Assembly (NCBI GenBank): GCA_045647945.1
Contig: JAZRNA010000028.1
Location: forward strand, 1 to 45,569
Source: Clostridia bacterium
GTDB lineage: Bacteria > Bacillota > Clostridia > Monoglobales > Monoglobaceae
DNA: 45,569 bases
Reading direction: 5' to 3'
Under the pieces are notes generated by a model that saw only the letters and a program-made list of their open reading frames with translations, was not told the origin of the DNA and ran no database searches. This document shows, piece after piece, positions 1 to 45,569 of this stretch (within the stretch, counting starts at the first letter, position 1; each line of letters begins with the position of its first letter). Position numbers and translations under genes: made by a program.

Positions 1-53
1 AAATGGCATAAAAGGTTTATATTTTAAGTATTTTAACATCCTATGACATTATC

Positions 54-69
54 ATGTTGTATACAACAT
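54..69. promoter_or_regulatory. Perfect 16-bp palindrome ATGTTGTATACAACAT upstream of spo0A, a possible operator
   Basis: Read directly: ATGTTGTA/TACAACAT is self-complementary. It lies about 70 bp upstream of the -35 of the spo0A promoter. The binding factor is unknown. Confidence 0.3.
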
Positions 70-137
70 ATTGTGACAATTGATGACAGGCACCACTATA
101 TCTAATAAAAATTTTGGAAAAAAGTGGAAAAAAGTAC

Positions 138-166
138 TTGACAAATTTGTTGCACATGGTTATAAT
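138..166 (+). promoter_or_regulatory. Sigma-A type promoter for spo0A
   Basis: TTGACA (138-143), a 17-nt spacer, then TATAAT (161-166). Both hexamers match consensus. It sits about 45 nt upstream of the spo0A RBS AAAGGAG. Confidence 0.6.
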
Positions 167-208
167 CTAACTGTAATTGGAAAATTTTAGAAAAAAGGAG
201 CAAAAAAT

Positions 209-1012
209 ATGGAAAAACAGATTAATGTACTAATTGCAGATGCTGACATAGAATATGCAGAAGTTTTAAGCCATAGTCTTTCGGCAGATTTTAAAATCAA
301 TGTGTGTGATATAGTGAGCAACGGATATCAGGTTATTGAAAAGGTGGATATACTAAAACCAGATGTAGTCATAATGGACGTGGTGTTGCCCAATATTGAT
401 GGTATAGGAATTCTTGAAAGATTCAAGAACAAGAAAAGGGAATTTGAAAACTTCCGCATGCCCAAAATTATCGTTTTGTCTACATTCAAACAGGACAGAA
501 CTGCTCAGGATTGCATAAACTTAGGTGCAAGTTATTATATGGTAAAACCAATAGGCAGTGATAATTTACGCAACACAATCAAACGTCTCTGTGACATAGG
601 TGAGGACAAGAAAGCCAGTATGAGTTTGAGCAAAAAGTACACATCGGACGAACATATTGATGTTGAGACTATGGTTACCGAAATTATTCACGAAATAGGT
701 ATTCCTGCACATATCAAAGGTTATCAGTATCTTCGTCATGCAATAATGCTTGTTATAGATAATCTGGATGTAATCAATTCCATAACAAAAACTCTTTATC
801 CCACAGTTGCACAGGACTTCCGCACAACCCCAAGCCGTGTTGAAAGGGCGATACGTCATGCGATAGAGGTCGCATGGGACAGAGGTGACACAGATGTTCT
901 GGATTCCATATTTGGTTATACTATCGCAACATCAAAGGGCAAGCCTACCAACTCAGAATTTATAGCAATGATTGCAGACCGCTTGAGATTGCAAATAAAG
1001 AATGCAAGCTAA
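209..1012 (+). CDS. spo0A: Sporulation master response regulator Spo0A
   Basis: N-terminal receiver domain (VLIADAD...[10 protein letters not shown]). C-terminal Spo0A-specific DNA-binding domain ([37 protein letters not shown]). AAGGAG-type RBS. Confidence 0.95.
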
Positions 1013-1020
1013 GAAAACTT

Positions 1021-1054
1021 AAAAAAACCCCGGCACAATCTGTGTCGGGGTTTT
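1021..1054. terminator. Bidirectional rho-independent terminator between spo0A and the convergent lysR-type gene
   Basis: An A7 run, the stem CCCCGGCACA/TGTGTCGGGG (one G-U pair), then TTTT. Confidence 0.8.
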
Positions 1055-1056
1055 AG

Positions 1057-1938
1057 TTATGCTACAATGCCAATAAGGTTCAAAAACGCTTTTGCAGCCA
1101 GAGACAACGAGCCATCATCCATGTATGCACAGCCGATACTGCGGGGTGGCAGAGGTTTGTCAAGGCTAAGGGGGTTGATTAATCCGTTATCAAGGGCTTC
1201 CTGTGAAAATTCTTTCACTACGCAGGCGACCCCAAGATGAATGGATGCAAACCTGATAAGCAAATCATATGCGGCAAGCTCGATTTGAGGGATAAGCTCA
1301 ATTTGGTTTTTTCTGAAAGTTCTGTCTAAAAACCGTCTTGAAGAAGAATTTTTTTCCAGAAGAATAAGAGGAAGTTGAGCAATCTCTGAACGTGAGTAGC
1401 TGGGTTTCGCTTTGAAATCCGGACCGGATACAAAGATATCATGTATCTCAAGGCAGGGTTTTATACACAATTCATCGTCGATGACAGGGAGGTTTACAAA
1501 AGCTAAATCTGCTTTGCCTTGTTTTACAAGCCACAGCATTTGAGATGAGTATGAATTGGACATCTCAATGCGTACACCGGGATAGGTTTCGTGGAATTTT
1601 TCCAAATATGGCATTAAAAAATGTGAGGTTATGGTATCCCCTGCAGCTATGGTCAAAGCACCGCTTTCAATATGTTGCAAGCGTTCAACCAGGGATTCGC
1701 CTTGTTCAATAGCTTGCATTGCAGTTTCAATCTTCTGGAACAATAATTCTCCCTCTTTTGTAAGGGTCGCACCCTTGCGTGAACGTACAAACAACTGAAT
1801 GTCTAAATCCTGCTCAAGCTGTCTTATGCATTGAGATATGGCAGATTGGGAAATATATAAATGCTGTGCAGCTGCAGAAAAGGATGCAAAACGGGCTGTT
1901 TCGTAGAAAATCCGGTAATAATCAAGTTTTGTTTTCAT
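1057..1938 (-). CDS. LysR-family transcriptional regulator
   Basis: Starts at the internal Met: MKTKLDYYRIFYETARFASFSAAAQHLYISQSAISQCIRQLEQDL (LysR helix-turn-helix) plus a substrate-binding domain. The ORF-track extension to 2193 overlaps the divergent gene and has no RBS. AGGAGC lies upstream of ATG 1938. Confidence 0.9.
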   Translation of the reverse strand: MKTKLDYYRIFYETARFASFSAAAQHLYISQSAISQCIRQLEQDLDIQLFVRSRKGATLTKEGELLFQKIETAMQAIEQGESLVERLQHIESGALTIAAGDTITSHFLMPYLEKFHETYPGVRIEMSNSYSSQMLWLVKQGKADLAFVNLPVIDDELCIKPCLEIHDIFVSGPDFKAKPSYSRSEIAQLPLILLEKNSSSRRFLDRTFRKNQIELIPQIELAAYDLLIRFASIHLGVACVVKEFSQEALDNGLINPLSLDKPLPPRSIGCAYMDDGSLSLAAKAFLNLIGIVA

Positions 1939-2044
1939 ATAAGCGCTCCTTATCACTGTAGTAAGTTTTATCTGCTTTACTAATATATATATTTGTATTA
2001 TAATTATAATGTAACAAAAAGTCAAGAACGGAGAGGATATTTCT

Positions 2045-3235
2045 ATGGCAAGAAAAGTAGGAACTATTTCCAGAGGTATAAGATGCCCCATTATCCGTGA
2101 GGGTGATGATATGGCGGCAATCGTAGTAAACAGTGTTATAGAGGCAGCAGAGGCGGAGGGATTTGAACTTCGCGACAGAGATGTTGTTGCCATAACCGAG
2201 TCGGTTGTTGCACGTTCTCAGGGCAACTATGCGTCTGTTGATGCTATTGCAGAAGATGTTAAGAATAAATTGGGTGGAGAGACAATCGGTGTAATCTTCC
2301 CCATACTCAGCCGAAACAGATTTGCTATATGCCTGCGTGGTATTGCAAAAGGCGTAAAAAAGATTGTTCTTATGCTTAATTATCCCAGTGATGAGGTTGG
2401 CAATGCACTTGTATCACTTGACCAGTTGGATGAAGCGGGAATCAATCCCTATTCTGATGTTCTGACCGAAGAAAAATATCGCGAACTCTTTGGCGAAAAT
2501 CCCCATCCTTTCACAGGTGTGGACTATATAAAGTATTATGGCGATTTGATTCGTTCCTGTGGTGCAGAGGCGGAAATCATTCTGGCAAATGACCCCAGGG
2601 TTATCCTTAGATATACAGACAGCGTGCTTAACTGTGATATACACAGCAGAGCTCGCACAAAGCGTATCTTGAAAGATGCCGGTGCTAAATGTGTTGTGGG
2701 TCTTGATGAAATACTGACTCAGCCGGTTAATGGCAGCGGATATAATTCCAAGTACGGTCTTTTGGGTTCAAATAAATCTACAGAGGATGCAATCAAACTG
2801 TTCCCCAATGAATGTTTTGATATGGTAAATGATATCCAAAAACAATTCCTTGAACGCACAGGAAAGCATATGGAAGTTATGGTTTATGGTGATGGTGCAT
2901 TCAGAGACCCGGTGGGCAAAATCTGGGAGCTTGCAGACCCAGTTGTGTCACCTGCTTATACCAAAGGTCTTGAGGGAACACCAAATGAGCTTAAGCTCAA
3001 ATACCTTGCAGACAATGATTTTGCTGATTTGAAAGGCGAGGAACTTAAAAAAGCAATCGAGACAGCAATTCGCGAAAAGGATAACGATTTGGTGGGCAAT
3101 ATGGCATCTCAGGGAACAACACCACGTCGTCTGACAGACTTGATTGGTTCACTTTGCGACCTTACAAGCGGCTCCGGCGACAAGGGAACACCCATAGTTC
3201 TGGTACAAGGATATTTTGACAACCTTACAGACTAA
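2045..3235 (+). CDS. CofE-like (F420-0:gamma-glutamyl ligase family) protein of unknown role
   Basis: The N-terminus (RGIRCPIIREGDD.AAIV...DRDVVAITESVVARSQGN) resembles the CofE/FbiB ligase fold as I recall it. 396 aa with a GGAGAGGA RBS. Family assignment is from memory only. Confidence 0.55.
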   Translation: MARKVGTISRGIRCPIIREGDDMAAIVVNSVIEAAEAEGFELRDRDVVAITESVVARSQGNYASVDAIAEDVKNKLGGETIGVIFPILSRNRFAICLRGIAKGVKKIVLMLNYPSDEVGNALVSLDQLDEAGINPYSDVLTEEKYRELFGENPHPFTGVDYIKYYGDLIRSCGAEAEIILANDPRVILRYTDSVLNCDIHSRARTKRILKDAGAKCVVGLDEILTQPVNGSGYNSKYGLLGSNKSTEDAIKLFPNECFDMVNDIQKQFLERTGKHMEVMVYGDGAFRDPVGKIWELADPVVSPAYTKGLEGTPNELKLKYLADNDFADLKGEELKKAIETAIREKDNDLVGNMASQGTTPRRLTDLIGSLCDLTSGSGDKGTPIVLVQGYFDNLTD

Positions 3236-3250
3236 AATTACAGTGTTTAA

Positions 3251-3287
3251 AATGGCAATATCTGATTGTAGATGTTGCCATTTTTTG
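3251..3287 (+). terminator. Rho-independent terminator after the CofE-like gene
   Basis: Stem AATGGCAA...TTGCCATT followed by a T6 run. A TTGCCA-N17-TGgTATAAT promoter (3275-3303) overlaps its 3' arm. Confidence 0.7.
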
Positions 3288-3420
3288 TTTGGTGTGGTAT
3301 AATGTCGAGATAAGAGTGAGCTATGAGTTTTATGGTCAGAAATAGGTGATGTTAAAGTCGTTTAGGAAACATAAAATATATTATATCGAATAATAGCAAA
3401 ATTTTAAAAGGAGAAACTAT

Positions 3421-3612
3421 ATGAAAAAGAAATTATTCAAATCAAAAACAGACAAAAAGCTTTGTGGAGTATGTGGAGGTGTTGCAGCATATTTTGATAT
3501 TGATTCTACGTTGGTGCGACTTGCATGGGTTGTATTTACGCTTTTGGGTGGGTCTGGTATTTTGGCGTACATAATTGCGGCGATTGTTATGCCTGCACAA
3601 AGCGAATATTGA
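3421..3612 (+). CDS. PspC-domain membrane protein
   Basis: [45 protein letters not shown] is a typical PspC domain. AAGGAG RBS. Confidence 0.8.
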
Positions 3613-3780
3613 TTAAATAACTCATCCGGATAACATCTATAAATTAGCAATAACACAAAGAGACGATTATATTTCATTGTTAAATATATTAAATTTTTTG
3701 TAAGCTCTTGACATAAGCATATTTTAAAAGGTAAAATGGTTAAGAAGTAAAAAAAATGGAAAAACTATGCGGAGGTAAAA

Positions 3781-4869
3781 ATGAAATATTCTAAACAATT
3801 TGAAGAAAAAAAATCAGTTCTGCAGAGCAAGACGGTTTCTGTTGGTTTTGATGGGTTTGTAGACTTGGTAATCAGACCAGTTAAGACACGCACAGATGAG
3901 AAAACCTGTACATATTTTCCCACTATTGACCAGTTTGGTGAAAAAATTACAAGTCTTGCAGGTAGGAGCGGTAATATTGAATTAATAATAAACAGCACAG
4001 ACTTTGGCGGTTGTGGACCACACTATGCAAATGGACTTGCCAATATGGGTGTGGGTTGTACATGTGTAGGTGCTATGGGTTATCCTGAAAAAAATGCAGT
4101 ATTTAACCTTAATCCCAACTGCAAAACCATAAGCGTCAGTGAACCGGGTTATTCATATGTTTTTGAGTTCGGTGACGGCAAAATAATAATGAGTGATGTT
4201 GAAAAAATCAGCCAGCTCAGATGGAACGACCTGATTGAACGTATAAGTATTGATGAATTGGTTGAAATATTTGATTCAGCAGACATTATTACTTTGGTTA
4301 ACTGGAGTTATCTTGTACACTTTCATGAGATATATGAACAGTTTTTAGAAAAAATCATGCCCAGGCTCAGCAAAAAGGAAAGAAAAATATATATTGATAT
4401 TGCTGACTGTGCTAAGCGTCAGCCAGAAGAAATAAAGGCGGCGCTTAAGATGTTTGGTCGTTACAGTCAGTATGCACCAACCTATCTGGGACTCAATAAA
4501 ACCGAGGCTATGATTATGCATTCAATTTTGTGCGAGGGTGAATATGATGGTTCTATTACTGTTGCAAGGGCGATTAAGGAATATTCAGGCATTGGCACAG
4601 TTGTGATTCATCCGGTGGACAGCTCTGCTGCGGTATTTGACGGTGGAGAGATAGAGGTTCAGGGGATTCTTTGCGAAAAACCCAAGAAGACAACAGGTGG
4701 CGGAGACAACTTTAACTCCGGATTCTGTGCAGGACTTTTGGCGGGATTGGATATAAAGAGTTGTTTGATAAGCGGTATGACCACATCATATCTTTATGTT
4801 AAGAATGGAAAGTGCAATAGCTTTGAGGACATATGCGAGGCTATGAAGATGTATGATGACCGCGATTGA
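3781..4869 (+). CDS. Ribokinase-superfamily (PfkB-like) sugar kinase, atypical
   Basis: C-terminal TTGGGDNFNSGFCAGLLAG matches the anion-hole/catalytic-Asp motif of ribokinase-fold kinases. The rest is divergent and the substrate is unknown. Confidence 0.55.
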   Translation: MKYSKQFEEKKSVLQSKTVSVGFDGFVDLVIRPVKTRTDEKTCTYFPTIDQFGEKITSLAGRSGNIELIINSTDFGGCGPHYANGLANMGVGCTCVGAMGYPEKNAVFNLNPNCKTISVSEPGYSYVFEFGDGKIIMSDVEKISQLRWNDLIERISIDELVEIFDSADIITLVNWSYLVHFHEIYEQFLEKIMPRLSKKERKIYIDIADCAKRQPEEIKAALKMFGRYSQYAPTYLGLNKTEAMIMHSILCEGEYDGSITVARAIKEYSGIGTVVIHPVDSSAAVFDGGEIEVQGILCEKPKKTTGGGDNFNSGFCAGLLAGLDIKSCLISGMTTSYLYVKNGKCNSFEDICEAMKMYDDRD

Positions 4870-4895
4870 TTGAAAAGTGCTGTGGGAGAAGATAT

Positions 4896-5825
4896 ATGAA
4901 AGTGTTAACAATTACACTTAACCCTGCATTTGATATGCATTGTAATATTGAGAATCTGCAATTATATAAAGAAAATTATGTAACCTCTTTCATGAAACAT
5001 GCAGGGGGAAAAGGAATCAATATTTCACGTGCGTTAACCGGATTTGGAGTCGAAAATACGGCCGTGTGTGTCTTGGGGGATTCCGGTGGACAAGAGTTCC
5101 TAAGGCTTTTGCAGGAGGATGCAATTTGTTGCAAGCACATAATGACAGAGGGCAGAATAAGGGAAAACATAACAATTCATTCCTGCGGCAGGGAAACCAG
5201 AATAAGTTTTGAAGGTTTTGAAATAAACAAAAAGATTTTTGATGACCTGTATGAGATTGTTAAAGGGCATCAGTGTGACGATTTTGTGGTTACATTTACG
5301 GGTAGACTATGCAAAGGTATATCCAATACGGAGGCTGGTGATTTTCTTAAGAAAATCAAAACTCTTGGTGCAAAACTGATTGTTGATTGCAATTCGTTCA
5401 CCATTGAGGAACTCACAGAAATCAGTCCCTATCTTATAAAACCCAACGAACAGGAAATTTCACAGCTCTTGGGGTGTGAGGTTAAAACAGAGGACGAAGC
5501 TTTTGCTGCAGCTCGGAGATTGTGCAACTCATGTATAGAAAATGTTATAGTTTCGCTGGGGTCTAAAGGATTTGTTTTTTGCAGCAAAAACAGTAAATTA
5601 AGAATAAAGGTTCCTGAAATAGTACCGGTTTCAACAATAGGAGCAGGGGACAGTCTCATTGCAGGATTTATTGCAGGAATTTCAGGCGGCAGAAATATGG
5701 CAGATGCTCTGAAACTTGCTGCATCCTTTGGAACTGCAGCTTGCCTGACGGAGGGAACAAACCCTCCATGCAAGAGTGACATTCTTGCTGTTGAAAAAGA
5801 AGTCATTGTTGAAGAAATAGCATGA
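4896..5825 (+). CDS. 1-phosphofructokinase family hexose kinase (FruK/LacC/PfkB)
   Basis: MKVLTITLNPAFD, GGKGINISRAL and GAGDSLIAGFIAG motifs. Start placed at ATG 4896, which follows GGGAGA, rather than at the track's TTG 4866. Confidence 0.8.
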   Translation: MKVLTITLNPAFDMHCNIENLQLYKENYVTSFMKHAGGKGINISRALTGFGVENTAVCVLGDSGGQEFLRLLQEDAICCKHIMTEGRIRENITIHSCGRETRISFEGFEINKKIFDDLYEIVKGHQCDDFVVTFTGRLCKGISNTEAGDFLKKIKTLGAKLIVDCNSFTIEELTEISPYLIKPNEQEISQLLGCEVKTEDEAFAAARRLCNSCIENVIVSLGSKGFVFCSKNSKLRIKVPEIVPVSTIGAGDSLIAGFIAGISGGRNMADALKLAASFGTAACLTEGTNPPCKSDILAVEKEVIVEEIA

Positions 5826-5885
5826 TGGGAATGATACGTCTTTATCTGGGGCAGACTTTGCCCGGAGGCTTTTAAAGGATAAAAC

Positions 5886-5922
5886 AAAAAGGACTTATGC
5901 CATTGAGCATAAGTCCTTTTTT
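5886..5922. terminator. Bidirectional terminator between the kinase gene and convergent galM
   Basis: An A5 run, the stem GGACTTATGC/GCATAAGTCC with a 6-nt loop, then T6. Confidence 0.8.
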
Positions 5923-5923
5923 G

Positions 5924-6955
5924 CTATTTTGAAAATTTATATTCGGTTGTTGTATCGTACTTTTCACCTTTTTTAAGAATAGGTGATGTGAAGTGAGGAA
6001 TGTTGATTGCGTTGGGGAAGTACTGAGTTTCAAGACACATGCCTGCATATTTACCATATTCGGCTCCGTTTTTGTAGGAATCACCTTTTTCGAGGAAGTT
6101 TCCTGTATAAATCTGAACACCTGGCAGGTCGGTGTACATATCCATCTGTATGCCAGTTTTGTCACCTTTCAGTGTTGCTGCATGACGAAAACCCATTCCG
6201 TCAAGAACAAAGTTGTGGTCTATGCCGTTTTCTACTATTACAATTTGCTCGAAATCCGAGTCAAGAGCTATGCCAACAGCCTTTTCTTCAGTAAAGTCCA
6301 TAGGCGTTTGTGTTACAGTAAGAATTTCACCCGAAGGAATTCCTTCGTTGTCAGAGGGAGTGAAGAAGTGACTGTTAAGTTTGAACATATGGTCATGAAT
6401 TGTGCCACTGTTGTCGCCATTGAGATTAAAGTAAGAGTGGTTTGTAAGATTCATAATAGTATCCTGATCGCAGGTCGCTTCGTAATGAATCTTAAGTGAG
6501 TTGTTGTTTGTGACGGTATATGTAACCTGAATTTTTGCTTCACCGGGGAAACCTTCGTCGCCGTCGGGACTTGTCAGGGAAAGAATCAAAGATGGTTCTT
6601 CATCATCAACGGGTTGTGCTGACCATACTTTTTTGCCAAAACCAATTATACCACCATGAAGATTTGCCTGATAATTATTTACTGCGAGTTTGTATATTTT
6701 GTCGTTTAATGCAAATTCAGCATTGGCAATTCTGTTGGAATTTCGGCCTACAAGAATACCGAAATTTTCGGGATTATCAAGATAACTGTCAATTTTGTTG
6801 TGTGCAAGAACAACATCTGTTCCGTCGAAAACAAGACGCTGAAGCACTCCACCAAAATTAAGAATTTCTGCAAACATACCGTTTTTGTTTTCAAGTTTGT
6901 AATTTGTTATTTTTTGTCCATGAATTTCTCCGAAAATCGATGTAGTTATACTCAT
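5924..6955 (-). CDS. galM: Aldose 1-epimerase (galactose mutarotase)
   Basis: 343 aa with the mutarotase pattern (NFGGVLQ, GRNSNRIANAEF, NNYQANLHGG, TNHSYFNL, MCLETQYFPNA). AAGGAG RBS. Confidence 0.9.
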   Translation of the reverse strand: MSITTSIFGEIHGQKITNYKLENKNGMFAEILNFGGVLQRLVFDGTDVVLAHNKIDSYLDNPENFGILVGRNSNRIANAEFALNDKIYKLAVNNYQANLHGGIIGFGKKVWSAQPVDDEEPSLILSLTSPDGDEGFPGEAKIQVTYTVTNNNSLKIHYEATCDQDTIMNLTNHSYFNLNGDNSGTIHDHMFKLNSHFFTPSDNEGIPSGEILTVTQTPMDFTEEKAVGIALDSDFEQIVIVENGIDHNFVLDGMGFRHAATLKGDKTGIQMDMYTDLPGVQIYTGNFLEKGDSYKNGAEYGKYAGMCLETQYFPNAINIPHFTSPILKKGEKYDTTTEYKFSK

Positions 6956-6968
6956 TTTTTATGCTCCT

Positions 6969-8090
6969 TTATTTAAAATATTGATATATATAGCATTTAA
7001 GCATGCCATTATAAACTTTTCTGCGTTTGTCGGCGAAGGTGCCGAAAAGAGGCTCAAATTTTTCATGTGATGTAAGAATGAACTTCTTTGCCTGGGGAAA
7101 TTCTGCAAACTTGCGGCCCATGGTTCGGTACAGTCTTTCGCACAATTTTGCATCCAGAAGCCTTTCACCGTATGGGGGGTTGCATATTATAACACCCTTG
7201 TCTTTGAATGGCTTGATGTTGGCTACGTCGCATACACTGAAACGTATTTTGTCTGCAACACCCGCATTTTCTGCGTTCTTTTTTGCAATTTCTATGGCCT
7301 CAGGGTCAATATCTGATGCATAAATCATGGTTTTCACGTCATGGTTTATATTTTCTTTTGCCTCGTCACGGGCGTCATTCCACATGGATTTTGGTATATG
7401 ATTTCGCCATGTTTCGGCAACAAATCTGCGGTTGATACCGGGAGCGGTATTGGTAGCATAGAGTGCTGCCTCAATGGGCAAAGTTCCGCTTCCACAGAAC
7501 GGGTCGAGAAACATTCTGTCACCACGCCAGAAACTTAAATCAATCATGGAATATGCCAATGTCTCACGCATGGGGGCAAGAACGCTTTTTTCGCGGTATC
7601 CGCGTTTGTAAAGGTTTTCGCCACTGGTATCAATGTAGATTGTGGCAATATCTTTTATGATAGAAAACTGTACGGGATAAAGGGGTCCTGTCTCCTCAAA
7701 ACGATTAATTCCGTAATGCTGTGACAGTCTTGTCACAATGGCTTTTTTGATGATTGCCTGACAGTCAGGAACACTGTGAAGAGTTGATTTAAGAGCATGG
7801 CCTTTCACCGGAAATGCAGCGTCTTTTTCAATAACGGATTCCCAGTTGATAAGTTTGATTTTTTCAAACAATTCATCAAAAGAGGTTGCCCTGAACTCTG
7901 CAAGTTTAATCATTATACGTTCAGCACTACGCAAGTTTATATTTGCAAGACATATTGCCTCTGCATCACCCTCAAAGGTGACGCTGCCGTCCTTTACCTC
8001 GGTGGTTTCGTAACCCAGATGCCTAACTTCGTTTGCAACAATTTGTTCTGTTCCTAGAAGAGTGGGTATTGTAAGAAGTAATCTTTTCAT
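6969..8090 (-). CDS. THUMP-domain class I SAM-dependent RNA methyltransferase (UPF0020/YpsC/RlmL-N like)
   Basis: N-terminal THUMP region, DPFCGSGTLPIEAA (SAM motif I) and a NPPYGERL catalytic motif. Confidence 0.85.
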   Translation of the reverse strand: MKRLLLTIPTLLGTEQIVANEVRHLGYETTEVKDGSVTFEGDAEAICLANINLRSAERIMIKLAEFRATSFDELFEKIKLINWESVIEKDAAFPVKGHALKSTLHSVPDCQAIIKKAIVTRLSQHYGINRFEETGPLYPVQFSIIKDIATIYIDTSGENLYKRGYREKSVLAPMRETLAYSMIDLSFWRGDRMFLDPFCGSGTLPIEAALYATNTAPGINRRFVAETWRNHIPKSMWNDARDEAKENINHDVKTMIYASDIDPEAIEIAKKNAENAGVADKIRFSVCDVANIKPFKDKGVIICNPPYGERLLDAKLCERLYRTMGRKFAEFPQAKKFILTSHEKFEPLFGTFADKRRKVYNGMLKCYIYQYFK

Positions 8091-8103
8091 TTTAATTTAC
8101 CTT

Positions 8104-8159
8104 TCTAACAAGATAAACTTATTATATCATTTCTGACAAGATAAACTTATTATATCATT
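8104..8159. repeat. Tandem duplication, 2 x 28 bp with 1 mismatch
   Basis: TCT[A/G]ACAAGATAAACTTATTATATCATT occurs at 8104-8131 and 8132-8159. On the minus strand each copy carries TGATATAAT (an extended -10) just upstream of the methyltransferase RBS. Confidence 0.9.
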
Positions 8160-8220
8160 GCAAAAGAAAAAAGTCAAATAAAAACCTCGAAAAATCAAGG
8201 AAAGAGGAGATCAACTGCTA

Positions 8221-8249
8221 TTGACAGTAAATACTTTGTGTGATATAAT
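8221..8249 (+). promoter_or_regulatory. Consensus sigma-A promoter driving SRP RNA
   Basis: TTGACA (8221-8226), a 17-nt spacer, then TATAAT (8244-8249). Confidence 0.7.
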
Positions 8250-8254
8250 ATTTT

Positions 8255-8510
8255 AGCTATGTTAAATTGGGGTGTTAGCGGTACCTTGTAACCCACAATC
8301 CGCTACAGTGGGGATGAAAACTTGAGCTGAGGGGCAAAGGTTGTCTTGGCTGCCTTAATTTGGTAGGCGTTGACGATTCGGTCCTGCGCAATTAAAACCT
8401 GTGAACCACGTCAGGGCAGGAATGCAGCAGCGTTAAGCAGTTCTTTTTGATGTGCCGCAGGGTTGCCGGGTTTGAGCATACCGGTTAAGTAACGGGGGTA
8501 GCTTTGCTTC
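8255..8510 (+). ncRNA. ffs: Signal recognition particle RNA (long Bacillus/Clostridium-type scRNA); ends approximate within about 15 nt
   Basis: GTCAGGGCAGGAATGCAGCAGC resembles the conserved domain IV motif (GUCAGGUCCGGAAGGAAGCAGC) with a GGAA tetraloop. There is no ORF. The position immediately upstream of dnaX matches B. subtilis scr-dnaX. 5' AGCTA and 3' TAGCT can close the molecule. Confidence 0.75.
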
Positions 8511-8555
8511 GAACTCAAGCACATGGCTTTTATTTTTAATTGCGAGGTGAAACAA

Positions 8556-10151
8556 ATGGCAGAAAAGTATCAGGCACTTTACAGAAAGTGGAGACCGTTG
8601 ATATTTGAAGATGTTGTGGGGCAGGACCATGTGTCAGAAACCCTGAAGAACAGTGTGGTTTCAGGCAGAATTGCCCATGCCTATTTGTTTTGCGGAACCC
8701 GTGGAACAGGCAAGACTTCCTCGGCAAAGATATTTTCCCGTGCGGTAAACTGTCTGTCACCTAATGATGGGAACCCTTGCAATGAATGTGATGTATGCTG
8801 TGGAATTCTGGACGGAAGTATCCTTGATGTTTATGAAATGGATGCTGCCAGCAACAGCGGCATTGACAATATACGTGAAATACGTGATGAAGTAATCTAC
8901 AGTCCCACAGGCAGCAAGTATAAGGTTTATATTGTTGACGAGGCACATATGCTGACAACAGAGGCGTTTAATGCTTTGCTGAAAACCCTTGAGGAGCCTC
9001 CGGAACATGTAATTTTTATTCTTGCAACAACCGAGCCACACAAGATTCCTGCAACCATTCTTTCACGTTGTCAGCGATTTGATTTCAGGCGTATATCCAT
9101 AAATGATATCGAAAGACGGCTCAATAAAATCATTAAGGAAGAGAATATTGCAATAACACCTGACGCTTTGGAACTTGTGGCAGAGCTTGCAGATGGCTCT
9201 ATGCGTGATGGACTTAGTATTCTTGACCAATGCGTTGCCTTTTCTAAGGGTGAACTTCGTTATGACGATGTTGTTGATATTGTGGGTGTAGCCGACAGAA
9301 GAGTTTTGTTTTCAATAGTTGACAGTATAAGTGAACTTGATACACAGACTGCACTTAACAGAACTGACGAATTCTTGAAAAAAGGCAAAGAGGCATCGGA
9401 CTTTATTGAAGAATTGATAGCTCATTTCAGGGCATTGATGATTTGCAAGTCTACAGATGCACCAAATGAAATTTTGGAAAAAGCAGAAGAAGTTGTTGAA
9501 AAATTTAAAGTTCAGGCAGGAAAGTTTGATATAGACCGAATTATAGGTGCGGTTTCTGTTTTAGGTGAGTTTTTGTTGCAGTCAAAAAAAATGTCAGCAC
9601 CTACAGTAGCTGTGGAAATGGCTGTTGTTAAACTGTGCAGCCCAGGAGATGGAGGAAGTCACTCAGAACTTGCACTCCGTATTGAGAAACTTGAAAAAGA
9701 ACTTGAAGAAATAAAGAAAAGTGGTGTTGCAGCGACCAAAAAGACTGCCGCAAAATCTGACATAACTGAACGAGTTGTTGCAGAGCAGGTCAAAGATGCT
9801 GTACCCCATATAGAAAATGCTGTTACATGGTTAAAATGGCGTGATGCCCTGAAAACAGTGAAAGAAAAAAGCAAGAGTCTTTATACGTTTTTATTCAATG
9901 CTACGGCACTGTATTTTGGTGATGAGATTGAACTTGTGCTTACGGGTGACTTGGCATATAATAAGATAAATACTGCTGAGGGCAAGGAATACCTTGCAGA
10001 ACTTTTTTCTCAAATTGAGGGCACAACACTCAGGGTTGTGGTTTCAAAGGCAGGAAATCTTAAACAACGAAACGGACAAACTGCAACAGTTATGGATATC
10101 GCAGCAAAAAAAGATTTGCTGGGTGACAGAATGACTGTTGTTGAAGATTAG
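8556..10151 (+). CDS. dnaX: DNA polymerase III subunit gamma/tau
   Basis: MAEKYQALYRKWRP..F.DVVGQ.HV, GTRGTGKTS (Walker A), zinc module CNECDVC, YIVDEAHMLT, SRCQRFDF. Start at ATG 8556 after GAGGTG. Confidence 0.95.
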   Translation: MAEKYQALYRKWRPLIFEDVVGQDHVSETLKNSVVSGRIAHAYLFCGTRGTGKTSSAKIFSRAVNCLSPNDGNPCNECDVCCGILDGSILDVYEMDAASNSGIDNIREIRDEVIYSPTGSKYKVYIVDEAHMLTTEAFNALLKTLEEPPEHVIFILATTEPHKIPATILSRCQRFDFRRISINDIERRLNKIIKEENIAITPDALELVAELADGSMRDGLSILDQCVAFSKGELRYDDVVDIVGVADRRVLFSIVDSISELDTQTALNRTDEFLKKGKEASDFIEELIAHFRALMICKSTDAPNEILEKAEEVVEKFKVQAGKFDIDRIIGAVSVLGEFLLQSKKMSAPTVAVEMAVVKLCSPGDGGSHSELALRIEKLEKELEEIKKSGVAATKKTAAKSDITERVVAEQVKDAVPHIENAVTWLKWRDALKTVKEKSKSLYTFLFNATALYFGDEIELVLTGDLAYNKINTAEGKEYLAELFSQIEGTTLRVVVSKAGNLKQRNGQTATVMDIAAKKDLLGDRMTVVED

Positions 10152-10181
10152 AAAAAATAAGCTAGAAAGGATTGAATATTT

Positions 10182-10535
10182 ATGGCAAAAGGTGGATTTC
10201 CAAGAGGTGGCATGCCCGGTGGCGGTGCCAATATGAATCAGATGCTCAAGCAGGCAAAGAAGATGCAGGAGCAGATGATGAAGATGCAGGAAGAAATGGA
10301 AGACAAGGTTCATGAGGCAACCTCCGGTGGTGGTGCTGTATCTGTCAAGATAAACGGAAAAAGAGAACTTCAGGAAATAAAAATCAGCCAGGAAGTTGTT
10401 GACCCTGATGATGTAGAAATGCTTGAGGACCTCATTATGGCAGCTGTGAATGAGGGTCTTCGCAAAGTTGATGAAAGTTCAGCAAGTGAGATGAGCAAGC
10501 TCACAGGGGGATTGAATATTCCTGGATTATTCTAG
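10182..10535 (+). CDS. ybaB: YbaB/EbfC family nucleoid-associated protein
   Basis: [16 protein letters not shown]...[20 protein letters not shown]...[18 protein letters not shown]. Conserved position after dnaX. Confidence 0.9.
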
Positions 10536-10543
10536 TATAAATT

Positions 10544-10581
10544 GGGCATCTATCCGCTGGATTTGAGCGGAGGGGATGCCC
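10544..10581 (+). terminator. Hairpin after ybaB, a possible terminator
   Basis: GGGCATC...GATGCCC with a nested CCGC/GCGG pair. The T tract after it is poor. Confidence 0.4.
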
Positions 10582-10622
10582 TGTATTACGTAAAATTGAA
10601 ATTCTGAGAGGGATGTTACATA

Positions 10623-12260
10623 ATGAAAAATTTTCAGCCAATGTTATTCAGTGATTTGAAAAACTACAGCTCAAGCCAATTAGTTAAAGATATTATTGCA
10701 GGTATTATCGTGGCAATAATAGCATTGCCTTTGTCCATAGCTTTGGCTATTGCGTCAGGTGTTGGTCCGGAAGCGGGTATTTACACAGCCATTGTTGCAG
10801 GTTTTATAACGGCGTTATTTGGCGGCAGCAGTGTCCAGATTACAGGACCTACAGCCGCTTTTGCAACCATCGTGGCCGGTATTGTTGCTCGGGAGGGACT
10901 TGAGGGAATGGCTCTGGCAACAATTGTTGCAGGTGTTATTCTTGTGCTGATGGGTGCATTTAAGCTGGGCAATCTTATAAGGTTTATACCTTTTACAATT
11001 ACAACGGGATTTACTGCAGGAATTGCTGTGACATTGGTAATCGGTCAGCTTAAAGATTTCTTTGGTGTTATATATCAAAACGGTGAAGCACCAATAGAAA
11101 CTGCCGAAAAATTAACAGCTTTCTTTGCCAATGCAGGCACGGTTAATATTCAGGCAATAGTTGTGGGATTGGTTTGCCTTGCTATACTAATTGTATGGCC
11201 CAAAATTTTTGACAAGATACCTGCATCACTTATTGCTGTGATTGCCGGCGTTGCCATGGTCAAAGGCTTTGATATGGAAGTTAATACAATAGGTGATTTG
11301 TATACTGTGGGACGTGAATTACCCGCATTCAATATGCCGTCAATCAGTTTATCGGCTGTGGTAAATATTTTCCCCGATGCATTGACTATTGCCTTGCTTG
11401 CAGGCATTGAATCGCTTCTTTCATGTGTGGTGGCTGATGGTATGGTAAACAAAAAACACCGTTCCAATACTGAACTCACAGCTCAGGGTATAGGCAACGT
11501 GTGTTCCGCAATGTTTGGTGGCATCCCTGCGACGGGTGCCATAGCAAGAACAGCGGCAAATATAAAGAATGGCGGAAGAACACCAATATCTGCTATGGTA
11601 CATTCGGTTGTTCTACTACTTGTCCTCGTTTTGCTGATGCCATATGCATCATGGATACCCATGCCTGCTATTGCAGCAATACTTATTCATGTTGCGTATA
11701 ATATGTGCCAGTGGAGGCAGTTTGTATATCTTGTAAAAACTTCACCAAAGAGTGATATTCTGATTCTTGTTGTAACATTTTTGCTTACAGTTGTTTTTGA
11801 CCTTGTGGTTGCCATTGAGGTGGGAGTTGTGATGGCGTGCATCCTCTTTATGAAACGTATGAGTGACGAAACAAAGATTGAAAGCTGGAAATATGTAAAA
11901 GAGAAAGAAACCGAAGAGACAGGGCTCAGACAGGTATCAAAGCATATAAGTGTTTATGAACTTTGCGGACCTATGTTCTTTGCGGTAAGCAGTCAAATTT
12001 TAGACATAAAAACAAAAGAATACACAAAGTGTGTAATCCTTAGAATGCGGTCAGTGATGTCATTGGATGCAGATGCACTCAGGAGCCTTGAACAGTTTGT
12101 TGACAGATGCAGTAAAAAGGGAATATCTGTGGTGTTTTCTCACGTTAATCCCCAACCTATGAAAGCGATGAAAAAATCAGGACTTTTTGAACTTGCGGGA
12201 GAGGAAAACTTCTGTGCTAATATTGACAAAGCCATTGAAAGGGCGGAAAGTTTTAGATAA
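10623..12260 (+). CDS. SulP-family anion transporter with C-terminal STAS domain
   Basis: A multi-TM N-terminus with typical SulP motifs (GIIVAIIALPLSIALAIASG, GGSSVQITGPTAA). The C-terminal STAS is also typical (VYELCGPMFFA...ILRMR.V..LD..AL..L). Confidence 0.9.
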   Translation: MKNFQPMLFSDLKNYSSSQLVKDIIAGIIVAIIALPLSIALAIASGVGPEAGIYTAIVAGFITALFGGSSVQITGPTAAFATIVAGIVAREGLEGMALATIVAGVILVLMGAFKLGNLIRFIPFTITTGFTAGIAVTLVIGQLKDFFGVIYQNGEAPIETAEKLTAFFANAGTVNIQAIVVGLVCLAILIVWPKIFDKIPASLIAVIAGVAMVKGFDMEVNTIGDLYTVGRELPAFNMPSISLSAVVNIFPDALTIALLAGIESLLSCVVADGMVNKKHRSNTELTAQGIGNVCSAMFGGIPATGAIARTAANIKNGGRTPISAMVHSVVLLLVLVLLMPYASWIPMPAIAAILIHVAYNMCQWRQFVYLVKTSPKSDILILVVTFLLTVVFDLVVAIEVGVVMACILFMKRMSDETKIESWKYVKEKETEETGLRQVSKHISVYELCGPMFFAVSSQILDIKTKEYTKCVILRMRSVMSLDADALRSLEQFVDRCSKKGISVVFSHVNPQPMKAMKKSGLFELAGEENFCANIDKAIERAESFR

Positions 12261-12263
12261 ATT

Positions 12264-13145
12264 ATGATACTTGAGAAAATATTTGATTTTTACAAAACCC
12301 GAATCAGAGACATGGGTAGGGGACAATCAAAACCTATAATAGAAGAAAAACCAGATGAAGAATTGATTTTAAAACTTTTGGATATTGCAGATGCTGATAA
12401 TGATGTGCTTATAACAATTGCGGGAATAAGACATTATTCAGGCTCAAGGCCTTTTCGGGAAGGAAAAACTGTAATACTGAAAAAAGACAGAGAAAATAAA
12501 CATGATGCCAAAGCAATAATGACGGTGGATAATAGCCTGAATACTATCGGTTATGTTGCAAACAGCCCCAATACCATAAAGGACGGAACATTGGGAGCAG
12601 GAGTTATCCACGGCGGAATAAGGAATAATTGTGTTGCGCGGGTAATGTGGGTAGCGGATGCTTTTGCTATATGTAAACTTGAGGGCACAAGCTGTTTTGA
12701 TTTGGTGTATGCTCAGGGTGTCAGATTGTGTGATGACGGGGAATATGAAACAGCTTTAAGATTATTTCTGGCACTTGAGGAAAAGATGCAGTATGCTGAG
12801 GTTTTTAAGCGTATTGCGGATTGCTACATAAAGCTGGAAAATCCTGAGAAAGCATTAACTTTTGTGGAAAAGGTGTTGCAAAAGGACTGTAGAGATTTGC
12901 AGGCACTTATGATGCGTGGGGTTATTTTCAAAACTTTGGGAAGACTGGAAGATGCAATAGATGATTTTACTGCTATAAATACTATTAAGACAAACTACAG
13001 AGTTTTGCTTGAACGTTGCAAATGTTATATAATGTTGAAAGATTATGAGTCGGCGTTTTGCGATGTGACAAAGGCCCTGAGGATTAACCCCAAGAGTCAT
13101 ACGGCAGAGGAACTCAAAGAAGAAATTTTGAAACATAAGGAATAG
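12264..13145 (+). CDS. HIRAN-domain plus TPR-repeat protein, function unknown
   Basis: ITIAGIRHYSGSRPF.EGKTVILKKDRENKHDAKAI.V......IGYVAN fits the HIRAN pattern (G.R.Y.G...G....L.R...N..D..AI.V......iGY). The C-terminal half has TPR-like repeats. The ATG is 4 nt after the SulP stop. Confidence 0.65.
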   Translation: MILEKIFDFYKTRIRDMGRGQSKPIIEEKPDEELILKLLDIADADNDVLITIAGIRHYSGSRPFREGKTVILKKDRENKHDAKAIMTVDNSLNTIGYVANSPNTIKDGTLGAGVIHGGIRNNCVARVMWVADAFAICKLEGTSCFDLVYAQGVRLCDDGEYETALRLFLALEEKMQYAEVFKRIADCYIKLENPEKALTFVEKVLQKDCRDLQALMMRGVIFKTLGRLEDAIDDFTAINTIKTNYRVLLERCKCYIMLKDYESAFCDVTKALRINPKSHTAEELKEEILKHKE

Positions 13146-13152
13146 GATGAAT

Positions 13153-13188
13153 GCAAAGGCTTTTTTTAAAGCCTTTGCGTTTTTTTTT
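13153..13188 (+). terminator. Strong rho-independent terminator after the SulP-HIRAN/TPR operon
   Basis: GCAAAGGCTTT-TTTT-AAAGCCTTTGC followed by a T9 run. Confidence 0.85.
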
Positions 13189-13258
13189 GATGGCGGTTTG
13201 TATAAGAAAAAAATGGCAATACTCATGAAAAGAAGATTTTATCAGGAGGCGAAAGATT

Positions 13259-13426
13259 ATGAGAATAACCAGATTTGTGAACGGAAAGAAAATTGACGGC
13301 AAACTGGATAAAAGTATTGTTGTAGAAAATCAACTTATTTCAGGAACAATAAGTGAAATAAACAGACGATTCTTTGAGGCGAATACACATTCCACAAGAA
13401 AGGAAACTCCCAAAATAAATGATTAA
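13259..13426 (+). CDS. Small basic protein (55 aa) overlapping the recombinase start, a candidate recombination directionality factor
   Basis: Not in the ORF track because it is under 60 aa. AGGAGG (13244-13249) lies 9 nt before the ATG. Product: MRITRFVNGKKIDGKLDKSIVVENQLISGTISEINRRFFEANTHSTRKETPKIND. Its last 8 nt overlap the recombinase ATG (13419). Confidence 0.5.
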   Translation: MRITRFVNGKKIDGKLDKSIVVENQLISGTISEINRRFFEANTHSTRKETPKIND

Positions 13427-14786
13427 GCATGCTGCTATATATATACGGGTTTCTACCGATGCACAACGTGAAGAGGGGTATTCAATAGATGCCCAGAAAG
13501 AGATGCTGACAGCATATTGCGTTTCAAAATCAATACGTGATTATGAGTACTATATTGACGGCGGTTACAGTGGAAGCAACATAGAAAGACCTGAACTCAA
13601 ACGAATGATTGAGGATATAAAAAGGGGCAAAATAAGTTGCGTTCTTGTCTACAAACTGGACAGATTATCAAGAAGTCAAAAAGATACACTGTTTTTGATT
13701 GAGGATGTGTTCAACCCCTACGGTGTTGACTTTGTATCTCTTAATGAAAGCATGGATACATCAACACCCTTAGGCAGACTTATGCTTGGTATATTGTCGG
13801 CTTTTGCCCAACTTGAAAGGGAGAATATACGGGAACGAACCAGCATGGGGATGAAAGAACGAATAAAGGAAGGTTTTTGGATGGGAGGAGGTCGGGTTCC
13901 CTTTGGTTATGATTATGATGCAGACAAAGGTATTTTGGTGCCAAACAGCGACGCAGATACAGTGAGGAAGGTATATGAATTATATCTGAATGGGTATTCA
14001 ACCAATACTATTGCCAGAAGATTGGGACTTAGATACGAGAAACTTGCCAGACAGATTTTGATGCGAAAAACAAATGCGGGGATTATTGTATACAAAGGTG
14101 AAGAATATAAAGGCAAACATGAACCTATTATATCCTTGGAAACATATGAAAGGGCAATGCGGGCAATGGCAGAAAGGTCAGGGCAAAAACGTCCTGAAAG
14201 TGCATATTTACTGTCAGGACTTGTGAAATGCGGATATTGTGGGGCAAAAATGAGATATCAAAAATGGGGAAAGAACGGATATAAAATAGTGTGTTATTCC
14301 AAAGATAAAAGCAAGCCCCATCTTGTCAAGGACCCTGATTGTCCAAGTGAGGGTATATGGGCGGATGAGCTGGAGGATATTGTGAAAACGGACCTGTTTT
14401 CTTTGGGGTTAAAGGAAAGCAAGGACAAAAGGCATATGTCCGCAAATGAAAAAATACTTGATGTTCTTGAAAAGAGAAAGAAAAAAGTGGGAGAGAAATT
14501 GAAGAAACTGTATCTTGTTTATGCCGAGAGTGAGGATTTTGCCCTTGATGATGCGATAAAGGAAACCAAAGAGGAACTTGAAAAGCTTGAGGCTCAAATA
14601 CGAGTTGAAAAGGAACAGCAGGTGGTAAGCAAAACAGAAAAAGAGTTGAAAAAAAAGCTGTCAACATTAAAAGAAAGCTGGGATTTCATGACAGCCCACG
14701 AACAGCGCAGCATTGTAAGGAACTGCGTGCATGAAATAAAGGCAAAAGAGAATGATGTTAAAATATATTATAAACTGAACATCTGA
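13419..14786 (+). CDS. Large serine recombinase (SpoIVCA/SprA-like)
   Basis: AAIYIRVSTDAQ (catalytic Ser), VYKLDRLSRS, LERENIRERT, a recombinase domain, a Cys cluster CGYCG...CYS...DPDCP (zinc ribbon) and a C-terminal coiled coil. Confidence 0.95.
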   Translation: MIKHAAIYIRVSTDAQREEGYSIDAQKEMLTAYCVSKSIRDYEYYIDGGYSGSNIERPELKRMIEDIKRGKISCVLVYKLDRLSRSQKDTLFLIEDVFNPYGVDFVSLNESMDTSTPLGRLMLGILSAFAQLERENIRERTSMGMKERIKEGFWMGGGRVPFGYDYDADKGILVPNSDADTVRKVYELYLNGYSTNTIARRLGLRYEKLARQILMRKTNAGIIVYKGEEYKGKHEPIISLETYERAMRAMAERSGQKRPESAYLLSGLVKCGYCGAKMRYQKWGKNGYKIVCYSKDKSKPHLVKDPDCPSEGIWADELEDIVKTDLFSLGLKESKDKRHMSANEKILDVLEKRKKKVGEKLKKLYLVYAESEDFALDDAIKETKEELEKLEAQIRVEKEQQVVSKTEKELKKKLSTLKESWDFMTAHEQRSIVRNCVHEIKAKENDVKIYYKLNI

Positions 14787-14789
14787 TTT

Positions 14790-15095
14790 TCACCAAAGTA
14801 CAATCATTGGCACAGCGTACGTGGAAAACTTGACACCATGTGAGGTATCAAAGTTGTCCAAGGCTTTTATCAGTCCTATGCATCCCACCTGAAATAAATC
14901 ATCAATATTTTCGTTTTTGCCTCCAAACCGTTGCAATACACTGAGGACAAGTCTAAGGTTGCCATAAATAAATTCTTGACGTGCTGATGTATCTCCCTGT
15001 TCAATTTTTTTAAAAAGCTCTTGTTTTTGTTTTTCGTTTAGGAACGGAAGTTTGGATGTGTTTACTCCGCATATTTCAACTTTATTGATTAAAAT
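14790..15095 (-). pseudogene. sigG: 5' fragment of the sporulation sigma factor sigma-G gene (regions 1.2-2.4 only), a split or truncated gene
   Basis: Hand translation: (I)LINKVEICGVNTSKLPFLNEKQKQELFKKIEQGDTSARQEFIYGNLRLVLSVLQRFGGKNENIDDLFQVGCIGLIKALDNFDTSHGVKFSTYAVPMI then VLW-stop. NKVEICGV.TSKLP and the region 2 motifs are sigma-G hallmarks. Regions 3-4 (about 155 aa) are missing. ATT occupies the Met1 position, 9 nt after GAGGGG. Confidence 0.85.
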
Positions 15096-15130
15096 TTCAA
15101 TCAGCCCCTCTCAAAAATTTACTATTACAG

Positions 15131-15157
15131 TATTTCACCGATGCAAAAAACATATAC
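15131..15157 (-). promoter_or_regulatory. Possible forespore (sigma-F/G type) promoter upstream of the sigG fragment
   Basis: On the minus strand: GTATA (15157-15153), 13 nt, then GGTGAAATA (15139-15131). The -10 fits GGHRARHTX as I recall it, but the spacer is 2 nt shorter than the 15 nt I recall. Confidence 0.3.
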
Positions 15158-15246
15158 CGTCTAAAGTATAAAATAAAAAATCTGAAGCATTGATAGAATA
15201 TCAACAAAAGCCCTTGCATATAGTTGCAATTAGAGAGGTGATTTTG

Positions 15247-15486
15247 TTGAATTGCAGCATAAATGAACTCAAAACCAAAGAGGTGATAAACATATCAGAT
15301 GGGGCAAGACTTGGATATGTGTCGGATGTGGAAATCAATTTGGCGGATGGCAGGCTCACAGCGATTATAGTTCCCGGTGCTTATAGATTGATGGGCTTTT
15401 TGGGAAAAGATGATGATATAATAATTAAGTGGGAAAACATAAAAAAAATCGGTGATGACATAATAATTATTGAAAATGTAAAATGA
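15247..15486 (+). CDS. YlmC/YmxH-family (PRC-barrel) sporulation protein
   Basis: INELKTKEVINISDGARLGYVSDVEINLADGRLTAIIVPG matches the family pattern. The likely TTG start at 15247 (or 15244) follows GAGGTG. The track's start at 15190 is probably too long. Confidence 0.8.
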   Translation: MNCSINELKTKEVINISDGARLGYVSDVEINLADGRLTAIIVPGAYRLMGFLGKDDDIIIKWENIKKIGDDIIIIENVK

Positions 15487-15508
15487 TGCTCCGGAGGCAT
15501 CATTTTTT
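15482..15508 (+). terminator. Rho-independent terminator after ylmC-like gene
   Basis: AATGATGC-TCCGGAG-GCATCATT followed by a T run. Confidence 0.75.
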
Positions 15509-15688
15509 ATGTTAAAAAATGACACCAAAAGTAAAACAAAAGGTAGAATTGGGTAAAAATAAAGGGAAATATATTGACAAAATCGTAAAATCGTGGTAAA
15601 TTATTTCTATATGATTTGTGTGCAGTATAAACCTTTTTGACAGGGTCTTACATGTGCTAAACAATTGTTTAATTGCTGGAGACTTGTG

Positions 15689-17119
15689 ATGAATTATACT
15701 TTATTAACTGATTTTTATGAAATTACAATGGCAAATGGATATCTCAAAAACAATATGCAGGACGAAATTGCATATTTTGATTTGTTTTTCAGAAAGGTGC
15801 CTGACAATGGTGGCTTTGCGATCATGGCGGGCGTGCAACAAGTTATTGAATATATCAAAGGTCTCAGGTTTGACAAAAATGATATTGAATATTTGAAGAA
15901 AAAAAATCTCTTTGACCCAAGGTTTATTGAGTACCTTGAAAAATTTGAATTTAAATGTGATGTATGGGCGGTTCCTGAGGGTACACCTATCTTTCCCAAT
16001 GAGCCTATTCTGACGGTACGTGGTCCGTTGATTCAGGCTCAGTTTATTGAGACCATGCTTTTGCTTATAATAAATCACCAAAGTCTTATTGCGACAAAAA
16101 GCAACCGAATAGTACGTGCAGCTGAAGGAAGGCCTGTCATGGAGTTTGGCTCAAGGCGTGCACAGGGGACAAGCGGTGCAGTTTATGGTGCCAGAGCCGC
16201 GTTTATTGGAGGTGTAACGGGCACTGCCTGCACAATCTCTGACAAAATGTTTGGTGTCCCCGCTTTGGGAACTATGGCACACAGCTGGGTGCAGTCTTTT
16301 GATAGTGAGTATGACGCTTTTAAGGCGTATGCATTGGCTTATCCAAAGGATTGCACACTATTGGTTGATACGTACAATGTACTTAAGTCTGGTATACCGA
16401 ATGCTATAAAAGTGTTTGATGAAGTTCTGACACCTATGGGTGTTAGACCAAAAGGGGTAAGAATTGATAGTGGTGATATCACATATCTTACCAAAAAAAC
16501 CAGAAAAATGCTTGATGATGCAGGGTACAGCGATGTCAAAATCGTGGTATCCAACTCTTTGGATGAATATATTATTAAAGATATTTTGAAACAAGGTGCT
16601 TGCGTTGACTCTTTTGGGGTTGGCGAAAGACTTATTACTTCAAAGTCTGAACCTGTATTTGGCGGCGTGTACAAACTTGTGGCAATAGAGAAAGACGGAG
16701 ACATTATACCAAAGATAAAGGTAAGCGAAAATGTGGCAAAAATAACTAACCCGTGTTTTAAAAAAGTGTACAGGCTGTTTTCAAAGGATACAGACAAAGC
16801 TATTGCGGATGTAATAGCACTCGCCGATGAAACAATCCCGGAGAATTCAGAGTATGAAATTTTTGATCCGGAGCATACATGGAAACGTAAAAAAATACGT
16901 GATTTTACGGCGAAGGAATTGCTTGTGCCGATTTTTCTGAATGGAAAATGCGTTTATCAATCTCCAGAGCTTGACAGTATAAGGGACTACTGCAGTCAGG
17001 AAATAGAAAAAATATGGGATGAAGTTAAACGTTTTGAAAATCCCCATTCGTATTATGTGGATTTGTCAGAGAAACTCTGGAATATAAAATACAAATTGTT
17101 ATCAGAGTATCGTGACTAA
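15689..17119 (+). CDS. pncB: Nicotinate phosphoribosyltransferase
   Basis: MNYTLLTDFYEITMANGY, FGSRRAQG and GTMAHSW motifs. Start at ATG 15689 after GGAGA. A TTGACA-N17-TAAATT promoter lies near 15573-15601. Confidence 0.9.
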   Translation: MNYTLLTDFYEITMANGYLKNNMQDEIAYFDLFFRKVPDNGGFAIMAGVQQVIEYIKGLRFDKNDIEYLKKKNLFDPRFIEYLEKFEFKCDVWAVPEGTPIFPNEPILTVRGPLIQAQFIETMLLLIINHQSLIATKSNRIVRAAEGRPVMEFGSRRAQGTSGAVYGARAAFIGGVTGTACTISDKMFGVPALGTMAHSWVQSFDSEYDAFKAYALAYPKDCTLLVDTYNVLKSGIPNAIKVFDEVLTPMGVRPKGVRIDSGDITYLTKKTRKMLDDAGYSDVKIVVSNSLDEYIIKDILKQGACVDSFGVGERLITSKSEPVFGGVYKLVAIEKDGDIIPKIKVSENVAKITNPCFKKVYRLFSKDTDKAIADVIALADETIPENSEYEIFDPEHTWKRKKIRDFTAKELLVPIFLNGKCVYQSPELDSIRDYCSQEIEKIWDEVKRFENPHSYYVDLSEKLWNIKYKLLSEYRD

Positions 17120-17179
17120 ATTTTCCCTTATGTGAAATAATACATTAAATTTTGTCACAAAGGTATATTGGAAAACATT

Positions 17180-17217
17180 AAATTTCTCGCTATAATATTG
17201 TTATAGCGTAGAAATTT
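17180..17217. repeat. Long imperfect inverted repeat (about 16-bp arms) between pncB and the GH20-like gene
   Basis: AAATTTCTCGCTATAA-tattg-TTATAGCGTAGAAATTT with one bulged base. It could be the pncB terminator hairpin or an operator. Confidence 0.5.
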
Positions 17218-17276
17218 GTGTTTAATCTGTAAATAATTAAGATTTATATAAATTTTTACGTTAAGGAGTACAAAAA

Positions 17277-19076
17277 ATGATCTTTCCAAAGCCTATTTCA
17301 GAAGTTTATTATGAAGGTAGTTTTGATTTTACTGGTATCAGCATAGAAAAAACACTTGTTGATTTTTATAAAAAAGCCGGTAATATGGGTATAAGTTTTT
17401 TAGAGAATAGTAACTTTGAGCCAGAGGAATATGTACTTGAAGTTAAAACCGATGGTATATTTGTTACATATTCAACAGAACAGGGCAAGTTCCGTGCGAT
17501 TACATCACTCCGTCAGCTTGCAAAAAAGACAAAGGGTCAGTTGCCCCTTTGCAAAATTTGTGATAAGCCTGATATAGAGGCAAGAAGCTATATGCTTGAC
17601 ATAAGCCGTGGCAGAATTCCCAAACTTCAGACTATCCTTGAGTTTGTGGATGTTCTTGCTGACCTTAAATATAATGAGTTTCAGCTCTATATGGACAGTT
17701 TTTGTTTCAAGTTTGCGGCATTTCCTGAATATACAAAGGATTTTGATTGCCTAACACCGGAAGATATTGAATATCTTGATAAGTATTGTGAAGAAAGATT
17801 TATTGACCTCGTTCCCAACCAGAACGGCTTTGGTCATATGAAAGCATGGCTTGACAAACCGGAACTTTCTCATCTGGCACTGTCGGATGGCGATGAAATC
17901 AGCGGTACTTTAAATCCGCTCCTTGATGAATCTGTTGAATTGATGGACAAAATCTATGGATCGCTCTTGCCTCATTTCAAGTCAAAGTATGTAAACGTTG
18001 GTCTTGACGAAGCGTTTGCACTTGGAAAATATCAGTCAGAAGAAGCTTGTAAAGAGCGCGGAATAGCTGATGTTTTTGTTGAATATCTCAAAAAAATAAA
18101 CACTTTGGTTAACGAAAAGTATGGAAAAGAAATTCAGTTCTGGTCTGATATGATAAACAATTATCCTGAATCTTTCCCCAAATTCCCCAAGAATGTTACA
18201 GCGGTTGAATGGGGTTATGGTCCTGTTGCTACCCAGCTTATGGAATCAAGAGTTCGTGATTTGAGTGAAAAAGGTGTAAGGTTTTACCTTGCGCCAGGCA
18301 ACCTTACATGGACAAGTTTGGTTTCAAGGGTTGATCTGATGGAATTTAACATAAGAACCGTTGGTGAACTTGCAAAGAAGTATGGTGCAGCAGGATATAT
18401 GCTCACTGACTGGAGTATTCCCAATGAGGGACATCCTCACTATCTGGTAAACAGTTATTTGCCTGCGGCTCTGGCTGCACAGTACGGATGGAACAGTGGT
18501 GTGCCACAGCATCTTGCTACTGACTTCAAGCATGGTTTCCGTTTTGCTGCTATGGAATATCTTGATGAAAATGTATTCTGTGGCAAAAAGGCAGCAGAAC
18601 TTATCTATCGTCTTGGTAAATATGATAATTTTGAACCGCATCCGTCTGATGGATTGGCAATGTGTGCTCATGCTATGATGATTCCTGTTACACAGAACAA
18701 CTGCATGGACTTCCTTGAGGGCGACAATACCATTAGTGTATACGATATAGATGCTATTGATGGTGCAGCGTTCTATTTTGAAAATGTTATTGACTATGTA
18801 ACAAAGGTTTGCAATGAAATAAAGACTACAGAATTTGACGAAAGATTTAAGAGAGAAATTCTGTGCAATGCAGAAATGCTTCTTCTTGGGGCAGAGATGT
18901 GCAAAATCAAAGCGGACAAGGGTGTATCTCCTGAAAAGAAAGCTGAACTTGTTGCAAGGATTGATGCGGTTCTTGAAGAACATGAGGATCTTTGGATGTA
19001 CAGAAACTTCAGTGAAGGATTTGAAATTTTTGTTAACAATCTTAGAGCACGTCAATCAGAAATCACTTCATATTAG
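17277..19076 (+). CDS. Glycoside hydrolase family 20-like protein (beta-N-acetylhexosaminidase family)
   Basis: N-terminal IFPKP...G.F.F, then ARSYMLDISRGRIP (TIM-barrel start) and NVGLDEA at the catalytic D-E position. 599 aa. The family call is from memory. Confidence 0.6.
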   Translation: MIFPKPISEVYYEGSFDFTGISIEKTLVDFYKKAGNMGISFLENSNFEPEEYVLEVKTDGIFVTYSTEQGKFRAITSLRQLAKKTKGQLPLCKICDKPDIEARSYMLDISRGRIPKLQTILEFVDVLADLKYNEFQLYMDSFCFKFAAFPEYTKDFDCLTPEDIEYLDKYCEERFIDLVPNQNGFGHMKAWLDKPELSHLALSDGDEISGTLNPLLDESVELMDKIYGSLLPHFKSKYVNVGLDEAFALGKYQSEEACKERGIADVFVEYLKKINTLVNEKYGKEIQFWSDMINNYPESFPKFPKNVTAVEWGYGPVATQLMESRVRDLSEKGVRFYLAPGNLTWTSLVSRVDLMEFNIRTVGELAKKYGAAGYMLTDWSIPNEGHPHYLVNSYLPAALAAQYGWNSGVPQHLATDFKHGFRFAAMEYLDENVFCGKKAAELIYRLGKYDNFEPHPSDGLAMCAHAMMIPVTQNNCMDFLEGDNTISVYDIDAIDGAAFYFENVIDYVTKVCNEIKTTEFDERFKREILCNAEMLLLGAEMCKIKADKGVSPEKKAELVARIDAVLEEHEDLWMYRNFSEGFEIFVNNLRARQSEITSY

Positions 19077-19154
19077 TTAAAGTATAATCTATGATTCTTA
19101 AACAAAGAGATACAATAACGTTAAATATTTTATTATGATATAAGGAGAAAACAA

Positions 19155-20285
19155 ATGAAATCAACAATTGAATCCTATAACTTGGGACGCCTTGGTGTAA
19201 TCGGGATGAGCGGATGCGATGACTTTTGCTCAAAAGTAGATTACTATTTAAGAAAGTTCAACGACGACGATATGGAGAATCATGGTACATTTTTGCTCCC
19301 CATAAAGGTATCCAGATTTGGAACTGGTGAAGCTAAGGCAACACTTCTTCATTCTGCAAGAACTTATGATGTCTATATCATAGTTGACTGCTTTAATTAT
19401 GGACAGACTTATAAACTCTATGGTACAGATGTTCCCATGAGTCCAGACGACCATTTTCAGGATTTGAAACGTGCGATTTCAGCAATAGGAGGCAAGGCGA
19501 AGAGAATCACTGTTATTATGCCTATGCTTTATGAAGGACGTCAGCACAAACGTCAAGCCAGAGAATCCCTTGACTGTGCAATGGCACTTCAGGAATTGAT
19601 TGGTATTGGCGTTGATAATATAATAACCTTTGATGCGCATGACCCCAGAGTCCAGAATTCTATTCCTTTCAAAGGCTTTGAAAACGTTATGCCTACATAT
19701 CAGATGATTAAAGCTTGTCTTAAGTATGACCCTGAAATTATCCTCAACAAGAGCAACACAATGATTATTTCTCCTGATGAGGGTGCGATGTCAAGATGTA
19801 TGTACTATTCATCGGTGCTTGAGATGGAATTGGGTATGTTCTATAAACGTCGTGATTATTCAAGGGTTGTAAACGGAAAGAATCCTATTGTTGCTCATGA
19901 GTTTTTGGGTTCTGATGTTGAAGGAAAAAATGTTATTGTTGTTGATGATATGATTTCATCCGGCGACTCTATGATTGATGTTTCAAAAGAACTTAAAAAG
20001 AGGAAGGCTGCAAGAGTATTTGTTTTCTCTACCTTTGGTTTATTTACGGAAGGCTTCGACAGATTTGACAAAGCCTATGAAGAGGGTATTGTTGAAGGTG
20101 TATTTACAACAAATCTGATTTATTCAAAGCCTGAACTTCTTGAGAAGCCCTGGTATCATCAGGTTGATATGAGCAAATATGTTGCATTGCTTATCAACGA
20201 GCTTAATGCCGAACATTCCATAAGTGAATTGCTCAATCCTATCAAGCGAATAGAGAAAATTCTCGAAAAATATAAAAATCAATAA
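19155..20285 (+). CDS. prs: Ribose-phosphate pyrophosphokinase (long form)
   Basis: RFGTGEAK, MPMLYEGRQHKR, TFDAHDPRVQN and VIVVDDMISSGDSM (PRPP-binding loop). Confidence 0.85.
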   Translation: MKSTIESYNLGRLGVIGMSGCDDFCSKVDYYLRKFNDDDMENHGTFLLPIKVSRFGTGEAKATLLHSARTYDVYIIVDCFNYGQTYKLYGTDVPMSPDDHFQDLKRAISAIGGKAKRITVIMPMLYEGRQHKRQARESLDCAMALQELIGIGVDNIITFDAHDPRVQNSIPFKGFENVMPTYQMIKACLKYDPEIILNKSNTMIISPDEGAMSRCMYYSSVLEMELGMFYKRRDYSRVVNGKNPIVAHEFLGSDVEGKNVIVVDDMISSGDSMIDVSKELKKRKAARVFVFSTFGLFTEGFDRFDKAYEEGIVEGVFTTNLIYSKPELLEKPWYHQVDMSKYVALLINELNAEHSISELLNPIKRIEKILEKYKNQ

Positions 20286-20295
20286 ATGATAATAT

Positions 20296-20331
20296 AGCTG
20301 CTGCAGATGGATAATACTAACTGCAGCAGCT
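20296..20331 (+). terminator. 11-bp perfect hairpin between prs and rluB, a terminator or attenuator
   Basis: AGCTGCTGCAG-14 nt-CTGCAGCAGCT. There is no strong T tract. It lies inside the ORF-track extension of rluB, which argues for a later start. Confidence 0.45.
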
Positions 20332-20351
20332 TGTTAAATGTAGGGAGGCAG

Positions 20352-21167
20352 ATGTTCGATATGATGAGACTGCAAAAATATCTTGCCAACGCCGGGGTGG
20401 CATCAAGACGCTCTGCGGAGAAGATGATAGGCGAGGGACGTGTTGCTGTTAACGGGGACATCATTCGTGAAATGGGTGTTCAGATTGATGAGAATTATGA
20501 TGTGGTGGAGGTTGACGGCGAGGTTGTAAAAAACACCGAAAAAAAGTATTATATTATGCTAAATAAACCAGCTGGCTTTGTTACGACGGTATCCGATGAT
20601 AAAGGCAGACCTACTGTTATGGAGCTTGTATCAGACATTTCTGCCAGAATTTATCCTGTGGGACGGCTTGATTACGACACTGAGGGGTTGCTTATTCTGA
20701 CAAATGACGGGGATTTGACATATAAAATAACACACCCAAAACATGATATTGCGAAAACGTATGTTGCAGAGGTCACTGGGAATGTAACAATGGACACAAT
20801 TCTCCAGCTAAGACGTGGAGTTGTTATAGACGGGCAAAAAACCAGCCCTGCTGAAGTCGAGGTTGTGGGAGCTACTCAGTATGGAACCAAGGTTGAAATA
20901 ACCATTCATGAGGGAAGAAACAGGCAGGTGCGAAAAATGTTTGAGGCTCTTGGGTGTATTGTTAAAAAACTTAAAAGAACCAAAGAGGCAGGACTTACAC
21001 TGGGACATCTTCCCCTTGGAAAGTGGCGGAAACTTAGCGAATCCGAAGTTAATATGCTTAAAAAAATTCAGGCATCAGGAGAAAAGGATAAAAAAACGAA
21101 AGAGCCGCGTAAAAGCATTAAAGCATTCACAAAAACTAACAGAAAAAGAACACAGAGTAAGAGATAG
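20352..21167 (+). CDS. rluB: Pseudouridine synthase, RsuA/RluB family, with S4 domain and a Lys-rich tail
   Basis: MRLQKYLANAGVASRRSAEKMI (S4), VGRLDYDTEGLLILTNDG and HEGRNRQVRKMFE. The start is ambiguous (ATG 20352, 20361 or 20364, after GGGAGG). Confidence 0.85.
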   Translation: MFDMMRLQKYLANAGVASRRSAEKMIGEGRVAVNGDIIREMGVQIDENYDVVEVDGEVVKNTEKKYYIMLNKPAGFVTTVSDDKGRPTVMELVSDISARIYPVGRLDYDTEGLLILTNDGDLTYKITHPKHDIAKTYVAEVTGNVTMDTILQLRRGVVIDGQKTSPAEVEVVGATQYGTKVEITIHEGRNRQVRKMFEALGCIVKKLKRTKEAGLTLGHLPLGKWRKLSESEVNMLKKIQASGEKDKKTKEPRKSIKAFTKTNRKRTQSKR

Positions 21168-21176
21168 GTAAAAAAT

Positions 21177-22415
21177 ATGTTTGAAAATAGCTATGATGTT
21201 GTGGTTATAGGTGGCGGTGCTGCAGGCATGATGGCAGCAGGAACAGCTGCCAAACGTGGAAAAAACGTTGTACTCATTGAAAAAAACCGTATTTTGGGCA
21301 AGAAGATGCTTATAACAGGCAAAGGTCGTTGCAATATCACAAATGCCTGCGACGACGTTGAGGAACTGATTAACAATGTGACCAAAAACAAATCTTTTTT
21401 GTATAGCTCATTTTATACTTTTACAAACCAGGATACTATAAATTTTTTCAATGGCATTGGTGTTGAAACAAAGGTTGAGCGTGGCAACAGGGTTTTTCCT
21501 GTATCGGACAAGAGCACGGAAGTGGTTGATGCATTTGTTCGTCATATAAAAAAGTGTGGGGTAAAGGTTGTTACAGACAAAGTTTTGGATCTGGATATAT
21601 GTGATGATAAGATTTGCGGAGTTGTTACCGAGAAGCATGGCAGAATTCAGACGCAATCGGTGATTGTAGCAACAGGAGGCATGTCATATCAAGCCACAGG
21701 CTCAACAGGTGATGGTTATCGATTTGCAAAGGATACAGGACATACAGTTACGGATATAATTCCGTCCTTGGTACCTGTTGAGATTGAAGAGAAATGGGCA
21801 TATGAACTTATGGGGGTATCTCTTAAAAACATAGAGATTACCATATTAAATGATAAAAACAAGAAAATTTATAACGATTTTGGCGAACTTATGTTTGCGC
21901 ATTTTGGTCTTACCGGACCGGTTATACTCAGTGCGTCGGCACATATGCGACCTATGGAGTCAGGCAAATACAGAATAGTTCTTGATTTGAAGCCGGCGCT
22001 TGAGCACAAGACGTTGGATGCCAGAATTGTGAGAGATTTTCAAAAGTATGCAAACAAGGATTTTGTGAACAGTCTTGGTGATTTATTACCATCGGGACTA
22101 ATCGATATCATTGTTGAACTTTCAGGTGTTGACCCCCATAAAAAGGTAAATTCCATAACAAAAGAGGAACGTCAAAGGCTGGTGCAGACCATAAAAGGAA
22201 TCGAGTTCAATGTAACGGGATTTTGCCCTATTGAGCAGGCAATAATAACCTCCGGCGGTGTGTCTGTCAAAGAAATCGACCCATCTACAATGGAATCGAA
22301 AAAGGTGAAGGGGCTGTTTTTTGCGGGCGAGGTTATTGATGTTGATGCATATACAGGCGGATTTAATTTGCAGATTGCCTTTTCCACAGGCGTTCTGGCG
22401 GGCAGTAACTGTTGA
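21177..22415 (+). CDS. HI0933/BaiN-like NAD(P)/FAD-dependent flavoprotein
   Basis: YDVVVIGGGAAGMMAAG dinucleotide fold, TGKGRCN and GEVIDVDAYTGGFNLQ.AF.TG at the C-terminus. Confidence 0.8.
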   Translation: MFENSYDVVVIGGGAAGMMAAGTAAKRGKNVVLIEKNRILGKKMLITGKGRCNITNACDDVEELINNVTKNKSFLYSSFYTFTNQDTINFFNGIGVETKVERGNRVFPVSDKSTEVVDAFVRHIKKCGVKVVTDKVLDLDICDDKICGVVTEKHGRIQTQSVIVATGGMSYQATGSTGDGYRFAKDTGHTVTDIIPSLVPVEIEEKWAYELMGVSLKNIEITILNDKNKKIYNDFGELMFAHFGLTGPVILSASAHMRPMESGKYRIVLDLKPALEHKTLDARIVRDFQKYANKDFVNSLGDLLPSGLIDIIVELSGVDPHKKVNSITKEERQRLVQTIKGIEFNVTGFCPIEQAIITSGGVSVKEIDPSTMESKKVKGLFFAGEVIDVDAYTGGFNLQIAFSTGVLAGSNC

Positions 22416-22456
22416 TTGGTGGTTTGTCTTGAAGTGTAAAATTTTGAACAAAAATC

Positions 22457-22528
22457 TTGCACATATACTAATGTTGTGGTATACTGAAATCAAGGAGAAA
22501 TGTGACGGGCAGAGGATTTTTCTGCCCG
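22457..22528 (+). promoter_or_regulatory. Promoter plus leader hairpin upstream of nudF
   Basis: TTGCAC-N17-TGgTATACT (22457-22485) is followed by the hairpin CGGGCAGA-ggatttt-TCTGCCCG (22506-22528) and TTT. Confidence 0.4.
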
Positions 22529-22564
22529 TTTGATATATGATTTGTTTAAGGGTGTGAAGAAACC

Positions 22565-23101
22565 ATGGTTCTTAACGAAAAAACTGTTACTTCGGAAAAG
22601 ATTTTTCAGGGCAGGATAATAGATGTAAGGGTAGAAACCGTAGAGTTTGACGACGGAAGAAGAGCATATCGTGAGTTAGTTGACCATCCCGGCGGAGTTG
22701 GGGTTTTGGCACTTACTGATGATAATAAGATTATTATGGTAAAACAGTTCAGAAAGCCTATTGAAGAGGCTATATGGGAAATACCTGCAGGCAAGCTTGA
22801 TAAAGGTGAGGACCCCCTTGAGTGTGGAAAAAGAGAGCTTGAGGAAGAGACCGGATTTAAGGCGAAAGAGTTTGTGTCATTGGGTTATTTTTATCCGTCG
22901 CCGGGATTTGCCAACGAAGTTACTCATTTGTTCTTTGCAAAAGGGTTGTATATGGGCAAGACTAATCCTGACGAAGATGAGTTTTTGGATGTTGAAGAGA
23001 TTGCTGTGGAAGAAATCAGGGATATGATTGCAAAAAATCAAATTAATGACGCTAAGACAGTTATTGCATTTTTAAAGTGTGAACTGTTGAATTTATTTTA
23101 G
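22565..23101 (+). CDS. nudF: ADP-ribose pyrophosphatase (NUDIX hydrolase)
   Basis: Nudix box GKLDKGEDPLECGKRELEEETG. Typical NudF N-terminus (F.GR...V....V.F.DG). Confidence 0.85.
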   Translation: MVLNEKTVTSEKIFQGRIIDVRVETVEFDDGRRAYRELVDHPGGVGVLALTDDNKIIMVKQFRKPIEEAIWEIPAGKLDKGEDPLECGKRELEEETGFKAKEFVSLGYFYPSPGFANEVTHLFFAKGLYMGKTNPDEDEFLDVEEIAVEEIRDMIAKNQINDAKTVIAFLKCELLNLF

Positions 23102-23115
23102 TGGGGGATGAAATT

Positions 23116-23505
23116 ATGGAAAAAAACAAAGTGAAAGTTCTCATAAGAGGGGCAGAGTATACTTTGGTTACGGCTGAACCGGCAGAGTATGTGCAAAGAG
23201 TGGCTGTAAGGGTTGACAGAAAGCTTTCTGAAATCATGAAAGAAAATCCGCAGCTCAGCAATGTCATGGGTGCTATGCTCACAGCAATAAATGTGTCGGA
23301 TGAGTACATAAAACTTGAGGATTCCATGGATAACCTCAGAAAACAAGTGACCGAATATGCTAAGAATGAAAGCAGAATGTCGGCAGAACTTGATGAAAAA
23401 ACTTCTAAGATTGAGGCGCTTGAAAAACAAGTGCAGGACTTGAAAATTGAACTCGCAAGATGCGGTTCGGGAAATTCCGGTTCAGGTTACAACAAATACA
23501 GATAA
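23116..23505 (+). CDS. zapA: Cell division protein ZapA
   Basis: MEKNKVKVLIRGAEYTLV... followed by a coiled-coil C-terminus. Start at ATG 23116 after GGGGGA. Confidence 0.8.
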   Translation: MEKNKVKVLIRGAEYTLVTAEPAEYVQRVAVRVDRKLSEIMKENPQLSNVMGAMLTAINVSDEYIKLEDSMDNLRKQVTEYAKNESRMSAELDEKTSKIEALEKQVQDLKIELARCGSGNSGSGYNKYR

Positions 23506-23520
23506 GGGATTGAAAATTGG

Positions 23521-25629
23521 ATGGGTAAGGTTGAATTGCTTGCTCCGGCGGGAAATTTTGAGTGTTTAATTGCTGCAGTGCAGAGCGGTGCAGATGCGGT
23601 TTATATTGCAGGAACCAACTTCGGTGCCAGAAGCTATGCTGACAATTTTGATGAGGATGCGCTGGAGAAAGCGGTTGATTACTGTCGCGTTCGTGACGTG
23701 AGGGTATATGTAACAGTGAATACACTTGTTCTTGATGATGAAATACAGGAACTGTGTGAATATCTTATATTCCTTGCGAAAATCGGTGTTGATGCCATTA
23801 TTGTTCAGGATATGGGTGTTTTAAAACTGGCACAGGAAATGGTGCCTGAACTGCCGGTTCATGCCAGTACTCAAATGACCATTCATAATGCTGATGGTGT
23901 TGAAATTTTAAAGAATTTTGGAATAAAGAGGGTTGTTCTTTCGCGAGAACTTTCCATAGAACAAATACGCAAAATTTCAGAAAGAACAGATGTTGAACTT
24001 GAGGCCTTTGCACATGGTGCATTGTGTATGTGTTATTCAGGACAATGTCTGCTTAGCAGTATAATAGGCAGCCGCTCAGGAAATCGCGGCAAGTGTGCCC
24101 AACCCTGCAGGCTGCAATACAGTATCAATAGTTCAAAGCAAAAGGCTTTTTATATGAGCCTTAAGGATTTATGCAGTCTTAAACATCTCCCCACACTTAT
24201 TGATGCAGGTGTTACATCTCTCAAAATTGAGGGAAGAATGAAAGGTCCTGCTTATGTTGCGGCAGTTGTGGGGATTTACAGAAAATACATTGACAATCCC
24301 GACGAAAGAATTGATTACAAGGATATTGAGCTGCTGGATACAATTTTCAACCGTGGGGGACTTACAGACGGGTATTTAACCGGCAACAAGGGTGTGGAAA
24401 TGTTTGCGCTTAATAAGCCCGAGAACCCCTATCGCAAGGGAAGTGCGGCATTAGAAAAGGAACTTTTGGCATCTGTTGCAAAAGAAAATATTAAAAAGAA
24501 ACTTAATGCCAAAATCATAATAAAAGAGAACCAAAAGCCTGTTATGGAAGTGGATGACGGGAAAGTTTTTGTGCAATATCTTCATGACAAGTTGCCGGAA
24601 AAGGCTCTTAAAACAGCTGTTTGTGAGGATGCGGTTGCTTCGCAAATAGCAAAAACAGGTGGAACGCCTTTTGAATTCAGCAATATTTCGGTGCAAATGG
24701 ATGATGGCTTATTTATTTCTGCAGGAGAATTGAACAAGATAAGACGCGAAACCCTTGAAAAGTTCAGTTCTGAGTTGATAATGTCTTTCAAAAGAGAGAT
24801 TGCGGATACTGAGCCAGAACGAATTTCAGGGGAAAAGTTTGATAATCAGAGCTATGTTTGTGAGGTTACAACAGTTGAACAGCTTAAAGCGGTGGCTGAT
24901 ATGCCTTTTGATAAGTTTTATATACCTCTGTGGGTTATAGAAAAAGCACATGATATAACTGACAAAATAAAAAATAAAGCAGTTATTGTATTGCCCGCAA
25001 TTCTTACGGATATACAACAAAATACGGTTGTTTCAAAGTGCTTAAAGTTGCTTGAGTCCGGTTATAGCGGTGTTTTGATTCACAATATATCTTTGGTTGA
25101 CAAATTTAAGGGATATAGTGTTTATGGTGGTTTCAGACTTAACGTTTTCAACAGTTATTCCCTTGAATTTTTAAGTAGCATGAAGTTAAAGACAATAGAA
25201 CTTTCGCCTGAGCTTACACTGAAACAAATAAAGGATATGACAAAAACGGCTCCTGTACAGGCCATGGTATACGGAAGATTGCCTATTATGGTGACAGAGA
25301 ATTGTATCATAAGAAATAGCGAGTCATGTCCCTGCAATGGGAATAATAGTATAACCGACCGTATGGGACTGAGTTTTCCTGTCATAAAGGACGGGGATAT
25401 TTGCAGGAGCGTAATTTTAAACTGCAAGAAAACATTTATGGCTTTTGATATGGATAAAATAAAAAAAGCAGGGGTTAATTGTTTTAGGATTTATTTCACA
25501 GATGAGACAGCCCAGGAGTGCAGAAAAATTTGTGACACATTTCTGTTTGGCGGAGATTTCAGGCCGGCAGATTTCACAAATGGACATTTTTTCAAAGGCG
25601 TGGCAAAACGGGAGGGAAACAAAACATGA
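23521..25629 (+). CDS. Peptidase U32 family protein (long form)
   Basis: ELLAPAGN...A...GADAVY, E.F.HGALC..YSG.C..S and RS.NRG.C.Q.CR are U32 signatures. Confidence 0.85.
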   Translation: MGKVELLAPAGNFECLIAAVQSGADAVYIAGTNFGARSYADNFDEDALEKAVDYCRVRDVRVYVTVNTLVLDDEIQELCEYLIFLAKIGVDAIIVQDMGVLKLAQEMVPELPVHASTQMTIHNADGVEILKNFGIKRVVLSRELSIEQIRKISERTDVELEAFAHGALCMCYSGQCLLSSIIGSRSGNRGKCAQPCRLQYSINSSKQKAFYMSLKDLCSLKHLPTLIDAGVTSLKIEGRMKGPAYVAAVVGIYRKYIDNPDERIDYKDIELLDTIFNRGGLTDGYLTGNKGVEMFALNKPENPYRKGSAALEKELLASVAKENIKKKLNAKIIIKENQKPVMEVDDGKVFVQYLHDKLPEKALKTAVCEDAVASQIAKTGGTPFEFSNISVQMDDGLFISAGELNKIRRETLEKFSSELIMSFKREIADTEPERISGEKFDNQSYVCEVTTVEQLKAVADMPFDKFYIPLWVIEKAHDITDKIKNKAVIVLPAILTDIQQNTVVSKCLKLLESGYSGVLIHNISLVDKFKGYSVYGGFRLNVFNSYSLEFLSSMKLKTIELSPELTLKQIKDMTKTAPVQAMVYGRLPIMVTENCIIRNSESCPCNGNNSITDRMGLSFPVIKDGDICRSVILNCKKTFMAFDMDKIKKAGVNCFRIYFTDETAQECRKICDTFLFGGDFRPADFTNGHFFKGVAKREGNKT

Positions 25630-26006
25630 TTACACGTTGGGATAAGGTTGTAATCGTCTCTGTTCTGATTGTTGCTGCTATGGTTTATTTAATATTTGCA
25701 AGTTTTCTGTGGAACGAACAGCCGGAATTGGTGGAAATTTTTGTTGACGGAGAAAGGTATGCATCTTACAATTTTGCCGAAATTTCAGGAACTAAATCTG
25801 TGGAGATTGATACAGGATATGGATACAATGTTCTTGAAATAACTAATAAAGGTGCAAGAATGATTGAAAGTTCCTGCCCTGACAAAACCGATGTGCAATG
25901 CGGTGAAATATCAAAACCCGGACAAATGATAGTTTGTATCCCAAATCGGGTTTCGGTAAAAATACTTGGAAAAGAGAAATTAAACATTGATAAGGTGACA
26001 TACTAA
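25626..26006 (+). CDS. NusG domain II-containing membrane-anchored protein
   Basis: N-terminal TM helix, then I.VDG......L......I......G.N...I..G..R....SCPD..C...G.I...G....C.P. The start overlaps the U32 stop (ATGA). Confidence 0.65.
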   Translation: MITRWDKVVIVSVLIVAAMVYLIFASFLWNEQPELVEIFVDGERYASYNFAEISGTKSVEIDTGYGYNVLEITNKGARMIESSCPDKTDVQCGEISKPGQMIVCIPNRVSVKILGKEKLNIDKVTY

Positions 26007-26536
26007 TGAAGAGAAACAGTTACACTCCGGAAAAAATTGGAATTATGGCATTGTTTGTGTCTTTGGGAATAATTCTTCAATATGTGGAAAGCAGAATTGT
26101 GATTACCGCTGTGCCCGGTGGCAAACTTGGACTTTGCAATATTATATCTATCATAAATGTTTTTATGTTTAGCAGCAAAAATGCCATGGTAATCGCTCTT
26201 GTTAGAGCGTTTTTGGGAACGTTTTTAACCGGTGGCGTTACTGCTTTGCCTTACAGTATGACGGGGGCTTTGTTTTCAACTTTGTCCATGTGCCTTGCCA
26301 AAAGATATGTGTATCCCAAAATCAGTATGGTTGGTATGAGTGTGATTGGTGCATCAGTTCACAATCTATCTCAACTTTGTGTGGCGGCTATTGTGTTGTC
26401 ATCGCCATATATTTTTTCATATTTGCCTATGCTATTAACAATGGCACTTGCAAGCGGCATTGTTACCGGGGTTGGGGCACAGGCTTTAGGAAACAGAATT
26501 CTAAAAAGGGGTGATTTGACATGCACAAAAAGATAA
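26006..26536 (+). CDS. Gx transporter family (Hpre_diP_synt_I-like) membrane protein
   Basis: A small polytopic membrane protein. Its usual partner is the NusG-II gene, and the two appear translationally coupled (TAATG). Confidence 0.65.
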   Translation: MKRNSYTPEKIGIMALFVSLGIILQYVESRIVITAVPGGKLGLCNIISIINVFMFSSKNAMVIALVRAFLGTFLTGGVTALPYSMTGALFSTLSMCLAKRYVYPKISMVGMSVIGASVHNLSQLCVAAIVLSSPYIFSYLPMLLTMALASGIVTGVGAQALGNRILKRGDLTCTKR

Positions 26537-27111
26537 TTCTTGCATCAAACTCCCCAAGGCGCAAGGAATTGCTTAATATGTTGAATCTCGAGTTTCAGGT
26601 AATTCCGGACAATACGCCTGAACCGGTTGACAGAGGTGTGTCTCCAGAAGATTTGGTTTGTGGACTGGCGAGATTTAAGGGTGAAAATGTAATAAGAGAC
26701 CTTCGCGATACCATGGAGGCTGTTGTTATAGCCGCAGATACAGTTGTGGCTGTTAATGATGAAGTTTTGGGCAAACCCAAGGATGAGGCAGATGCAGAGA
26801 GAATGCTTGTGCAACTTAGTGGAAGGTCACACTTTGTATATACAGGTGTTTATGTAGAGGATATCTGCACAAAAAAGTCAGTCAGTTTTTGTGAAAAAAC
26901 AGAAGTATTTTTCAAAAAACTTGACATAAGCGAGATTAAAGATTATATTAATACTGGGGAACCAATGGATAAGGCAGGGTCTTATGGAATACAGAACCTG
27001 GGCTCGTTGTTTGTGGAGAAAATTGACGGAGATTATTTCAATGTTGTAGGGTTGCCCGTTTCAAAATTATGTCAAGTTCTTAAAGAGAATTTTGATATAA
27101 AAATTTTTTAG
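26521..27111 (+). CDS. maf: Maf-like nucleoside triphosphate pyrophosphatase
   Basis: ILASNSPRR.ELL, AADTVV, GKP, DKAGSYGIQ. Sits upstream of mreBCD, as in other Firmicutes. Confidence 0.9.
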   Translation: MHKKIILASNSPRRKELLNMLNLEFQVIPDNTPEPVDRGVSPEDLVCGLARFKGENVIRDLRDTMEAVVIAADTVVAVNDEVLGKPKDEADAERMLVQLSGRSHFVYTGVYVEDICTKKSVSFCEKTEVFFKKLDISEIKDYINTGEPMDKAGSYGIQNLGSLFVEKIDGDYFNVVGLPVSKLCQVLKENFDIKIF

Positions 27112-27150
27112 TATAATTTGGAAATATTTACATAAGGAGTGTTGGTAATT

Positions 27151-28149
27151 ATGGCAAGCGAAATTGGAATTGATTTGGGTACTTCCAATACTATTATCTA
27201 TCTCAAGGGTAAGGGTATTGTTGTAAACGAGCCTACTGTTGTTGCAGTAAGCCGTCAAAACGGCAAAATACTGTCAATAGGTAAGGAAGCCGGTGAAATG
27301 TTGGGCAGAACTCCTGCTGATATTTGTGCTGTTACACCAATAAAGGGCGGAGTGATTGCGAATTTTGACATAACAGTTGCAATGCTTAAATATTTTATCA
27401 AAAAGGCTATAGGCGCATCTATCCTGAAACCAAAGGCGGTTGTGTGTATTCCTTCACATATTACAGATGTTGAAAAACGTGCGGTGAGGGATGCTGTTCT
27501 TGCTGCAGGGGTTAAGGAAGTATTTCTTGTTGAAAAATCAATGGCGGCAGCAATTGGTGCAGGTATATCTGTTAATGCACCTGTTGGCTCTATGATAGTT
27601 GATATCGGCGGAGGAACAACAGAGATTGCGGTTGTTTCTCTTGGTGGCATTGTTACAACCCAGAGCCTTAAAGTTGCCAGTCATACTTTGGATAATGATA
27701 TAATTCAGTATATGAAGAGAAATCATAATCTCATCATAGGTAATATAACTGCAGAAGAGATTAAAAAAGAAGTTGGCTCTGCTTGTTCTCTTAAAGAAGA
27801 ATTGTCACTTACCATCAAAGGAAGAGACCTTGTATCAGGACTTCCAAGAACTGCAACAGTTACATCAGAAGAAATCAGAGAGGCTATTCAGGAGAGTCTT
27901 GCTGCAATAATCGATGGAATTAAAGCGGTACTTGAAAAAACACCGCCGGAACTGGCAGCAGATATTTTTGAATCAGGAATTGTTCTTACCGGTGGCGGTG
28001 CAATCTTAAAAGGATTGGGCAAACTTATAAATGTACATACACAGATTCCGATATTTATGGCAGAGTCACCATCGGAATGTGTGGCAATCGGTGCGGGAAA
28101 AACACTTGAAGAAGTTAAAACTTTGCATTCGATTATTATTGCGGACTAA
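27151..28149 (+). CDS. mreB: Rod shape-determining protein MreB
   Basis: IGIDLGTSNT, VDIGGGTTE.AV.SLGG and LTGGGA.L.GL actin-fold motifs. ATG 27151 follows AAGGAG. Confidence 0.95.
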   Translation: MASEIGIDLGTSNTIIYLKGKGIVVNEPTVVAVSRQNGKILSIGKEAGEMLGRTPADICAVTPIKGGVIANFDITVAMLKYFIKKAIGASILKPKAVVCIPSHITDVEKRAVRDAVLAAGVKEVFLVEKSMAAAIGAGISVNAPVGSMIVDIGGGTTEIAVVSLGGIVTTQSLKVASHTLDNDIIQYMKRNHNLIIGNITAEEIKKEVGSACSLKEELSLTIKGRDLVSGLPRTATVTSEEIREAIQESLAAIIDGIKAVLEKTPPELAADIFESGIVLTGGGAILKGLGKLINVHTQIPIFMAESPSECVAIGAGKTLEEVKTLHSIIIAD

Positions 28150-28174
28150 TCTTTTGTGAGAGGAGATACATCTT

Positions 28175-29014
28175 TTGAAAAAGCTCTTTAAGAACAGATG
28201 TGTTTTCGGACTTATAGTTGTTGTTATAGTTTTGAGTATCGTTATTGGCGTGGTTAATGCTGTGAATTCTGATGTCAAGTTCACAGAAAATGTTTTTCAG
28301 GTTATCATCACTCCGGTGCAAGGGTTGTTGACAAAAGCAGGGGGTGGAGTTTCTGATTTCTTTGGATATTTTTCAAATGTGGATAAGCTGAAAGATGAAA
28401 TTTCCAGATTAGAAAAAGAGAACAAGGAACTTGAGTCAGAACTGAATAAAAGTGAAATCAGCATTCGTGAAAATGAGGAACTGAGAAAGTTGCTGGGATT
28501 AAAGGAATCCTATCCCGAACTGGAACTTGAGTCTGCTGAAATTGTTGCACGTGACCCAATAAACTGGTATAACACATTTACAATAGATAAGGGTGCTGTT
28601 CATGGCGTAGCTATTAATCAGGCGGTTATCTCTGTGGATAAAGCGCTTGTTGGCAGAATATGCGAAGTGGGAACAACGTGGTCAAAGGTTATGACAATCA
28701 ATGACCCGGGTCATGCGGCCGGCGCAGAGGTGGTAAGGTCAGGCGAATACGGAATTGTTGAGGGCGATTCTGCTTTGGCTGTTGACGGAAACTGCAGACT
28801 TTCTTTTGTGTCCAAAAACGCTAATATAATTGTTGGAGATAAGATTGTTACATCAGGATTGGGTGGTGTTTATCCAAAAGGACTTTCTGTGGGGAAAGTT
28901 TTGGAAATACGTCCTGATGTTCAGGGGATTTCTCAGTATGCTGTCATAAGTCCCGACGCAAAAATCGAGGAATTAAAAGCGGTATTTATTATTAAAAATG
29001 ATATGGATATTTAA
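28175..29014 (+). CDS. mreC: Rod shape-determining protein MreC
   Basis: TM helix, coiled coil (L..EN..L..EL), then a beta-barrel region ending TSGLGGVYPKGL.VG.V. TTG start after GAGGAG. Confidence 0.9.
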   Translation: MKKLFKNRCVFGLIVVVIVLSIVIGVVNAVNSDVKFTENVFQVIITPVQGLLTKAGGGVSDFFGYFSNVDKLKDEISRLEKENKELESELNKSEISIRENEELRKLLGLKESYPELELESAEIVARDPINWYNTFTIDKGAVHGVAINQAVISVDKALVGRICEVGTTWSKVMTINDPGHAAGAEVVRSGEYGIVEGDSALAVDGNCRLSFVSKNANIIVGDKIVTSGLGGVYPKGLSVGKVLEIRPDVQGISQYAVISPDAKIEELKAVFIIKNDMDI

Positions 29015-29035
29015 AAAACGGAAAGGTTGGGTAAA

Positions 29036-29545
29036 ATGAGGACTACCATACATGGGGCTTTTTTGCTTGTGTTTTCTATACTTCAGTCCACATGGCTTAA
29101 TTCTATAGAAATTCTTAATGTAAAACCTAACTTGTTTATTGTTTATGTCATTATGATATGTTGTTTTTGTAATCGTATTGAGGGAGCAACACTGGGGTTT
29201 GTTTTTGGATTTGTTCTTGATATATTAATTGGCAGATTTTGGGGCATGAATGCTGTTTTAGGGATGCTTGCGGGGTTCTTTATAGCGCATGTATGTGAAA
29301 GAGTTTTGGGAAATAATAATATATTGGTTATTATTTTGATAGTATTGATAGGCTCTTTTGTATATGAGAGTATATATTATTTTATTTCATATTTGTTTTC
29401 TGAAAACTTAAATTTTAAAACCGCAATTTTCAGGATTATTTTTCTTGAAAGTCTATATAATGCAGTTGCAGCCCTGCTTGTATATTTTTTGGCAGCAAGA
29501 TTTATAAAACGACTCTATGTTGATAAGGGTGAAAATATTGGATAA
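29036..29545 (+). CDS. mreD: Rod shape-determining protein MreD
   Basis: A small polytopic membrane protein in the mreBCD position. The start is uncertain (ATG 29036 or TTG 29027). Confidence 0.75.
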   Translation: MRTTIHGAFLLVFSILQSTWLNSIEILNVKPNLFIVYVIMICCFCNRIEGATLGFVFGFVLDILIGRFWGMNAVLGMLAGFFIAHVCERVLGNNNILVIILIVLIGSFVYESIYYFISYLFSENLNFKTAIFRIIFLESLYNAVAALLVYFLAARFIKRLYVDKGENIG

Positions 29546-31574
29546 AAAAGGTTTGAGGGCACGATTTATTTTTATATTTTGCTTTCTTGCCGTGTTCACA
29601 GCGTTTTGCGTGGCACGGCTTTTTAGCCTGCAGATTGTTCATGGCGATGAATATAAAGAAAAGGCAGAAAATCGCCTTGTGCGTGCATATCCCATCAAAG
29701 CACCCAGAGGTGAAATGCTGGATAGATATGGAAGACCTATGGTCACCAATAGCATGGGTTATTATGTCCAGATTCAAAACATCAGCCGGGACAATAATGT
29801 GCTTAATGAGACCATATACAATCTTATAAAAATTTTTGAAGCGGATAGCACAGAGTATGTGGATGAATTCCCAATAACTGGTATTCCGTATAAGTTTGAT
29901 TTTGAAAACAGCAAGAATAGGGACGATGCAATAAAAAAATGGAAAAAAGAAAATGACCTGAAAGGTCTTGAAACAGCAGAAGATGTGATGGAGTATTATT
30001 TCGAAAAATATGATATTGACGAAGAGTACACAGCACAGGATGCAAGGAATATTGCTGCTGTTCGCTATACCATGGAGACAAAAAATTTCAGTGTGATGAA
30101 CCCATACACCTTTGGAAATGACATAACAATGGAAACAGTTCAGAAGATAAAAGAGCGGTCTTATGAATTGGGTGGTGTCAGCGTTGAAATTGAACCCGTT
30201 CGTGAATATGTCAACGGAACAATGGCAGCACATATACTGGGGCGTACAGATATTATTTATAAAGAGGAATATGACGAACTCAAAGACCAGGGATATGGTA
30301 TGAATGATATAATAGGCAAAGACGGTCTTGAAAAGGTTCTTGAAAAATACCTCAAAGGGACTGATGGATATAAAAGAGTGGAACAGACAAAAGCGGGTTC
30401 TGTCTCACAAACATTGAGCATCAAGCCTGCTGAGACAGAAAATTTTGCAATTCTTACTATAGATTCAGAACTTCAAGGCGTGGCGGAAAAATCTCTTGCG
30501 GAGAACATTGAGGCAACAAGAAACGAGAGGGGTTTTGACTGTTTCAGCGGTGCTGCTGTTGCGGTAGAAATAGATACTGGAGAAGTGCTGGCAATGGCAT
30601 CCTTGCCCGGTTATCACCCGACGGAGTACACAAAAAAATATAATGAATTATTTAACAACCCTCAAAATCCCTTGCTTAACAGAGCGTTGGGCGGAGCGTA
30701 CACGCCGGGTTCAACTTTTAAACCATTAACATCTATTGCGGCTCTGGAAGAGGGCATAATCACGCCCAATACAAAAATTGAAGATTTAGGTGTTTATAAG
30801 TATTATGCACCTTCGTATCAGCCAACGTGTCTTATTTGGAAGAATACAGGAGAAACACATGGACTGATTAATGTATCTGAGGCAATTGGTGTTTCGTGCA
30901 ACTATTTCTTTTATGATGTAGGGCGAAGACTTACAATTGACAAAATTTCACACTATGCCAAAGGCTTTGGGTTGGGTCAAACCACAGGCATTGAACTTGC
31001 GGAATCCGAGGGAATTGTTGCCAGCAAGGAGTTCAGAGAGTCAAGGAATATGGAATGGTATCCGGGGGATACTTTGCAGGCAGCTATCGGTCAGTCTGAC
31101 AACATGTTTACCCCCGCGCAACTTGCTAGTTATGTAAGTACAATAATCAACAAAGGAAATCGATATGCATTGCATCTTGTAAAGGATATAAGAAACTATA
31201 AAACAGGAGAAATTGTGTATAAAAACGAACCGTATCTGATTTCTAAGTTTGAAATTTCGGATTCCACAGTTGAAGCTGTTAAAGATGGAATGAGGCGTGT
31301 TACAGAAGATGGAACTGCAAAAGCTGTATTTGAAGATTTTCCCATTGCTGTAGGCGGAAAGACCGGAACAGCGGAGGTCAGCAACGGAAGTGATACCGTA
31401 CTTTTTGTAGGTTTTGCCCCATATGACAATCCCAAAATCGCTGTTGCAGTTGTTTTGGAACACGGTGCAACCAGCAGATATGCTGCCCAGGTTGCAAGAG
31501 ATATGTTTGAACAATATCTGGGACTCTACGATGTGGTTGATGAGATTGAGCCTGTAAATACACTTTTAAAATAA
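29517..31574 (+). CDS. mrdA: Penicillin-binding protein 2 (class B transpeptidase)
   Basis: PRGEMLDRYGRP (dimerisation domain), STFKP (active-site SxxK), SCN (SxN) and KTGTA (KTG). The start is ambiguous (29517, 29529 or 29538) and overlaps the mreD end. Confidence 0.9.
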   Translation: MLIRVKILDKKGLRARFIFIFCFLAVFTAFCVARLFSLQIVHGDEYKEKAENRLVRAYPIKAPRGEMLDRYGRPMVTNSMGYYVQIQNISRDNNVLNETIYNLIKIFEADSTEYVDEFPITGIPYKFDFENSKNRDDAIKKWKKENDLKGLETAEDVMEYYFEKYDIDEEYTAQDARNIAAVRYTMETKNFSVMNPYTFGNDITMETVQKIKERSYELGGVSVEIEPVREYVNGTMAAHILGRTDIIYKEEYDELKDQGYGMNDIIGKDGLEKVLEKYLKGTDGYKRVEQTKAGSVSQTLSIKPAETENFAILTIDSELQGVAEKSLAENIEATRNERGFDCFSGAAVAVEIDTGEVLAMASLPGYHPTEYTKKYNELFNNPQNPLLNRALGGAYTPGSTFKPLTSIAALEEGIITPNTKIEDLGVYKYYAPSYQPTCLIWKNTGETHGLINVSEAIGVSCNYFFYDVGRRLTIDKISHYAKGFGLGQTTGIELAESEGIVASKEFRESRNMEWYPGDTLQAAIGQSDNMFTPAQLASYVSTIINKGNRYALHLVKDIRNYKTGEIVYKNEPYLISKFEISDSTVEAVKDGMRRVTEDGTAKAVFEDFPIAVGGKTGTAEVSNGSDTVLFVGFAPYDNPKIAVAVVLEHGATSRYAAQVARDMFEQYLGLYDVVDEIEPVNTLLK

Positions 31575-31683
31575 GTACACCGTGAGGAGAAAATTTTATT
31601 AAATTTGAAATAATGTTTTGACATTTATGGTGTTTTATGCTAATATTGTGAAAAAGATATTTAAAATTTGTGGAGGCTTTTGA

Positions 31684-32469
31684 ATGTCAGAGGTAATAGT
31701 TGTAACTTCCGGCAAGGGTGGTGTAGGAAAAACCACCACAACCGCTAATTTAGGTGTTGGTCTTGCAAAGCTTGGCAAAAAGGTTGTATTGCTTGATACA
31801 GATATCGGTCTCCGAAACCTGGATGTTGCATTGGGTATTGAAAACCGGGTTGTTTATGACCTGGTGGATATTGTTACCGGTGTTTGTGAAATCAAAAAAG
31901 CTATTATTAAACATAGAGATATTGAAGGTTTGTTTGTTATTCCTGCGGCACAAGCCACGGATAAAGATGCTGTTTCTGTTGAACAGATGAGAAAACTTTG
32001 TGAAGAGTTAAAACAAGAATATGATTTTGTTTTGATTGACTGCCCCGCAGGGATTGAACAAGGTTTCAGGAATGCTGTTGCAGGGGCGGACAAGGCGCTG
32101 ATTGTGACCATCCCCATGCTCTCTGCTGTTCGTGATGCCGACAGGGTAGTGGGACTTCTGGAAGAAATGGGTATTGACCAGCATTATGTAATTATAAACA
32201 AGATTCGTCCCGACTTAATGCGACGGGGAGAGATGATGACGGTTGATGAAGTCATAAATCTTATTGATATTGACCTTATAGGGATAATTCCTGATGCAGA
32301 AGATGTGCTTGTTTCAGCCAATAAAGGCGAAACTGTAGTGACAAATCTGAAGTCAACAACAGGACAATGCTATCGCAATATAGCACAGAGACTGGCGGGG
32401 GGAAATGTTCCTCTTATGGAATTTGGCAGAAAGGGATTATTTAAAAGATTCAAAAAAACGAAAAATTAG
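31684..32469 (+). CDS. minD: Septum site-determining ATPase MinD
   Basis: VTSGKGGVGKTTTTANLG deviant Walker A, DCPAGIE, and a C-terminal amphipathic helix KGLFKRFKK. Confidence 0.95.
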   Translation: MSEVIVVTSGKGGVGKTTTTANLGVGLAKLGKKVVLLDTDIGLRNLDVALGIENRVVYDLVDIVTGVCEIKKAIIKHRDIEGLFVIPAAQATDKDAVSVEQMRKLCEELKQEYDFVLIDCPAGIEQGFRNAVAGADKALIVTIPMLSAVRDADRVVGLLEEMGIDQHYVIINKIRPDLMRRGEMMTVDEVINLIDIDLIGIIPDAEDVLVSANKGETVVTNLKSTTGQCYRNIAQRLAGGNVPLMEFGRKGLFKRFKKTKN

Positions 32470-32514
32470 TTTAAAACAATGGAAAAATGATTGCTAACAA
32501 AAAGGAGGCTGCAA

Positions 32515-32925
32515 ATGAACATAGCGTTGATAGCACATGATAAGAAAAAGGAATTGATGGTGGATTTTTGTATTGCGTATAAGGGAATTCTTAAAAAACA
32601 CAACCTTTGTGCCACTGGGACAACAGGCAGTCTTATTATGGATGCAACGGGATTGAATGTCAATTTGTTCTTGTCGGGTCCCCAGGGCGGAGATCAACAG
32701 ATTGGTGCCAGAATTGCTTATAATGAAATAGATTTAGTTTTATTTTTCCGCGACCCTCTTACAGCTCAGCCTCACGAACCTGATGTTTCAGCTCTGTTCA
32801 GATTGTGTGATGTTCACAATATCCCACTTGCAACCAACAGTGCTACAGCGGAAGTTATGATAAGAGGTCTGGAACGTGGAGACCTTGATTGGCGTGATAT
32901 CGTCAACCCTAAAAGTCAGCATTAG
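32515..32925 (+). CDS. mgsA: Methylglyoxal synthase
   Basis: [33 protein letters not shown] and FFRDPL..QPHEPDV. ATG 32515 follows AGGAGG. Confidence 0.95.
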
Positions 32926-32977
32926 TATTTGCGTATTTTATAAAAATAGAAATTTATGAAAAAATTTGAAAAAACAC

Positions 32978-33094
32978 TTGCAATTCACGGAGAAGTGTGA
33001 TATACTTTGTAAGTTGATTATGGGTAGTCCTCTGCTTATGCCTTATCTGGAAGGTAATATGGTATGAATGCCTGAAATAGAAAGGATGTAAATT
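32978..33094 (+). promoter_or_regulatory. Promoter (TTGCAA-N17-TGaTATACT) plus an ~80-nt rplS leader, a possible L19 autoregulatory leader
   Basis: The promoter hexamers are at 32978-32983 and 33001-33006. An untranslated leader precedes rplS, where Firmicutes carry the L19 leader. The structure was not verified. Confidence 0.35.
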
Positions 33095-33436
33095 ATGAAC
33101 ATTTTAGACCAGATTACACAGGAACAGATTAGAACAGACCTTCCCCAGCTTAACATTGGTGACACAGTTCGCGTATATGTTAAGGTAAAAGAAGGTAACA
33201 GAGAAAGAATCCAGATGTTTGAAGGAACAATCATCAAGAAGAATCACGGCGGAATTCGTGAGACATTTACTGTAAGACGTATTTCTTATGGTGTTGGTGT
33301 TGAGAAGACTTTCCCTGTAAACTCACCTAATATTGATCGTATCGAGGTTTCAAGACGCGGTAAAGTTAGACGTGCTAAGCTCTACTATCTCCGTGACAGA
33401 GTTGGTAAGGCTGCAAAAGTTAAAGAAAAGATTTAA
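33095..33436 (+). CDS. rplS: 50S ribosomal protein L19
   Basis: [25 protein letters not shown]......[36 protein letters not shown]. Confidence 0.97.
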
Positions 33437-33445
33437 CAATCAAGT

Positions 33446-33490
33446 ATGGCGGGTATTTTTTAATACCTGCCATTTCACTATTTTTTGTTT
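33446..33490 (+). terminator. Rho-independent terminator after rplS
   Basis: ATGGCGGGTATT-tttt-AATACCTGCCAT (one G-U pair) followed by T-rich sequence. Confidence 0.8.
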
Positions 33491-33506
33491 TTTGAAGGTG
33501 TTATCT

Positions 33507-34157
33507 ATGGAAAATTTTGAAAACAATAATACTAATCCTGAAGTTGAAATTGTAGAAAATACTGCAGATTCTTCTAACACTTCAAAAGTTAATTGGAAAA
33601 AGGAACTTTGGGATTGGATTCAGGCGATAGTTATTGCTTTGGTTGTTTCGTTTTTGCTCAAGAACTATGTTATGACATTGGCAAAAGTGGATGGCGAGTC
33701 AATGGAACCCACACTTCAGGATTCCGACAGACTGTATGTGAACAGGGTGATGTACGAGCCTGAAAAAGGTAATGTCATTATCTTTGAGCCAGGTTCAGAC
33801 CCCGGTCGTCCGTATATAAAGCGTGTTATTGCCACGGAGGGTGATACTGTATATATCGACTTCATAACAGGAGATATATATGTTAATGACGAAATCATTG
33901 ACGAGCCATATATTGCCGAGCCGACAAATCTTGTGGGGTCATATATATACAGATTAATGCAGAATGGTGAATACAGCAGAGAAAATCCTATTGTTGTGGA
34001 AGAAGGTAAGGTTTTTGTTATGGGTGACAACAGAAACGCCAGCAAAGATAGCCGTGAGATAGGACAGGTTCCGAAGGATGAGATTATTGGGCATGCTGTT
34101 TTCCGGTTCTGGCCCCTTAACAATTTGGGTAGCGTAGACCACACTTATGCTGAATAA
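33507..34157 (+). CDS. lepB: Signal peptidase I
   Basis: GESMEPTL (catalytic Ser box), YIKRVIA..GD (Lys box) and VMGDNRN.S.DSR. Start at ATG 33507 after GAAGGTG. The track extension to 33333 overlaps rplS. Confidence 0.9.
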   Translation: MENFENNNTNPEVEIVENTADSSNTSKVNWKKELWDWIQAIVIALVVSFLLKNYVMTLAKVDGESMEPTLQDSDRLYVNRVMYEPEKGNVIIFEPGSDPGRPYIKRVIATEGDTVYIDFITGDIYVNDEIIDEPYIAEPTNLVGSYIYRLMQNGEYSRENPIVVEEGKVFVMGDNRNASKDSREIGQVPKDEIIGHAVFRFWPLNNLGSVDHTYAE

Positions 34158-34170
34158 TATGAGGTAAGAT

Positions 34171-35019
34171 ATGAATATACAATGGTTTCCTGGTCATATG
34201 GCCAAAACCCGAAAATTAATAACCGAAAACCTTAAACTGGTTGATGTGGTGATTGAACTGGTTGATGCCAGACTTCCCTTGTCCTCCAGAAATCCTGAAA
34301 TTGACAGAATAGTGGGCAAAAAACCAAGAGTGCTTGTCCTTAACAAGTGTGATATAGCGGACAAATCAGCAAATGATGCATGGATAAGCTTTTTTGAGAA
34401 AAAGGGCATCTGTACTATAGCGGCAGACAGCCTCTCGGGCAAAGGGCTTAAAAGTATTGATGCTGCCATAGAACGTGTTCTTGCAGATAAATTTGAACGC
34501 GAAGCCCAAAAGGGAATGATGAGGCGAGCGGTCAAGATTTTGGTTGTGGGAATTCCTAATGTGGGAAAATCGTCTTTTATAAACCGCCTTTCCGGCAGAG
34601 CTGCAGCAAAGGTGGGTGACCGTCCCGGTGTTACAACAGCAAAGCAATGGATAAGGGTTGCGGGTAAGTATGAATTATTGGATACTCCCGGCATTTTGTG
34701 GCCCAAGTTTGAGGACCCAGAGGTTGGCAAGCGGATTGCATATACTGGAGGAATCAAGGACGAGATAATGGATATTGAGGAACTTGCATTCTTTCTTATT
34801 GGCTTTTTGCGTGAAAATTATAAAGAAATGCTGATGGCAAGATTTAAACTTGATGATGATATTGACGACATTGATGATTTTGAACTATTGGAGCTTATTG
34901 GCAAAAAGCGTGGCTGTATAGTATCCGGTGGGAATATTGATACATTAAGAGTTGCTAATTTGGTTTTGGATGAATTCAGGGCAGCCAAAATAGGAAGAAT
35001 AACATTGGAATTACCTTAA
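34171..35019 (+). CDS. rbgA: Ribosome biogenesis GTPase A (YlqF/RbgA)
   Basis: MNIQWFPGHMAK, circularly permuted G motifs (LNKCD ... GIPNVGKSS.IN ... DTPGILWPK). Confidence 0.9.
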   Translation: MNIQWFPGHMAKTRKLITENLKLVDVVIELVDARLPLSSRNPEIDRIVGKKPRVLVLNKCDIADKSANDAWISFFEKKGICTIAADSLSGKGLKSIDAAIERVLADKFEREAQKGMMRRAVKILVVGIPNVGKSSFINRLSGRAAAKVGDRPGVTTAKQWIRVAGKYELLDTPGILWPKFEDPEVGKRIAYTGGIKDEIMDIEELAFFLIGFLRENYKEMLMARFKLDDDIDDIDDFELLELIGKKRGCIVSGGNIDTLRVANLVLDEFRAAKIGRITLELP

Positions 35020-35030
35020 AGCAGACATCA

Positions 35031-35066
35031 GGGCAGATATATGTTGCATATATCTGCCCGTTCTTT
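35031..35066 (+). terminator. Terminator hairpin after rbgA
   Basis: A 12-bp perfect stem GGGCAGATATAT-gttgc-ATATATCTGCCC followed by GTTCTTT. Confidence 0.65.
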
Positions 35067-35083
35067 AGATAGGAGGAAAAAGG

Positions 35084-35683
35084 ATGAAAGAAATTGAAAA
35101 CTCTTTGTATGATAAGGGATATGAATTAGTTGCAGGGATTGACGAGGCAGGACGTGGACCCTTGGCAGGACCAGTTTGTGCCGCGGCGGTTATCTTGCCC
35201 AAGGATTTGATTATTGACGGAATAAATGATTCAAAAAAACTTACTGAAAAGAAACGTGAATTGCTATTTGATGTTATAACGAAATCGGCAATAGCATATT
35301 CCATAGAATTTGTATCTTCTGAGGTTATAGATGAGATAAACATAAGACAGGCAACTTCACTTGCTATGCACAATGCCCTTAAAAATCTTGAAACTAAGGC
35401 GGATTTTGTTATTATAGACGGCAACGACAACATTCCTTATGAAATTCCCTTTGAATATGTGATAAAGGGTGATGCAAAGTCGCAGACTATTGCCGCGGCA
35501 TCAATTCTTGCCAAGGTGAGCAGAGACAGACTTATGACTGAACTTGACGGGGAGTACCCAGAATATTGCTTTGCAAAGCATAAGGGTTACGGAACCAAAG
35601 TACATATAGAGGCAATCCAGAAATTTGGCATATCACCTGTTCACAGAAAGTCTTTCATGACGGCAAAGGTTTTGGGTAAGTAA
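35084..35683 (+). CDS. rnhB: Ribonuclease HII
   Basis: VAGIDEAGRGPLAGPV, DSKKL and KHKGYGT motifs. Confidence 0.95.
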   Translation: MKEIENSLYDKGYELVAGIDEAGRGPLAGPVCAAAVILPKDLIIDGINDSKKLTEKKRELLFDVITKSAIAYSIEFVSSEVIDEINIRQATSLAMHNALKNLETKADFVIIDGNDNIPYEIPFEYVIKGDAKSQTIAAASILAKVSRDRLMTELDGEYPEYCFAKHKGYGTKVHIEAIQKFGISPVHRKSFMTAKVLGK

Positions 35684-35685
35684 TT

Positions 35686-36069
35686 ATGAAAAAGGGTACT
35701 TATAATAAAATAACGGGGCAGTACGGTGAAAATTTTGCAGAAAAATTTCTTGTAAAAAACAAATATAAGATTATAGAAAGAAACCATCGCAACAAAATGG
35801 GTGAAATTGATATAATTGCAAAAAAAGGCGATGATTTGGTTTTTGTTGAGGTAAAAACCAGAAGTACATCTGATTTTGGAACCCCTGCAGAGGCAGTCAC
35901 ATATTATAAAAAACGAAGCTTTGTCAATGCTGCTAAATGGTACCTTATGCAGAACCCCTGCGATATGAATATCCGATTTGACATAATAGAGGTCTTTGGA
36001 ACATTTACGGGGGACAGCTTTGATTTTGAAAGTATTAATCATATAGAGCAGGTTTTCACGGAGGTATAA
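35686..36069 (+). CDS. yraN: YraN-family (UPF0102) endonuclease-like protein
   Basis: G..GE..A..FL...Y.I.ERN.R...GEIDIIA......VFVEVKTR. Conserved position after rnhB. Confidence 0.85.
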   Translation: MKKGTYNKITGQYGENFAEKFLVKNKYKIIERNHRNKMGEIDIIAKKGDDLVFVEVKTRSTSDFGTPAEAVTYYKKRSFVNAAKWYLMQNPCDMNIRFDIIEVFGTFTGDSFDFESINHIEQVFTEV

Positions 36070-36072
36070 TTT

Positions 36073-37014
36073 ATGGCTTTTGCAGTTTTTGATGCACACT
36101 GTGATACCATGCAAAAGATAACCGATTTTGGCGGCAGCCTCAGGAAGAACAATTATCATCTGGACATTAAACGCATACACAACCTGCAGAACAATTATAT
36201 ACAGATTTTCGCGGCATTTATTAATAAAAAACAGGATACATTGCCGCCTTTTTTGAGGGCCGGACAGATTATAAATCGTTATTTTGAGGAAATTGATAGG
36301 AATAATGATTTAATTGAACATTGTACCAATACAAAGCAGATAAAAGATGCCATAAGTATGGGCAAGACAGCGGCACTTCTTAGCGTTGAGGGTGGAGAGG
36401 CAATAGAAGGAAAATTGGAAAAACTCAATGAGTTCTATAATGCAGGTGTACGCATAATGACCCTTTGCTGGAACTATTCCAACGAGATTTGTGATGGAAT
36501 AGATGAGGAGAGAGGTGCAGGACTCACCAGATTTGGGAAATCAGTTGTTTTGGAAATGAATCGTTTGGGTATGCTTATAGATGTATCACATATTTCAGAA
36601 AGAGGTTTTTGGGATGTTGTGGAAACCAGCAAAAGTCCCATTGCAGCCACTCACTCAAATGCAAAAGCTGTAATGCCCCACAAACGTAATCTTGATGATG
36701 AGCAGATAAAAGCAATTATAACATGCGGCGGTTGTATAGGTGTGAATTTTTATTCAGATTTTATCAGCTATGGTAAATGTTCAATCAAGGATTTGCTCAA
36801 CCATATCGAACATATTCTGTCACTTGGCGGCGAAGATTCGGTAGGCTTGGGAAGTGATTTCGATGGTATGGATTCATTGCCTTGTGAAATAATGGGAGTG
36901 GAGGATATGTATAAAATTTTTGAGGAAATGCAGAGAATAGGATATTCAGATTTCCTAATAAATAAGATATCCTCGGACAATTTTTTGAAACTTATGGAAA
37001 AAATTTTGCTGTAA
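36073..37014 (+). CDS. Membrane (renal-type, M19) dipeptidase family protein
   Basis: FDAHCDT, SVEGGEA, DVSH and ATHSNA motifs. Confidence 0.85.
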   Translation: MAFAVFDAHCDTMQKITDFGGSLRKNNYHLDIKRIHNLQNNYIQIFAAFINKKQDTLPPFLRAGQIINRYFEEIDRNNDLIEHCTNTKQIKDAISMGKTAALLSVEGGEAIEGKLEKLNEFYNAGVRIMTLCWNYSNEICDGIDEERGAGLTRFGKSVVLEMNRLGMLIDVSHISERGFWDVVETSKSPIAATHSNAKAVMPHKRNLDDEQIKAIITCGGCIGVNFYSDFISYGKCSIKDLLNHIEHILSLGGEDSVGLGSDFDGMDSLPCEIMGVEDMYKIFEEMQRIGYSDFLINKISSDNFLKLMEKILL

Positions 37015-37095
37015 GTAAAAAAAAGGTTGAAATTTAACTTATTTTGTATTAAAATGAAAGTCTAAGCATTTTTTTAGACGACTAGGAGGTTTCAA

Positions 37096-38292
37096 ATGCA
37101 AACATATATTTCAAAAAAAGCCAAGGGAGTAAGTCCGTCACCAACATTGTCCCTTGATGCAAAATATAAACAGATGAAAAAACAGGGAATTCCTGTGGTT
37201 GGTTTTGGAGCAGGTGAACCTGATTTTGATACACCTGATAATGTAAAGGCAGCAGCTATAAAAGCTATTGAAGATGGTTTTACCAGATATACACCCGCAT
37301 CAGGTACAATAGAACTCAAAAAGGCTATTTGTGAAAAGTTTAAAAAAGATTCAGGGATTGAATATGGTATTGAAAACATTGTTGTCAGCAATGGCGGCAA
37401 GCATTGCCTCACCAATATCTTCATGGCAATATGCGAAGATGGTGATGAGGTGATTATTCCTGCACCTTTCTGGGTAAGCTATCCAGAGATGGTTAAAATG
37501 GCAGGCGGTGTGCCGGTATTTATAGACACTACAGAGGATGCAAATTTCAAACTTGACCCACAAGATTTGAAAAAGTATATTACATCAAGAACACGTGCAT
37601 TGGTTCTTAATACACCCAGCAATCCTACAGGTATGGTGTATACAAAAGATGAACTTCAGCAGATTGCAGAAATTGCAGTTGAAAACAATATATACGTAAT
37701 CTTTGATGAAATATACGAAAAACTAGTTTATGAGGGTGAGCATGTTAACATTGCATCATTTGGTGAGGATATAAAAAATCTCACAATAATTGTAAACGGT
37801 ATGGCAAAGGCTTATGCAATGACAGGCTGGAGAATAGGCTATACAGCATCCAATGCAGAGCTTGCAAAGACTATGTCAAACATACAGAGTCATTCTACCT
37901 CAAACCCCAACTCAATAGCGCAGGCGGCATCTGTTGAGGCGCTTTTGGGCGACCAGTCATCGGTGGCTTCGATGCGTGAGGAATATATAAAACGCAGGGA
38001 TTACATGGTAGAGAGAATTAATTCAATCCATGGCATAAGCTGCATAAAGCCTAACGGTGCATTTTATATTTTTATGAACGTAAGAGCACTTTTGGGAAGA
38101 GAACTCTATGGCAAAACCTTTAGTACAGCAAGTGAACTTTGTGCAGATATTTTGGACAGAGCACTTGTTGCCTTGGTGCCAAGTGAAGGTTTTGGTATTG
38201 ATGGTTATGTGCGTCTCTCTTATGCAACCTCTATGGAAACGATAATGGAAGGATTGGACAGAATCGAAAAATACATCAATGGAGAATACTAA
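37096..38292 (+). CDS. PLP-dependent aminotransferase, class I (aspartate aminotransferase-like)
   Basis: GEPDFDTP, NP.NPTG and AKAYAMTGWRIGY (PLP-Lys region). Confidence 0.9.
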   Translation: MQTYISKKAKGVSPSPTLSLDAKYKQMKKQGIPVVGFGAGEPDFDTPDNVKAAAIKAIEDGFTRYTPASGTIELKKAICEKFKKDSGIEYGIENIVVSNGGKHCLTNIFMAICEDGDEVIIPAPFWVSYPEMVKMAGGVPVFIDTTEDANFKLDPQDLKKYITSRTRALVLNTPSNPTGMVYTKDELQQIAEIAVENNIYVIFDEIYEKLVYEGEHVNIASFGEDIKNLTIIVNGMAKAYAMTGWRIGYTASNAELAKTMSNIQSHSTSNPNSIAQAASVEALLGDQSSVASMREEYIKRRDYMVERINSIHGISCIKPNGAFYIFMNVRALLGRELYGKTFSTASELCADILDRALVALVPSEGFGIDGYVRLSYATSMETIMEGLDRIEKYINGEY

Positions 38293-38307
38293 AAAAGGAG
38301 AATTGCG

Positions 38308-39102
38308 GTGAATATTGGAATAATTGGTGCAGGAAACATGGCGTCTGCTTTGGCTGGGGGTCTTGTATCATCCGAAATCATCAGAGCGGATGAACTCAGT
38401 ATAAGTGACAAGAATCCTCAAAATCTCAAGAAGTGGCAAAGTCTTGGCGTTTTTGCCACAGAGGATAATAGCGAAGTTTTAAAACACAGTGAAATTGTTA
38501 TTTTTGCAGTAAAACCCAATGTATTACCAATAGTTCTTGATGAGGCAAAAGCTTTCACCAAAGACAGGATTTTCATCTCTATCGCGGCAGGGACAACAAT
38601 TCGTGCAATAGAAGAGAAACTGGGCAGTGATGCAAAAATAATCCGGGCAATGCCCAACACACCGGCTCAGGTAAATTGTGGCATGACTGTTATTACTCCA
38701 AACAAAAATATTTCTGAAAAAGAACTGGAAACAGCTCAAAGCATCCTTTCCGGAGTGGGTGAGGTTATAGTTCTGGAAGAGAAATATATAAATGCGGCAA
38801 CAGCGCTCCATGGCAGCAGTCCTGCATATGTATATATGCTTATTGATGCTATGGCGGACAGCGGCGTTAAACATGGAATCCCTAAAGAAGTTTCCCTAAA
38901 GCTTGCGGCAAAAGCTGTTGAGGGTGCTGCAAAAATGGTTTTGGAAACCAAGGAGCATCCGGGGGTTCTCAAGGATGCAGTTTGCTCGCCCGGCGGGACA
39001 ACCATCGCTGCAGTTTGTGAACTTGAAAAAACAGGATTTCAAACATCGGTTTCCCAGGCAATTGATGCTTGCATAAAAAGGGCCGATGAAATGTCAAAGT
39101 AG
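38308..39102 (+). CDS. proC: Pyrroline-5-carboxylate reductase
   Basis: GIIGAGNMA, VKP, RAMPNTPA and SPGGTT motifs. GTG start after AAGGAG. Confidence 0.9.
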   Translation: MNIGIIGAGNMASALAGGLVSSEIIRADELSISDKNPQNLKKWQSLGVFATEDNSEVLKHSEIVIFAVKPNVLPIVLDEAKAFTKDRIFISIAAGTTIRAIEEKLGSDAKIIRAMPNTPAQVNCGMTVITPNKNISEKELETAQSILSGVGEVIVLEEKYINAATALHGSSPAYVYMLIDAMADSGVKHGIPKEVSLKLAAKAVEGAAKMVLETKEHPGVLKDAVCSPGGTTIAAVCELEKTGFQTSVSQAIDACIKRADEMSK

Positions 39103-39123
39103 TTGTTTGTTTAAAATTGATTT

Positions 39124-39152
39124 TCATATTTTTACGGCTTGTCTCATAGATA
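39124..39152 (+). promoter_or_regulatory. Sigma-E type mother-cell promoter upstream of spoIIM
   Basis: TCATATT (39124-39130), a 14-nt spacer, then CATAGATA (39145-39152). The recalled consensus is kmATATT-N14-CATACAmT. spoIIM is sigma-E dependent in B. subtilis. Confidence 0.55.
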
Positions 39153-39198
39153 TGTAAATAGGCGAGAGTGACCGCCAATTTACGAGGGGAGAAGCCAT

Positions 39199-39840
39199 AT
39201 GAAAAAGTATAATTTTATAAGAAATATAACCGATTACATCTCGGGCAACAGACTTCAGTTTTTTTTCGTGGTTGTCAGTCTTTTGCTGGGGACAGTAATC
39301 GGTTCTTTGTCAGCATTATCTTTGGAACAGGAAAGCTATGAAAGTCTTAACTCATACCTTAGAAATTTTGTTTCAGCTTATAATATTCAGTCAATAAGCA
39401 AAACAGATATATTCAAAGTTTCACTTTACAACAACATCAAGGTTGTGCTGTTGTTGTGGATATCCGGACTTTGGGTAGGGTTTGTACCCATAGGGGTTCT
39501 GCAGGTAGGTTCCAAGGGATATAAATTGGGATTTACCACCGTTTTGATACTTCAAATATATAGGGGAAAAGGTCTTTTGCTGGCGATTGTGTCGATTATT
39601 CCGCAGGTCTTAATTTTGGTTCCTGTGATTATAATATATACGGTATTTAATATGAATTTTGCTTTGTCCTTGCGAAAAATAAGACTTAAAGGACAAAGCC
39701 TGGCAACGCACAAAGAAATGTATCTGAGAAATCTTTTGTTTCTCGTGGGGACACTTGTAGTTTTAGTTTTATGCAGCTTAATTGATGCATTTGTTGTACC
39801 GCCTGTTTTAAAACCGATTTGTTCATTTTTGAGTAAGTAG
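39199..39840 (+). CDS. spoIIM: Stage II sporulation protein M
   Basis: About 210 aa, polytopic membrane protein. The spoIIM-xerD neighbourhood matches Bacilli (spoIIM-fur-ripX), and a sigma-E-like promoter lies upstream. Confidence 0.7.
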   Translation: MKKYNFIRNITDYISGNRLQFFFVVVSLLLGTVIGSLSALSLEQESYESLNSYLRNFVSAYNIQSISKTDIFKVSLYNNIKVVLLLWISGLWVGFVPIGVLQVGSKGYKLGFTTVLILQIYRGKGLLLAIVSIIPQVLILVPVIIIYTVFNMNFALSLRKIRLKGQSLATHKEMYLRNLLFLVGTLVVLVLCSLIDAFVVPPVLKPICSFLSK

Positions 39841-39855
39841 AAGGAAGGACTGCAA

Positions 39856-40755
39856 ATGAAAAATATAGTAGAGAGATACTTTGGTTTTTTGACCAACAGC
39901 AAACATGCATCTGAAAACACGTTGCTTTCATACAAACGTGATATAAATGCATATGTTGACTTTCTTAAAACAAAAGAGACTACTGTTGATGCCGTAAGCG
40001 GCACATCAATACTTGATTATCTGATGAAATTGCAAAAATCGGGTAAAGCTGCGTCAACTGTTTCAAGAAACTTAGCGTCAATTCGTTCCTTTTACCGATT
40101 TATGCAAAACGAGGGAATTGTTAAACAGGACCCTACGGCAAATTTACACTCGCTCAAAATAGATAAAAAGCTCCCTGAAGTTCTGACTAGCGAGGAAGTA
40201 GAGAGCTTGCTTAATCAGCCTGACACACGTGATGCAAAAGGTTGCCGTGACAAGGCTATGCTTGAACTTCTTTATGCTACGGGTATGAGGGTTACAGAGA
40301 TGATTGACCTTAAAATGTCTGATGTTGACATGAATATTGGGTACATAAACTGTAATTATGGCAAAAAAATGAGGGTAATACCGGTTTATTCCATTGCCAA
40401 AAAGGCCGTTAAGAACTACATAGACACAGCAAGAATACAGCTTATAAAAGAAAATTCTGTTGAAAATCTGTTTGTGAATTGCAGCGGAACCAAAATGACA
40501 CGTCAGGGATTTTGGAAAATAATAAAGCAGTATGCTTCTGCAGCCAATATCCAAAAGGATATTACACCGCATACACTCAGGCATTCTTTTGCCACACACC
40601 TGCTTGAGAATGGGGCGGATTTAAAATCCATCCAGGAAATGCTGGGTCATACAGATATTTCATCCACACAAGTTTATGCCAGCGTTGTAAAAAAACATAT
40701 CAAAGATGTTTATAAAAGTGCACATCCAAGAGCACGCAAAAAGCAAACTGTATAA
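39856..40755 (+). CDS. xerD: Tyrosine recombinase XerD (XerC/D family)
   Basis: SENTLLSYKRDI, GMRVTE, the catalytic pattern HTLRHSFATHLLENGADL..IQE.LGH..ISSTQVY. Confidence 0.8.
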   Translation: MKNIVERYFGFLTNSKHASENTLLSYKRDINAYVDFLKTKETTVDAVSGTSILDYLMKLQKSGKAASTVSRNLASIRSFYRFMQNEGIVKQDPTANLHSLKIDKKLPEVLTSEEVESLLNQPDTRDAKGCRDKAMLELLYATGMRVTEMIDLKMSDVDMNIGYINCNYGKKMRVIPVYSIAKKAVKNYIDTARIQLIKENSVENLFVNCSGTKMTRQGFWKIIKQYASAANIQKDITPHTLRHSFATHLLENGADLKSIQEMLGHTDISSTQVYASVVKKHIKDVYKSAHPRARKKQTV

Positions 40756-40760
40756 AAACA

Positions 40761-40787
40761 AAGGATTGGGAAAGGTACCCAATCCTT
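40761..40787. terminator. Bidirectional terminator hairpin between xerD and convergent sigK
   Basis: AAGGATTGGG-aaaggta-CCCAATCCTT followed by a T-rich run. Confidence 0.75.
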
Positions 40788-41490
40788 ATTTTATTTGTTG
40801 CATATCGTCACATATTCCAAATTTTAGCTTGCCGATAGCCTTTTTCTCAAGGCGTGATACATAAGAGCGGGAAATCCCCATAATCTCTGCTATTTCCGAT
40901 TGTGTCCGCTCGTTGCCGTCCCACAATCCATAACGCATTTTTATTATTTCACGCTCCCTGTCATCAAGACGAGTTTTTATGTTTTCATATAGTTTTTTTA
41001 TTTGTGCACGGTCATCAATTTCTTTTATAACGTCTTCCTCGTCAGAGCCAATGATGTCCATGAGGAGTATTTGATTTCCCTCTTTATCTGTACCAATCGG
41101 GTCATTAAGAGAAACATCACCCTGACACTTTTTGTTATTTCGCATAAGCATCAGTATTTCATTTTCGATACATCTTGCAGCGTATGTAACGAGACGTGTT
41201 CCTTTGGAACTGTCAAAGCTGCTGATGCCCTTTATCAAACCGATTGTCCCAAGGGATATAAGGTCTTCGTTGTCGCGGACATTGGCGGAATATTTTTTTG
41301 CAATATGTGCCACCAGACGCAGATTATGCTCAATCAGCTTGTTTTTTGCATCAATATCCCCATTCTCCATCTTTTCTATGTAGTATCTTTCCTCTTTGGC
41401 ACTGAGGGGTTTGGGGAAAGAATTGCTTCCTGACACAAAAGATATAATAAAAACCAAAGATTCGATAAGGGTGTCAAATATACCAAACAT
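40786..41490 (-). CDS. sigK: Sporulation sigma factor pro-sigma-K, uninterrupted
   Basis: Pro-sequence MFGIFDTLIESLVFIISFVSGSNSFPKPLS, then LIEHNLRLVAHIAKKY, DLISLGTIGLIKG, YAARCIENEILM, DPIGTDKEGN and ISRSYVSRLEKKA. All four regions are present. ATG 41490 lies 9 nt after TGGAG. Confidence 0.9.
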   Translation of the reverse strand: MFGIFDTLIESLVFIISFVSGSNSFPKPLSAKEERYYIEKMENGDIDAKNKLIEHNLRLVAHIAKKYSANVRDNEDLISLGTIGLIKGISSFDSSKGTRLVTYAARCIENEILMLMRNNKKCQGDVSLNDPIGTDKEGNQILLMDIIGSDEEDVIKEIDDRAQIKKLYENIKTRLDDREREIIKMRYGLWDGNERTQSEIAEIMGISRSYVSRLEKKAIGKLKFGICDDMQQIK

Positions 41491-41548
41491 AAATATACGC
41501 TCCAATCTGCCAAGCTGCTACAAACAGCTTAAGAGATAATATATATTC

Positions 41549-41580
41549 AGTGTATGCAAAGGTGTTTTGTCCTGTGCAAG
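41549..41580 (-). promoter_or_regulatory. Candidate mother-cell (sigma-E/K type) promoter of sigK with a SpoIIID-like GGACAA box
   Basis: On the minus strand: AC-N17-CATACACT (41556-41549), with GGACAA (41572-41567) in the spacer. The consensus is from memory and the match is partial. Confidence 0.35.
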
Positions 41581-41676
41581 TACACATTGTAAAAGTAAAC
41601 TTCATTTCGTCATTTGTATTGCATAAATTGTATTATTGTGATAAAATATTATAATTAAAAGGAAAAAGGATTTTAA

Positions 41677-44046
41677 ATGTTTATGGATGGAAAAACTTTA
41701 CGGGTATTAGAATTTGATAAAATATTGAATATGTTATCCAAACACGCTGTTAATGACGAAACAAAGGCGCGTGTGCAGATGCTTTCTCCTCAGAACGACT
41801 TTGATGCAGTAAAGACCGCTCTTGGGGATACAGACGGAGCTGTTGTGATGATTTGCAAATACGGTTCTCCGTCAATTTCTGCAGTTTTGCCTGTTGAAAA
41901 GGCAATCAAGAGAATAGACATAGGTGGAAGTTTGTCAATGTCCGAACTCCTGAATATCGCTAAAATTTTAAAAACTGCAGATCAACTAAAGAAATACTAT
42001 GACGGCCATGAGAACTCAATAGACCGTTATTTTGCGTGTCTTGAAAAAAACACCCAGGTGGAAGAGAGAATTTCAAACTCCATAGTCTCCGAAACAGAAA
42101 TGGCTGACGGAGCAAGCGCAGAACTTGCCAACATACGAAGAAAAATCGACAGAGCAAGTGACAAAATAAAGGATTCTCTCAGTTCCATGATTCGCTCGCC
42201 ACATTACCAGAAGTTTCTGCAGGATCCTATTGTTACTTTGCGAAATGACCGGTATGTTGTTCCGGTTAAGGCGGAACACAGAGGTGATGTTCATGGTATT
42301 GTTCATGATGTTTCGGCATCCGGCGGCACATTATTTGTCGAACCTGCAAGTGTTGTGGATGCAAACAATGAACTTCATGCACTTGCTGCAAAGGAAAAAA
42401 TTGAAATAGAACGAGTGCTGACAGAACTTACTGCTATTGTAGCCGAAATAGCAGATATTGTTAAAGCGGATTATGATGCAATAATTGATATTGATATGCT
42501 TTTCACCAAGGCTAAACTGGCATTGGAACAAAAGGCGGTTTGCCCCCAAATTAATCATGAGGGCAAAATACTAATAAAAAACGGCAGACACCCATTGATT
42601 GACAGAAAGAAGGTTGTTCCTCAGAACATAAGTCTGGGCTATGATTTTGACAGCCTTATTGTGACGGGGCCAAACACGGGCGGAAAAACTGTTGTTTTGA
42701 AAACATTGGGGTTGTTTTCAATCATGGCACAGTCAGGACTTTTTGTCCCTGCTGATGACGGAACTGTTCTTGCGGTGTTTGACGGTGTTTATGCAGATAT
42801 TGGTGACGAGCAGAGTATAGAACAGAGCCTCAGCACATTTTCTGCGCATATGACCAATATTGTAGGTATTTTAAACAAGATAACTCCGGATTCTCTTGTT
42901 CTATTCGATGAGCTTGGTGCAGGCACAGACCCCATAGAGGGTGCGGCTCTCGCCAACTCTATTCTCAATTATGTCAAAAATCTTGGCGCAAAGGTTGTTG
43001 CTACAACTCACTACAGCGAACTTAAAATTTACGCACTTTCAACAGACAGGGTGGAAAATGCATCATGTGAATTTGATGTTGATACGCTGAGTCCCACATA
43101 CAGACTGCTTATAGGAATCCCCGGAAAAAGTAATGCTTTTGCTATATCAAAAAAATTAGGGCTATCAGATTTTATAATTGAGGATTCAAAAAAACTTCTC
43201 TCCAAAGAAACGGTAAAGTTTGAGGATGTTCTTGCAACTATAGAAGAAAACCGCAGAATTTCAGAAACATCAAAAACTCAGCAGGAACATTTGGAAAGGC
43301 AAGTTGCAGAGATTAAGGAAGAACTTGAATCAGAAAGAAAGAGATTTGAAAAACAGCGTAAGGAAATAATAGAACGCGCAAACCAAAAAGCTGCTGAAAT
43401 AATAGAGGGAGCAAAAGGGGAAACAGAAGATATTCTGAATAAAATGCGTGAACTGCAAAAAGAAAAAGACCAACGGGAAGCACTTAAGGCTATGGAAGAG
43501 GTGCGGAAAGATATAAATCTTAGCCTAAAAAAAGCAAAAAAAGCCCCTGGTATACCAAAACCAAAGCCAGTAAAGACCAATATAAATTCCTTTAAACCGG
43601 GAATGTCTGTTTTGATTGTGGACCTGAATGACAAGGGAACACTTCTTTCCATTGACAAAAAAGCAGGAACAGGTGTGGTTCAGATGGGAATAATGAAAAC
43701 CACCTCAAAACTTTCCAATCTGGTTATTCTGGAAGATGAAACCAAAAAGAATATTGCAAAGTTTATTCCTCAAAAGAATGTAAAGGGTGGAACTAAACCT
43801 GTAAAAACCGAGGTGGATTTGAGAGGAATGATTCTTGAAGAAGCTATGGATGAGGCTGATATGTTCCTTGACCGGGCAGCTATGTCAGGACTTTCCACTG
43901 TTACAATAATTCATGGCAAAGGTACAGGGGTTCTTAGAAGTGGCATCCACTCAATGCTCCGCAAACATCCCCATGTAAAGGCTTTCAGACTTGGAAGATA
44001 TGGTGAGGGCGAAAACGGAGTTACTGTTGTGGAACTTAAAAATTAA
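41677..44046 (+). CDS. mutS2: Endonuclease MutS2
   Basis: GPNTGGKT Walker A, LFDELGAGTDP, a long coiled coil, and a C-terminal Smr domain (DLRG....EA......L........V.IIHGKGTG.LR). Confidence 0.95.
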   Translation: MFMDGKTLRVLEFDKILNMLSKHAVNDETKARVQMLSPQNDFDAVKTALGDTDGAVVMICKYGSPSISAVLPVEKAIKRIDIGGSLSMSELLNIAKILKTADQLKKYYDGHENSIDRYFACLEKNTQVEERISNSIVSETEMADGASAELANIRRKIDRASDKIKDSLSSMIRSPHYQKFLQDPIVTLRNDRYVVPVKAEHRGDVHGIVHDVSASGGTLFVEPASVVDANNELHALAAKEKIEIERVLTELTAIVAEIADIVKADYDAIIDIDMLFTKAKLALEQKAVCPQINHEGKILIKNGRHPLIDRKKVVPQNISLGYDFDSLIVTGPNTGGKTVVLKTLGLFSIMAQSGLFVPADDGTVLAVFDGVYADIGDEQSIEQSLSTFSAHMTNIVGILNKITPDSLVLFDELGAGTDPIEGAALANSILNYVKNLGAKVVATTHYSELKIYALSTDRVENASCEFDVDTLSPTYRLLIGIPGKSNAFAISKKLGLSDFIIEDSKKLLSKETVKFEDVLATIEENRRISETSKTQQEHLERQVAEIKEELESERKRFEKQRKEIIERANQKAAEIIEGAKGETEDILNKMRELQKEKDQREALKAMEEVRKDINLSLKKAKKAPGIPKPKPVKTNINSFKPGMSVLIVDLNDKGTLLSIDKKAGTGVVQMGIMKTTSKLSNLVILEDETKKNIAKFIPQKNVKGGTKPVKTEVDLRGMILEEAMDEADMFLDRAAMSGLSTVTIIHGKGTGVLRSGIHSMLRKHPHVKAFRLGRYGEGENGVTVVELKN

Positions 44047-44149
44047 TTTAATGACTATCAGGGATTATTCTTTTGTAAAAAAGTGTTGTTTTTTTTTGAA
44101 AACCGTGATAAAATGAAAGTTAAAGAATTAGCATTTTAGGAGAAAAGTT

Positions 44150-45569
44150 ATGTTACAGAAAAATTGGTTACTTAGGGAATTTGATAAGGCGAGGGTAATT
44201 GAAATTTCAAAGGAATTTCATATTTCCCCTTTAACTTCTATTATACTTTACAACAGGGGTATTACAGACAACAAGGATATTGCGGAATTTTTGAGGTGTG
44301 ACCTCGAAAGTTTGCATGACCCGTATCTTCTTAAGGATATGGACAAAGCGGTAAACCGAATTAAAACAGCACAGAAAAACAATGAAAAAATCACCATTTA
44401 TGGCGACTATGATGTTGATGGTATTACCAGTATTGCAATTTTATACAAGCACCTTACTTCTATGGGTTTTGAGGTTGATTATTATGTTCCTGACAGAATC
44501 CAGGAGGGTTATGGTGTAAACCGTGACGCTTTGGACAAAATTAAAGAGAGCGGAACAAAGGTTGTCATTACAGTTGACACCGGCATTACCGCGGTGGAAG
44601 AAACAGAGTATGCAAAGAGCATAGGCATGGATATAATTATAACAGACCACCACGAGTGCAAGGAGACCATTCCGGATGCATATGCTGCAATTGACCCCAA
44701 ACGTAAGGATTGTAAATATCCTTTCAAAAATCTTGCAGGCGTAGGTGTTGCGTTCAAACTCATTCAGGCATTGGATGACCAATCCTCTGTAGACGAACTC
44801 ATGGAGAAATATTCTGACCTTATATGTCTGGGAACTGTTGCTGATATTTCACCTCTTGTTGATGAAAACAGAATAATAGTAACAAAAGGTCTTGAAAAAT
44901 TCAGAAACACCGAAAATATAGGTCTTAAGGCTTTGATTGATGTATCCATAACCAACAGCAAACCAATAACCACATCAACGATTGGTTACATTATTGCTCC
45001 CAGAATCAATGCAAGCGGACGTCTGGGGTGTGCGTCAAGGAGTGTGGAGATGTTCCTTACATCAGACAGAGAGAGGGCATATGAACTTGCAAATGGTCTC
45101 TGTGAGGAAAATACAATCAGACAGCAAACAGAACAAAATATGTTTGCTGAGGCTCTTGAATACATCGAAAACAATCCACAGATTAAAGATGACCAGGTTC
45201 TTGTTATTCCTCATGAAAACTGGCATCATGGTATTGTGGGAATCGTTTCTTCAAAGATTACCGAAAAATTTTATAAGCCATCTATTCTGTTTGCCATTGA
45301 TGGTGACGAGGCAAAAGGTTCAGGCCGCAGCATAAGCGGATTTAACCTCTTTGAAGCGTTGGAGGAAAGCAGTCATTTGCTTGAAAAATTCGGTGGACAC
45401 GAACTTGCAGCCGGACTTTCTATAAAAACAGAGAATATTGAGAAATTCAGAGAGGCAATCAACGCACATACTGCAGAAAAAATCGACGAGAAAGCTCTTA
45501 TCCCAACTGTTTCCATTGATGCAGTGATCAAACCGTCTTACATAACACTTGAGACGGTTGATGAAATCA
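44150..45569 (+). CDS. recJ: Single-stranded-DNA-specific exonuclease RecJ, 3'-partial (runs off the window)
   Basis: Not in the ORF track because there is no stop in the window. Hand translation: MLQKNWLLREFD...ITIYGDYDVDGITS...YYVPDRI.EGYG...ITVDTGI...IITDHHE (DHH motifs). AGGAG lies 7 nt before the ATG. Confidence 0.9.
   Translation, partial: MLQKNWLLREFDKARVIEISKEFHISPLTSIILYNRGITDNKDIAEFLRCDLESLHDPYLLKDMDKAVNRIKTAQKNNEKITIYGDYDVDGITSIAILYKHLTSMGFEVDYYVPDRIQEGYGVNRDALDKIKESGTKVVITVDTGITAVEETEYAKSIGMDIIITDHHECKETIPDAYAAIDPKRKDCKYPFKNLAGVGVAFKLIQALDDQSSVDELMEKYSDLICLGTVADISPLVDENRIIVTKGLEKFRNTENIGLKALIDVSITNSKPITTSTIGYIIAPRINASGRLGCASRSVEMFLTSDRERAYELANGLCEENTIRQQTEQNMFAEALEYIENNPQIKDDQVLVIPHENWHHGIVGIVSSKITEKFYKPSILFAIDGDEAKGSGRSISGFNLFEALEESSHLLEKFGGHELAAGLSIKTENIEKFREAINAHTAEKIDEKALIPTVSIDAVIKPSYITLETVDEI

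Follow-up and report, generated by a model that had tools for sequence, protein, structure and literature searches.

In the window, as we call the whole 45,569-nucleotide stretch of clostridial DNA that was analysed, sigG stops near codon 97 beside the gene of a large serine recombinase. SigG is the forespore sigma factor, and the forespore is the germ line. The locus raises the question of whether sigG has been lost in this lineage or is kept in two pieces that can be rejoined. The features on which the answer depends are the following.

13259-13426, plus strand: 55-aa ORF (MRITRFVNGKK...VN.R motif), overlapping the start of the recombinase gene by 8 nt.
13419-14786, plus strand: large serine recombinase of 455 aa, recognised by Pfam, PHROG and PDB matches.
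14787-14807, no strand assigned: P-type half-site of attL on the side of the recombinase, reading TTTTCACCAAAGTACAATCAT on the plus strand, delimited by the half-site consensus and the clade alignment.
14790-15095, minus strand: 5' half of sigG, made up of SigG residues 1-97 (from region 1.2 into region 2.4), three att-arm codons and a stop.
14808-14810, minus strand: Pro96 codon (CCA on the minus strand), the putative crossover.
14811-14830, minus strand: B half-site of attL, lying within the sigG codons (K)FSTYAV and delimited by the clade alignment.
15131-15157, minus strand: predicted forespore-type promoter of sigG, from an upstream alignment of 23 clade members and outgroups.
15190-15486, plus strand: sporulation gene of the ylmC/ymxH family (NCBIfam TIGR02888, 87.7 bits), divergent from the sigG 5' half and marking the host side.

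With B. subtilis SigG as the tblastn query, positions 15086-14799 of the minus strand match residues 4-100 at 65% identity (E 4e-40). The fragment agrees best with the two NCBIfam SigG equivalogs, NF006071, where it corresponds to positions 3-99 of 258 (166.6 bits), and TIGR02850 (155.3 bits), whereas the SigF model scores 90 bits and the SigK model 73; it falls below the full-length SigG cut-off because the match spans model positions 3-99 only. Pfam recognises Sigma70_r2 alone in the fragment, and tblastn finds no match to SigG regions 3-4 anywhere in the 45.6-kb window, which thus holds no complete SigG; the sole other sigma gene is SigK, at 40786-41505 on the minus strand. SigG-derived sequence stops at Met97 (14805-14807), the last three codons (the I-V-L-W region) and the stop being recombinase-site DNA, and the recombinase stop (14784-14786) sits 3 nt from the stop of the fragment. 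The sequence-only reading of a forespore sigma gene broken near codon 97 at a large-serine-recombinase junction, with the edge geometry of skin, is borne out by the tblastn, NCBIfam and Pfam matches and by the reading frame.

This frame is open between stops at 15111-15113 and 14790-14792, and it contains no ATG, GTG or TTG upstream of NKVEICGV. An RBS, GAGAGGGG, is conserved in the clade at 15112-15105, and to judge from the alignment a conserved ATT at 15095-15093, 9 nt past this RBS, is the likely start. The promoter boxes GTATA (15157-15153) and GGTGAAATA (15139-15131), separated by a 13-nt spacer, are kept in 23 genomes. The arrangement GTATA-N13-GGTGAAATA probably fits the sigmaF consensus. 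The sigG promoter of C. difficile is described as being of the sigmaF kind, a G preceding its -10 box (PMC3789822).

The recombinase possesses catalytic, recombinase and zinc-ribbon domains (Resolvase PF00239, Recombinase PF07508 and Zn_ribbon_recom PF13408 in Pfam), and its length lies within the range of about 450-600 aa of large serine recombinases. It matches the PHROG 95 integrase (406 bits) and the catalytic domain of TP901-1 integrase in PDB (E 2e-37), while the NCBIfam XisF match is weak (134.6 bits, under the cut-off of 375). The enzyme had been called SpoIVCA-like; the large serine recombinase stands, but the PHROG and PDB matches place it nearer the phage TP901-1/phiFC1 integrases than SpoIVCA. 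It has 286 relatives in GTDB genomes, and no exact copies of it or of the neighbouring TPR-HIRAN protein are on record.

Recombination directionality factors (RDFs) share no common sequence family. Two candidates are found in the present case. The first is the 55-aa ORF, a candidate RDF or accessory protein, which has no Pfam, NCBIfam or PHROG match; a homologous ORF of 40-55 aa immediately precedes the recombinase gene in almost every family member, non-sigG sites included. Its size is comparable to that of the RDF GirX, 42 aa (PMC5595907). The second is the 'MTRKQA' ORF, a conserved third gene beside the other att arm, for which nothing above threshold was found in Pfam, NCBIfam or PHROG, the single hit being a weak one to HNH_repeat, below threshold, for the copy in L026. 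Upstream of the small ORF and the recombinase only a -10-like box, G(G/T)CAATAATA, is conserved and no consistent -35 box is found, so forespore-specific expression of the recombinase is unsupported by the sequence.

In about 80 loci, the recombinase stop is followed by the half-site consensus TTTC.AC.AA.G.ACAT(T/C)(C/T)AT, and in the clade of the window about 21 nt of this half-site are kept, beyond which conservation collapses. The truncated sigG ORF also takes its final codons and its stop from this half-site. On its other side, the B half-site, TTTTCCACGTACGCTGTG, mirrors the P arm and is invariant, or altered by synonymous changes only, in 23 clade members. The crossover would take place at the central dinucleotide CC (GG at 14809-14810 on the plus strand), the staggered cut being placed by symmetry: the position of Pro96 is the symmetry centre of the attP rebuilt from attL and attR of L026, and the intact attP of L068, L223 and L225 have the same centre. 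The attB codons F-S-T-Y-A-V-P-M-I-I-G-E-I form a natural inverted repeat, TTTTCCAC...GGTGAAA. The attL of the window (14787-14830) has the short form of about 40-50 bp, with imperfect inverted half-sites and a central dinucleotide, and attL, attR, attP and attB were all reconstructed or observed in relatives. The joined attB junction would read ...GCTGTGCCAATGATTATTGG....

A large family of elements uses the sigG codon of the crossover for attachment, and the break in the window belongs to this family rather than being a unique case. Free phages of the family carry the recombinase followed by attP, and directly behind the recombinase an intact attP is present in L068 and in two viral contigs, L223 of 147 kb and L225 of 52 kb. 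Prophages at the sigG site range from 27 kb to more than 150 kb, viral contigs of the family are 27-156 kb long, and tail, NrdD and ligase genes occur among its members. L026 is a minimal element of 2.5 kb with both sigG halves, attL and attR; when its halves are joined, an intact sigG attB and an inverted-repeat attP result. Its 3' half covers SigG positions 95-257 (295.9 bits), and both halves summed exceed the NCBIfam cut-off. L237 carries an element of about 9 kb between the sigG halves, and L159 a 0.6-kb insert without recombinase. In L026, L159 and L237 two in-frame halves in direct orientation flank the element, whereas the window shows the 5' half only. No published sigG-intervening element was found in literature searches.

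The junction of the window is found identically in 41 loci (config-A, window included) from independent assemblies and recurs in data assembled by JGI, ENA, NCBI and Logan. An assembly chimera, one of the explanations offered at first, is excluded, as the same junction occurs in more than 20 MAGs and metagenome contigs from different assemblers. Over 92 codons in 21 genomes, the sigG 5' half has pS 0.73 (synonymous sites saturated), pN 0.095 and a dN/dS of about 0.05, and sigma region 2 is invariant. Together with the conserved promoter, RBS and start, these values also exclude, for the clade of the window, the suggestion of an inactivated and decaying sigG. The best 120 database matches to the fragment are all 83-181 aa long, with 71-96% identity, many of them on contigs of 40-190 kb, and no full-length close homologue is present among them. 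A second sigG that is intact but more diverged, sharing less than about 73% identity with the fragment, may exist elsewhere in the genome. Gene conversion from an intact paralogue was considered as the cause of the low dN/dS and rejected, there being no full-length homologue in the best 120 matches. A phage-encoded sigma factor resembling sigF or sigG was likewise rejected, as the fragment sits in conserved host synteny.

The recombinase is intact in 23 of the 23 clade members, and its divergence correlates with that of host proteins (Pearson 0.64-0.79, window clade). Vertical inheritance is consistent with this co-divergence, and by sequence comparison the recombinase, the 55-aa ORF and the att half-site appear to have been inherited vertically in the clade. 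All 23 assemblies show the split; an ON state, either an intact sigG or the recombinase followed by attP, is found in none of them.

On the host flank, ylmC stays adjacent to the sigG 5' half throughout the clade, and ylmC-pncB-prs-rluD is syntenic. Left of the recombinase in the window are a TPR-HIRAN protein, SulP, ybaB, dnaX and rlmL, on to spo0A, all core chromosome, and in most relatives the recombinase side carries a POR operon, pyrC and carB. The arrangement is thus skin-like in its edge geometry, as had been claimed, but it does not enclose a dispensable skin-like element. Mirror-image junctions with the 3' half are found in L258, flanked by ruvX, ksgA and PEPCK, and in L183, flanked by gltX and pcrA. 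The predicted 3' half of sigG and its partner site would, in the window clade, lie outside the window, at a distance from the junction of more than 14.8 kb on the left or more than 30 kb on the right. Protein searches with the sigG C-terminal halves of L026 and L191 retrieved Defluviitaleaceae-like and Acetivibrio-like sigG and no 3' half of the window clade; the clade is absent among the at least 120 matches listed in the metagenome scan with the attR pattern; and no viral contig bearing both config-A ends was found in the viral-contig scans.

GC skew is positive on either side of the junction and does not tell the geometries apart. The ylmC gene lies downstream of sigG in L240, L191 and L137, and is divergent and upstream in the window clade, L040 and L060. 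The position of ylmC yields no inversion history, since no single recombination at the att core explains both placements.

These observations point to a conserved recombinase DNA switch, which probably keeps sigG in two pieces and of which the window contains the attL end. Either of the other two explanations offered at first, a reversible switch of sporulation capacity or a new forespore-specific rearrangement, may be right. A split so conserved, selected and widespread in gut Clostridia implies a rearrangement inherited through the cell line. We infer from the comparisons above that recombination occurs at all, and likewise its place, timing and geometry and the identity of the directionality factor. 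The switch would have originated from temperate phages and small integrative elements that used sigG codons as attB, leaving beside the 5' half the recombinase, the small upstream ORF and one att half-site. To make sigma-G, the recombinase and a directionality factor, for which the 55-aa ORF is the best candidate, would have to recombine attL with attR, and the joining would restore ...STYAVPM-IIGEIRR... in frame. Sigma-G acts in the germ line, and the recombinase side carries essential genes; the reaction should therefore be non-destructive and reversible, most likely a large inversion; alternatively, an excised circle might be trapped in the non-dividing forespore and reintegrated later. Whichever the geometry, the recombinase acting by itself would restore the split once the spore has germinated. 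Precedent for such directionality is given by GirC and GirX, in which the integrase alone integrates, and the integrase with the 42-aa RDF excises (PMC5595907).

An extended form of this switch is put forward tentatively. SigmaF in the forespore might direct the recombinase and RDF to invert, or to excise and retain, a block of core DNA and so rebuild sigG, and the recombinase alone would split the gene again after germination, back into an arrangement optimised for growth, the whole acting as a self-resetting germ-line latch. As the reaction needs the two att sites to be present in the forespore, it could also make sigma-G synthesis depend on completed chromosome translocation. Where the elements are co-directional, as in L026, the 'MTRKQA' gene beside the att site follows closely on the sigG 5' half, and the sigG promoter itself might then trigger excision. 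Against the switch in general, we know of no case in which a cell rearranges megabase or multi-kb stretches of core DNA in a programmed manner each time it sporulates.

The same reaction could instead flip in a few vegetative cells as a stochastic ON/OFF switch, a form of bet-hedging on sporulation capacity, in which only ON cells finish sporulation, their spores inherit an intact sigG and the recombinase resets it later. This explanation shares its mechanism with the preferred switch and differs in timing and control alone. The want of a convincing forespore promoter upstream of the small ORF and recombinase favours it, the overlap of these two genes suggests co-expression, and both gene halves would stay under selection just as well in this model. 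We nevertheless consider it rather unlikely, since none of the 23 clade assemblies contains an ON-state contig, although a minority state would rarely be assembled, and since dividing cells would not survive excision if the sites enclose essential genes, so that this model requires inversion.

Ordinary integration of mobile elements without any host function, whereby lysogens lose sigma-G and the window is a decayed remnant, would be enough for part of the family. Many members are bona fide prophages or free phages, as their tail, NrdD and ligase genes, viral contigs and attP indicate, decayed remnants such as L153 exist, and for many of the relatives found on viral contigs nothing beyond a prophage that inactivates sigG by integrating need be assumed. 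As an explanation of the window clade it is improbable, because the 5' half, promoter and att half-site have been kept in species so far apart that synonymous sites are saturated, and because a dead remnant would have decayed, whereas the recombinase is intact and diverges together with its host.

Sigma-G might also be assembled from two pieces, a 97-residue N-terminal and a separate C-terminal fragment, with no DNA rearrangement, the P arm supplying an in-frame ATG and leaders such as MTFIPM... The 3' halves of relatives do open with an att-encoded ATG, and both halves are kept as open reading frames. The break, however, falls inside the region 2.4 helix (AVPM|IIGEIRR) and at no domain boundary, the att-encoded ATG of L026 has no RBS before it, an intact recombinase and its predicted binding site are conserved beside the break, and the halves in L026 are flanked by a complete, excision-competent attL/attR pair, all of which makes this explanation very improbable. 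An artefact or pseudogene, with the junction misassembled or the fragment a decaying copy of a sigG that is intact elsewhere, is scarcely credible in view of the independent assemblies, the dN/dS and the lack of a full-length close homologue in the best 120 matches, even if the fragment has no canonical start codon and the window by itself would leave room for it.

The proposed switch resembles several known systems in part. As in skin/SpoIVCA in sigK of B. subtilis and C. difficile, a sporulation sigma gene is split in region 2, the large serine recombinase gene lies at the very edge and adjoins one gene half, and each att site consists of inverted repeats flanking a short core. The orientation of skin relative to the gene varies (Galperin preprint), which is a further likeness to the sigG elements. 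In contrast, sigK acts in the terminal mother cell, where excision is not inherited, whereas the gene interrupted here, sigG, is a forespore gene and so departs from the mother-cell rule of intervening elements; skin is dispensable prophage-like DNA, whereas core genes, dnaX included, lie left of the recombinase in the window; and the recombinase is of the TP901-1/phiFC1 type. In SPbeta (SprA-SprB, in spsM) and gin (GirC-GirX, in gerE), the integrase alone integrates and excises with a small RDF, and that an active prophage and a non-phage element are both intervening parallels the range from phages to 2.5 kb at sigG. These two interrupt mother-cell genes and have their RDF under a mother-cell promoter, whereas the sigG RDFs are candidates, and the sigG family, unlike them, has the 'MTRKQA' ORF as a conserved third gene.

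Heterocyst elements of Anabaena (fdxN/XisF, nifD, hupL) also reconstitute developmental genes by site-specific recombination, and XisF is a large serine recombinase like the enzyme at the sigG site; heterocysts, however, are terminal, and the element is lost there only. The Bxb1 'recombinase addressable data' module is an engineered set-reset latch of an integrase and its RDF, a few hundred bp in size. If the sigG att sites are inverted, the integrase alone would likewise set attL/attR and, with the RDF, would reset this state to attB/attP, with no loss of DNA. No description of a natural chromosomal set-reset latch controlling a developmental sigma factor was found. In active lysogeny (Listeria phi10403S in comK; SpyCIM1 at mutL), excision is precise, the element is kept and reintegration follows (PMC13492144). 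As in the proposed switch, a regulatory gene is interrupted there in cells that leave descendants; these are discrete prophages kept as episomes, whereas the intervening DNA in the window clade is core genome, and the trigger at sigG would be sporulation.

As far as we know, gene-reconstituting rearrangements in spore formers and cyanobacteria always take place in a terminal cell whose edited genome is discarded. If the switch is real, it would be the first such rearrangement in the forespore, the compartment that founds the next generation, and this location would require a reversible or non-destructive mechanism. With defined att sites, a recombinase and two RDF candidates, the locus would offer a testable system for germ-line genome editing and reset, and new integrase/att pairs, possibly a natural set-reset pair, for genome engineering. 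More generally, sigG is a major attachment site of phages and mobile elements in gut Clostridia, which bears on sporulation capacity and the transmission of commensals, and split sigG genes are currently annotated as truncated sigma-70 proteins.

Only the 5' half of sigG is present in the window, as the sequence-only reading had held. Positions 15086-14799 (-) align with residues 4-100 of B. subtilis SigG at 65% identity (tblastn, E 4e-40), and SigG regions 3-4 have no match anywhere in the 45.6-kb window, whose sole other sigma gene, at 40786-41505, is sigK. The SigG assignment is given independently by NCBIfam, whose best models for the fragment are the SigG equivalogs (166.6 and 155.3 bits, model positions 3-99), with the SigF model below them at 90 bits; Pfam recognizes region 2 only. 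The open frame extends from 15110 to its stop codon at 14790-14792 (-) and, again as first read, has no ATG, GTG or TTG upstream of NKVEICGV. Comparison of upstream regions within the window clade, the 23 loci whose recombinases are 70-96% identical to that of the window, identified three conserved features:

15157-15131 (-), sigG promoter, GTATA-N13-GGTGAAATA
15112-15105 (-), sigG ribosome-binding site, GAGAGGGG
15095-15093 (-), sigG ATT codon at start-codon distance, 9 nt past the ribosome-binding site

The promoter is probably of the sigmaF type, whose consensus it resembles. It also agrees with what has been published on the C. difficile sigG promoter (PMC3789822). The ATT position is common to most clade members, some of which could instead use a TTG at the next codon; ATT may possibly act as a low-efficiency start for sigma-G.

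The fragment abuts a large serine recombinase, in agreement with the earlier reading, and the two stop codons are 3 nt apart. The recombinase scores 406 bits against PHROG 95 'integrase', matches the catalytic domain of TP901-1 integrase (PDB) and is 43-49% identical to the integrases of phiFC1/EFC-1, BL3 and streptococcal phages. Its gene and the adjoining recombination site are arranged as follows:

13419-14786, recombinase, 455 aa, with Resolvase, Recombinase and Zn_ribbon_recom domains
14787-14807, recombinase-side half-site
14809-14810, central GG
14811-14830, sigG-side arm

Directly upstream of the recombinase in nearly all family members is an ORF of 40-55 aa, M(K/R)ITR(F/Y)(V/I)NGKK...VN.R, with no family annotation above threshold in NCBIfam, Pfam or PHROG. 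The 55-aa copy in the window overlaps the recombinase start and is the best candidate there for a recombination directionality factor (RDF), an identity that is a guess. Upstream of the small ORF, at 13146-13258 and in the equivalent regions of L001-L023, the terminator of the preceding gene is followed by a conserved box, G(G/T)CAATAATA, about 10 nt 5' of the ribosome-binding site, with no consistent -35 element in these loci.

Chance and misassembly can both be dismissed as sources of the split junction. When proteins were searched with the 106-aa fragment, the best 120 matches were sequences of 71-96% identity, each only 83-181 aa long, many on contigs of 40-190 kb and ending alike in ...STYAVP(M/I), then x-V-x-W, then a stop. 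A scan for the recombinase in one genome per GTDB species found 286 relatives. In 41 of the loci collected, the window among them, the 3' end of the recombinase gene meets a convergent sigG 5' half (configuration A); they come from JGI, ENA, NCBI and Logan assemblies made with differing assemblers, which disposes of the proposal of an assembly chimera.

The 5' half is a functional half of a gene. Across 92 codons in 21 genomes, median pS is 0.73 (synonymous sites saturated), pN is 0.095 and dN/dS, where dS is finite, is about 0.05; region 2 is invariant. Together with the retained promoter, ribosome-binding site and ATT, these values exclude a decaying remnant and contradict the suggestion of an inactivated sigG in a lineage losing sporulation. 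Homogenization by a close intact paralogue is unlikely, since the top matches to the fragment are all short and include no full-length close homologue. Two other sporulation genes are intact, as had been stated, consistent with a sporulation-competent lineage:

40786-41505 (-), sigK, 239 aa, without a skin-type interruption (TIGR02846, 336.6 bits)
209-1012, spo0A

The anatomy of the site can be read from L026, a Defluviitaleaceae MAG locus with both sigG halves on the same strand, 2.5 kb apart, and the recombinase between them. Its left junction reads ...TATGCTGTACCAATG|AATGTCATTAAGCGAAA and its right junction TTTTCGTCTAATGGCATTCATACCAATG|ATAATAGGTGAAAT. When the outer arms are put together the sigG codons A-V-P-M-I-I-G-E reappear, and the inner arms together give attP, the element's own site, with imperfect inverted arms of 19-20 nt flanking ACCA; the crossover dinucleotide is inferred to be the CC of the Pro96 codon. 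The half-site TTTC.AC.AA.G.ACAT(T/C)(C/T)AT lies directly 3' of the recombinase stop in about 80 loci. In the 23 window-clade members conservation of the non-coding arm extends over about 21 nt and then collapses, as would be expected for a protein-binding site. The sigG codons F-S-T (TTTTCCAC) and G-E-I (GGTGAAAT) form an inverted repeat akin to the phage arms, which makes sigG a natural target.

Elements at this codon are varied. Configuration B, the recombinase followed by a co-directional sigG 3' half (residues 96-258), is found in 39 of the loci collected, and the central CC/GG is oriented oppositely relative to the recombinase gene in A and B. The following insertions illustrate the range:

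L159, 750-1343 (on the 91-kb contig Ga0183095_10584), 0.6-kb insert with both att arms and sigG halves on each side
L026, 2.5-kb element carrying tRNA-Thr and tRNA-Trp
L237, element of about 9 kb with TnpV, AAA_25 and SLFN genes
IMG/VR contigs of 27-156 kb, prophages in sigG

The L159 insert has one reverse-strand ORF, GNAT-like by eye, and no recombinase, and could represent a non-autonomous miniature element or, alternatively, a remnant locked in place. In L026, tRNA-Thr(GGT) at 9512-9587 and tRNA-Trp(CCA) at 9629-9701 are the sole obvious cargo. L224 and L084, from one shared sample and with matching arms, look like opposite ends of one large prophage: one end has NrdD/NrdG, ligase and endolysin-like genes, and the opposite end encodes tape-measure and tail-fibre proteins. 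L068 and two viral contigs, L223 (147 kb) and L225 (52 kb), are unintegrated forms, with an intact attP right after the recombinase. Besides the small ORF, the module includes a conserved 'MTRKQA...' ORF of 185-230 aa, always beside the recombinase-distal att arm:

L026, 8889-9446
L237, 250-720
L068, 1417-2037
L225, 2470-2997
L084, 14243-13749
L108, 5303-4818
L172, 929-447

Its only annotation is a weak, sub-threshold HNH_repeat match for the L026 copy (NCBIfam, Pfam, PHROG). In configuration B it follows the truncated sigG 5' half at a distance of about 18 nt, so that transcription from the sigG promoter would extend into it, and its product is a possible RDF or excision trigger. The P arm also supplies an in-frame ATG, and 3' halves are called as proteins starting M(T/A)(F/L/S)IPMIIGEIRR (L026 11386, P0125, P0158, P0170, P0236); this ATG probably arises incidentally from the sequence of the half-site, ...ATG(A/G)CATTCAT.

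Within the window clade the order small ORF, recombinase, attL, sigG 5' half, ylmC is constant in all 23 loci, and pncB, prs, rluD and further host genes come next in most, as in the window at 15.5-27 kb. Nucleotide homology to the window sets in precisely where the recombinase gene starts. Upstream of that point lies core chromosome, which differs between loci: genes for a TPR-HIRAN protein and SulP, then ybaB, dnaX and rlmL, in the window and L004; carB, pyrC, a ParA-like gene, a 2-oxoacid:ferredoxin oxidoreductase operon, a class IV aminotransferase and an amidohydrolase in most others. All 23 loci lack both a sigG 3' half and an 'MTRKQA' ORF over a distance of 10 kb, as does the window over 14.8 kb on the left and 30 kb on the right, and no ON state of the sigG locus (intact sigG, or recombinase followed by attP) was seen among the 23 assemblies. 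The recombinases diverge in step with host proteins (Pearson 0.64-0.79), consistent with vertical inheritance. Synteny left of the recombinase is repeatedly broken in close relatives (window 1-6968, L004 1-3580, L010 4335-5453); left of rlmL the window no longer matches L004, in L010 rlmL is only 0.8 kb from the recombinase, and the recombinase-proximal side seems to be a rearrangement hotspot.

Mirror-image junctions occur elsewhere. The L191/L258/L259 lineage (three assemblies, one 617-kb contig) has a bare P-type arm followed by sigG 3'-ylmC-nrdR, with ruvX, an ABC transporter, ksgA, PEPCK and polysaccharide-synthesis genes on the other side of the arm; in L183 the sigG half neighbours gltX and a PcrA/UvrD helicase. 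With the window clade, these flanks point to at least three lineages in which essential core genes form the 'inner' flanks of sigG halves.

Skin/SpoIVCA, SPbeta/SprA-SprB and gin/GirC-GirX share edge geometry and enzyme class with the window. To that extent the skin-like description stands; it fails in that the window's recombinase-side DNA is core chromosome (dnaX, ybaB, rlmL). Those elements, as had been claimed, interrupt mother-cell genes and are lost only from the terminal cell (PMC4191935; PMC13492144), whereas the target here is the forespore gene sigG. In function, the nearest parallel for a germ-line setting is reversible active lysogeny (comK, mutL). The survey by Galperin et al. lists sigK as the only split gene and takes sigG as intact in all spore formers, and a full-text literature search found no report of a sigG-intervening element. 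The recombination chemistry is already known; the target compartment and, in the window clade, the core-genome context appear to be new.

Because selection acts both on the gene half and on the recombinase with its site, the split would have to be mended when sigma-G is required, by attL x attR recombination. Enzymes of this family need a directionality factor for that reaction, as with GirC/GirX, where the integrase alone integrates and with a 42-aa factor excises (PMC5595907); the 55-aa ORF product could act as that factor. Since the forespore is where sigma-G is required, and since the junction adjoins essential genes, simple loss of the intervening DNA would not be viable and the reaction should be non-destructive. 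It could be an inversion between inverted attL and attR, the arrangement that an ancestral prophage in sigG would leave if split by a chromosomal rearrangement. It could also be an excision in which the non-dividing forespore keeps the circle and the recombinase, acting alone, reinserts it once the spore has germinated. On balance we favour a regulated and reversible reconstitution of sigG, with inversion somewhat more likely within it than excision with reintegration; the trigger may be developmental or stochastic.

Some further loci bear on the unbroken gene and on other fates of it. The L240 relative, with the canonical order ftsZ-spoIIGA-sigE-sigG-ylmC-nrdR, serves as the model of the unbroken locus; in this long-read assembly sigG (10001-10773) is called as two adjacent ORFs of 117 and 130 aa, most likely by a frameshift error and not a recombinase split. 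In L240, L191 and L137 sigG is immediately followed by ylmC(-nrdR); in the window clade (15190-15486) and in Lachnospiraceae L040 and L060 ylmC lies upstream of and divergent from the 5' half. A single recombination at the att core does not explain the two positions; the alternatives are an in-place flip of sigG and a paralogous relation between the genes (ylmC/ymxH). L153 (10700-11392, -) has an att arm and the first ~30 codons of the 3' half (IPMIMGEIRRFLRDSSSVRVSRSMRD...) followed by unrelated sequence, and is a decayed remnant, an example of a dead junction. In L256 (54-1039, P0090), a close window-clade relative on a low-coverage contig of only 1.4 kb, codon 97 is intact and sigG breaks at about residue 155 beside a convergent HTH_19 (repressor-like) gene, which suggests a second, different insertion site within sigG.
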